NCBI RefSeq assembly: GCF_004010195.1
Contig: NC_057718.1
Location: forward strand, 65,618,919 to 65,682,918
Direction: 5' to 3'
Source: Chiloscyllium plagiosum
Lineage: Eukaryota
DNA length: 64,000 nucleotides
Positions 1-64,000 of this stretch are shown one piece after another (positions within the stretch are counted from its first letter, which is position 1; every line of letters begins with the position of its first letter). Both the position numbers and the translations under genes were made by a program. The notes beneath the pieces were generated by a model. The model was not told the DNA's origin and ran no database searches. It saw nothing but the letters and a program-made list of their open reading frames with translations.

Positions 1-620
1 TCCAATCCCTTTGGGATAGGAGAAGCTTAGTGTGGGGAATGAGGCAATGGAAAATGCATTGAACAAATATGTTCTGTTTACTGCAGAAGGCACACTTTTT
101 CCATTCCAAAATAGATGATAGTCTAAGGGCTAAAACATGAAAAGTCCCTGGACTCGACAGTATGTATGTAAAGATTATAAATATATTTGCAGAGATAGTG
201 GCTTTGCTAGCCATTATTGTACATAATCGTTTCCATTAAGGAACAGTCCCATCAGATTGGATGTTGACAAAAGTTGCACCACTTTTTAAGAAAGGAAGGA
301 TGAACTAAACAGAATTGTGGGCTAGCTAGCCAAGCATCACTTTTTGGAAAAATGCTGGGATTTATTATCAAAAAAGTCTTAAAGCTGAACCAGTAGATGT
401 CATATAGTAGATTTCCAAAAGGCATTGGTTAAGGATCAGCACAATAGATTAAGAGGTGGGATAAAGCCCCAGACTTGTGGATAATATTTTAGCATGGATG
501 AGAGTATTGATTTAATATTCATTCAGCAGGAAGTTGGCAAAAATGAGATGACATGAATTTGGCAGGTGAATAGTGGAATATTAGTTTGTTCTTGACCTCT
601 GTTATTTGCAATCTGTGTTG
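1..620 (+). mobile_element. Degraded CR1 LINE ORF2, 5' part (split by Rex1/Babar)
   Basis: Decayed PGPD, PLFKKG, NYRPVSL-like and YxDFQKAF motifs. Confidence 0.7.
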
Positions 621-629
621 TCTGTTCAA

Positions 630-2410
630 GTCATAAGAATGAAGAGACAAAAGCTATCAGAGAGGCCCGGAGGCTGTACAGGAAAAAGTTAGAGGCCCAA
701 ACCAACTATAGAGATTTCTGCCACCTGTGGCAACTCTAAAGAACATTACGGGATAGAAAATGAAGCAGAGCGAGATAGCGGACAAAGACATATCTTTCCC
801 TGATGAGCTCAATGCTTTCTATGCTCAGTTTAAGCAGAATGCCAGTGGCATGGTGTCACGTGCCCTGACAGCCCCAGATGCACCTGTTCCCTCTGACACG
901 GCTGCAAATGTCAGATTGGCCTTCCTGGGAGTCAACCCAAGGAACGTGGCAGGCCCAGACCGGGTCTCCAGCCGAACACTTAGATCCTGTGCAGACCAAT
1001 TGGTGAAAGCATTCACCGGTATCTTCAACCTGTCCCTCCAATAAGCCAAAGTTCCCACCTGCTTCAAGAAGACCACCATCCCAGTGCCTGAGAAAACATA
1101 TGCAATGTGCCTTAATGACTACCACCCAGTGGCTCTGATCTCCGTTATCGTGAAATGCTTTGAGAGGCTACTGTTCGCCCACATAAACTCTAGTCTCTCA
1201 GCCTGCCTTGATTTCTCTACAATTTGCCTATCGAAGTAACAAGTCCACAGTGGACAGCATTTCCCTAGCCCTACACTTGTCCCTCGAACATCTCGACAAC
1301 AAGGACACTGAAGTCAGGCTCCTACACATCCATTACAGCTCCGCCTTCAACACCATTATCCCCACCACTGGTTGCAAAACTCCAACACCTAGGTCTTGAC
1401 TTCGCCTTCTACAACTGGATCCTCAGCTTTCTGATCCACCGACTGCAGTCAGGTGAAGATAGACCTCCTCCATGTTAACAGTCAACACCGGGGGACCTCA
1501 GCCCCCTACTGTACACCCATACATGTATTACCAAATTCCAAATGAATGCCATCTACAAGTTTGCTGATGACACCACCATGGTAAGCCAGATATCAAACAA
1601 TGAGGAGTCAGAATACAGAAAGGCAATAGAGGGCTTGGTGATGTGGTGCAATTAGAACAACCTCTCTCTCAACATTGGTAAAACTAAAGAACTGATCATT
1701 TTCTTCAGAAAGAAGAGAGGAGAATAGGCCCCCATCAACATCACAAGAGCCGAGGGTGGAGAGTGTTATGTTCCAAGGAGTGATGATAACCGACAACCTG
1801 TCCTGGACTCTCCACGTAGATACAACGGTCAAGAAGACACAGTAGCACTTCTTCCTTCGGGCGGCTCAGGAAATTCGGCATGTCCGCAAGGACCCTTGCC
1901 AACTTTTACAGATGCACTATTTAAAGCATACTGTCCAGGGTGCATAAAAGCCTGGTATGCAACTGCTGTTCCCAGGAATGTAAGAAACTACAGAAAGTTA
2001 TGTGTATAACCCAGACCATCACGGAAGCCAACCTTCCATCCATGTACTCCATTTACACGGCCACAGAAAGGCTGCCAATATCCTCAAAGACCCTTTGCAT
2101 CCCAGCAACCTCCTACAACCTTTTCCATCAGGCAAAAGATACAGAAACTTGAACACAGATACACACGATTCAGGAACAGCTTTTTCCCCTGTCATTATTA
2201 GCCTGATGAATGGCCTCTCTAACTTCAAATAATGCTGATCTTGCCTAGCTCACACCCTGTTAGATGTAAATTGTATGCCTCTATCTAGTGTTTTTTCACC
2301 CTATAGATCTATATGTCCTTGCTTACTATATGAACTGCCTGTTCTGCTTGAAAACAAAACTTTTCACTGTACATAGGAACACATGGCAATAAATCAATCA
2401 AATCCATTCA
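630..2410 (+). mobile_element. Rex1/Babar-type LINE, 5'-truncated pseudogene
   Basis: [38 protein letters not shown]-terminal PSGKRYR..AFSPVIISLMN, then an AATAAATCAATCAA tail. Confidence 0.82.
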
Positions 2411-3295
2411 AATAATCTAAGTTTGCTGATAATACAGAGCTTAGTGGAAAAATATGCTATGGGGAGAGCATGGAGTCTGAAAATAGAGTATAGATGGGTT
2501 TAGTCGATGGGCACCAATATGACAGATGGATTATAACTAGGGAAATGTGAAGTTATTTTCTTCAGTCAGAAGATTAGGAAGGTAGAATGTTTTTGAAAGT
2601 TGTCAAATTTGTTAAGGACTTGGGTGTGCAGGCAAGGTTCACAAAGTCAGCATGCACGTAGAGCAAGCAATTAAGTCGTCAATGGGCACGTTGACCTTTA
2701 AAGCAAGTGGATTGAAGCATGGACATAAAATGGTTTGTTACAGTTGTACAAGGTTTTGGTGAGACCACATCTAGAGTACTGATGTAGATTTGGTTTCCAC
2801 ATCCAAGAAAATGTAGTTGGTTTGGAGACAGCATAAGTTCACAAAAATGGCCCTGGGAAAATGGTGGTGTTCTATGATAAGCTGAGCAAATTAGGTCTCT
2901 GTTCTCTGGAGCTTAGAAGAACAAGACATGGTCTCATTGAAGATTGCAAGATTCTGGTAGGATGGATGCTGAGAAATTGTTTCTGCTGGTTGCACATTCT
3001 AAAACTCGGCACAGATTTGGGATAAGGGGCTGATTACTTTAGAAGTCAGATGATGTTTTTCACTCAAAGGGTTGCACATCTTTGCAATTCTCTGTCCCAG
3101 ACTGTTTTGGAGTATCTCTAGTTGAATGCATTAAAGAATGGGATAGACAGACTCTTGGTCTCTTGGGGAATCAAGGGTATGGGAAATAAGCAGGAAAGTA
3201 GAATTGAAGTCAAAGATCAGCCATGATTGTATCGAAAGGTGGAATAGGCTTGACATGCTGTATAGTCTATTGCTGTTCCTGTTAATGTGTTCTTG
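2411..3295 (+). mobile_element. Degraded CR1 LINE, 3' part
   Basis: Resumes at SKFADNT; LVRPHLEY and FTQRV motifs; CR1-type 3' UTR. Confidence 0.75.
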
Positions 3296-6200
3296 TAATT
3301 GTGGTCTTTTGAAAGCTAAGGCATTGAAAGAAAAGTATCTTAACGAACAGTTTTACTGACCTGATGTTTCCAAATCATTTTATTAACAAATATGTAATTT
3401 TTACCAAATTCTACAGATCACAATGAAGGAAGAGTCACTGCAAGATTTCACATTTAATCGACTTTTTAGTGGGATCAGGCATTAATTATGTGAATCATAC
3501 AAAGTGGTCTTATGAACATGCATTATGTGTACATGAGAAAGTACCCAGTTCAGTTACATAATTTTGCAGGTTCCATTTTCCATGTCCATGCTCAAATCAC
3601 AAGTGAATATTGTTTAATGCAAAAATACATCAAAATTATTTTGCCACCCTTTTGGCATGTAGACAATTTATGGGAAAAGGCTAGCTTGATGTTTTCATGG
3701 ACTGACTGAATAACAATAAAAATAAGGGGGAAAAGAGTCAGCACTATTTGTGAGGTGAACAGTACTATAACCCCTCATAGTTGGAGGGGCATTTCGTTCC
3801 CCACATCCCTCCCCCTTGCTATACAGAGCTAAGCACCCCTTATTTTGTTCTGAAGAACACTGGAAAGCTTTTCAATCATCATCAGACATCCCCATTTATG
3901 ACCTTGTGTTTGATGAAGGATTGTTGATAAAGCAGCAGAAGAGACTTACAATATGGCAACTTTGTTTTACAAATCTTGTATGTTAGTTGTTTCAGAAGAA
4001 ACTGGAATTTGATTAATGGGATCTTTTTAGGTGGGGAGAATTATGCCCCACATGAGTATAATGTCTCTAGTATTTAAAAACAGATTTGCATATGGACTTC
4101 TTTCAATGTAATTGGGCCAAACTTCATTGGGCAGAATAACAAAACGAACTTCCTTTTACAGTGGACATGAAAATCCCTTTGAAGTTGCTTGAAGCTGGGG
4201 ATAATTTAGTATTACTAGATTTATTAGCTGCAGAGACCGCTAAACTTAAGCGCTATGTCAATACCAAGAAGCTGATTTGAAATCTGTTTGAAGTTCAACA
4301 CTGTTAATAAACAGGGTCCATAAAATGACCACTGAGTTTTACATGATGTACCCTCCTGTAGTTTTAACTCCTTGGTGACTAAGGGAGCTTTTATGCTAAT
4401 GAATGGAAGTTCGAAGATGAAATTGCCTATGGTTATTTTCATTTGATGTTGGTATGTTAATGTGTATTTCCTACAATGATTTGGATACTTTTTAGTGGGA
4501 TCAGGCATTAATTATGTGAGGGGAGGGTATGACAGGATATCGATTGCTGAGATAGGGTTGACAGTTGGTCTGTAACACATATCTTTTCCTCAAAATACTG
4601 CCTATAATAGTGCTGCCATTAATTGTATTTATTATACGTTTCAAGATTAAACACATGATTGCAGTTTATTGGAACTCCTTCAATGAAGTAAAAAAATCTT
4701 CCAATTTATAGTGTTGCAATTTGCATCCTGAGTGGATGGCAAGTGGACATTGTGTTCACTTTAATACTATGAATCCATTGTCATTTCCAGCAATGAGCAA
4801 TTTGACTGTACATTGTACCCTCATGATTCTTTTCTTTGATCATTTTCCTCCACCCACCACAAAATCGCAAATATTATAACATTATCTGTTGCCTGACACC
4901 AAATCTGCCCAACTACTTAATTGTGGGAATAGCTTTGATCAAGGAATTAGACACAAAACCAATCTTAATTTTCTGGAATGTTTCTTTTTAATTTTGTAAT
5001 CAAACTGTATTGAAACTAAGTATTGTTTAACATATTCTCTCCTGTGACCAACACATGATTTCACTTTGGGGAAACAAAAGGGGACAGCGAAGGCCGTGGA
5101 AACAAAGATTCCATATAAGCATCAAAAATGCATTATTAATTCAACCAATGGCAATGTATAAATGAAAAAGAATTGATATGAATAGAGCCAGCATATTTTG
5201 AGAATGAAATATTCTTAGCATATTTTTAACATGTTCCATTTACTTTGTGCCAAGAGTTGAAGTCACTGGATTTCTGAAAGAGAGAATGATTTAAGCTGCT
5301 GGCTTCATATTCATTAGTTTAGGAATGGTTCACTGTCCAATGATGGAGCATGAAGGCTGAACAGCTTATCAAATGAGTGGTGCTGGACAAAATGGCTGTA
5401 ACGTTTTCAGCACCTGTTGCATGAAATCTCCATTACTCAAGATTTGGCCAAACTAAGTTTTTTTTTTATGCCCCTATGTCTGGAGTAATGTCGTTTTGAA
5501 ACACATCTTTTGATCTGTATTGCTAAAAACTGAGGCATATTGCAGTTTACAAAATAATTGAGCAAAACTTTTGCCAGTGTGAGGAGGCTGCATCTGATGC
5601 TTGTAGATAGGTGTAGTCCATATCACTTGAGGGCACAACCTTTTTTTTAAAGCCCCTCTTTCAGCACAGCTGTGCCCCTACTATCAAAATTTTTTTTTAC
5701 CAATTGTGTTCACCCATAATTATGAGCAATGGTAATAATTTTACCTTTTTGAGATGTTGAATTTATTTATTGCAGTGCCATTTGCTGATTACTGTCACTA
5801 TACCTCCAGTACGTTGAAAATAACTCCCCACATTTAATAAATAGTTGGAAAAAGGAGAACAGAATCAGAGCAAAAAGTATTTGGATACATTTCATTTTAA
5901 AGATAAACATCATTATTGGCCATTTGCTCACCTTTTCTAACTTTGATCTGGATATTTTGAGATTTTCCATTAATTTATATTTGTCATGCATCATATACAG
6001 GCAGTCCATTTCTTTGCTATTACCCCACACATGGTTCTACCGCAATGTAGTGATAACCCATATCTGTTCCCGTTACAAACATATCCATATTGCAATAAGA
6101 CATGTACAATGCCAGGTTCAGTCTGATATGTAGCAAGTAGCACTTGTGCCAGGCAATGACCATCTACAACCAGACATGATCTAATCAACTCCCCATGTCA

Positions 6201-6300
6201 TTCAATGTCATTATAACGCTATATCTCCATATGCCAACATCCGGCGTCGATGACCATTGACAAGGAATGGAACTGGACCAGTCATATACACACTGTGACT

Positions 6301-7103
6301 TGCTCCTGTTACTAGAGGCTATAAGGTACTGCATTTTGGAAAAGCAAATCAGAGTAGGACTTCCACACGTAGTGGGAAGGTCCTGGGGACTGTTGCTGAA
6401 CGAAGAGACCTTAGAGTGCAGGTTCATAGTTCCTTGAAAGTGGAGTTAGATAGATAGGACAGTGAAGAAGGCGTTTGGTATCCTTTCCTTTATTAGTCAA
6501 AGCATTGAGTATAGGAGTTGGGAGGTCATGTTGTGGCTGTACAGGACTTTGGTTAGGCCACTTTTGCATTTTGCGCACACTTCTGGTCTCCTTCCTATTA
6601 AAAGGATGTTGTGAAACTTGAAAGGGTTCAGAAAAGATTTACAGGGATATTGCCAGGGTTGGAGGACTTGAGCTATAGAAAGAGGCTGAACAGGCTGGGG
6701 CTGTTTTCCCTGAAGCGTCAGAGGCTGAGGGGTGACTTTAGAGATTTATAAAATCATGAGGGGCATGGAAAGGATAAAGAGACAGTCTTTTCCCTGGGGT
6801 GGGGGAGTCCAGAACTAGAGGGCATAGGTTTAGGGTGATAGGGAAAAGATTGAAAAGAAACCTAAGGGGCAACATTTTCACACAGGGTGGTACATGTATG
6901 GAATGAGCAGCCAGAGGAAATGGTGGAGGCTGGTAAAATTGCAACATTTTAAAAGTTATCTTGATGGTTATATGAATAAGAAGGATTTAGTGGGGTATAG
7001 GCCAAGTGCTGGCAAATGGAACTAGATCAGTTTAGGATATCTGGTTGGCATCGATGAGTTGGACCGAAGGGTCTGTTTTCGTGCTGTACGTCTCTATGAC
7101 TCT
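6301..7103 (+). mobile_element. CR1 LINE 3' fragment inserted in an older LINE remnant (about 6120-6300 and 7105-7250)
   Basis: VLHFGKAN, KDVVKLERVQKRFT, LRGDL; 3' UTR ending ctctatgactcta. Confidence 0.85.
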
Positions 7104-7739
7104 AACTTGCCACCTAACACTGTCCACAACTTATGAGGTGCAAGTCCTGAGTGAGATGGAATACTCTCTACTTGCCTGAGTTTGCACAGTTCCAAAAGCA
7201 TTATGAAAGCTCAACATAATCCAGAACAAAGTGGCCAACACCATTGTCATTCGTTCCCCATTTACTCCCACCAACACACTTTGAAAAAGTACCATTTCTC
7301 AAAGGATTGTAGGTGTACCTTTTGGCCTATGCAGCGATACTCCCATCCCTTGAATGAATAAATCAACAAAACATTGTGTTTAGAAGCCTTTGTATCTGCC
7401 AAACTTGCTGTGCCTTCTGGACATCTCAAACTTAATTTATATTTTGTTAATCCATTGAAAATCATGATACTCTGCTGGATGTCTTAACCATTTCGTTGTA
7501 AAGATTGAAAAGATATGGAGGCAGAATGCAACTAGTCACACTTTTGGTATATCGGTTTATCTATTCTGCTACTGTTTGGTCCCAGTCTAAGTTCTGAAAT
7601 AATTGTGAATCTTTCCTTTCTGTGTCCAGGTTATTTCAACATGGCAAAAATTCTGTTCTTGTCTCAGTCTGTCAAATGCTTTGGTGTAATCTGTACAACA
7701 AAGCTCTTAGTACACAAATGTATTCCAATAAAACAAAAA

Positions 7740-8340
7740 GATGACTAAAGAAATCTTTGTCTGCATTTTGTCATCATTTCAATACAAGAGTAGAGGTATC
7801 ACAAAATGTAATATTGATAAACTGATACAAAAGGAATGTAATGTAGCAAGTCAAAAAAGGAGAAAGCAAATGATGAAGAAAATGAAGTGCTAAAGGAAAA
7901 AGTGAAAAAATGTATAACACAGCAAGGGAGATCACCAGCTCAAAAAGCTACTGTACTAGAAGCAACTACATCCAAACAAAAGATGGTAGAATAATACTGG
8001 AGAAAAGTGATGTCCTCAGCTGATGGGCAAGCTTTACAGAAGAACTATCCTCTGAAGAAAGGGGGGAAAACCAACCATTGTAATGACAAAGGATCACCAA
8101 CCATGAAAACAGCATTGTGGAAATGACATTGACATTAGAATTTTGACACAAGATGCTAACATCATTCGGCAAGAATGTCTAAAATACTGGCAGAATTCCA
8201 GGAGATGGTTATATATCAGTGTTTAGAGCCTAACTTGGTGCAACAGAATGTTAAATTCTTCGAATGATGAATCTCGGGGAGGCATGTAATCAAAATCATT
8301 CTAGAATCACAATGAAGAGACCACACAGCAGGTTAAACCA
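7740..8340 (+). mobile_element. Degraded RTE-clade LINE fragment
   Basis: YIQTKDGRIILEKSDVLS*WASFTEEL and SVF...GATEC motifs typical of RTE ORFs. Confidence 0.55.
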
Positions 8341-8875
8341 GAAATATCAGAAAACCACAAAAACAAAATATTATGCATGTTGGAAATCTGAAACAAAAAC
8401 CATGTGCTGGAAATATTCAAGTTTTGCATCATTTGTATGGAGAGAAATAGTTAACATTTTGTGTTGACTGGGACTTCAGAATTGAGGGTATAAATGTGAG
8501 GGTTATATGACATTGATAGTGAGGAGTGATGGGAAGAACAAAAGAGGAGATCTGAATTAGGATTGAGAACAAGAGTGATTAAATGTCAAAGATATCAGGG
8601 AAATAATCTGGATTAATTAAAGGAAAATGAACAGGAAATGCAACATTAGTAAGAATGATGATGAATAGAACAACAGAAATCCAAAAAGTTGAATACTTGT
8701 CTTAAGGATTATATTAAGACACTGTGGTAATCTTAATATTACAAAATTAATAGTTTAACTATTTCTATTAAATCATTATTAGAATCTATTTGCAACTTAT
8801 AGGTGACCTAAAATGTGTTTTATAATTCATTGTTCTCTAATTGATTTTTGATTTGCAAATTTTTTTTATTGACAG

Positions 8876-8917
8876 AACTCCACTGTTCTTGAAATGGAAG
8901 ATGGTGTTATTAATGTT
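8876..8917 (+). CDS. CNKSR3: CNKSR3 internal exon (42 nt): NSTVLEMEDGVINV
   Basis: ttgacag|AAC...GTT|gtaagt, phase 0/0; resembles human CNK3 DCFVAEMEDKVLTV and is in frame with the next exon. Confidence 0.88.
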
Positions 8918-8984
8918 GTAAGTGCTCATTTGTTTTTATACTTTTGATAATGTTACAGATGTTAATCAACTGAAAAGTAATTAA

Positions 8985-9482
8985 ATCCTCTCCATCCTAT
9001 CGGAAGGATGTTGTGAAACTTGCAAGGATTCCGAAAAGATTTACAAGGATGTTGCCAGGGTTGGAGGGCTTGAGCTATAGGGAGAGGCCGAATAGGCTGA
9101 GGCTGAGGGGTGACCTTATTGAGGTTTATGAAATCACTAGGAGCATGGATCAAGTTAATAGACAAGGTCTTTTCCCTAGGGTGGGGTGTCCAGAACTAGA
9201 GGGCACAGGTTTAGGGTTAGAGGAGAAAAACTTAAAAGGACCTAAGGGGCAACTGTTTCACGCAGAAAGTGGTGTGTGTATGGAATGAGCGCCAGAAGAA
9301 GTGGTGGATTTTGGTACAATTACAACTTGTAAAAGGCATCTGGGTGGGTATATGAATAAGAAGGGTTTAGAGGGATGTAGGCCAAGTGCTGGCAAATGAG
9401 CCTAGATTAGGTTAGGATCTGGTCGGTATGGACAAGTTGGACTGAAGGGTCTGTATCTGTGCTGTGCATCTCTATGACTCTA
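8985..9482 (+). mobile_element. CR1 LINE 3' fragment
   Basis: ORF 9013..9288 (KRFTRMLPGLEGLSYRER..LRGDLIEVY); tail ctctatgactcta. Confidence 0.88.
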
Positions 9483-10960
9483 TAATACACGCTACATGTT
9501 GAGACAATTGACAGGGAAAAGGAAGCAGTTGCTTATCAACATGAACTCCGATTATTGGGAGGAAAAGTATGCATGATAACCTCGAGTTATCAACATAATT
9601 TTCTCCCCTCCACCCTTGTCGTTCCATAACCTGAAACCAATTTTGGCTAATATTGAAAAAAGTGATTACCATGACTGGTGTGCTTTTTTCTCAAATGTGG
9701 ATAGACCCTTCATCTTTAAGGAGAGGACATTACATTTGAGTACATTAAGTAATGCTGAAATTCCTAGCTAGTAAAATAAACTTTGTAATTCTTCCCATTG
9801 CTAGAGATTCATTACACCTCTGCTCCAGCTAAGATTAGCTCATATAGCATAGACTTGGGAGTTAATGTCAGAAATTTCCCAATTTAGCATGTCACTTTTA
9901 TCCATTTATCCACAGTATCACAGAATTGTTATAGTGCAGAAGGCAGCCATTTGGTTCATTATGCCTGCTGTGGCTTGTTAAATGAACATCATCATCTGTC
10001 ACTAATCTCTTCTTCCTCCCCATGTCCTCACACAATATTTTTAAGTGAAAATACATCTAATACTGTCTTATATGCCTAAATTGAACAATATTGTATCAAT
10101 AGACTGAATCCCCATTAATGACATCTGGGTTAGAATGAAGCATTAAAGAATTGCTTTGTAGCTGTTGATTTGAGTTGTTCTTAAAAGTAAATGTTTGATA
10201 CTTCAAGTACAACTTCAGATATGATCTTAAGTAATTTTTACGCACTTCATTCTTCAGTGAAGTGCTAGTCAATGTGAGTGTAATGTTTGAAGTGTTAGTT
10301 TACTTTACTTTAATTAAAGTTATAGCCACCCAATAAAATTAGCTTATGAGAAATTACCAGTTCTTTGTGTAGCATTCTTTGCTAACCAGAATGGGTAGTT
10401 CTATTTCTAGTAATAAATTGAATGCAAGATACTACTATTGGAAATGTATTCACTGTTTTTCAAATCTCTGATGGATCAGTGTAATCTTTGAGCACATTTC
10501 ATACAAAAGTCCTTTTTAAAGTCTATGGTATTTTTAAATTTTAAATCGACACTTGCCCAAAGTCAAATTTGTCTGCTTGCTTCCACCCTTACTAAGCAAT
10601 TAAAACTGATTTTTAAATTTTGGTTTAAGTTTGGAGATCTTTTATATTGTAATAGAGTATGGTAACTCATTAACATTGCACTGTATCTGGAACTGGCTGC
10701 CGTAACCCAGATAATTCCACTAATTTCACAATTTGCAGCATTTGACTTGAGTGTTTGGTCTCGCATGTTATGTTCATTCAAATAAAGCTTTCATTTTTTT
10801 TAAGAGAAAAAGTTGTATTTTTTACTCTATTGGAGAATGGCAAACAAAAAGCACATTATATAGTGTTAATTATATAGTGCACATATAATATGTGAAGACA
10901 TTGTAATAATGTGTTTCAATTTAGTGTGTCCTTAGAGAATTCTTCAATTCAAATACATAA

Positions 10961-11137
<177 letters not shown>

Positions 11138-14095
11138 TGATTTAATATTTCATATGCAATTTCTTGTTTTTTATCCATGTAATGGTGGTGACTTGTTTTT
11201 CCTTTCTAATTGATTACTTTTATTTAGCTATTTAGTTTTCATGTAACCCAAAAATCTTAGTACTATTTCACTGCATATCTATTCAGTTACATTGCACAAC
11301 AAACAGTTGCGTTTTAGCTGTTTTGTTGCTTCTACTTGGTTGACAACTTTAAATGTTCCGTCTTGAAGTGTAGGAAGAATCTTGAAGTGGCCTGCGATTC
11401 TATTTGTCACATTTTAGTATAGTTGTATGAGCATTCTCAAGTTTCTAATTTTGTTTTTAAGGCATTATGACCCACTACTTCCAATGCCTCATTTGTGTAT
11501 TTAATTTAACAATTACCCATTACCCCCAATGCAATCTGACTGAAATGCAACATCTGCTTTTGCCAAGCTTCAGCAGTGGCCTCCATCCAGATTCTCCCAT
11601 CCTACACCTTGGCTTCAATAGACTGCAACAATATGCTTTGTGGATCAGCAGTATTTCAGGAGAGCTGCTAGTGTTAAATTTATATAAAAATATTCCAAAT
11701 GGCTTTGAAATCTTAATTATAAGTTGTAGCTTGTGACTTGGTGCATATGACAGTAGTGGAGACACAATGCTCAGTAAATCAGTTATTGATGGCAGATATT
11801 CTTGAAGCTGGCCAAAAACACAATGGAAAATAAATAACGTGTGTATACAATACTCGAAAGGGAAATGGTGGCTGGGATCTATGATTCTTAAAGGTATCCA
11901 CCAGAATAGTTTACCTTGTGAGTTCTAGGTGTGGTACGGACAAAATGATTGATTATAACTGTTAATCAGTAGTTCTGTTACCATTATTATTTGTTTGCCA
12001 GCATAGTAGAAGTTGAACTCTGTGAACTTTAGGCATTGCTGGTTAAGAAAGATAACTCTACTGTAAACTGAACAATTTTCAATTTTGCAATGCTGGTATA
12101 TTGATTTGAGAAATCTAATTTGCAGAGCTGTCACAAGTTCTACTTGAATTGGATGTTTGTATGTGAAGTAGTGATATTCTGCCTTTCCCTGCTAACCTGA
12201 GTGTGAAAGATGTTTAACAGCTGTGCTAGGAGTCAGCAGACGCTCAGTATGAAAGTATTTGGGAAAGATCCAGATCATAGCCATCTGGGATTACAGCATC
12301 ATAGACTGAAAAAAATTTCAGGAATCTGTAATGTTTCCATTCTTTTTGATGGGAATTGGGTTAGTGACTTCTACAGGGAAAGAATTTTGGTAATGCAGCC
12401 ACAAGTTTTGTTTCTGAAGTACTCATTAAAGTGAGCTGAGTATGGGAAGCTGACAAGAAAATATTCATATTTTGGTCAGTGTCAACAATTGGCGAAGTGA
12501 ACTACATGTTCAAATTTGCTGCACACAAGTTCAGTAAGCTTTCTGGGACTTGACAATTGAAACTGATAATAGCATGGAATAAAAGTTGCTTTAAGGAAGG
12601 AACATACTGTAAAATTAAATCTGGTATTCCCTTTGCAAACTGAAAGTTAAGGAGAGGGTTAGCATTTCACTTTCTTTCTCTCCTTTGTCAATAAACATCT
12701 AAAGAGGATTGCTGGTTAATAATTATTGGGTCGACAGAGGTTAATGATTCATGCATAGGTTAAACAGTGGATAGAAAATACCATCCTGTAGAATGCATTT
12801 AGTCATGGCCAAAGAATGGAGATTGTAATTTTAGATTGCTATCCTGGAATTTTGCAGAAATTTGTAGATGCATTGTCTTGGATTCTTTACTTCCCTAGGA
12901 GATTTAAAATCTGATTATGTCAACTGTACGTGATTGTTGAAAGGTATGCACTTGAACTGGAAGATCTTTGTGTTCATCGAACATACTTATAGATAGGTTA
13001 TGGATAGATTATTCTCTAGTTTTGTGGTGAGATTCCATTTACAGTAACATTTTAAATGAATTTTGCATACTTAAAAGAAGGAATTGTGCCATCAGGATAT
13101 TGGGGATTGGTAAACGGAGTGGGTCAGTTTGTACAGGGATTTAGAGGTAAGGGAAGGTGGATAGTATTATCTGCATTGACTCCAGGCCCCATGAAATCAT
13201 GTGGCTTCAGACAAAACATGGAAAAACATGCTGTTGACTGTCCAACTTGCTCCCTCAAATGATGAATCATTATTGGTCCTGTTGAACATGTTGAAACAGT
13301 GGATTATGAGTGTAGTAAGAAGAGGGAACATATACTGGTCGTGGAGCTTTCAATGTATATTAAGAACAGTGGGTCACTAGTACTATGACTGGCTTAGCTG
13401 CTTGAGTCCAGAAAAATATTGGTGCTATACTGGGTTGGCAAAGAGTAGTAGGAGAACCAGTAAGTGGGAATGGCATACCTTAAACCTATCCAATCTAATT
13501 GTCACAGATGCGTCAACAGTGATGTTGGTAGAAATGTCCACAAAAGATTCCTCATGCAGATTAATTCTTGTATTTATGCCTTTTGAGTTCTTGACCCAAA
13601 GGCAGATCCTAGGCGATTATTCACTGAACCAAGATAAGATGCCACGATATTTTTATTGGGTTGGGGAGCCAGGTTCTGAATATATCTGGAAAAGAGCAGA
13701 CATTGGATTTACACTAAAAGTAGAGAATTCAGATGCAGATGTTAGCTGTGTAATCAACTAACCTAACGCATGTCCACCCGCACCCCAATGCCTCGATACT
13801 GACAGGCTTCATTGTGTACATTGGTTTGGTATTTTCCAGTAGTGCCATGCTAACTCTGATGGATTAAGGCTGAATAGAACAGTGTGAAAACTTGTCTGCC
13901 TCAATGCTGAGCAATGCATGTCCTCACAATATATTACCTCGTGGCCTGTCATATCTCTCATGGCAGTTTAGCCAGATGACCAGCCTGATTTAATGGGTTG
14001 TAGAGCCACACTCAGATCATCACCAGATGCACCCAAAAATGAAGTTTCTATATGGCAATATGACAACTCGAGAGTTAGCAGCATGCTATAAATGT

Positions 14096-14760
14096 CGAGG
14101 CAAAAGTGAAGGCTGCAGATGCTGGAGATCAGAGTCTAGATTAGAGTGGTGCTGGAAAAGCACAGCAGGTCAGGCAGCATCCGAGGAGCAGGAAAATCGA
14201 CATTTCAGGCAAAAGCCCTTCACCAGGACTATGAGGAGACTCCGGGGCGGAGAGATAAATAGGAGGGGAGTGGGGCTGGGGAGAAGGTAGCTGAGAGTGT
14301 AGTAGGTGGATGGAGGTAAGGATGAAGGTGATAAGTTGGAACAGGTGGGTGGGAAGGAAGATTGGCAGTTAGGACAGTTCATGAGGATGTTGCTGAGCTG
14401 GCTGGTTGGAACTAGGGTAAGGTGGGGGGGGAAAGGGGAACTTCACCAGTTTCCTTATTTTCACCCCCACCTTACCCCACTTCCAACCTGCCAGTTCAGC
14501 AACATCCTCATGACCTGTCCTACCTGCCAATCTTCCTTCCCACCTATCCGCTCCACCCTCCTCTCTCTTCCTTCCCACCTATCCGCTCCACCCTCCTCTC
14601 TGACCAATCACCTTCATCCCCATTTCCATCCACCTATTGCACTCTTAGCTACCTTCTCCCCAGCCCCAGCACCCCCCCCACCTCCCATTTATCTCTCCAC
14701 ACAGGAAGCTCCCTGCCTCATTCCTGATGAAGATCTATTGCCCAAAATGTCGATTTTCCC
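14096..14760. mobile_element. Penelope-like pseudo-LTR fold-back element
   Basis: Arms about 14190-14430 and 14455-14760 are reverse complements; flanked by GCTATAAATGT at 14085-14095 and 14761-14771. Confidence 0.75.
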
Positions 14761-16464
14761 GCTATAAATGTGTAACAATCCTAAATTGAGGATCAGATCA
14801 GGACCTCGGCCCTGTCACATCCATATGTGAATGTTAGTGGACAATTAATAAATAGGAGGCCGAGATGCCACATCATCTGTGAATATGATGCTTTTGAAGT
14901 TCAGCTTGAAGTGTTTGCATGAATCTGCAACCAGAAATGCTGAATGGTTGATTCCTATTTGTCACCACCTCTGGTCCTTGCATTCTTAACAAATATTAGT
15001 TTTCAGCCAATTTGACTGGTTGCATGTGACATCAGGGAGCTGCTAAGTACCTAGGCGCTCCCAAGGGTGTGGACCCTGATTTATATCTCACTTGTGCTAA
15101 AGATCTATGCTGCAGAAGTAGCTATGCTCATTGTTTCAAAACAAATGTTGGGTTTTGTTCTATGTGAAAAATTGTTCAGGATATCTGCAATGTTATCAAG
15201 TAGCACAAAAGGAAAGTGTGCAATTGGAGAATGTACCTTCAGCTGCTCAATCCATGACTTATCTGCAATACAAGTTCAGAGGAATGGGTCTTGTGATGCA
15301 GTGGAAATGGCCAGAAGGTCTGGGTCTGACCTTCTATGGAGGTGTGTGATAACGTGTCCAAACTTTTTATTAAAAAGTACTTGTAATGTCAGAGTTGGTG
15401 CTGTTCGTTGCTGATTGTGTTGAGTAGCACTATTTGTGCTTGTGCAGGTATTTTATCAACCCATGTTTACCTGTACAGATCTGGCAATATTCAGTGCTGG
15501 ACTGAAAAGTGGCAAGTGACATTGAGGTCACATACAATATTCCTGTATCACAGATGTTACGCACTGGTCTTCAACAAGAGAGACCATAGTTGCCTTCCAT
15601 TGGTATTCAGTAACATTTCTGAGTGTCCCACTAATAGTTGTCCAGGAATCATAATTCAGTTACCCTCCCAAGTCATACAATATGGACCAAAAACATTGAA
15701 CTCTCTACCCAGATACCTTCACCACATGACCTGCAGCCTGATGCAAATCATTAAAAGATTGCTTATTTAGAGAGAATCTTTTTAGGAAATTGCTTCAGGA
15801 GTTGAATAGCTTATTTTATCTGAAACAGTCTTCTCGATTATCATTACATTTGATAAGGCGGAATACACTGAAACAAAAACAAAAGACTTGCAGAGAGTAG
15901 AAATCTGGAATTAAAACAAAGTACTGGAAATGTTCAAGTCTGACAGCACCTGTACAGAGAAAAAACAATTCTTCAAAGTGAAACAGAAATTTTGACATAC
16001 TTTTTAAGTTGATACACTGTTCACAATATGAACTTTCCTATATTTGAGGAAACTAAAGCCAGATTAGGAAATCATTTTGAAAAATGTTTACATTCAATCT
16101 GCAACCTTTAACTCAATTTCTTTCACAGGTGATGCTGGTATTTTGACAATTTTCTGTTTTGTATTTTTAGGACCCGTGCAGCCTATATATTAACATTTTG
16201 ATCAGCGAAAGGAAATAAATCATGCTTTTCTTAGCAAGAAGTGTCAGTTGAGCTTAGAGTTTAAGGTCTGCTAGTGTTTGTTTTGGAAATTTTGTTCTAT
16301 AAATCAATTTTCATCAGTTTTTTAAAAAATATTAAAATCACGCTTTGGGGTTGCATATGAAAATGCAACTAAAATGCTTGATCTTAGTGGTCTTTGTTTG
16401 AAGTGTAAATAGAAAAACCATTATAGAACAAAATAATTTCTACACCGTTTGGCAGGGATAATGG

Positions 16465-17335
16465 TCAAAAGCAAACAAAAACAGAAATTGCTGTAGAAAT
16501 TCAGCAGATCTGGTAGCATGTGTGAAGAGAAAGCAGAGTTAACATTTCAAGCCTTGTGAACCTCCTCCTGAACTATTAATCAGCGAGGTAAGGTCTTTGT
16601 ACTGATGATGTAAGATGAGGTAGTAAAGGAGTGAGCAGATAGGGGGAGCCCAGAGAGAGAGAGAGAGAGAGAGAAAGAGAAAAGGATAGGCAAACAAAGG
16701 GATTGTTGATAATTGGCCTGGGAAGAAGAAAAGCTAGATAGGTCTTAATGGCAGCAATTAAAGCAGCACATTTAATGAGAGGATCTGGATTTGTGGGAAT
16801 AGGTAATAGTCAAAGACTTGGGATCTTCATACTCTGAAACGGTCAACTCAGTGTTGGAGTTCTGAAAGCTATAAACCACCTATGAGGAAAATGAAATGAT
16901 GTTTCTCCAGTTTGTTGGAGCACTGCAGCAGGCTTATGTCAGAAATGTTGGTAAGGGAGGATGGTGGTGTATTGCAGTGACAGGCAACTGGAGGTTCAAG
17001 ATCATTTTTTACAGACCAAATATAGATGTTCCCCAAAGCTGTTACCCAATCTGCATTTACCTCCCAAATGTACAGGAGATCACATTCTGCAAGGACTGCT
17101 ATTCTGGGACCTTCTCTGGTCCATTTCTGCTCCACTCCTATTCCTCCCAACACTTCCATAGTACCTTTCTATGCAATTGAAAAAGGTGAAACCTTTGTCC
17201 ATTTACCTTCTCACTGAAGCAGCAATTTACCTGCACTTCAATCTAGCCTCCTCTACTTGCTGCTCACAATGTGGTCTCTTCTACATTGAGGCGATGTAAC
17301 ACAGACTAGGTTACTGCTTTGCAGAACACCCATGA
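16465..17335. mobile_element. Degraded Penelope-like element (pseudo-LTR plus GIY-YIG remnant) containing a (GA)n tract
   Basis: CSQCGLFYI..RLGYCFAEH near 17260-17330; pseudo-LTR similar to 14.1 and 29.1 kb copies. Confidence 0.6.
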
Positions 17336-17467
17336 TGACTCTATTTAGACTACATCTGGAAGGCAGCAACAGAACAAATCAAGATCTGCAGACCTTGTAA
17401 ATGAACTACTATGTGTTTTATTTCATAAATGAGAGGGGAACTCTGGACAGTTCTTGTACAGGTAGTT

Positions 17468-17699
17468 TTAGATTAGATTACATTACAGTGTGGAAACAGG
17501 CCCTTCGGCCCAACAAGTCCACACCGACCTGCCGAAGCGCAACCCACCCATACCCTTACATTTACCCATTACCTAACACTACGGGCAATTTAGTATGGCC
17601 AATTCACCTGATATGCACATCTTTGGATTGTGGGAGGAAACCGGAGCACCCGGAGGCAACCCACGCAGACACGGGGAGAATGTGCAAACTCCACACAGT
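17468..17699 (-). mobile_element. HE1-type V-SINE, 5'-truncated
   Basis: Near-identical reverse complement of 45650-45883, with V-domain and (TCTAA) tail. Confidence 0.88.
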
Positions 17700-17908
17700 A
17701 GAACACACATTTCAGCAGCACAATCTATCTATAATGGTACTGAAGAATTAGGGAATGGTATTTTGGAGAACACTTACCTCCTATCTGCAGTAACATGATT
17801 CCAGCGGGGATTGGTTTACGCAGTTGGTTCTGTGCATGTGCCGATTTTCTTCTTGTTCTGCACATGCTCCAGTGTCCGCACGTGAGTGATGTTGGTACCA
17901 GTCTTCAA

Positions 17909-18127
17909 CTAGGAGAAAGTGAGGACTGCAGATGTGGGAGATCAGAGCTGAAAAATGTGTTGCTGGAAAAGCGCACCAGGTTAGGCAGCATCCAAGGAGC
18001 AGGAGAATCGACATTTCGGGCATAAGCCCTTCTTCAAGAAACTGAAGAAGGGCTTATGCCCGAAATGTTGATTCTCCTGCTCCTTGGATGCTGTTTGACA
18101 TGCGCTTTTCCAGCAACACGTTTTTCA
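17909..18127. mobile_element. Palindromic mini-element of two head-to-head Penelope pseudo-LTR pieces
   Basis: Arms 17948-18036 and 18043-18128; 14-bp direct repeat GTACCAGTCTTCAA at 17895-17908 and 18128-18141. Confidence 0.8.
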
Positions 18128-18484
18128 GTACCAGTCTTCAAGCCATTCTGTGTATGCACCAATGTCAGTTGCCGATAGAGCAGCTTTATATGAGAGGTAA
18201 TGTGTAGAGTGCAGATTTCTTACATTTTGTTTTAAGAATGTATTGTGTTAAACTTTACTTTTATTTTGTTAATGAAATATGATGTCAACCTTCATTCAGG
18301 CTGTGCTTTACATTGTGCTGCACTGTTTGATGATTACTGAACAATCGTGACTGATGTTTGCCCAGGATGTCACTTTTCCCATAGGCCCCATTATTTCTAT
18401 TAAGCGAGGTTTGCTGGAACACAACTTTGGCATTATAGGAGAACTACCTGTATATTAAATTTCAATTTGAATCCGAACACAGTT

Positions 18485-19119
18485 TTCAGAAACAGGGTCT
18501 TTCAAATTTTGTCCACATTCATCCTAAGTGCAATTTAGTTCTAGACAATTTAAAAAAAACTTAAACATGCCCAAAGTAGATCTAAGTATTATAGATGTTG
18601 GAATCCAAACTGAGCATCACCTGAGCATTTATGACTGAACTTTGCCTGGGTAATAGAGATTTGGCCTATAACAAAGTACAATGATGAATTTATTCTGAGT
18701 TTGATGCATAACTGAGCTGTGTTTGTGCAACTTACTGTATGTATACATTGTCATTAGGTTGATGAGAGTGAAAGTCGTGGGCTGCTGCAGCTCCAGGATT
18801 GCAATATTTTGAATAATATATTAGTATATTATGGTTTATATGGTTCATCTAAATCTCCATATTGCTGCAGCTAGTAGGACTTTCTCAGTATTTGCACAAG
18901 TTATTTATTTATCTCAGTTCATTCAGAAACAGGGTCTTTCAAATTTTGTCCACATTCATCCTAAGTGCAAGTTAGTTCTAGACAATTTAAAAAAAACTTA
19001 AACATGCCCAAAGTAGATCTAAATATTATGGTTTATTTGGTTCATCTAAATCTCCATATTGCTGCAGCTAGTAGGACTTTCTCAGTATTTGCACAAGTTA
19101 TTTATTTATCTCAGTTCAT
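18485..19119. repeat. Local tandem duplication A-X-B / A'-B'
   Basis: 18485-18592 recurs at 18922-19029; 18827-18922 recurs at 19024-19119. Confidence 0.9.
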
Positions 19120-19344
19120 CTATTATGCTTTGTCTCTTCTCCAGTAGGTATAGATGTCTATTTGAGAATTGTACCATTGAAATTTAAAGGCTCCGTGTGT
19201 TACTTGGTACACAGTATTAAATTCCAAATGTGAAGATAGGATTTCAGAATCACAACAGTGAGCTTTCTAAATGGGTAATTGTACTGGAATGATATTTCCC
19301 TGTTTTATTCTTTCTAATAAATAAATGTTTATCCTTTTTCCTAG

Positions 19345-19491
<147 letters not shown>

Positions 19492-19779
19492 TAGTTGTGT
19501 TTTCTTTCTTCTAATTTGCATTAATTGAAAACTTTGAAGCTCTCTTACAAGAGATGGCAAGCTAACAAGTCTTCAATTATGCAAATTCACGTTCTTTTTC
19601 CAAAAATAAATTATACTTCAGCAAACTTTTAATTAAACAGCCCTGATGGGACTGGAGGTGTGCTGGCTGATCAAGAGGTCCACATAATCAATGTAAAAAC
19701 ATGCACACTATGTAATAGAAGCCCAATGCACAGGGTATCGACATCACTGTTATACATTACTTAGTGTCAAGCTCTTAAG

Positions 19780-21737
19780 TTTTATTTAAGACAAACTTAT
19801 ATTATTTATCAGCAGAGAGCCTGCTCACTTGCATCGTCCACTGACTACTCTGACTTCATGGTGATCACAAAAACATGGTAAACGTCTGGTGTTTGAGGTA
19901 TATAACTTATCGAGAATGCCAGTTCATAAGGTGCTGGTTAAAATAAAGCTTGCTGTACATTGATTATTCAAATACTTTTGTGCATATCCACAGTCCGTGG
20001 AGTCCTGTATGTGTTTGGGTAATAGATGTTGTGTGATGGGTCCTGACAACCATTACCTTGAAAGATATGTCTGGTAGATTTGCTGCCACCATCCTCCTCT
20101 TGGGTTGGGATTAGTGTGTGACTGGTGTAGTATAGTACAGGAAAGCCACTTATAGTCTAATGAGCAGATTTTCTTGTCTTAAACAACATTGTAGTTTGTG
20201 TGATAAAAATTGTTTAGGTTATTGTTTCTGATACTACCAAACCAATGTCAGTGAGAGAGATTGAGGATGGTAGGTCTATCTTTGCGACTCAGAGCTGTTC
20301 TACTCTGATCCATATGATCAGATCATATTGGGTGGTGCTTAATGCGTTCCTCAGCAATAACCCTTTCAGAGCTTAATGCCTTATACAACAATAGACAGCA
20401 GTAAAGTCACTTTGGAAATCAGAGTGTGCATCATATACATCTATGAAGGTAAATTGATTAATTAAGCTGATATCTGAATCTATATGTGCTATACAACAAG
20501 ACAATTCATAGACTGTTCCCTGTTTGTCAACATTGTCTCAGCAATAAATGCATATTAACAACTATACTGGACATTGGTTATGATATTTGCTTTGCGGTTT
20601 TAGATTTTAGTTCTTCTGCAATTAGTTTGTTTACTGCCAGAAAACTGTTTTTCTAGCCTATCTAATAAATCTACTACTACTTTAGTCCAACATCCTTGTC
20701 TACTTATACATTCATCATTATTTACGGTTTATATTAGCCATCTGTTTTCTTTTCTCATTTCTTTCTTCAGCGTGTTTATGCCTTTCATGCTGACTAAGGC
20801 CTATCTTGGTGGAAAATTTAAGTGGACAGTACTTGCATTGAAAAGTCTCTTCTAAATTAACTGTATTATCCTTATTACATTTAGAATAGTGACACGCTAC
20901 CGCATAGTAGCTTCCTTCCCATCCACACTGACTGCAAGTGGCTCTTATTGATTTAACTCCTTTACAGCTTTTAACATGTTTTCTATACTGACCCATTGTA
21001 TTAAATATATTTTAAGCATTGATGGCAATTAAAGACATCTATGGGATACCGAAATACTAAATCAACATTTAATTTTATTTTGGCCATTGGGTACCATAAC
21101 ACAGGGATCTATTAAGTTATTACACTTCGTCTCACTTCCTTGCTCATCATTCAAATTCAAAGGACCCCCATAGTTGGAGTTATTAAAAAAAAAATTTAGA
21201 TTTAATAAACCTGGATTGTGGGGAAGGGACTGCTCCTCGTTACTTTCTGTTTGGTCGCTCACTTTCTCGTTGCAATTTAAATTTGGGAACTCTCACTTGC
21301 TACAAGGAGCAAACTAGGGGTCTCATCTGTTTGTGTATACACTGACGACGACGTCCTGTTGTGGTTAACACATTTGGCACACGCGTCGCCACTAACGTGC
21401 GTGCAAGGCGGTTGTTTACCCGGTTGTCCACCCAACCGGATACAGGAAAGATTGGCATGAGGGCCATTCCACCTCTTGCTTTGTTTTAAATCTCCTAGGG
21501 TAAGTGACCCACACAGGTCGACAGCCATCTCATATTCCTTCTGTCGTCGTACACGCCGACCCAACTTGAGTGCTGCTCTAGCAACGGTCAAATGATCCAT
21601 CAAATCGAGCACCCTTTGTCATTTTGTTACCAGGGAAACCAACACTACAAGTAAAAACGCGGTAGATGGACTATGCAAGCAAGCTGTTGGAAATCCAATG
21701 AAAACAGCTGTAGTCACATTTCCCCACTCCCCCAAAA
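19780..21737 (-). mobile_element. R2-like (A-clade) non-LTR retrotransposon remnant; RT not seen; 3' boundary uncertain
   Basis: Three zinc fingers plus Myb at 20581-21030; CpG-rich structured leader at 21270-21737; decayed CCHC/RLE-like motifs at 19870-20340. Confidence 0.65.
20581..21090 (-). pseudogene. R2 N-terminal DNA-binding region (ZF3-ZF2-ZF1-Myb), frameshifted
   Basis: CHQC..FNTMGQYRKHVKSC; CSQCGWEGSYYAVACHYSKC; FQCKYCPLKFSTKIGLSQHERHKHAEERNEKR; CWTKVVVDLLDRLEKQFSGSK/NKLIAEELKSKTAKQIS. Confidence 0.88.
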
Positions 21738-22160
21738 TACTTCTGAAATACTGCATTCAATTCTGTATTCCTGCTTTAGGGTGGATGTTGTGAAACTTGA
21801 AAGGGTTCAGAACAAGACTTACAAGAATGTTGACAGGGTCAGAGGGTTTGAGCTATAGAGAGAGGCTGAATAGGCTGGGACTATTTTACCTGGAGCATCA
21901 GAAGCTGAAGGGGTGACCTAATAAAGGTTTTTATAAAATCATGAGGAGCATGGATAGGGTGAATAGCCAACGTCTTTTCCCCAGAATGGGGGCGTCCAGA
22001 GTTAGAGGGTACAGGTTTAAGGTGAGATGGAAAAGATATAAAAGGGACCTAAGGGGCAACTTTTTCACACAGAGGGCAGTGTGTGTGTATGGAATGAGCT
22101 GCCAGAGGATGTAGTGGAGTCTGGTCTGATTACAGCATTTAAAAGGCATCTGGATGGGTA
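21738..22160 (+). mobile_element. CR1 LINE 3' fragment
   Basis: LLKYCIQF..VDVVKLERVQ..FFTQRAV motifs. Confidence 0.85.
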
Positions 22161-22162
22161 TT

Positions 22163-23782
22163 CTTCGGTTCAACCCGTCCGTGCCAACCACATAACCCAA
22201 CCCAATTTAGTCCCACCAGGAAAACCAACACTACAAGTAAAAACGCGGTAGATGTGACTACGCAAGCAAGCTGTTGGAAATCCAATGAAAACAGCTGTAG
22301 TCACATTTCCCCACTCCTCCAAAATACTTCTGAAATACTGCATTCAATTCTGTATTCCTGCTTTAGGCCCATATCCCGGCCCATATCCCTCCAAACCCTT
22401 TCTATTCTTATACCCATCCAAATGCCTCTTAAATGTCGCAATTGTACCAGTCTTCACCACTTTCTCAGGTAGCTCATTCCATACACGTACCACCCTCTGA
22501 GTGAAAAGGTTGCTCCTTAGGTCTCTTTTATATCTTTCCCCTCTCACCCTAAACCTATGCCCTCTAGTTCTGGACTCCCTGACCCCAGGGAAAAGACTTT
22601 GCCTGTTTACCCTATCCATGCCCCCTCATAATTTTGTTTAAAATTAGCCTCCGCTCCAGGGAAAACAGCCCCAGCCTGTTCAGCCTCTCCCTATAGCTCA
22701 AATCCTCCAACTCTGGCAACATCCTTGTAAATCTTTTCTGAACCCTTTCAAGTTTCACAACATCTTTCCGATAGGAAGGAGACCAGAATTGCACGCAATA
22801 TTCCAACNNNNNNNNNNNNNNNNNNNNNNNNNNNNNNNNNNNNNNNNTTCTTCACTATCCTATCTACCTGCGACTCCACTTTCAAGGAGCTGTGAACTTG
22901 CACTTCAAGGTCTCTTCAGGGTCTGTTCAGCAACACTCCCTAGGACCTTACCATTAAATATATAAGTCCTGTTCAGATTTGCTTTCCCAAAATGCAGCAC
23001 CTCTCATTTATCTGAACTAAACTCCATCTGCCACTTCTCAGCCCATTGGCCCATCTGGTTAAGATCCTGTTGTAATCTGAGGTACCTCTTCGCTGTCCAC
23101 TACACCTCCAATTTTGGTGTCATCTGCAAACTTACTAACTGTACCTCTTATGCTCGCATCCAAATCATTTATGTAAATCTCAAAAAGTAGAAGACCCAGC
23201 AGCGATCCTTGTGGCACTCCACTGGTCGCAGGCCTCCAGTCTGAAAAACAACCCTCCACCACCACCCTTTGAGCCAGTTCTGTATCCAAATGGCTAGTTC
23301 TCCTCCTTATATTCCATGAAATCTAACCTTGCTCATCAGTCTCCCATGGGGAACCTTGTCGAACGTCTTACTGAAGTCCATATAGATCACATCTACTGCT
23401 CTGCCCTCATCAATCCTCTTTGTTACTTCTTCAAAATACTCAATCAAGTTTGTGAGACATGGTTTCCCACGCACAAAGCCATGTTGACTATGCCTAATCA
23501 GTCCTTGCCTTTCCAAATACATGGTATTCCTGATGAAGGGCTTTTGCCCGAAACGTCAGTTCTCCTGCTCCTCGGATGCTGCCTGAACTGCTGTGCTTTT
23601 CCTGCACCACTCTAATCCAGAATCTGGTTTCCAGCATCTGCAGTCATTGTTTTTACCTCACTGGTCTATAGTTCCCTGGATTGTCCTTACCGCCCTTCTT
23701 CAGCAGTGGCACCACGTTTGCCAACCTCCAGTCTTCTGACACCTCACCTGTAACTATCGATGATATAAATATCTCAGCAAGT
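22163..23782 (-). mobile_element. CR1 LINE ORF2 (RT and 3' end); N gap 22808-22847; interrupted at 22215-22367 and 23526-23657
   Basis: ORFs with [52 protein letters not shown]. Confidence 0.92.
23526..23657 (+). mobile_element. Penelope pseudo-LTR fragment with minimal hammerhead motif at 23530-23557
   Basis: CTGATGA-A-GGGC-TTTT-GCCC-GAAAC-GTC; replaces about 55 bp of CR1 that is present in the copy at 32045-32100. Confidence 0.75.
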
Positions 23783-24074
23783 AACATGGAGCTATTGTCA
23801 TATTCCTAGAAGATGTAATTTATAAGTTTGGCACACAGATTATTTTGGTGAGATCAAAAACAGACTGGAGAGATTCCAAAATGGAGCTGCTTAAAAGATG
23901 AACATACATTTAATGGCAACCATCTCTCCTGGAAATTCAGAGAGAAAACGGAGATTAGAAATGGGGCTGTTTTTGAAGGACAGAGGGGCCAAATTTGGTT
24001 TTATTTTCAGAGGAAAGACGTATACTAGTGGATGGGAAGAGGGGTCTAATATCTGCAGTGAATGTGCCATTCAT

Positions 24075-24650
24075 AATAAAAGCAAATATATGAAAATGCT
24101 GGAAATCTGAGAGTTCTGGAGAAACACAGCAGGTCTGGCAGCATCTGTGGAGAGCAGAGTTACCATTTTAAATGCAATAGTACTCTTCTTCAGAAGAAGG
24201 TATACAAACTCCCTTGCAACAACCATAACAAGCACCACACTGGATAAAATGGAAGAAAATTAGCCATCCATTTAAACACCTATTAGCAACTAAACGACAT
24301 GATCCACTCTCCCTCATCTCCGTAAAGATGGACCAAGAGGGTCGTCAATTCTACTATGACAAAGTAACCATTCTAGGACAAGCTAATCAGAGACGAGCCA
24401 GAGTGTTCTTAAATCTGGTTTTCAATCAAAAAGGCAATCAACAAACGCATAGACCCAGTGTACAAACTGCTACAGAAAAGACCTGGAAGTGACACTCACC
24501 CCAACAGACCCCACATAAAAAACCAAGCAGAAAACAGAACAACACTTCATGGAAGTCTCACTGATGATGATACCCAGTATGGTAATGAAACATCTGCACA
24601 ATAACCTAGCTGCTTCACGAGCTAACCAACTACCTCACTCTTCTTCAGAA
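24075..24650 (+). mobile_element. Penelope-like 3' fragment (about 24230-24638) nested in a pseudo-LTR of another family
   Basis: LATKRHDPLSLIS..DKVTILGQANQRRAR, homologous to 26594..26908; hammerhead-like CTGATGA..GAAACATC at 24561-24594. Confidence 0.65.
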
Positions 24651-24869
24651 CACCATTCATAACGTTGGTTGGTATGGAACCACAAAGGTATTTGGGTAGT
24701 TTGCATCTTATAGAAAGTAGGATAAAAGGAGCAAGAAGTGGACCTAATTGGGCAAGAGCTTGAACAAGGCATCAGAGGACATGGTGAAAGAAACTAGAGG
24801 AAGGTGCAAAATTGAGGTTAGGATAGGGGGCATTGTGGAGGTATCCCCCTCCTAAACCAGCACACCCTT

Positions 24870-27800
24870 CCTTCAATATGGGGTCTGCTCACAATATTCC
24901 AAATGCAGTCTGACTAGAACCTTATACAGCCTCTGCAGTACCTTTCTTCGCTTGTGCTTTAACTCTCTTGAAATGAATGTTAACATTGCATTTGACTTCC
25001 TAACTGCCAATTGAATATGCATGTTAACCATAAGAGAATCCTGAACTAGGGCTCCCAAGTCCACTTGTGCTTCAGATTTTCAAAGCCTATCCCCATTTAG
25101 AAAGTAGACTATGCCACTTTTGCTCCTGTTAAAGTGTATAACCTCACACTTTCCCACATTGTAGTCCATCTGCCACTTTGCCCACTCTCCAACCTGTCCA
25201 GATCCTTCTGTAGCCTCCCCACTTGCTCAACACTATCTATGCCTCCATCTTTGTGTCATCTACAGACTTAGTAACAATGCCCTCAGTTCCTTCGTCATGA
25301 ATAGATGTAGTCCCAACACTGATCCCTGCAGAACTCCACCAGTCACCAGATGCCATTCTGAAAAAGACCCCATTATCTCTACTCCCTGCCTTCTGCTAGT
25401 CAGCCAATCCTCTGTGTGCCAGAACCTTGCCCCTAACACCATGAGCTGTTATTTTATTTAGCAGCCTTTGTCACTTCCTTGAAATCCAAATAAATCACAT
25501 GCACTGGTTCTCCTTTGTCTAATTTGCTCATTGGTTCCTCAAAGAATTCTAATAGATTTGTCAGCCATAACCCTCCTTGATAAAGCACTACTGGCTCAGC
25601 TATTTTTATCATGCACTTCCAAGCATTCCACAATCTCATTCTTAATAACAGACTCTAAAGTCTTGTCGATGACCAAAGTCAGGCCTAAGGTTTCCTGTGT
25701 TCTGCCTCCCTTAAACATGAGTACTAGATCAGTCATTTTCCAGTCCTCTGGGGCCATCCCTGACTTGTGATTCTTGAAAGGCCACCACTAATACCTCTAC
25801 AATCTCCTCAACTACCTTCTTCAGAGGTAGTCCATCTAGTATGGGTGATACCTTTCCACTTCTCCAGCACCTTCTCCTTAGTAATAGCCACAGAATTACT
25901 CTCTGCCCCCCCCTCCTCCAAACCACCACTATTGCCCTTTGCTTTTTTTTTCAGTTATCCTCTGCTGGTTTTTAAAAGGCTTCTCAGGAATTCATGAAAC
26001 GTCACCACTTTGTATGCTTTTACTTTTATGCTGTCCCTCACTTGCCTTGTTGGGTATCAGTGCCTTGTGCTCCCCTTAATATTTCTTCCTTGGGATGATT
26101 GTGCTGTGCCTCCCGAATTACTTCCGCAACTCCAACCATTGCTGCTCTACCATCTTCCCTGCCAGTCTCCTGCTTCAAACAACTCTGGCCAGCTCCTCCC
26201 TCATGTCTTTAGAAATTACCTTTACTCAGTTGTAATATCGTTCTGTCTGATTCCAGCTTCTCCATCTCAAACTGCAGGGTGAACTCTACCATATTATGGT
26301 CACTGCTCCTTACTGGGTTCCTTTGTCTCAAATTCGCTCAACCACCAAATCCAGAATTACCTGTTCTCTGGTGTGTTCTACCAGAAGCTGCTCCAAAAAA
26401 AGTCTCGGGGGCATTCCATAAATTCATTTTCCTAAGATCTGATTTCACAAGTCCATTTGCATATTGAAGTCCCTTATGATTATTGTAATAATGCATTTCT
26501 TACATGTCTTTTCTATCTTTGTGAGAAGAATTTGTAGCTCTTGTTTTGTGTACTGCATATATTTAAGTACAACACCCTCTGCCCTGCATTGTTGTGGTTC
26601 TGTCTACTAAGGACCAACTATCCTTAGTAGCCACACACGCAGATGACAAGCAACATGAGTTCGACTGGGACAACACTACTATTTTAGGACAAGCCAAACA
26701 AAGAACAGCCAGGGAATTCCTAGAGACATGGCACTCATCCACAGATCCTATCAACAAACACATCGACCTGGACCCAATATATCGGTCACTGCAGCGGACA
26801 GCTGGAACTGACAACCGGAAGCGGCAGATACAAATCACTATAAATGCTGGAGGAAACATCACAGAAGCGCTTCACAGGAGGCTCCCAAGCACTGAGGATG
26901 TCACCTAGACAGGGGACGAAACGTCTGCAACACAAATTCCCAGCTCGGCGAACAGAACCACAACATGTCTTTTCTATGCCTGACTTCTTCCGTTCTCCAC
27001 ATCCTACCTACTGCTAGGAGGCTTGTATAGAGCTTTTTTTTCCCTTCTGTGGTTCCTCGTCACTCTCAGCGCAGGTTCTATATCTTCGGACTCCATATCC
27101 CTTGCTATTGATCTAATTTTGTTTCTTAGTGACAAGACAACCCCACCTTCTCTGCCCATCTGCCTGCCAGTTTCAGTCTGCAGTACAAGCTCATTCATCT
27201 TGTTTTGTGTACTGCATATATTTAAGTACAACACCCTCTGTCCTGCATTGACCACCACCCCTCATCTGTTGTGCCTGATGATGTTAGATTCCTGACCCTT
27301 TCCACACTCTGTTATTTGATGTGGCAACTTTCATAACCCCTCCTGAGTTCCCCCCACAATCCTCTTAAGTTTTTCCATACTTTTCCATGCAGGTTAGCCC
27401 CTATAAGCCCTATCTGCAGCTCTAGTTATTTGATTCACCAAGACTCTGGTCCCAGCATGACTCAAGTGGAGCCCATCCAATTGGAACAGCTCTCTCTTCC
27501 CAAGTACTGTCACATGAATTCAAACTTGTTTCTTCCACTGCAATCTTTGGGCCATATGTTTACCTCTTTAATCTTGTTGACCCTCAAATTAGGTCAGTGG
27601 TCAATTACTGGAGGGTACATAGATATTTCTCTCATGGTTCAGAGAGTAATCTGGAGCGTATTACCTTTTTTGGTTCTGCTTTATAATTTAGCCCCGAGCT
27701 GCTCATATTCCCTCAGCAGGACTTCTTTATTCTTTCTAATGTTATTGTTGGTGTCTGTGTGGACCATAACAACTAGATTTTTTTACCCTTGTACTCCAAG

Positions 27801-27910
27801 TTCCTCTGCAACCCAGATGAGGTACCCTGAACTGGGGCACCAGGCAGGTAACAAAGCCTTTGGGACTCTCTGTCCTGGCCACAGAACAGTGTCTGTTCCC
27901 TTACTATACT

Positions 27911-27942
<32 letters not shown>

Positions 27943-28370
27943 ATTATAATAACGTTTTTGTTTCTTTCCCCTCCTTTTGAATGGCTCTCTGTACCATGGT
28001 GCTCTGGTCAGTTTACTCATCCTCCCTCCAGCCTCCACACACATCCAGATAGGGAGCAAGAATCTCAAACCTGTTGGCTCGTTCCAGGGCTGAGATTTCT
28101 TCACTACCTCTTGGATCCCTCTACCTGCCTTGTTTGTGGTAATATCCTCCTATAACTAACAGCTGACCAAATTTGAGGTAGTTGATCTAGTGGGTGTGAC
28201 AGCCTCCTGGTCCAGGTAATTCTGCCCCTCCCTGCTCTGTGTTCAAAGCTTCAACTCCAGAGATCCTCAAGTGACCATTTGCTACAAATGTGCTCACTAT
28301 GCACCACAATGGGGTCCACCAGCTCCCATAACATTGGGTATAACACATTGCCCGAGTTGGCTTCTCTCTT
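24870..28370 (-). mobile_element. Long degraded CR1 LINE (ORF1 esterase region, endonuclease, RT); contains a Penelope insert and a C30 run at 27912-27941
   Basis: VRLHLEYC, GVLQGSVLG, LTNLLEFFEE..YLDF, LYLNICSTQNKMNEL (endonuclease start), LPGA ORF1-like motif near 27840. Confidence 0.8.
26592..26965 (+). mobile_element. Penelope-like 3' fragment (GIY-YIG C-terminus plus pseudo-LTR) with hammerhead motif at 26892-26925
   Basis: HEFDWDNTTILGQAKQRTAREFLETWHS..INKHIDLDPIY; terminal inverted repeat tgttgtggttctgt/acagaaccacaaca. Confidence 0.82.
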
Positions 28371-29057
28371 TTATTTATATTTGAAAATCAAATTTAGAAC
28401 TTTCATACTTTTAATCTGTAGCTTATAAATATTTCCTCTATTTGCCTTCAATCTGAAAGCAATCTGTTATAGCAGCTATCGCCAACCAATGAACTTAATT
28501 TACCTGGAATGTTACTCCTTAGTGCAGGGCCCCATTCATGATCATGGGCTTAAATTTATCCAGTTTAAATGAAAATCTGACAAACTACAAGTCAAAAATA
28601 ACCCAAAAAGTACCTCTTCCCCTCTGCACCAAATTTCCAAGCTGCCTCCAAATTCCCCAAACTGTATACTAGCTCGTGCTGTGTCTTCCTCTGGACAGGG
28701 ATCTGTCCTTCATGACAGTGTGAAGCTTACTGACCTTGATGAAGATTCCATTAGCATCTTGTGCTTGTTGGGGGTAAGGTTGCAGGTAACATGAAGAGAA
28801 GGTTGCAATACAGAAACAAAACTGGAAATTAGCTTTTTTTCATTCCAGAATAATGCTGAAAGAGTGAACTGTTTTGAGAGAAGAGAGCTGGACCCAATAG
28901 ATCTTTGTATGGTCTAGCCAGATTTTGTCATTTGTAGCTGAACCAGTTTTCAATAATAATCCATTCATCTGGATCTCTTGAACTGTAGTAGCTATGCCTC
29001 CTTGGGGGAATGGGGTGTGTGACAGGTCATTTGACTTATTGTTTCCGTACAATCAGC

Positions 29058-30035
29058 CCTAATGAAGGGTCCTGTCCGAAATGTCGGCTCTCCTCCTCCT
29101 CGGATGCTGCCTGACCTGCTGTGCTTTTTCCAGCTGGAAATGTGTTGCTGGAAAAACGCAGCAGGTCAGGCAGCATCCAGGGAACAGGAGAATCGACGTT
29201 TCGGGCATAAGCCCTTCTTCAGGAATGAGGAAAGTTGGTCCAGCAGGCTAAGATAAAAAGTAGGGAGGAGGGACTTGGGGGAGGGGCGTCGGAAATGTGA
29301 TAGGTGGAAAGAGGTCAAGGTGAGGGNNNNNNNNNNNNNNNNNNNNNNNNNNNNNNNNNNNNNNNNNNNNNNNNNNNNNNNNNNNNNNNNNNNNNNNNNN
29401 NNNNNNNNNNNNNNNNNNNNNNNNNNNNNNNNNNNNGGTTGGTTGGTCCGGGTGTCCTAGAGGTGTTCTCTGAAACGCTCCGCAAGTAGGCGGTCTGTCT
29501 CCCCAATATAGAGGAGGCCACATCGGGTGCAGAGGATGCAATAGATGATTGTGTGGAGGTGCAGGTGAATCTGTGGCGGATATGGGAGTTTCCTTTGGGG
29601 CCTTGGAGGGAGGTGAGAGGGGAGGTGTGGGCGGAAGTCTTGCACCTCCTGCGGTTGCAGGGGAAGGTGCGGGGAGTGGAGGTTGGGTTGGTGGGGGGTG
29701 TGGATCTGACGAGGGGGTCACGGAGGGAGTGGTCTTTACGGAATGCTGATAGGGGAGGGGAGGGAAATATATCCTTGGTGGTGGGGTCCGTTTGGAGGTG
29801 GCGGAAATGACGGCGGATGATACGTTGTACATGGAGATTGGTGGGGTGGTAGGTGAGGACCAGTGGGGTTCTGTCCTGGTGGCGGTTGGAGGGGCGGGGC
29901 TCAAGGGCGGAGGAGCGGGAAGTGGAAGAGATGCGGTGGAGGGCATCGTCGACCACGTCGGGGGGGAAATTGCGGTTTTTCCAGCGCCACACTTTATTGA
30001 CTTTGGCTCTCCGGCATCTGCAGTCCTCACTATCC
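29058..30035 (-). mobile_element. Penelope-like element (RT C-terminus, GIY-YIG, pseudo-LTR pieces); N gap 29327-29436
   Basis: RTPLVLTYHP, IIYCILCTRCGLLYIGETDRLLAERFREHL; intact hammerhead core on minus strand at 29195-29222; GC/CpG-rich, so probably young. Confidence 0.88.
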
Positions 30036-31044
30036 CCATCCCTGTAGTTCTGTAAGTTAATTTCTGCTCGAGTGTCCACCAATTTCCTTTCTAAATAATT
30101 TTATCATTTTTGCTGTTGCTGGCCTCCTGGGCAGTTCCTTGTTTTTGTACTCTCTCTGCCTCTGCTTATACATCCCATGTTCCTTGCCCACCATTGTAAC
30201 TGTGTCCTACCATCTTTATGCACACATGAGCCCCTCAGGTCTGTCTCTCCCTATGTACTGTTTAGAATAGTGCCATTTAAATGTCTTGCCTCTCCCTACA
30301 CACTTGTCAAAATACATGCCTGTCTATGTCCTGTTGCAAGTGATTCTTATCCTTCAAGTCTCAAAACTTACAGAATTTCACTTTGGGATCCTAGCAGCAG
30401 AGAATAGTGTCAATTCCCCTGGCTATACTACTTTCAATTACAACTACATTTCTCTCTTCTCCTCTCTCTTGAATGGCTCCCTGTACCAATATTTCAATAT
30501 TGAATCACTTTAGCATTAACCCAGCACTGAATCTTAAGAACAAATGTACTGACGTACAAGTTAGGAAAATCTTTAGAGATGCTGACATAAAATCCACATT
30601 GGAAGAACTAAATCCAATTTCACAGAAGTTGGATTCTATTCCAAGCTCAATGCTAAACATGAATGTTGGTCATTCTGTCACTGTGCTGTTGGAACAGACT
30701 CTGATGGATAAACTGATGGATATCATTGAAGCAATGATATTCAAATGATATTTTGAAAACAATGATTTCTTGAGTTTCTTTTGTGAAGTTAACCAACCAA
30801 GACTCATGTTTTAGCATGAAGCATCGGGATTGATGGAATTGAGGTACTTTTACTGATCTTTCCTGAAAATCTAAACTTACTCTATACGTGAGGGACACAG
30901 CAAGTAAGGGGTAGTGGTATGTATAAAATGTCTAATCAAGAGGAGAGAAAAAATGTGCAAGTAAAATTGCAGCAAACATTAAAACTTGTATAAATACGCT
31001 AAGAGAAAAAGATTCGTAAAGACAAATGCAGATATCTTGAAGTC

Positions 31045-32310
31045 ATTGAGTGATAGAGATATGCAGCACGGAAAGAGACCCTTTGATCCAACTCGTCCAT
31101 GCCGACCAGATATCCTAACCTAATCTAGTACCATTCAGTCCCAGCCTATTCAACCTCTCTCTATAGCTCAAATCGTCCACCCTGGCAACATCCTTGTAAA
31201 TCGTTTCTGAACCCTTTCAAGTTGCACCACCCTTCCAATAGGAAGGAGAGCAGAATTACATGCAGTATTCCAAAAGTAGCCTAACCAATGTCTTGTACAA
31301 CCACAACATAACCTCCTAATTTCTGTACTCAATACCCTGATCAATAAAAGAAAACATACCAAACACCGCCTTCACTATCTTATCTACCTGTGACTCCACT
31401 TTCAAGGAGCTATGAACCTGCACTCCATGGTCTCTTTGTTCAGCAATCCTCCCTAGGACCTTACCATGAAGTGTATAAGATTTGCTTTCCCAAAATGCAG
31501 CATCTCGCATTTATCTAAATTAAACTCCATTTACCACTTTTTAGTCCATTGGCCTATCTGATCAAGATCCTGTTGTAATCTGAGGTAACCTCCTTCACTG
31601 TCCACTACACCTCCAATTTTGGTGTCATCTGCAAACTTACTAACTATATACCTCTTATGCTTGCATCTAAATCATTGATATATATGTTGAAAAGTAGTGG
31701 ACCGAACATTGGTCCTTGTGGCATTCTACTGGTCAGAGGCCTCCAGTCTGAAAAACAACCCTCCACCATCACCCTCTGTCTTCTATCTTTGAGCCAGTTC
31801 AATATCCAAATGGCTAGTTGTCCCTGTATGAGATCTAACCTTGCTAATCAGTTTCCCATGGGGAACCTTGTTGAATGCCTTACTGAAGTCCATATAGATC
31901 ACATCTGCCGTTCTGCCCTCGTCAATCCTCGTAACAATCCTTGTTACTTCTTCAAAAAACTCAATCAAGATTGTGTGACATGACTTCCCACACACAAAGC
32001 CATGTTGACTATCCGTAATCAGTCCTTGCTTTTGCAAATACATGTGCATCCTCTCCCTCAGGATTCCCTCCAACAACGTACCCACCACCGACGCCCGGCT
32101 CACTGGTCGATAGTTCCCTGGCTTTTCCTTAGCACCTTTCTTAAACAGTAGCACCACTGTTAGCCAACCTCCAGTCTTCCGGCACCTCACCTGTGACTAT
32201 CGATTATAGAAATATCTATGCAAAAGGTCCAGCAATCATTTCCCTAACTTCCCACAGAGTTCTAAGTTACATCTGATCTAGTCCTGGGGAATTATCCACT
32301 TTTATGCGTT
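31045..32310 (-). mobile_element. CR1 LINE ORF2 (RT to 3' UTR)
   Basis: LFKKGAKEKPGNYRPVS, SQHGFV, YMDFSKAFNKVPHG, ERVQKRFTRMLPG. Confidence 0.92.
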
Positions 32311-32984
32311 TGGTTGAGCAATCTTTATTCTCAACTTCAGATGCTCATCAAATTCCCTTTTGAAAATCACAGTAGAATCTGGCTCCACTGTGTTATTAGT
32401 GCATTCCAGATCCTAACTGTTAGCATAATAACTATTTCCTTATTTCACCACATGGTTCCTTTGGCAATCATCTTAAATCTATATTCTCTGGCTCTCACTA
32501 TTCTTGGCAAAGACAACATTTTCGTGCACGCGCGCTCTCAATCGCACTCTCCTGAATCCCTCATAACTATAAATAATCTAATAGTATATCTTCTCTCTGA
32601 ACTCCAGTCTGTCATTGTAACTAAAGGCCTTTATTCTTGGTTGCAAAATTTTGTTTCATACCCTCCTGAAGTTCCATAACTGGAATTGGACACACTGCTC
32701 CCAATTGAAGCTGAACCCCTGTTTTATGAAGGTTCGTTGTAACTTGTTTACTTTTGTACTTTGTTTCGATTTGTAAAGAGCAGGATCTGGGAAGCCTTTT
32801 CCTCCCCTTTCTCAAAATGGCTCATGACATTCGATGATTTATGGACTTTATACCCTCAGTTCCTACACCCTTTTTAATTGCTTATCTCATTCTTTCTTCC
32901 AAAATAGTTCATTTCAAACTACTCTTCATGAATTTCAGTTAATTTTCTAATTATTAATCAGACTTGTCAGGCAAGATCTATAAA

Positions 32985-33230
32985 TTTTAAATTCATACGG
33001 AGTCTCATGTTCAAGAATTGCTTCTTCCCCACTGCTATCAGACTTTTGAACGAACCTCGCGTGTATTAAAGTTGATAATTCTCTACATCTTCTCTGTAGC
33101 TGTGTCACTATATTCTGCATTCTGTTTTATTATCTTGATGTACTTGTGGTATGATTTATATGGATAGCATCCAAAAAAGGCTTTTCACTATATCTCTGAA
33201 CGTGTGACAAGAGTAAAATAAAATTAAATA
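32985..33230 (+). mobile_element. Rex1/Babar-type LINE extreme 3' end
   Basis: FKNCFFPTAIRLLN followed by a 3' UTR resembling 2230-2400. Confidence 0.65.
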
Positions 33231-36200
33231 TAATCTAAGCTTCAAAAAAAGTGTTCAGTTGCCCATCCTTAATTATTGACCCTTGCATTTTCTAATGACA
33301 AATGCCAACTCTTAATTTCCTCTATCGCCTTCCTTTAAATGCGATCTTGTGCAAAATTTTCCAATCTTAGGGAATACATCTTGAATCAAGTTAATTCTCT
33401 GAAAAATTGCAGATGCTGAAACTGCAATGTACTTAAACAACAGTTTCTAAAATCCTGCAAAGTGAGCCATCTGGTCCTGTTTAATTGTCATTCCTTAAGG
33501 CTGTTCGGACCTGTTATCTTCCTACTTAGATGTTGTTATGTCCATATCATTGGTTTAATAATGGTTTCTTTAAGATGTCAAGCATGCTAAACTAGTGTAA
33601 TTACTGAAGCAAAGTAATTACTCATCATGTCTGTCACTTCCTTTTTATCATTGACAACATCACCATATCTAATTTCAAGGGCCTGCATTGTTTCTAACAA
33701 CCCTTTTTTTTTCTATCTCGTAAATATGAAAGAGTCTTTGTGTAGATTATGATATCCCTTACAAAGCCTTTTCATATTCCCTTTTATAGCTTTTACTGTC
33801 TGTTTTGTTGCTTTTTTCATTGATTATTTGCCAAGATTTCTACTGCTTTTGATTTGTTTTATGTTGTTTCTTGTGTCTTTAGTTATCCATGGCTGTCTTT
33901 TTTTGGCAAGTAGAACTGTTGCTCTTTAGAGGTATAGACTGTGTCACATTAAATTCTTCCCACTTGTTGGTTTACCTATTAATAGATTTGTTTAGTTTAT
34001 GGTGAGTAGTTCCTGCTTCATGCACTGAGGTTTCTGTGATTTGTCATTCTCTCTTGCCTGAGCTGCCCCTTTTGTTGCACTGTCGGTCATTCCACTTGAT
34101 TTGACGCTGGACCTTTGTGACCAAAATCTGGAGCAATATTCCAGATGCTGCCTCATTGTTTTTAAGTATCTGATTGGCCTGGATATTCTGATGGTCAGAT
34201 GATCATTTCTGAAGTATTGGTGGGTGTTGCACATGTGACCCAGCAGAATCCCCAAGCAACAGACTGTGAAGGAACTGCCTGGAAATTGAAGATTCCATTG
34301 GGCAATTCTTCTACCTCTGGAACCTATAATGTATTCCATTTAGGTTTGGGAACTACTCCGGAAATTACTCAGGAAAGACTTGGGTATTAAATACCTGGTC
34401 TAACTAGAGTATGTATTCAACTGATCTGGCACCTACCCGAGACGCCCCTAGACTACCCCAGTCTTACACCCTGATCTTATATCCCTAATACCATTTAACC
34501 CTAACTGAACCAACTCTAAGCAGCCTATCGCTTATTGCTGACCCTTTCAGTTTCAGAATACAAAACTCACTACTGTGAAAATGGTTATGGTTTGCCTTTC
34601 CCCAATTTGTCCTGCTCCAGAGACACTTGTCAGAACGAAGGCACAACTCAGTGTTTGTGAACGAACCCGGAATAGAATCTCCTGTCAGAAAATATGTATC
34701 CTTTGTAGTGTGGGGGAAAGAAAGCAGCAGAGTAGCAACCTGCATGTCATTGCCACTCTTCAGAAGATCTAGCCTGTCATCTCCAACTCTCCCTGTAGCT
34801 CAATGGCCCTGGGCTAGAGAGATCCAGGATGGAAGATATCTACTGCAATTGTTTCCTCTACACATTCTTACAGTCCACAAACCCCTACATACTGCAATCC
34901 ACGTACATAGCCTAATCTGCCATAGCTTTGACTATAATGTTCAGGACTAGTATTTAATTTGGGTTTTTTTTTAGTACACACTACTTTGCACAATGCATTG
35001 GACAAAAATGTTTGAATATTTACTACCTAAAGCTCCTGAAGATTTATGAAAAAGAGCAGAATCTTTTTTTGTCCTGCACACCAGATGCCTGACTGCATTG
35101 TTCACATCAGACTGTCTCCATGAGCATTGTCTGTAACAACAGATGCTGTTTACTTCAATGAATGTTTGAGCGTCATTGAAGTTCCAGCTGCTAGCTCAGC
35201 TTCCTGTTCAAAGTAATTAGCACCTATATTTTATAACTGGCAGTTAACTATTATTGATCAGCATTTTCTGTTAACTAGGTAACTTGACTGTAATTTAGTT
35301 TAGCGTTTAAAGCTATGTCAAATTTTACAAGTTATTGCTTGCGTGTGCAAACACTTTTTTTTAATGATTCATTCAGAATGTGGACTTTGTTAGGCTAGCA
35401 TTTATTGCATGTCCCACATTGTTCTAGAGCGTGGCAGTGAGTTGCTGCCTTGAATGTTTGAGGATGTTGAGCTAATCAAGTGGACCGCTATTGTCCTGGA
35501 TGGTGTCAAGCTTCTTGACTGTTGTTAGAGCTGCATTCAGTCAGGCAAGTGAGGAGCATTCCATCAGACTCCTGACATATGCCTTGAAAATGCCAAACAG
35601 TTTGGGGAACAGTGTGTGTGATTCACTTGGGGGTGGGGAGATGATGTGATGTGGTAAAAGCAAAACTTTTTAAGTTTCACACATCCCTAATGTCAGGGTA
35701 GTGCAGAGTTTTACAAACGTTAGCCCAACATTCTTCAATAGAGTCATAGAGTTGTACAGTATGGAAACAGACCCTTCCGTCCCCCGATCCCCAATCCTGA
35801 CCCATGTCCCTCCAACCCTTTATTACAGCAATTTTACATTTTCATTTCTTTGTACTGTTGCAGGGAATAAACATCTGTCTTTCACAGGCATCTTTGTATT
35901 CACAACTAAAACAACTATTTGACAAATCCTATTGTTTTATTTCATTTGCAAGCCTTTGTCAAAATATAACTGCAAAATTCTTTTCAATTGCTGATTAAGC
36001 TTATTCCTATGGATGGAAGAACTTTTGTGTTGCAGTGGTAGTTCTGACTTTCTGTTGACTCGACTACTTGTACCTTTTTGTGTGATGATTCCTGCCCAGA
36101 TGTTCTTGCTGAGCCAGGAATGTTTTTTTGCTCTTAATGGCAGAATTTGAAACCATATGCAGGTTTTGATGTAACTGATCTCTCTGTTGGGTTGTTGGCT

Positions 36201-37279
36201 GGGAGAAAAGACTGTAACCTGGTATCATTGAAGCAAAAACTCACTTCTTTTAAAGCTTCACGTTGCAATGATGACTAGTTTGTTAACAGGATAATACATT
36301 CTGTGCTGTATGTTAAACAATTGATTTAAAATAGTTTGCCATCTTCAGGTTTTCTAATTAGACAAATATACTGTACTGCTTTTAATTTTAATAGTTTGTT
36401 AAATGTGTTTCATTTTAAATATTTTTAATTTTTAGTATTCTTCAAACTTCTGGAATTTTTGGTTGAAAGAGAATGAACTTGATGCTTAATCTATTTGTCT
36501 TACAAAGAAAGAAATACGTACCTACTTGATTTTTGACTATTCGCATTTGTTTTGATTCCAGAAGATAATATCCATTTTTACAAAATAAGGTTCTTAAAAT
36601 GGTGGCAATGAGCACAAACCTTGTATTTTTAGCACCGGAGCACTTCATCCAATTGTAGGACCACTACCATCATCCAGCTGAGATCATTTAAATAGAACAA
36701 GCTGGGAATGAACCAGGGAGCACTCTGTCCATATGGTTCAAAATTACTCTTTGCCATTTGTCTGAATGCTAGAACCCACTCCTTTTTTTAAAAAAAATGC
36801 AGATGGTTCAGGCCTTTTGAAGGGAGGTGGCGTAGGAGGGATGGATTGATCCTGATGCCAGGTCTCAGTGACATCATAGTAATCTTACATCTTACTGCAA
36901 AAATAGCACTTGGAAGAAATAAGATGTAGCTAGGCCTGTCTCTGTCTCTGTCTCTGTCTGGGTCTGCCAATTCTTCCCTCTATATTACAGTTGGACAGCT
37001 TTTGTGCAACCAGCTGACTTGACATTAAAATGTTGCTGAAGCTGTCTATGGGAATTGGAGTTAAGTATCTGTTTGTGTTGTCACATTTGCTTAAAGTTTG
37101 AAATTTTAACAACGCTATTCAGTTTTGGAATTGAACATTTGTAAAGGCTGTTTGGTTACATGAGTCCAGAATGACATGACTTAGAAATTATTATTGGAGA
37201 GAAAAATTTGTCTTCTATCAATCAAACAAAAATGCCTGTTCGGTACCCAGTGGCTTGACATGTTTGGCATTAATCGGAT

Positions 37280-37650
37280 AAACTCAGAATTTTCTATCAC
37301 CTGGTTAGTTTGCCATTACACACTACCTATTGTTATCTACCAACAGTCTCCATTAACAGCTATTCACCTTCCTAATCTGATCGTTATCCACTCCTTTCGT
37401 CTATCTAACTGTTCTCTCTCTTTGGGCTCTATACACACCTAGTATTTACTCCTCACCCCTCACCCCACCCTATCTCCTGCATGTAAACCAATATATTCCT
37501 AGCTACCATCAGTTCTGAGGAAGGGTACACCGGACCTGAAACATTAATTGCGATTTCTCTGCACAGATGCTGCCAGACCTGCTGAGCTTTTCCAGCAACT
37601 TCTGTTTTTGTTTCTGGTTTCCAGCATCCGCATTTTGTTCTGGTTTTCAT
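37280..37650 (+). mobile_element. Penelope-like pseudo-LTR with degenerate hammerhead motif at 37515-37545
   Basis: CTGAGGA-AGGGTACACCGGACCT-GAAACATT followed by the shared gatgctgcc..tccagca..tccagcatc segment. Confidence 0.6.
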
Positions 37651-37829
37651 CATCTGGTTAGCATCTGTTTGTCTGCAGAGCTGGCATATCCACATGTTAA
37701 TAATTGTGAAGAACTGAATTGAAAACTAGTTAAACTAAGGATAGAAGGGAGAATTGAGAATTCTAGCATGTTGAAAATGTGTGTAATTTTTGTGACCATA
37801 CCAAACACTCATTTGTTCATGGATGTTTG

Positions 37830-38950
37830 TTTCCTTTCCCTTCCCTATAACCGTGTGAAAGTACATCCAGAAACTACGAATCAATCAGTAGAATCTCCGT
37901 GATGGGGAAGCTTATAGAAACAACAATTTGGGACAAAATCATTCATTGCATGGATAAATGCCAGCTAATTGTTCAACTAACTAATTTGAATGTTTTGAAG
38001 AGGTGGTAGGGTGGATGAGGGCAGTGTAGTTAATGTGTATGTGGAATTCCAAAAGGTAATTTGGTCTTGTGCCACACAACAGACTTGTGAGCCACATTAA
38101 AGCACTTGGATAATAAGGTCAGGTAAAGCACAGTTTCTAAATTGATCTTTACAGACCAGAAGTTTGTGGATGATATGCAACATGAAAGCATTGTGAATAG
38201 TGAGGAGGATAATGTAGAATTTCTAAATGATGCAAATTGGTGACTTGGGGTATTTGAGTGAGAGATGTGATTCAATGTGGAGTAATTTGACGTGGTTCAT
38301 TTTGGGAGGAAGAGCATAGACAATAAAATATATAGAGGGTGCAATTCTGAAGGGATGATTTAGCAGATGAACCTGGGTCTATGTGTGCATTAATCATTAA
38401 AGGTGGCAGGACAGATTGATGGAACTGCTGGAAGCATGTAGTATCCTAGGCTTTATTATTTGAGTGTAGAGTACAAGAACAGGGAGATTATGCTGAATTC
38501 TTGCAGGATACTTATTTGACCTGAGGAGAAGTATAATATCTAGTTCCAGGGTGCTGCATTTTAGAAAGAATATGATGTAATCGAAGAGGATCATGAGAAT
38601 GAGGATTTTCAGTTATGAAGATAGATTGAAAAAGTTGAGACTTTTTTTTCTTGGAGGAAAGAAGGTTGCAAAGAGACTTGACTGAGGTATTAAAAATCAA
38701 GAGGGGTCTCGACAGATTGGCTGGAGAGAAACTTTTCTTATTTGTGCAAAGGTTGAAAATAATATGGTGCATATAAAAAAGTAATTGGTTAAAGAAGCAG
38801 AAGGACGTGAAGAAGATCTTTTCAAATAGGGTCTGAAATGCACAGCCTGAATGTGGAGTTAGGTTTAATTGGAAAATTCAGAAGGGAACTAGACTGTTTT
38901 CTGAAGGGGAAGAATTAAGGTCGCTCATTCAGAGAGCTGGCATAGTTATA
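37830..38950 (+). mobile_element. Old degraded CR1 LINE ending just upstream of the 38993 exon acceptor
   Basis: NYESIS (NYRPIS-like), TNL..FEEV, VVHFGR motifs. Confidence 0.7.
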
Positions 38951-38962
38951 ATAGCCATCTAA

Positions 38963-39073
<111 letters not shown>

Positions 39074-40561
39074 TAGATAAATTAAATATTTATTGAGACC
39101 CATTGAAACTAATAACCACTGGTTCCTCGCTTAATTTTACACTTCGTTATCACTGGACCTGAAAGATACTTTGCTGTCTGAATAATTCATTGTTTTAATG
39201 TTTTCAGTGTTAGTTTTACAATCTAAATAGAATTAAAACAGTGAATAAGGCTAAAAGCACAAGTAATATCATCTTTGCAAAAAGACCAAAATGACCTCCA
39301 GTATCCTATTCATGAGCCCTGTGCTATCCTACAAACTTTTGTTGTTTTACAAGTTTGTGGAATAGTAAAGATTAGCTTTATGTGAAATGTATTGTTTTCT
39401 CGTGGAGAAAGTCAAAATTTAATCTTAGTAGAAGTTATGCTGTTGATAACCTGCCTGGCTTCTTACTGGTGCAGCAAGACAATATTTGGCTACTCAAGCT
39501 CTTGTTTTAACCGAAGTATAGGAAGTTGCTTCATTGAATTTTTTTTACAGTTTGAACAAACTAAACGTTGCATTACAGACACAAACTTGCATTGTGCCAT
39601 TTTAGGTATTGCTAGCTTACTTAAATATCTGCTTAATGGATTATTTTACAAAACACATTTAATTGCCAATGTAATGTGGAATACAGTACCTTCAAATCAG
39701 TGGTTTTCAACCAGTATGCTGTGGTATGCTGGTTTGTCATGAAATTTTGTACAAAAGTAATGAAAATCAGTGTAAAAAAAGCTTGAAACATTAATGCATT
39801 TGATCCTCCTTTAGTTTATTGTAAATCTCTCAAGTAAGACCCTAACCTTCGTAAATGCAAGTGAATGTGACATCTGGGAGCAATCAATTCAGCTGTAAAA
39901 AGTGTGTGAACTTTGGGATTGTTTATCTCATTGAAGAGTACTGTGTCACCTGAAATAGTTGGAAGCCACTGCCTAAATAATGGGCCATTTATGATGTGAT
40001 CCAAGGTAGAATTCCTGCTCTGATCTGAACTGGAATAATTAATGGTAGGGCAACAGTGCAGATTTGCAGCTAGTCTGCCTTTACCATGGACAATGTGGGG
40101 ATCACTCTCTGAGAGAAGAAGAAGTGAAAGTGACTGGCTAATGATCTCTCTTTGCTGTTCAGAGCTATTGATTTTATAAAAATTAAATAGTTTGGGTGCT
40201 GAGTGCCCCATAGCAGTGTTAAGCTGTATTACTTTCTAAAGTTGACTTGCACAACAGAGAAATAGGAAACTGGTATGCAACTTGATTTTAACTAAAATGC
40301 TCAGCAAAGTTTTAAAATGTTTTCACGACTGCAATTCTGCTCCACTCCAGACGTTTATATTGTCCCTTGGACTTGTGCATCTCCAATTTGAGATTCAAGC
40401 TATTCAGTGACTTGTGTGGTATGAGAAACATTTAGCTTGGGGACAGTTGTGTATGAATATGGTGTTGTGACATGAACTTATAGGCTGCAAAATTTAACTC
40501 CAATATATCAGCATATTGGGCACCATTTCACCTCTAACGGTCCCTAATGTGCATGCAGGGA

Positions 40562-42310
40562 CATATAAGAACAAAGAATTACAGCGCAGGGACAGGCCCT
40601 GCGGCCCTCTGAGCCTGCACCCATCCATATCCTCTATCTAAACCTGTCACCTATTTTCCAAGGATCTGTATCCCTCTGCTCCCTGCCCATTCATCTATCT
40701 GTCCAAATAAGTCTTCAAGAATGCTATCATGCCCACCTCTACCACCCTGCTAGCAAGCATTCCAGGCACCCACCATCCTCTGCGTAAAGAACTTTCCAAG
40801 CATATTTCCCTTAAACGTTTCCCCTCTCACCTTGAACTTGTGACTCCTAGTAATTGGGTCCCCCAGTCTGGGAAAAAGCTTCTTGCTATTCACCCTGTCT
40901 ATACCCCTCATGATTTTGTAGGCCTCGATCAGGTCCCATCTCAACCTCTGTCTTTCTAACTTTCTAATGAAAATAATCCTAATTTACTTAATCTCTCTTA
41001 ATAGCTAACGCCCTCCATAACAGGCAATATCCTGGTGAACCTCCTGTACACCCTCTCCAAAGCCTCCACATCCTTCTGGTATTTGGCAACTGTACGCGGT
41101 ATTCCAAACGTGGCCGAACCAAAGTCTTATACAACTGTAACGTGACCTGCCAACTCTTGTACTCAATACTCGGTCTTATGAAGGAATACATGCCGTACGC
41201 CGCCTTGACCACTTTATAGACCTGCCTTGCCACCTTCAGGATACAATGGAGCTGAACACCAGATCTCTCTGTACACCCGTTTTCACCAGGGCCTTTTCAT
41301 TTACCGTATAGTTCACTCGAGAATTGGATCTTCCAAAATGCATCACCTCACATTTGCCTGGATTGAACTCTATCTGCCATTTCTCAGCCGAACTCTCCAA
41401 TCTATCTATATTCTGCTGCATTTTCTAATGGTCCCCTTCACTATCAGCAACTCCACCACTTTTAGTGTCATCTGTAAACTTGCTAATCAGACCACCGATA
41501 CCTTCCTCCAAATCATTTATCATAACAGTGGTCTCAACACAGATCCCTGTGGAACACCACTGGTTACAGTTCTCCATTTTGAGAAACTCCCTTCCATTAT
41601 TACTCTCTGTTTCCTGTTGCCCAGCCAGTTCTCTATTCATCTAGCTAGTACATTCTGGATCCCATGCAACTTTATTTTCTCCATCAGCCTACCATGGGGA
41701 ACCTTATCAAATGCCTTACTAAAGTCCACATATATGACATCTACAGCCCTTCCCTCATCAATCAACTTTGTCACTTCCTCAAAGAAATCTATTAAGTTGG
41801 TAAGATGTGACCTTCCCTGCTAAAAATCATGTTGCCTATCACTGATCAACCCATTTTCTTCCAAATGTAAATTGATCCTGTCCCTCAGTATCTTCTCAAG
41901 CAGCTTCACTACCACTGACATCAGGTTCACCGGGTCAATATTAACAACTCATCAGTCCTCCAGGACTTCACCCATATTCAAGGATGCTGCAAAGATATCT
42001 GTTAAGGCCTCAGCTATTTCCTCTCTCGCTTCCCTCAGTACTGTGGAATAGATCCCATCCAGACATGCGGATTTATTCACCTTTAATGCTTCTTAAAATA
42101 CCCAACACTTCCTCCTTTCTTATCCCGACTTGACCTGGAGTAATCAAAGATCTATCCCTAACCTCAGCATCCACCATGTCCCGCTCCTCAGTGAGTACCG
42201 AGACAAAGTACTCATTAAGAGTCTCACTCATTTTCTCTGACTCCATGCACAAATTTCCTCCTTTATCCATGAGTGGGCCAACTCTTTCTTTCATTACCCT
42301 CTTGCTCCTT
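40562..42310 (-). mobile_element. CR1 LINE ORF2
   Basis: KERVGPLMDKGG..LNEYFVSV, ISKFTDDTK, FNPGKCEVMHFG, LVRPRLEY, FFTQRMVGAWN. Confidence 0.9.
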
Positions 42311-43164
42311 ACATCACTGGTTTCTGATGCTATTTGCTGACTGTGTTAGCATACTTGCAGGGAACACCATGAGAAATTTGCACACATGACCTCAATCTGT
42401 ACTACCATTCTGAAGCCGTGGGAGCACCACTCATAACCATTATGTATCCATAACTGTCAACCAGTCCTTGAGCAAGGTTCTTCAAATTATAATTCTAGAC
42501 AGGATACCCCAAAATTGACAACCCCCTGATGAGGGATGAACTGGCGGTCATCCTTTATTCACCTGTCTCCTCAGTTAGTTGCAATCAGGTTAATTGACAA
42601 AGGATTCCCACCTTTGTGGGGCTACCTTTTTGTCCCAGACCAAAAGAATTATGCTTTAATAGGAGGTGATTTAACCAGGTTTTGCGTTAATAATTCATTA
42701 AGTTATGAAACATGAGAAGAAATAATTATACATCACCCATAGGCACAGATTAGAATTGAGATATGAGTCAAAAAACATTTGAAAGATATACAGATCAATT
42801 TCTGTGGGACATTCATGAGGAGACGGTGGAACATTGATAGTTGAACAGTCGATTTTGGGATTATTGGTTTTGAAAATTTTTTTGTATTGTTTCCCTTTTT
42901 GCCCATGCTTGACTGGCAACATGTGAGAAAGTCTATCTTTTCTTCAGCATCTTTTTAATTGCCGTGCTGGATTTTTTTTACTGTGACCTTCATAGCACAC
43001 TAGTACACGGATTTAGGCTGTTATGTACAAGTAATCCAGCTCGTTGGTGTACTCTTAAACTATAATGCGCAAATCAGTGTTGGATGCACTTTTATTCCCT
43101 GTTCTATTATTCAAAGTAGAAGTCTCTCACCATGTATTTCCAAGACCCCTGTCTTTTTTTACCC

Positions 43165-43345
43165 TGTGTAGACAGGCAGGAGGCTGGAAGAACACAGCGA
43201 CCCAGGCAGCATCAGGAGGTGCGGAGGTCGACGTTTAAATGTCACCTGCTCCCCCTCCTGATGCTGCCTGGCTTGCTGTGTTCTTCCAGCCTCTTGCCTG
43301 TCTACTTTGGATTCCAACATCTGCAGTTTTTGTTTTGTCTCTAAC
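43165..43345. mobile_element. Short fold-back Penelope pseudo-LTR element
   Basis: Arms about 43168-43217 and 43255-43305; imperfect TTTTTTTACCC repeats on both sides. Confidence 0.65.
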
Positions 43346-45566
43346 TAAGTTTTTTTTACCCATGTTCAGTCTAAAATAAATCCCAAGAGATTACAGTTCA
43401 GTTTGTAGTCCAATTCTCCCTTGTGTCTCCATCCCTTTGAAGCTTCCTTAAGAGCTCATCAGATGTAACATTCCAGGTTGTTTCTCTCCATACAGTCACT
43501 GAATTTAAACCCACAGTCATCTTTTGGCTATATGTCCTTTTTTAAAAAGAAAAACATCTGTTATTAAAAGTTCTATGTCAGAAAATACACTGATGTTCTG
43601 ATCTAAGCAATGACATGCTTAAGGCATCATCTTGTCCTGATTGATATATCTGTTGGATGTCTTTCACAGTTGTTTCAAATAACTAAAATCTAGAAGGTGC
43701 AGCACATGTTGAAGGGCTTTATTATGATGGAAAGGTCTGCGGAATGACTTGTTCCCATGCAGTGCTATTAAAACCCTTGACCACAGCATGATGTGAATGG
43801 ACAGAGGCAACAAAACTGGTGAAGGAGCTGATGGAACAAATAGGAAGCGAGAGAATAGCTGTCGATGAAAAGCCATACTCATCCAGCTTTTGAAAGCAAT
43901 TGTTTATCCAGGCCTCTGTGATCGAGGCAAACTTAGTGATTGCTCTTTTGGCAAGGCCACCACTATTCTGACTATCTGGGTTAAAGGATTCCTAGCAAAA
44001 ATCATTCTGATAGAAATTGGGGGAACAGGAACACGTCCACTGGTTGAAGTCATAGTGAGCATAAAGGAACATGGATATGGTTATTGGAAATCAATCATCC
44101 CAGATGATTGCCCCAGGACATCGCTATAGGTGTCTGTCAAGAAAGATATTTTCTAACTGACCTGTCCAGAGATGTTACTACACTCCTGTGGAACAAATGG
44201 GACTTGAATGCAGGCCTTCTGATTCAGACAGAGACATTAAGACTGAACCATAAATGCCTTCATGTTCCTCAGGGTAGTTGCCTAGGCCCAACTGTCTTCA
44301 GATGTTTCATCGAAAACTTCCTCATAAGATTTGAATTTTTTTATTCAGTGACAATTGAAGAGTGCTCTGTACCATTTGTAATTCCTCAGATATTGAAGCA
44401 GTCTGTGTTCCATACAACACTTGGATAGCTTTCAAACTTTGACACAAAGTAGAAAGAAAAGTAGCATTTGTGACAGCCAAATACCAGACAATTGCTATCT
44501 CCAACAAGAGGCCAACATCTTTTAGTATTCATGGCATTATCACCACCACAGAAACTTTAGGATGTTGACGGGTTACAATTTGACTAGAAAACTAATTCAA
44601 CCAGACATTTTAGTTATGTGCCCTGCAAGAACATATCAATAATAAAAACAGAAAGTGTTGGAAACGCTCAGCAGTTCTGGCAGCATCTGTGGAGAGAAAT
44701 CAGCGTTAATGTTTTGGGTCTGTTGACCCTTCTCAGAACATATCAGTGGCTAAGAAATCTGTAGCATGTAATTCTCCTCCACTCTCACAAAGCCTGTCCA
44801 CCATCACCAAGGCACAAGTTCAGATGTGTGATAGAATACTCTCCACTTGCCTGGATGAGTGCAGCTCCAGCAAGATTCAAGTGGTTTCAAAGAAACCTTA
44901 CCTGTCTCATTAAATATTCATGCAATCCACCAAATGTTCATAGCCTGTACAAGATGTTTTTCTTACATTCAATCACGGGATGAGGATATTACTGGCTAGG
45001 CTAGCATTTATTCCCATCCTAACAGTTAGTTAAGAGATAGCCACATTATGGGTCTAGAGTCACATGTAGTCCAAACCCAGTAAAGATGGCAGTTTCCTGA
45101 AGGACATTAATGAACCAGATGGGTTTTTTCAACAATGGATTCATGGTCATTATTAGTTTCTTAATTCCAAAATTTTTTTACTGAATTCAAGTTCTACCAC
45201 ATGCTATGACCTTTACCATCTAGAAAGATAAGGGCACTAATTGCATGGGAAAATCATCTCCCTGCAAGTTCCCACCCAAGCCCCACAGCATCCTGAGTTG
45301 GAATGGTAACGCAGTTCTGTCACTGCCACTGGGTCACAATCCAGGTACTCTTCTAGAAGCACAGTGAATATATCTATGTCAGATGAACTGCAGCAGTTCA
45401 AGACAGCGGCTCACCATCCCACTGAGAGACTAATTGGAGTTTGGCAACAAGCTATGGCTATACCAGTGACGCTCTCGTCCCACGAAAAAGATGTATGTCA
45501 AATGTTCCTGCTCCATATATTCTTGCTGAAATTGGATGAACTCTGCCATCTGGCAAACGAATTATA

Positions 45567-45883
45567 GGGCAGCATGGTGGCACAGTGGTTAGCACTGCTG
45601 CCTCACAGCGCCAGAGACCCGGGTTCAATTCCCGCCTCAGGCGACTGACTATGTGGAGATTGCACGTTCTCCCCGTGTCTGCGTGGGTTTCCTCCGGGTG
45701 CTCCGGTTTCCTCCCATAGTCCAAAGATGTGCAGGTTAGGTGAATTGGCCATGCTAAATTGCCCATAGTGTTAGGTAAGGGGTAAATGTAGGGGTATGGG
45801 TGGGTTGCGCTTCGGCAGGTCGGTGTAGACTTGTTGGGCCGAAGGGCCTGTTTCCACACTGTAATGTAATCTAATCTAATCTA
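45567..45883 (+). mobile_element. Full-length HE1-type V-SINE (tRNA head, V-domain, CR1-like tail)
   Basis: A box TGGCACAGTGG, B box GGTTCAATTCC, V-domain gcacgttctccccgtgtctgcgtgggtttcctccggg, (TCTAA)n tail; TATAGGGCA repeat at 45563-45571 and 45882-45890. Confidence 0.92.
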
Positions 45884-46770
45884 TAGGGCACACATGACAT
45901 GCCAGTGACTGAAGGTGATTGTGATCATAATTTTATGCGATTATTTGATCCTTCTCAGTTACATATACTGGGGCTGCATATTCCAAGAGAATTTGTTATA
46001 TTTGCTGTCTTGCTATTGGAAAGTATGTGGATTGAGCAATTGGATTCCTGGGAAAAACCATTAGTTGGATTCACGTTACTTTACTGGTGGCACAGGCATA
46101 TTACATGCAGTGCCCTTGCCACAATCATTTGTTCATTAATGTATCTGCATATTACAATCTAAATCCAATTGTCTCCGATGGTGAAACATTGTTTCCTATG
46201 ACTATGAATAGCTGAATTAAAATTACGTGACGTCATGCTACTTGTTAGAGATCTTAATTTGCAAACATCTTCAAGAATATGGCATGAGCAGAACAACTTT
46301 TGGGGTTATTAGTAACATTTCTCTGATGCAGTAGGTACCAGAGGAAGTAAGATAAGTTAGCAAATGTGATTTTGTACTTTATCCTTTTCCAGTTATGTGA
46401 AATGTATGAATGAAGTAATCCATCGCAGGATATCTGCATAGGATTTTTCTTAAGATTTCAACATGCTACTGAACTTAAAACTTTTTTTAATGGACACTTC
46501 ATTTCTGGATTCAGGATTTTTTTTGTTTAGTTTTTGTCATATGAATTAATCTTAAGGATATATTGAAAGAAAATAAGGGCTAATAAATGTTAAACGTTCT
46601 ACACAGCATTCTTGAAAAATGTTAATGGCATGAAATTTTTGATAAAGTAACATATTTCATGTTTTGTCATAATTAACCTAAATGTTTGGAGTTTCTAATG
46701 TCATCTCTTGAAATAATTAAAAGCAACTCCAATTGATTTGTAAACCAGACCATGTTCTTTTCTGTCTTAA

Positions 46771-47022
<252 letters not shown>

Positions 47023-47249
47023 TAAGCGCTGGTCTAGTCATCTGTTGCACTGCTGTCTGTGGTGTTCTGCAGTGTACAAATTAATATATTTGCTACGTTT
47101 ACAATATTGATTGTACTTCACATGTAGTCATTGGCTGTGCAGTTCTTCATAACATCCTGAAGAAAAAAATACATGTTTGTTTGTTCTTGAGTTTAGGAGA
47201 GTTTATGTCTACTTTTTAAAAGCAATGTGAAGCTCTTTCTATAATGGAG

Positions 47250-47735
47250 GGGCCTGTGTTGGACTGGGGTGGACAAGGTCAGAAGTCACATAACACCAAG
47301 TTATAGTCTAACAGGTTTATTTGAAATCACAAGCTTTTGAAGCACTGCTCTTTTGCCAAGTGAAATGAAGAAAAGCACACAGGCACAGAATGTATAGGCA
47401 GAGAGATCAAACGATAATACAGGTGGTGTGAGTGGAGTGTCAACAGGCTGAATAACAAGTCTATGCAGGTGGTCAAAAGTGTCAGACGGTGTGAGTATAA
47501 AGTGTCGCCAGCTGAATAGTAACTGAAAGGATGACCTATAATCTGATCAATTGAGGCAGCGAGGTAATTACAAAAAATAAAAATAAGATGCTGCAGGAGA
47601 CAAACCAAATGGCTGGAATGACATGATAGGTACAAGAGTTACATGCTGAGGGTCTAACCAAAGTAACAAGTAATCCAAAACTGTACAGCCTCATTAAGGT
47701 AGCGAGATCATGGCAAGTTGCTAAGGTGATGGTGC
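47250..47735 (-). mobile_element. Interspersed repeat, probably a Penelope pseudo-LTR family; related copy at 54910-55145
   Basis: 47255-47345 is reverse-complementary to about 55030-55135. Confidence 0.5.
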
Positions 47736-48130
47736 CTTTCTAAAACTCTTTCCAAGTTCTTTCTAAAACAAAGTACAGCACTTCTAGAACTGATGTTTTT
47801 GGAAAGTACACAGTTTTAATTTTCATCAAATGGTAGTGTGGGAAAATTAGTTAAAATTAATTGCATTCAACCTATGGTAAAGTACAGAAGTTTTAGAAAT
47901 CTTGCATTGTTCTAAAGAAAACAGAATGTTTAAAGCTGTCCAACAGATATGGAAAAAGCTATGAAATATTTCCTGTCCTTGGCTGTCATCCAATCAGGAA
48001 TTGACGTGGAACATGCTGCATGGTATTGATCTCATTTTAATTGCATTCCCTGTATCTCCCTATTCCCTCTCTTTATATGAAGTAAACATTACCTTTAAAT
48101 AGTTTCTGACTACTTTTCCTTTCTCTCTAG

Positions 48131-48268
<138 letters not shown>

Positions 48269-50002
48269 TGAAATCTCACAACAAAAGCTTCTTGTATCAT
48301 TACAGTTTTAAGTGAGAGCTTATGAGTCTACACAGGAAGAATGAATATTTCCGATTTGACGCTGAGTGGTTAATTCGGAATAGGCATGGGAAAATATGTA
48401 TGCATTCTGTTTACAATGTTTCTGCAGTTAAATGCTACTAGCTCAACATTTGGGTGTATAGCTTTTAATTTATGCTGATTTTAAAAAAGAAGCTATTGAC
48501 TCAATCATAGAGAATGAAATATGGCCAGATTTGAATTCAATCCTTTCATTTTACTGTAGTGTGTAAGCAAGAATGGAGCATTCTTAGCAAACATTTATGT
48601 GTAATCTCGGGCCAATGATACCATATAGTAATGAATGAGAACCCTATGCTATGACCTGGAAAGATCTCTTTCACTCCTCCATTAAAAAATGCATTAGATA
48701 ATGTAAAACTGGCAACTTGAAGCAAGTTTTTGATGGTCCCTCCTCTCTCCAATAACTGCTGTCTCATTCAGTGAGTAATGTTACATTTAGTGGGTAAACA
48801 ATATTTAACTAATGTGCCTATTTCGCCATTGAAATTCTAACTGGCTCTATCTTCATGCCATCATATTGTGCCTGTTTATGCTTAGAATTGTAGTCTTTGG
48901 TCCACACCTCTCTTCCTCAAACTGCATTCAAACATTAAACCAGATATGAACACTGTTTTCTTGGGGCACATTCACTGAGATTATTATTGATTCTCAAATA
49001 AAAGCAAGATGCTGCTAATGCTGCAGATCTGAAACAAACATGGAAAATGCTGCATAAATTCTGCTGGTCTGACTGCATCTGTCAAGAGGGAAATAGAGTA
49101 AACATTTACAGTCTGATGTGACTGTCCCTCAGAACTGAAAGGGTTTGGAAAATGGCAGTTTTTTATACACTTGACCAAGGTAGAGGAGGGTCAAGGGGAA
49201 TAGTTAGTGTGGAGGAGGCATCTCGGCTGAGAGCAAAGTAGGCAAAATGCATGCATAATTAATTGTCTCTCTCTAACAGAGAGAGATGTCTATGCTGCTT
49301 GTGGAGGATGGCTTCTTAGCAAAATTGTGTTAGACTAACTTAGTTATTCCAAAAATAACTCAATTAAGAGGGCTGTTCTGGGTTGATGTGTTGTTTGGCA
49401 TATAGATTTTCAAAAGGCATTAGATCAAAGTAACGCATGATTAAACCTGAGGGGCGGAAAGTGGAGAGTAGTGTTGAATGATTAATTTCTCAGACGTGAG
49501 GGAAGTACACAGTATTGTTTTCAGAGGTCCATATTGAGGCACGTGTTCTTTCTAATCCCAACAAACCTTGACTTGAGTATTACAGAGATTAGTTACAAAC
49601 ATTACTGATTAATGCATTCAAGTTTTTTAAACAATGAGGTAAACTGGTGAAATAGCCAGAAACATGAAGGTTAAATCTAATTTAACAGATTGTAAAACCC
49701 TAAATTTTTTTTTGGGAGGAACAAGTGAAGTGATCTAAAATGAATGGTACAATCTTGAGGAAAAGAGAGACCGAGGGGGGGGTGTACATACATAAATCTT
49801 TGAAGGTGACAGGTCAAGTTGAGAATTTTTTTTGCAAAAATGCATTTAGGATCCTTGGCTTCATTAGTAGAGGAGAAAGGGTGCAAAAGCAGCAAAGTTA
49901 TGCAGAAGCTATGATACCCTACCGCAGCTGTATGGGCTGCATGGAAAATGTATATGGACAAGATTATACTTTGTACATGCCAGCCAAAGAGTATATGTAA
50001 CA

Positions 50003-50890
50003 ATTTTTGAGAAAATGTATAGCTCAGATTGAGGTTCACATTGTAAGTTTGCTCTCTGAGCTGGTAGACTTGTTCTCTGATGTTTTGTCACCATGCTAGG
50101 TAACATCATCAGTGAGCCTCTGATGAAGCACTGGTGTTTTGTCCTGCTTTCTATTCATGTGTCTTGGTCTGTTAAGGTGTGTGATCTCTCTCTCTCTTCT
50201 GGTTCAAGAACAACAAGTACCCAATAAGCACAGTTCATCAATTCATAAACAACAAACCCAGATAAGAAGACACAACACGCCCAGAGACTCTAGCCATACT
50301 ACCATACATCAAAGATATCTTGGAAATGACTACTAGGCTGCTCTGACCCCTTGACATCATGGTAGCCCACAAATCTTACCAACACACTGAAACAGCTACT
50401 GATGAACCTAAAGGACCCTGTACCAACAACCAGCAACTCAAATGTCATACAAAATACCCTGCAAGGACTGCAACACTACGTCAGACAGACAGGCAGGAAA
50501 CTAGCCACTAGGATACAATCACCAACTAACCACCAAAAGCCTTGACCACCTATCATTAGTACCCTTACACACAGACTAAGTAGGACACCACTTCAACTGG
50601 GGCAACACATCCATCCTAAGACAGGCTAAACCGAGACACGCGCGAGAATTCCTTGAAGCCTGGCATTCAAACCAGAACTCCATCAATGAACACATTGATT
50701 TTTACCCCATTTACCAGCCTCTGAGAAAAAAAACTGGAAATGATATCACCCACATTAACAGACCGAGAAACACAAATAGAAAGCGGGACAGAACACCAGC
50801 GCTTCACCAGAGGCTCACTAATGATGGTATCTAGCATGGTGATGAAACGTCTAAGAACAAACCTCCCAGCTCAGTGTGCAAACTTACAAT
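50003..50890 (+). mobile_element. Penelope-like element with inverted pseudo-LTR at the 5' side
   Basis: YKIPCKDCN..QTGRKLATRI (GIY-YIG), HFNWGNTSIL..AREFLEAWHS; 50040-50170 is the reverse complement of 50760-50890. Confidence 0.82.
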
Positions 50891-52386
50891 CAGTACATGC
50901 TAACCTTTGGGGACCAGATTTCTAACTTCTCAAGATGCATATCCCCACCAAACCCCCTTGTCCTGCCAGAGAATGACTAATCGTGTGTGAATTTGAAATT
51001 CGTAACTCTCTTGGTTCTGATAAATGAAGATATCTGTTTGAAAGAATTTACCTTTAAGGAACTCGAGTAAAAACATGTCAGACTCATTCTTCCATCTCCA
51101 GCAGAGAATACAGTCTGCTAATTCCCTCTTTAGGCGAGTGTCAATAGGAGAGATGTATTGAATTACATGTCTTATAATGAACCCTCAGGCCAGCAAGCAA
51201 GGTGATACTTTGTACATTTACCTGTATGGGCCATCAGTTATAGCTGACTCTGCAAACAGATTTCTGTCTGGTTTTGTGGATGAAGATTGGCTTTCCTAAG
51301 TGTTTAAATCAAGAGTGAGGCAGTGATTCCAATTCAGTTGGATACGAACTTTCAGCATCTTGTGCAATTAAAAGGCAGGTAGAGTTGCCCTTTATTTTTT
51401 GGTAGGAATATCAAGTGTATTACAATAGGTATATTATCCAACGAAACTGTGTCCAAAGATTATCATTTTCTCAGCATGGCAATGTTTCCTTGAAACAATG
51501 TTTTAGAAATCTGTTCTAATCAGCATAGAGTGGGAAACTTGAAAACTCTTGGCTTTTTGAATTGTAATTGATATCTCTTCTGTAGTTTTTTTATGCTTCT
51601 AATTTTGATTTGGAGTGCCCTTTTCTCTAGCAAATTATGTACCTACTTTGCATCTTTAAAATACAAGTCACGTCTGCTGCTTAGAGCTTTTAATTTTAAT
51701 CTTAATAATTTAATGCAGCATGTTGGTCTAATCTTGCCCCCCAGTATGATAAGTAATTAAACTCTATACATTTTTAATCTGCCAGTATATCTGTCACATT
51801 ACTGACATTCCTGGCTTCTGAGTGTAGAGATTTTTTCATCATTAGTTTGTGGTTTTCAAACTTTACCTTATGAGCAACTACCAATAAAGTCTGAGGATTC
51901 CCTTGCCCTAATTTCTGAAAATTAGTAATCAAAGGCAAACAGTGCTGTTATGGTAAAGATTTTCAATTTGGTGCTGTAAAAGGACATTTGTGCCGTGTGT
52001 TTGGAACAACATCTTGATGCATGCTATACGAGTCCTCTCTAGCCATGAGTTTGGTGCGCTTGCTCAATTGTAAATCTGTCCTGATCTGAAAGACTGCGTG
52101 TTAGGTTAGCTGCAATTAGTGTGTGAAAGTTGTGGGTTAAAACACAGGGAGTGCCATATTTACCCACATTACCTTAAAAGTGTAATTTCTTGTGGATGAA
52201 GCACTTATTTCTGGCAATATAATTAAAAATGTACATTCTTCCTTTTCACTTAATTTTTTTTATTAGGTATAACTAATGATATTTTTAGTAATCAAACAAA
52301 ATGTGTTATTTTGTTTCAGCAATTGTTTATGCAACCATGGATGTAAAAAGATTGTTAATAAGTTGATGTTTTATCCTCGCATTCAG

Positions 52387-52592
52387 AAATAACCAGGGTG
52401 ACCTGGATTATGAAGAGGTCAGCAAGCATGGACCAGTCAGGCCTGTACCAAAGGGTTCTGAGTCACCCAATTCTTTCCTTGATCAAGAATATCAGAGGCG
52501 GCGGTTTACCATTGCAGAATATGATCAATTGCCCCCATATGCATTTGAAGTGCCTAAACCCACCAGGATGCGGGATAAGACACAGCAATATG
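52387..52592 (+). CDS. CNKSR3: CNKSR3 exon (206 nt): NNQGDLDYEEVSKHGPVRPVPKGSESPNSFLDQEYQRRRFTIAEYDQLPPYAFEVPKPTRMRDKTQQY(G)
   Basis: cattcag|A AAT...TAT G|gtttgt; conserved KGSESPNSFLDQE..RRRFTI; phase 2 in, phase 1 out. Confidence 0.94.
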
Positions 52593-55500
52593 GTTTGTTA
52601 TTTTTCATGTCTTCTGAAATTGTGATTGATTTTTGCTTAACTCTCCAAATCTCCTTGCAACCAGTAATTCCAAAATTCCTGGCTCATTGGACAGTTTATC
52701 CATGTTTTCAACAGTGTTACTGAAGGTTGAGGTCATTTGCATAGGATGTCTTTAATGTTCCTCAACATAGGATTCAGATAATATCTTTAAATCATCAGCA
52801 AATTTTAAAAGCTGGTTTTCTCTGAGGGTGTGGCAACAGAAGTTTGGCAGTATTGCAGCTTATAGTATTTTTGAATTTCCCTTAAGGCCATTCCTCTGCA
52901 AAGTCTAATGTGGAAAATATTTAGAAATATTTTTAAATGGATATGTAGGAGCACAGAGGGTAACATTAAAGAGTTTGACATTTAGTTGAAAGAATATTAC
53001 CAGTGGAGTTTTACAGGGACCTGTTTTGGGACTTGTGTTTAAAATCTTCATTAGTAGAAGTGATCTGGAGCTAGGAGTAACAAGTGCAGTGACTGAATTT
53101 GTAGATGACACAAAGTGAAAGGAGATGGAAGACTCTAAACCTGAACAAAATGGAAAATATGAATGTTCCCTGAAATTTGACATGTAGCAAATGAAATTCA
53201 CTTTCGAGAACTGGAAAGGTTCACATGCGGACAAAAAAATTCCAAAAAGCACTTAACTCATTGGCAGGAAAATGTGTGCACAAAAAAAATTCTGTAGTTC
53301 TGATTGCTGAAAAATTGAAGCAAATGCAACGGTGTTGGTGGTAGTGAATGAAAACAATATTGGAATTTATTGGAAATTCAAACTACTGAAAGAATCCCGT
53401 TACTTTTTAAATCATTGTTACAATTGCATTTTTGAGTATAGCAACCCATAATTGTCACCTGTCAGTCCTTTCATAAGTGAAGTGTCAGATCTCCGTGGAA
53501 GTCCATGGAATGGGCCATTTATTGTCATTGTGCTTGGGCAAACCTCAGCAGCTGTGCCACCTCTGGCCTTTCTGTAGGCACATTGCATGTTGCAGACTTA
53601 GTGTAGGTGGTCTTTAAAATGTGCGGAACTAAATTTCTGTGCTTGCAACCACCAATTTACTGTAAATGCTCTTCCAAGGAAATTTGGAAGGACTTTTTAA
53701 AAATGTCATTTAATACTATAAATCTTGTTAGTCCGGGAACAATTCCCCACAGAAGATCTACCTGACAATTCTACAACTGCTCTCATTTCTGCTTTACACA
53801 AAAGATACTGCAACAATTGAAAGGAAAAACAAGAAAGAAACCAGAATGAGTGAAGGGTTAGATTGAGCAATTGTGTAAACTTGAGGGAGAAAAGTTATCA
53901 TATCTTGACCTTTCCAATTTCCCTATCACAAATACATCTGTCCATGACAGATTGTAGGCAAGAATGACCACTTCTTTGTGCTCGTGGAGATGAAATCCCA
54001 TCTTCACATTGAGCATGCTCTCCATCATGTTGTATGGCACAACCACCGTGCTAAGTGGGGTAGATTCAGAACAAATCCAATAAGTCATTGTGGCACCCAA
54101 GAGACACTATAGGCCATTAGCAATGGCAGAATTGTGTTAAACCCTCAATCTGCAATCTCTTGACCTAGCATATCCCTCACTCTGCCATTATGGTTGCTCA
54201 ATGAAGAGTACCGGAAGGCATGGGCAGTAATAATATCAGGCATACTTAAAAATGTGATGTTAACTTGGTGAAGCAATGGCATCAGGAATATTTGGATTTC
54301 AGACAATGATAGCAGTATTGGATAGATATAGTAACCCATAACTAATCATTAAGCTCTAGTCCTAACCCTTCCAGTAGGAACATTTAATTGCCAATCAACA
54401 TATAGGATGAGGGTCTACATCTATTGCCATCCTCATTGGTGGGGGAGCCTCTCATATCTATGCGAAAGATGGGTCTGTCTTCAGCCAGAAGTGACCAGTT
54501 GCTGATCCATCTCACCTGAAGCCCCCAAATGTCTCAGCTGTCTGTCTTCAGCCAATTTGATTCACTCTATGATTTTAAAAAAGATGGCTGAAGCCTCTAG
54601 ATACTTCGAAGGATGTGTGTCAGAAAAGCAATTCCAGCAATCATGGTGGTTACTGGTCGTTGAAGCCTTGTGCTCCAGAACTAGCCATGCGCCTAGCCAA
54701 GCTGTTCAGGGCAGTTCCTATATTAGCATTAATTGGTAGATTGGTTTGGCATAGCTAGTTTGCAGCTCCATTATAATTTGTATTATACAACAACCAAGGT
54801 GATTTGAATGCAAGCCCCTATGTTTGGTCTTTTTTCCTCTTTCCGTTCCTATGTTTCTGTTTTCATTGTTATCTAATACCTTGATAAATTAGATGTGATT
54901 ATCAATTTGTATATTTTAAATTTTTTTTAGAAGTCCCATGACACCAAGTCAAAGTTCGACAAGATAATTATCTTGCCATTATCTCTCTGCCTATAAATTC
55001 TGTGCCTGTGTGCTTACCTCCACTCCCACCTGATGAAAAGGCAGCGCTCTAAACGCTTGTGATTTTAAATAAACCTGTCTGACTATAAACCTGGTGAGGT
55101 GTGACTTCTGACTTTGCCCACCCCAGTCCAACAGTGGCATCTCCATACCTTAGAAATTTGTATTAATATTTGGGGGTGGGGAGAGAGGTGACATGGTAAT
55201 TGATCAATTTTTAAATCGGTGACAATCAGCTTTTCAAAGGTTCAAAAATTAATAAGTTCAATGCATTTTGTTGAAGCATTTCATCTTTTATTCATCAGGA
55301 TGTTTTTGTAAGAAAATCAATTCAAGTGGCAAGCCAGAATTTGTAGTGCATGAAAGGAGATTGCTGATTAATTGGCAAGTGTACTTTAAATGGTCACAAT
55401 ATAGTCATGAAGAATGCATCTGTTAATGCTGATTGATAGTTAACTGCCCAGCCTTATTAAATTTTAAACCAGACTGATTGACTTTGGTTAGGGCATTGCA

Positions 55501-56519
55501 GTGAGAAATCTATATTGTTGAGTTCAAACAGGTGCAATGCAAAGAACAGGGCTTTGTGTGTTAACATCTGTAGCTTCCAGTATATGTAAGTGCACCACAC
55601 TGTGAGCCAGACTGACGATCCTAAATTGTCAGCATAATTCTTTGCACATTCCGGATTATCCAGCAAACACCAAATTGCAGAATTGGATGAAATGTTGAAC
55701 ATTGTGAGTTTTGCAAGTGTAGGTCAGTTGCTTGTGGCCAAATTCCTTGGCAATTCACAAAGATAATGCAGTTTGATGCAATATGTTGCTATCAAGCCAG
55801 AAAGAGGTTTTGCTAATCACACAAATGCAATGTTGCATATGAATGTCATTACCAACATGATGCCAGATATTTAGTTTATACATCCTAAAGGCTGGCTGAT
55901 TATTTCAAATAGCATGTCGTTTGCGATATTTGCAAGGAACCAGATATTGAGTGTACCTGATCAGCTTGCACTTTGAAAATCAATGCCAAACATTAGATGA
56001 GGATCTGGAGAGTTAATTTTGATGTCCAAGCAAATATATATCCCCATTTAGCACAAACGAAATAGTGTCATCTAATCATTATCATGTTATTTTGGGAGCT
56101 TGCTGTGTGTAATTTGGTTGTTGTTTCTTTTACTTTATAGTAGTGATTACACTTCAGAAGTGCTTAATTAACTTTGGAATAGCCTGAAAAGTGCTACATA
56201 AATGCAAATCTGACTACTTTTGAGAGACATTAAACGGAGGACCTTCAGTCTTCTCAGATGGATACAAACAATCTTTTGGAGCTGTTTTGCATAGCAGCAC
56301 AGTTCCATCAATGGTCTAGTCAATAAATGTCCCTTAACAAAAATCCCTGAGGTAGATACCCTGGCCACTATCTCATGACCAAGTAGAACCTTGCTATGCC
56401 AAATTGGCTGCCATATTATAAAACTTATTATGTATAAAACAATATTTATTTCATTGGTTGCAGAGCACTTTGGAACATCCTGTGTGTGTGAAAACTACTA
56501 CATTATTTCAAGTCTGTCT

Positions 56520-56709
56520 TTGGATGCAAGTTTGCTCGCTGAGCTGGAAGGTTCATTTTCAGACATTTTGTCACCATACTAGGAGCCTTCACCGGAGGCT
56601 CACTTATGATATTACCTAGTATGGTGATGAAATGTCTGAAAATGAACTTTCCAGCTCAGCGAGCAAACTTACATCCAGAACCTCAACCTGAGGTACAAAT
56701 CTCTTCAAA
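56520..56709. mobile_element. Fold-back Penelope pseudo-LTR mini-element (family of the 50 kb copy)
   Basis: Arms 56521-56583 and 56614-56677; AAGTCTGTCT at 56510-56519 and 56710-56719. Confidence 0.78.
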
Positions 56710-57091
56710 AAGTCTGTCTATTGGTATTTTTTAAAATGTAGGACTTACCAAAATAAAGCATAGAAACCACGTTCAAAAAGTATGGAACGTGTGGGAGCTA
56801 GTTTCAAAGTTGCAATAAATTCTGAAGATTTGTATCAAGCTGTTTGGCCTGTGGTTTTGTAGTTGGGTTGTGTTATTTAAAACTCACTTTTAAAATCAAT
56901 GTGAAAGCCAGCTTAAGTTAAGCTCAGGGTAACTTCATATAGTTTCATTCCTGCCATTTTTCTCAGACGAGTAAATTAATACTTGAACTTTTTTGCAAGT
57001 GCAAAATCTTTGATTGGTCAAAGAATTTGAGAGAATGTTTGACTTATCAGGAAGTGGTGTGCTCAGAAATTTAAAATGTTGCTATTAACAG

Positions 57092-57181
57092 GAAGACCAC
57101 GACCTCTGTCAATGCCGGTGAGTGGGAGCTGGATGGCTGCAGTTGAAGCTTGTTCAAGGCCCAGAGTGGAAGGAAGGAAAG
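57092..57181 (+). CDS. CNKSR3: CNKSR3 penultimate exon (90 nt): (G)RPRPLSMPVSGSWMAAVEACSRPRVEGRK(G)
   Basis: ttaacag|GA...AAA G|gtttgt; conserved RPLSMP motif; visible in ORF 57076..57348. Confidence 0.93.
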
Positions 57182-57367
57182 GTTTGTTAAAAGTCTACAG
57201 TTATGCTCTAAAAAAGAAACACGTTGGATTCAATGTTAACTCTTTGTCTTTCCTCGAGTATACAGTTGTTGTTTATGGCTGTCTCCTTAATGTGTGCAGA
57301 ATATTTGAGTTTCCAGATGTCCAAGTAATATTAAAATTGTTTTATTGAAAAGCCTTGTGGCAAGATG

Positions 57368-58293
57368 TGATGTGATCTATATGGACTTCAGTAAGGTGTT
57401 CGACAAAGTTCCCCATGGGAGACTGGTTAGCAAGGTTAGATCGCATGGAATACAGGGAGAACTAGCCATTTGGATACAGAACTGGCTCAAAGGTAGAAGA
57501 CAGAGGGTGGTGGTGGAGGGTTGTTTTTCAGACTGGAGGCCTGTGACCAGTGAGGTGCCACAAGAATCAGTGCTGGATCTTCTACTTTTTGTCATTTATA
57601 TAAATGATTTGGATGCGAGCATAAGAGGTATAGTCAGGAAGTTTGCAGATGATGCCAAAATTTGAGGTGTAGTGGAGGCGAAGAAGGTTACCTCACATTA
57701 CAACAGGAATTTTGATCAGATGGGTCAGTGGGCTGAGATGTGGCAGATGGAGTTTAATTCCGATAAATGCGAGGTGCTGCATTTTGGGAAAGCAAATCTG
57801 AACAGGACTTATACACTTAATGGTAAGGTCCTCTGGAGTGTTGCTGAACAAAGAGACCTTGAAGTCCAGGTTCATAGCTCCTTGAAAGTAGAGTCGCAGG
57901 TAGATAGGATAGTGAAGAAGGTGTTTGATATGCTTTCCTTTATTGGTCAAGAGTATTGAGTACAGCAGTTGGGAGATCATGTTGCAGTTGTACAGGACGT
58001 TGGTTAGGCCACTGTTGGAATATTGCGTGCAGTTCTGGTCTCCTTCCTATCGGAATGATGTTGTGAAACTTGAAACGGATCAGAAAAGACTTACAAGGAT
58101 GTTGCCAGGGTTGGAGGATTTGAGCTACAGGGAGAGGTTGAACAGGGTGGGGCTGTTTTTTCTGGAACGTCGGAGGCTGAGGGGTGACCTTATAGAGGTT
58201 TACAATTATAAGGGGCATGGATAGGATAAATAGACAAAGTCTTTTCCCTGGGGTTGGGGAGTCCAGAACTAGAGGGCATAGGTTTAGGGTGAG
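57368..58293 (+). mobile_element. Young CR1 LINE ORF2, running into N gap 58294-58521
   Basis: YMDFSKVFDKVPHG, KFADDAKI, FNSDKCEVLHFG, LEYCVQFWSP, RRLRGDLIEVY. Confidence 0.93.
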
Positions 58294-59194
58294 NNNNNNN
58301 NNNNNNNNNNNNNNNNNNNNNNNNNNNNNNNNNNNNNNNNNNNNNNNNNNNNNNNNNNNNNNNNNNNNNNNNNNNNNNNNNNNNNNNNNNNNNNNNNNNN
58401 NNNNNNNNNNNNNNNNNNNNNNNNNNNNNNNNNNNNNNNNNNNNNNNNNNNNNNNNNNNNNNNNNNNNNNNNNNNNNNNNNNNNNNNNNNNNNNNNNNNN
58501 NNNNNNNNNNNNNNNNNNNNNCCCTGCACACTCTTCATTCTTCCTGCCCCCACCGCTGACCACAATCTTTAAGCCATGCATTTAATTCCTTTGCTTTATT
58601 CACCGTGTGCCATTTTGCCCATAGCTCTGATAATAATCCTGAGATTATCACCTTGGAAGTTCTTCATTTTTATTTAGCTACTAACTGTTCAGAATATTTC
58701 AGCAGAACCTTCTTTCCAGTCTTATTAGTGTTATTAGCATTAATGCTGACAACCACAACTGAACCCTCCAGCTCCGAGACATCTTTAACGCTAAGGCAGG
58801 CAGCACAGCCATTAGGACTCCTACTCAGAGCTGTAGAGAACAGGATCTATCTCCCTAATTACTACCTCTACCATCAATACATTTCTACCTCCAAGTGAAT
58901 GGTTCTCTGTATTCCCTGTTTGTGGTCATGTCGCTAATCCTCCCTGTAGTCTCTACTCTAATTCTCATGCGTTAAGGGAACCTTGTGACTGTGAAACAAT
59001 TTCAGGGACTAAGGTTGCTCTAGAGCTGTCCCTTTATGTGCCTCATGTACAATCATGCTCCCTAATCTTTGGTCACAGATCGAGTTTGAAATGCCTAATC
59101 TAAGCGATGTGAATGCCACCTGGAGCAAAGTTTCCAGCTAACTTGCCCTTTTCTGTTGTGGTGCAATGTCTGCAGTTTGGACTCCCAGAATTTG

Positions 59195-59470
59195 GGGTGG
59201 CATAGTGGCTGTGTGGTTAGCACTGTTGCCTCACAGCGTCAGAGACCCAGATTCGATTCCAGCCTCAGGTGACTGTCCATGTGTGGAGTTTGCACATTCT
59301 CCCCGTGTCTGCATGGGTTTCCTCCAGGTGCTGCAGTTTCCTCCCACACACCTAGTGTTAGGTGTATTTGTCGGAGGAAAATGAGTCTCGGTGGGTTACT
59401 CTTTGGAGGGTTGGTGAGGACATGTTGGGCTGAAGGGTCTATTTCCACTCTGTAGGGAATCTAATCCAAA
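59195..59470 (+). mobile_element. HE1-type V-SINE, diverged and internally deleted
   Basis: gtggttagcactgttgcctcacagc..gattcgattcc head plus V-domain, colinear with 45567-45883. Confidence 0.85.
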
Positions 59471-60229
59471 CTTAAATTGCTTTAACTGCAAATGCTTGCA
59501 ACAAATATATTTGCTGTAGACCAGATTTGTGTCAAGCATATGCTGTTGCAATACATCATGTGACCTGGTGTCTCTTCAAATTATTTATTAGTCACTCCAG
59601 TATCCCTGTTCATTGGAGTGTATTGTATTACTTCTTTTTATTACCACACTCTTTATAAATCGTGCTTCTAATCATTTTTTTTTCCCAGAAAGAGAGAAAT
59701 GGGAAAAGCCTGGAGACTAAAGGCAAACTGAAGACCTTCTTTTCACTTCACAGAATAGAAATACTCAAAAATCAACTGCTTTGTTTAGGCAAAAAACCAC
59801 CAAATGCTTCTCGTCTTCCTCCATTGAACTCTGAGATACTTAACTTATGAAGTCTATTGTAATTCAATTCACACTAGGTTGATTACTTGTGTCCGGTCCT
59901 AACAAAGGTCCTAGCTCACTCAGTAAATGAGGATTTGAGCTTTAGTGAGTTCTTAATTAGATGACTCTTTCAATGCAACCCTTTTAAAATAAGCCTGTGC
60001 AAAGCTTCCGACTACAGACTAAAGCTGCCTATTTCTCTTTGATGCTTCTAGCCTGGAATGTCTACTTTTGAGGCACCATAGCAGCTTTGGACCCACAGAT
60101 CACATCAAATGACTCTTAACTGCCATCTCGTGCAACTTGTTTGTGATTTTTAAAACAGTTGCAGAGTGTTCTAGCCAGAAGCACAATATAGTTATGGCTT
60201 AACTGTGCATCACCCAAATTTACTTAATA

Positions 60230-60960
60230 TTTATCAGTCAAGTATAGGAACTTTATGCTATTTCATGTATTTCAATGGTGCTCCCAATACAATATGTTGC
60301 CCTCAAATAAGTGGACCAAAATTGTGCACAATTCTCCAGGTGTGATCTCACTAATTAATGCCTTGAACCGTTGCAGCAATAAGTCCCTAATTTTATCACT
60401 TTCTTCCTTTAGCAATAAATGCCAAAATTCCATTTGGCTTCATTATTACCTGTTGTTCCTGCATATTCATTTTCTGCAATTCATGTATGAAGACACCCAA
60501 ATCCTTCTTCTGAAGTTTTTCTTTATTTAAACATTCAATTTGCCTTACTCTTCATCTGACTAAAACGAATAACTGCACATTTACACTTGTTAAACTTCAA
60601 CTGCTAAATTTTAGCCCATTCATCTAACCTATCCATATCATTTGTAAGTTTCTTATTTCTTCATTGCAACTTACTTTCCCACCTATTTTAATATCAGAGC
60701 TCGAGTGCCAGTTTAAAATTGAGACGAAATGACGAATATTTTTGAGGTTTACAAGTCTCTGGAACTCAATTATCCAGAGAGCAGTGGAGGCAGGTTCTTT
60801 GAATTTATCTAAGGCTGAGTTTGGTAAATTTTCGATTGGCAAAGGAGTCTAGATTTATGGGGGACAGCAGGGAGATGGAGTTGAGACCACAATCAGACCA
60901 CACCATGATCATATTGAATGGGGAAGCAGACTGAAAGGGCCAAATGGCCTATTGCTGCTG
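60230..60960. mobile_element. CR1 LINE with 5' inversion (minus 60230-60700, plus 60700-60960)
   Basis: Minus strand DIKIGGKV..LENCAQFWS; plus strand LWNS..3' UTR gggccaaatggcctattgctgct. Confidence 0.65.
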
Positions 60961-61254
60961 CCATGCACCCTCAAAACAGACTGATTTTTGTTTTACTGTG
61001 ACTGGTATATTGATGCTCTCATACTTAAACAACTGCGCTCAAAGTCAGAAACTCTGTTTGGGTTGCAGCATGTGCAGGGATACTTGCAACACTCCCAAGT
61101 GTTGATTGATTTAAAAGGATGTGAAGTGAGTTGTCAAAGTAATACTTGTGAACTAAAGTAAAATGTATGAATCTAGTAAGATTTTTATATTATTTAACTT
61201 GTTTACTCTCCAAGTTTCCTTAACTTCAGTTCTAAAAATGGCAATCTCTTTCAG

Positions 61255-61526
61255 GGGGTGACTATCTCTACAGATACTTCAGCAATGATAGGATTCCACC
61301 AATCAATGAAGATTGTGCTGCAGCACATATTTCTCAACCAGCCGCTGGCAGACACTCTGGAAGGGCTGTGAGCGGGAGGTATTCTGTCAGCCCTGAACCT
61401 CTCAATAGTGTGGTATTCCCTAATCAGCAAGACAGACCCCAAAAAAGCAGACATTCACCAGATAAAAGCTCATCAGCACATTCAACGGTCAGTTGGATTT
61501 CAAGATTTAAGCTATTAACTCAATGA
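61255..61526 (+). CDS. CNKSR3: CNKSR3 terminal coding exon: (G)GDYLYRYFSNDRIPPINED...STVSWISRFKLLTQ*
   Basis: ctttcag|GG GGT...CAA TGA; matches human CNK3 [20 protein letters not shown]...VSWFTRLKLLTH, which points to CNKSR3 rather than CNKSR2; not in the ORF track. Confidence 0.93.
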
Positions 61527-61773
61527 ATTTTATGTTTTTTGCCATTCATTTCACACTTGTGTCCGAGAGGAATATGCTAAGCTATATGTTGACTCATTTT
61601 GTGATGCAATCACTGATTAAAAATACAACAGGTGTCACTTGGTCAATTTTTAACATCAGAGTAAAAATGCACATGTCTCAAGAGAATCGTGTTAATTGTG
61701 CCTTATGCAGTGAGTTAATAGATTACAAATGCAATGTGTTTTATCCATTTGGTTTGATTTTATAACACCACCT

Positions 61774-61779
61774 AATAAA
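61774..61779 (+). promoter_or_regulatory. Candidate polyadenylation signal AATAAA
   Basis: AATAAA about 250 nt after the stop, followed by a T-rich tract near 61800; other AATAAA occur further downstream. Confidence 0.4.
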
Positions 61780-64000
61780 TGTGCAGCAAAGTTGCATCAG
61801 TTTTTTTTTCCCTCTGGAGATCCTAGACACAGGTTTTAAGTCTTAGAGTATATGAACGGAACAATGGAAAAGGATTTTGCATTGACTTTCTAAATTAGCT
61901 CTCGACTGATGTTTGTAGCAATTGCATATTTTTTCTTCAGTAATAAGTAGAATTGGAGATTAAATTATGTTTTGCTTGTTACAGAAACTGAAAGCAGGGC
62001 AACGGTGTACATTGTTTTGCAAATGCAATTACTTTGATATGTGGATATGTATATAAAAATCTTTGTAATACATGATTCCCCAAGCAACCCATTTGTTCTG
62101 AATACCTTTAATGCCCCTCTTGTGATTAACTGATAGAGCAACCTTGTTATAATCCAAAGGAAGTGTGAATGATCTCATGAGTGAACTGATGTTTACATTT
62201 ATCAGACCACTGACCTAAGTTGTATGTGCATTGTTAGTTAGCTAAATCTTTAATGCAGTGCATTCCGAAGGGACAGAGAAACTCTTAAAGGACATATTCA
62301 ACTGGTATCACGTACCAAGCTAGATTGAGTTTTCCGATTTCTGAAATTTTTAGTGCTACTTCATTTTTTAAAAATAAAATCATTGGTATCTATTATCACT
62401 TGAGTGAAATCATAGAAAATTTCAGCTCTGCAGGAGACCATTCAACATTTTAAGGCTAGCTGCTGTGAAACCATCCAGCCTCATTTTGCTTTCCAGTGCC
62501 ATTGCCTTATAGGTTGCAGCACTTCAAGTGAATATTCAAGTAATTTTTACATTTTGAGGATTTTTTGACCCTTGCAACTTCTCAGGCAGTGGAATGAAAT
62601 CTTCTCTACTCTCTGCATGGAATACTTTCTCCTCAAATTGTTTGAAAGCTCCTACCTCTCGTGACAAATTTTTGCATGAAAATGCCTGAAACTGTTAAAC
62701 TCCAAGTCATTGATATACACCCAAAAAGAAGGCAAAGGACCTAGCGCTGAACCCTGTACAACCCACTGGAAACAGCTTTGCACAGGACTTGGTGACTGAG
62801 CAAATTTCATTCTACCATCATGCAAGTTCTAAATTTTGATACGTTTTATACTTGTATGTTTCTCTTTAGATTGTTTTATTTAATCTTGCAACCTGTCGAT
62901 ATTTAGTTTTTGATGCTAGATTTCTCTTTTTTTGATAGCTTTGGCACATTCTCATTGAGACTGTTCTGAAGATAGTGTTAGTTTTGCTTTCATTTTGGAA
63001 TGCTGCCAATTTAGAATTGGGATAAATTGCTTATTTTCCCTTTGTGTACTTGTGTCTATTTTGCATATATGGGCCATTATTGAACAGTTTTAATTGGTCT
63101 GTAGTTGGCTTTAAGTCCAAGTCAAATATCAGTCTCTTTTTTTATTGGTTTATTGAAGACAGATGCTTCTAGGCGTGTGAATCAGGGATGTGGAAGTTAT
63201 TTGATGGACAACTTGTTTTTGTTTTCTTTAGCCAAAGATACCTGAAGAACTGTGATCAAGAAAATCCGATATTCAGATTTCAGTTCCTCAGAAGGTCATT
63301 GATTATCCTGAGTTGTGATCTATGTCTGCTCATTCCCAGCTCATAAGACCACAATCAAAATGTTGTTCTGGAGGAACTAGATGCAATGGATGATAGAACT
63401 GACTAAAATAAACTTTTCTTTAAAAAAAATTCTTATTCCCTTTCCACTGCTTAATGTGCAGCTACTTCAGCAGTGAGGTAATTGAACTGTACAAATACGT
63501 AAAGAAATTTTATAAAACAAAAATAATCTCAACCAAAGTTTGGAATGCACACTAAGTGTATGGAGTGTTTGTCTCATTCAGCCAATGAGCTCTAGTTCAG
63601 AGCATCTGGGCAATTTCCTGTGATATGAATGGAAATATACATCATGTAATGAAATGAGACATCTGTACAAATCTGGTCAAGAAAAATGGTGTGCATCTCT
63701 ATAGTGGTGACTTTAATGATCGGGAATTTCAAGGTTTAGCCTAGAAGTGCAGTTAAATGAGACACAAACCTGCATGTGCAGTTTACTTGCCAAATAGATA
63801 ATGATTCATCTGGATTACTGGATTGTGTAGATTTACAACTATTTGGATGTTAATAGAGTATTTAAATATATATAAAAATGCCTTACGGTTTTGTTTTTAA
63901 CTTGTATTAATGTACAATATTCAATGGTCTACCACGGCTATCAGTGTATAAACTAATTTGTAATACGTGTGTTGATAGAAAGAGTTCTGTGACATGCCCC

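Follow-up and report, generated by a model that had tools for sequence, protein, structure and literature searches.

A stretch of 64,000 nt of Chiloscyllium plagiosum (the window; GCF_004010195.1, NC_057718.1:65,618,919-65,682,918, forward strand, with all positions below in window coordinates) contains a piece of an R2 retrotransposon far from any 28S rRNA gene. [quoted passage not shown] The state of the family to which it belongs lies in between the expected extremes: it is 28S-targeted yet leaky.

The window copy is the decayed 5′ 1.15 kb of an element, comprising the ribozyme start, the UTR and an N-terminal ZF3-ZF2-ZF1-Myb module (Table 1). Six-frame translation places all four motifs of this module on the minus strand, and tblastn with an intact family member as the query resolves four frame segments (21066-21016, 21011-20721, 20704-20621 and 20634-20581) separated by three frameshifts, with three stop codons past 20721. 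The initial annotation, which had proposed this module across about three frameshifts and an A-clade R2 origin for it, was thus right on both counts: the copy displays the lineage-A layout of three N-terminal zinc fingers (CCHH, CCHC and CCHH) followed by a Myb domain, and its open piece P0001 matches the R2 structures 9nl3, 9dou and 9nl2 at E-values of 4e-11, 5e-11 and 5e-7, respectively. By comparison, the best host C2H2 protein reaches 0.007, and 30 of the 33 matches listed are single zinc fingers at 0.007 or worse. As the R2 matches lie far above those to host C2H2 proteins, and there is no intact tandem C2H2 ORF, we rejected a host C2H2 zinc-finger gene as the identity of the piece. Homology to sister copies spans the element from its 5′ end to 20581. 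Hence, of the extent first given as 20581-21262, the 20581 end stands, while on the other side the element, with its 5′ end, reaches about 21737. The G-run and TGACTAC motif lie at about 21733-21710; the P3/L3 core of the ribozyme, present in sister copies, appears by eye to be deleted. A deletion next to P1 leaves its register too unsure for us to claim compensatory changes there. No R2 reverse transcriptase (RT) or endonuclease part was found within the 64-kb window, and nothing points to a function for this dead fossil. At the Rfam gathering level, the 64 kb yield no rRNA, in line with the earlier remark that no 28S target flanks the copy, which is not at the canonical 28S site.

Table 1. 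Features of the window bearing on the R2 insertion, and contigs of other organisms aligned to it
Feature	Position	Strand	Remarks
CNKSR3 coding exon upstream of the R2-holding intron	19345..19404	+	100% to P0122 residues 223-242
Next CNKSR3 coding exon, closing the R2-holding intron	38993..39073	+	shark homologue
Stub (30 nt) of the interrupted CR1, flanking the R2 piece on its 3′ side	20551..20580	+	
Dead lineage-A R2 insert, 5′-complete and 3′-truncated	20581..21737	-	includes a few probably untemplated bases at the 5′ junction
Myb domain, split over two frames	20581..20704	-	ends after KTAKQIS
P0001, open 97-aa piece: ZF3 end, ZF2 (CCHC, 11-residue spacer), ZF1 (CCHH)	20721..21011	-	
ZF3 first half (CxxC)	21016..21066	-	translation and tblastn
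R2 5′ end: G-run, TGACTAC hairpin, P1′ strand of HDV-like ribozyme	21615..21733	-	
Remainder of that old CR1 copy, flanking the R2 piece on its 5′ side	21738..22161	+	
152-bp duplicate of 21629-21780 (R2/CR1 5′ junction)	22215..22367	-	97.4%; in 3′ end of a second CR1
Contig X12 alignment	19229-21799		130 differences, 52 gaps
Contig X11 alignment	19130-21637		119 differences, 49 gaps

The R2 piece lies antisense to CNKSR3, a gene identified from its exon at 52391-52594; a shark homologue gives nine plus-strand exon matches between 8873 and 61487, and the intron of a protein-coding gene recognized in the initial annotation is that between the two exons in Table 1. The annotation also had a CR1 at the 5′ flank. 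It is there, but not merely as a 5′ neighbor: the R2 piece interrupts a single old plus-strand CR1 copy, leaving the 30-nt stub on its 3′ side, with only 3 CR1 nt missing. The last 19 nt of the stub match an intact CR1 copy in locus L180 at 18 positions, and 4 of the 19 homologues of the right flank examined have a left-flank score of 30 or more. In the R2 sense, the 3′ flank begins TAACCAA, a 6/7 match to the 28S TAGCCAA, and the reconstructed empty site reads ...CAGAAG TAGCC TAACCAATG as against ...TTAAGG TAGCC AAATG in 28S. This site matches only the downstream half of the 28S target, a point against the favored reading. Since the R2 sequence stops at the target junction, the 3′ 3.4 kb would have been lost either at insertion or through a deletion ending within 5 nt of the old junction.

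In four comparisons, single contigs from two other organisms (X11 and X12) were found to contain the same R2 piece in the same place, indicating that the insertion is old and fixed and predates their split. A further run, X5 from organism B, covers 7 of 30 bins. A joint between 20580 and 21748 in X12 was considered as an empty allele and rejected: only some 20 nt make up its left side, and CR1 sequence fills the 15 letters in between, which favors an intact CR1 copy from another place. Among the contigs of other organisms compared, none showed a true empty allele. The R2/CR1 5′ junction itself has a 152-bp duplicate about 430 bp from its source, hosted by a second, minus-strand CR1 and having the look of a templated insertion; a contig of X3 stops at 21780, as would be expected of a real branch at this duplicate. 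Elsewhere in the window, two direct repeats that interleave and are nearly perfect (98% over 108 bp and 99% over 97 bp) occupy 18485-19119, just before the CNKSR3 exon, and represent either a recent local duplication or an assembly artefact, while ORF pieces with flanking inverted repeats at 29248-30100 belong to a common repeat of this genome that we take to be a Penelope-like element of the GIY-YIG type.

The genome-wide search for other copies, a check suggested in the initial annotation, returned 45 matches at the DNA level (best 40 of 45 candidates scored) and at least 163 with the zinc-finger protein (best 150 of 236 candidates scored), the latter figure being a lower bound that includes split hits and a second R2 family. 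Twenty 9-kb stretches hold elements of about 4.4-4.7 kb with ORFs of up to 1,196 aa. The ORF of L062 scores 533-595 bits (E 2e-177 to 9e-159) against R2Tg and R2Pm, as compared to about 210 for the B. mori type and about 104 for L1. Inspection by eye of L061, L062 and L064 finds the AFADD, CxxC..HxxxxC (zinc knuckle) and PD..D (endonuclease) motifs in a single ORF. Thus, as in R2Tg (9dou, 9nl3) and R2Pm/PlaMe (9nl2), the ZF3-ZF2(CCHC)-ZF1-Myb module, RT, zinc knuckle and RLE reside in one ORF. For L062, the structure model of the N-terminal module (mean pLDDT 85, and 91-95 over residues 1-60, the part bearing on whether ZnF3:2 co-folds) has the three R2 structures (R2Tg, R2Pm) as its top matches and a Myb that folds over residues 140-191; its whole-module superposition gives an rmsd of 8.5-25, for which the linkers are responsible.

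A quick IQ-TREE analysis of the RT (SH-aLRT, midpoint root), covering 19 of the 20 genome loci (L071 was dropped for coverage) and 45 of the 120 listed homologues, unites the 19 C. plagiosum copies and a Chiloscyllium punctatum protein, which nests among them, in one starred clade. This bamboo-shark clade is sister to catshark proteins, then to a Chrysemys protein, and adjoins the R2 clade of birds, turtles and teleosts; hence, by RT sequence the family groups with the lineage-A R2s, in a tree that has no deliberately chosen lineage-D or NeSL outgroup and to which the window copy, having no RT, contributes nothing. Its own placement comes from a tree of 5′ DNA, ignoring the long-branch join of an internally deleted copy (C32), in which it falls in an old starred clade of four; one member of this clade, on C2, has at least 849 nt of upstream 28S at 87.8% identity. 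Within the tree the window copy has no close sister, its highest identity being 62% over 1,089 columns. The C32 copy (L174:5163-6097) is a 935-bp element joining the 5′ 369 nt to the 3′ 570 nt at a near-cognate site, and is 95% identical to a 28S-sited copy; in this it is like the short R2 elements with internal deletions that insects have.

The junctions of these copies reveal both canonical and dispersed insertions. Rfam finds LSU rRNA in three of the 16 long loci (L064, L072 and L074), of which L064 and L074 have a junction with it at either end at the canonical site, a site that the shark family has in common with lineage-A vertebrate R2s. In L072 (1-1300 and 6079-6400, oriented), R2 sits within a rearranged 28S: one target site holds a short remnant of the R2 3′ end, and downstream of the long copy lies a duplicated 28S target that has no insert. 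Over all loci, we counted 58 distinct 5′ junctions (12 with 28S, 10 with a tandem R2 and 36 with other DNA) and 76 3′ calls (22 with 28S, 11 with a tandem R2, 41 with other DNA and 2 without a junction), figures that are not on- and off-target rates because they stem from the best-scoring 40 or 150 candidates only and rDNA arrays are probably collapsed. The window copy enters this census via its duplicated 5′ end. On chromosome-scale contigs, 28 of the 33 5′ junctions are non-28S (5 are 28S) and 29 of the 40 3′ junctions are neither 28S nor tandem. Moreover, 28S-flanked and dispersed copies are interleaved in both the RT and the 5′ DNA trees, where the labels of L063, L065, L079 and L080 derive from one or two junctions or a motif search rather than Rfam. 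Among 14 strays examined with both junctions outside 28S, 13 are 4.4-4.7 kb long, and the 14 show neither target duplications of at least 4 nt nor flanking poly(A). Seven 5′-truncated chromosomal copies lack upstream 28S but are followed by downstream 28S of 55, 76, 217, 533, 539, 840 and ≥1,100 nt; they may have been copied from read-through RNA or may be DNA debris. On small contigs, head-to-tail tandem R2s (L092, L099, L105, L140, L212, L215, L226, L235, L242, L245 and L246), several of which have their units separated by a short duplicated 5′ stub, may reflect template jumps or amplified arrays.

These observations support neither of the two alternatives offered at the outset, a rare ectopic insertion or a shark lineage with lost or changed target specificity. 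The former does not square with at least 163 matches and 36 of 58 5′ junctions that are neither 28S nor R2, and the latter conflicts with the canonical 28S copies, the interleaved trees and the old-clade member with at least 849 nt of 28S upstream. Nor do all other copies lie in 28S, the situation in which the annotation had held that only the accident would survive: besides those 5′ junctions, 41 of the 76 3′ junction calls involve neither 28S nor a tandem R2. The same body of evidence led us to reject three other assignments. R2NS is inconsistent with the 28S-sited copies and 28S-like flanks; an R8/R9-like shift to one new fixed rDNA target is inconsistent with non-28S flanks that are mostly unique, the largest shared site being that of four copies in a Tx1-like repeat; and Utopia/NeSL is inconsistent with the presence of the Myb and with Rfam in the 16 long loci finding LSU rRNA only (3/16) and no U2 or other snRNA target.

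The strays start precisely. Of the 32 that are full-length, 29 begin at the element's own G-run and none has a 28S leader of 10 nt or more. A pattern search recovers P1, the P3/L3 motif and GGTAAC in 26 of the 58 5′ ends; in 23 of these 26, the P1′ strand pairs 7/7 with GGGGGGA, and in 25 it places a C across from the C of the 28S -28 site. This pairing and the C opposite C point to a predicted self-cleavage at the element's own 5′ end, as in the Drosophila R2 and in contrast to the zebra finch R2, which the excerpted text of PMC3774820 places with the -28 site. At the gathering level, Rfam reports no HDV-like ribozyme in the window or in the 16 long loci scanned. A second R2 family (L255-L266), about 40% identical in the zinc fingers, is also dispersed; here, P1′ has a G opposite the 28S C in 8 of 9 cases, and 11 of 12 loci retain the -28 leader in part or in full, preceded by non-28S DNA. 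The 5′ end of this family resembles by eye the published R2-1_STig row. In L267 (C79094), the 3′ part of the first family is followed directly by a 921-aa ORF of the second, making a tandem of two R2 families. The idea that the leak stems from losing the 28-nt rRNA leader was considered and rejected, such a loss being neither sufficient nor necessary given that the leader-keeping second family is dispersed too; as both ribozyme types leak, the cleavage site does not explain the leak.

The off-target flanks are weakly 28S-like close to the junctions. Across 32 unique upstream flanks (4 duplicates removed, three Tx1 flanks still being homologous to each other), 9.31 of 20 bases match 28S, as compared to 8.31 in random window DNA (z 4.3; 0 of 20,000 resamples) and 8.30 in a shuffled control (0 of 5,000 shuffles reach the observed value)—a weak upstream signal that exceeds the background by one base in 20. 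Most of the excess falls at -3 to -9 in a descriptive best-offset alignment, and CTT occurs within the last 10 nt in 14 of the 32 flanks against 15% expected. On the other side, 35 unique 3′ flanks (6 duplicates removed; L184, judged by eye, has neither motif) include 19 with TAG at offset 0-2 and 14 with TAGC, for which chance gives 4.0% and 0.8%, respectively; 16 of the 35 lack even TAG. Part of the TAG(C) at 3′ junctions could have been copied from the rRNA tail. A target origin of the junction bases was checked for repeat flanks only. Four copies (C20, C43, C5 and C27), which represent at least two subfamilies, have a common site in a high-copy repeat, presumably a Tx1/L1-like ORF end from its translation, and 24 R2-free copies of that repeat give the empty site as TGAGATCCTTCATG|TACGCC versus TGACTCTCTTAAGG|TAGCC in 28S. 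As these R2-free copies carry the 28S-like bases, the junction bases there come from the target. Another copy, 95% identical to the 28S-sited L064, sits between GACAAACCTTATAG and TAGCCAGAG.

R2 elements are co-transcribed with 28S, released by their ribozyme and inserted by nicking and TPRT, and copies in rDNA are purged. On this background, we propose that master copies in the rDNA would be co-transcribed with 28S, that the predicted HDV-like ribozyme would cut the transcript at the G-run, and that the R2 protein would occasionally nick a near-cognate site with a core of roughly CTT.A.G|TAGC and prime cDNA synthesis there. Such strays would evade the turnover that clears rDNA copies, with successive subfamilies accumulating as fossils; with strays persisting while rDNA copies turn over, the mid-aged part of the tree would be visible only outside rDNA. 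The window copy calls for one additional step. Its missing 3′ 3.4 kb ends at the target junction, suggesting that its cDNA likely came from a 3′-shortened RNA or a template jump, with a later deletion as the alternative. A 3′-truncated, 5′-complete insert differs from the plain output of TPRT, and this counts against the TPRT reading for the window copy.

This is where the strongest competing explanation gains what traction it has, namely that R2 RNA or cDNA was inserted by other machinery, be it the CR1 or Tx1/L1 RT acting in trans or DNA-break capture, at sites not chosen by R2. It is most plausible for the window copy itself, which lacks the 3′ UTR required to start TPRT and lies 30 nt from a CR1 end; several strays also lie within CR1 or Tx1-like repeats, and about half of the 3′ flanks have no TAG. 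For the family as a whole, the absence of target duplications and poly(A) from all 14 two-ended strays, the 28S-like bases at both junctions and the four independent insertions at one 28S-like register of a repeat speak against it, and we regard it as unlikely overall. Less probable still is that a sub-lineage lost its 28S specificity and spread alone in the manner of R2NS. A mid-aged part of the 5′ tree does include 14 copies in a row without a 28S-flanked 5′ junction, and 28S follows only 1 of the 30 loci found with the 3′ end of this subfamily. Yet the subfamily includes the 5′-truncated L175 with its 76-nt 28S tail, its flanks retain the 28S-like bias, 28S-sited copies occur in both older and younger clades, and no R2 promoter besides 28S co-transcription is known (PMC2718515). 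We give little credence to the idea that recombination or circular DNA moved R2-bearing rDNA units and that the strays are their debris at the DNA level. Chromosomal copies that have 28S downstream (55 to >1,000 nt) or upstream (97 to >849 nt) are compatible with it, although such copies may equally be DNA pieces or copies of unprocessed co-transcripts, and it fails to account for full-length strays that run from the G-run to the R2 3′ end and are free of 28S on either side, or for a window copy whose 5′ junction has not a single 28S base. A lone ectopic accident, for which the lack of a close sister might be cited, or a host zinc-finger gene is scarcely credible in light of the at least 163 protein matches, the dozens of non-28S junctions and the dominance of R2 over host C2H2 matches.

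If near-cognate TPRT by the R2 protein is the main route, the leak might lie in the protein itself. We tentatively raise the possibility, which we hold to be somewhat less probable than its negation, that shark lineage-A R2s are intrinsically relaxed, intermediate between 28S-specific R2 and R2NS, possibly via a shorter ZF2, and that their >100 natural off-target sites map the dispensable bases. Relative to R2Tg and R2Pm, the shark family has dozens of non-28S copies, and its ZF2 spacer is 11 residues long (P0001, P0002, P0004, P0022, P0023 and P0076) as against 12 in most of the other A-lineage proteins listed. ZF2 makes base contacts near the nick in R2Tg and R2Pm according to the excerpts of PMC11601368; however, the excerpts of PMC11204384 describe ZF3-2 as dispensable for site choice in avian R2, which speaks against the ZF2-spacer lead. 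Long host contigs of R2 proteins from other species were not used as a sign of an off-rDNA location, as 11- and 12-residue ZF2 versions both occur on them. Three R2 ORFs from turtle and birds (P0004, P0012 and P0044) are named in public sources as host genes (PDE3B, enolase superfamily member) and are likely R2 copies on long contigs that were merged into gene models.

R1 and R2 of B. mori were reportedly found outside 28S in a paper of 1988. In Drosophila, the excerpted text of Stage and Eickbush 2009 (PMC2718515) describes 118 non-28S R1 insertions that share 4-9 bp with the 28S site and in some cases carry copied 28S tails, and R2 as 'seldom' outside its locus and often incomplete. These R1 strays are the closest mechanistic precedent, with the difference that R1 is an APE element, unlike the shark R2. 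R2NS-1_SMed and R2NS-1_CSi, D- and C-clade families from just two flatworms and called non-specific in the portions of Kojima et al. 2016 (PMC5035012) at hand, resemble the shark family in having copies outside rDNA, but the latter retains 28S copies and a 28S-like bias. The family itself is already published as a 28S R2: R2-1_CPl and R2-1_CPu (Table S2 of Hassan et al. 2026, PMC13188248) belong to it by their 5′ end, P1′ strand and zinc-finger module, in a comparison covering 8 of the 13 cartilaginous-fish rows (165-172) of the supplement. The accessible part of that study defines R2 by 28S insertion, gives one 28S-flanked element per bamboo-shark species and contains no mention of the dispersed shark copies. 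We found no description of dispersed shark R2 in the literature searched, a scope to which subscription journals, Repbase and Dfam are external; the genome-wide pattern is that of a leaky 28S R2 family whose near-cognate strays span many age layers.

This genome offers a worked case of a vertebrate A-lineage family in which canonical and near-cognate insertions occur together in several age layers. A-lineage R2 proteins are in use for gene insertion into human rDNA, and the natural off-target sites of a relative provide a testable list of tolerated mismatches for such A-lineage R2 gene insertion.
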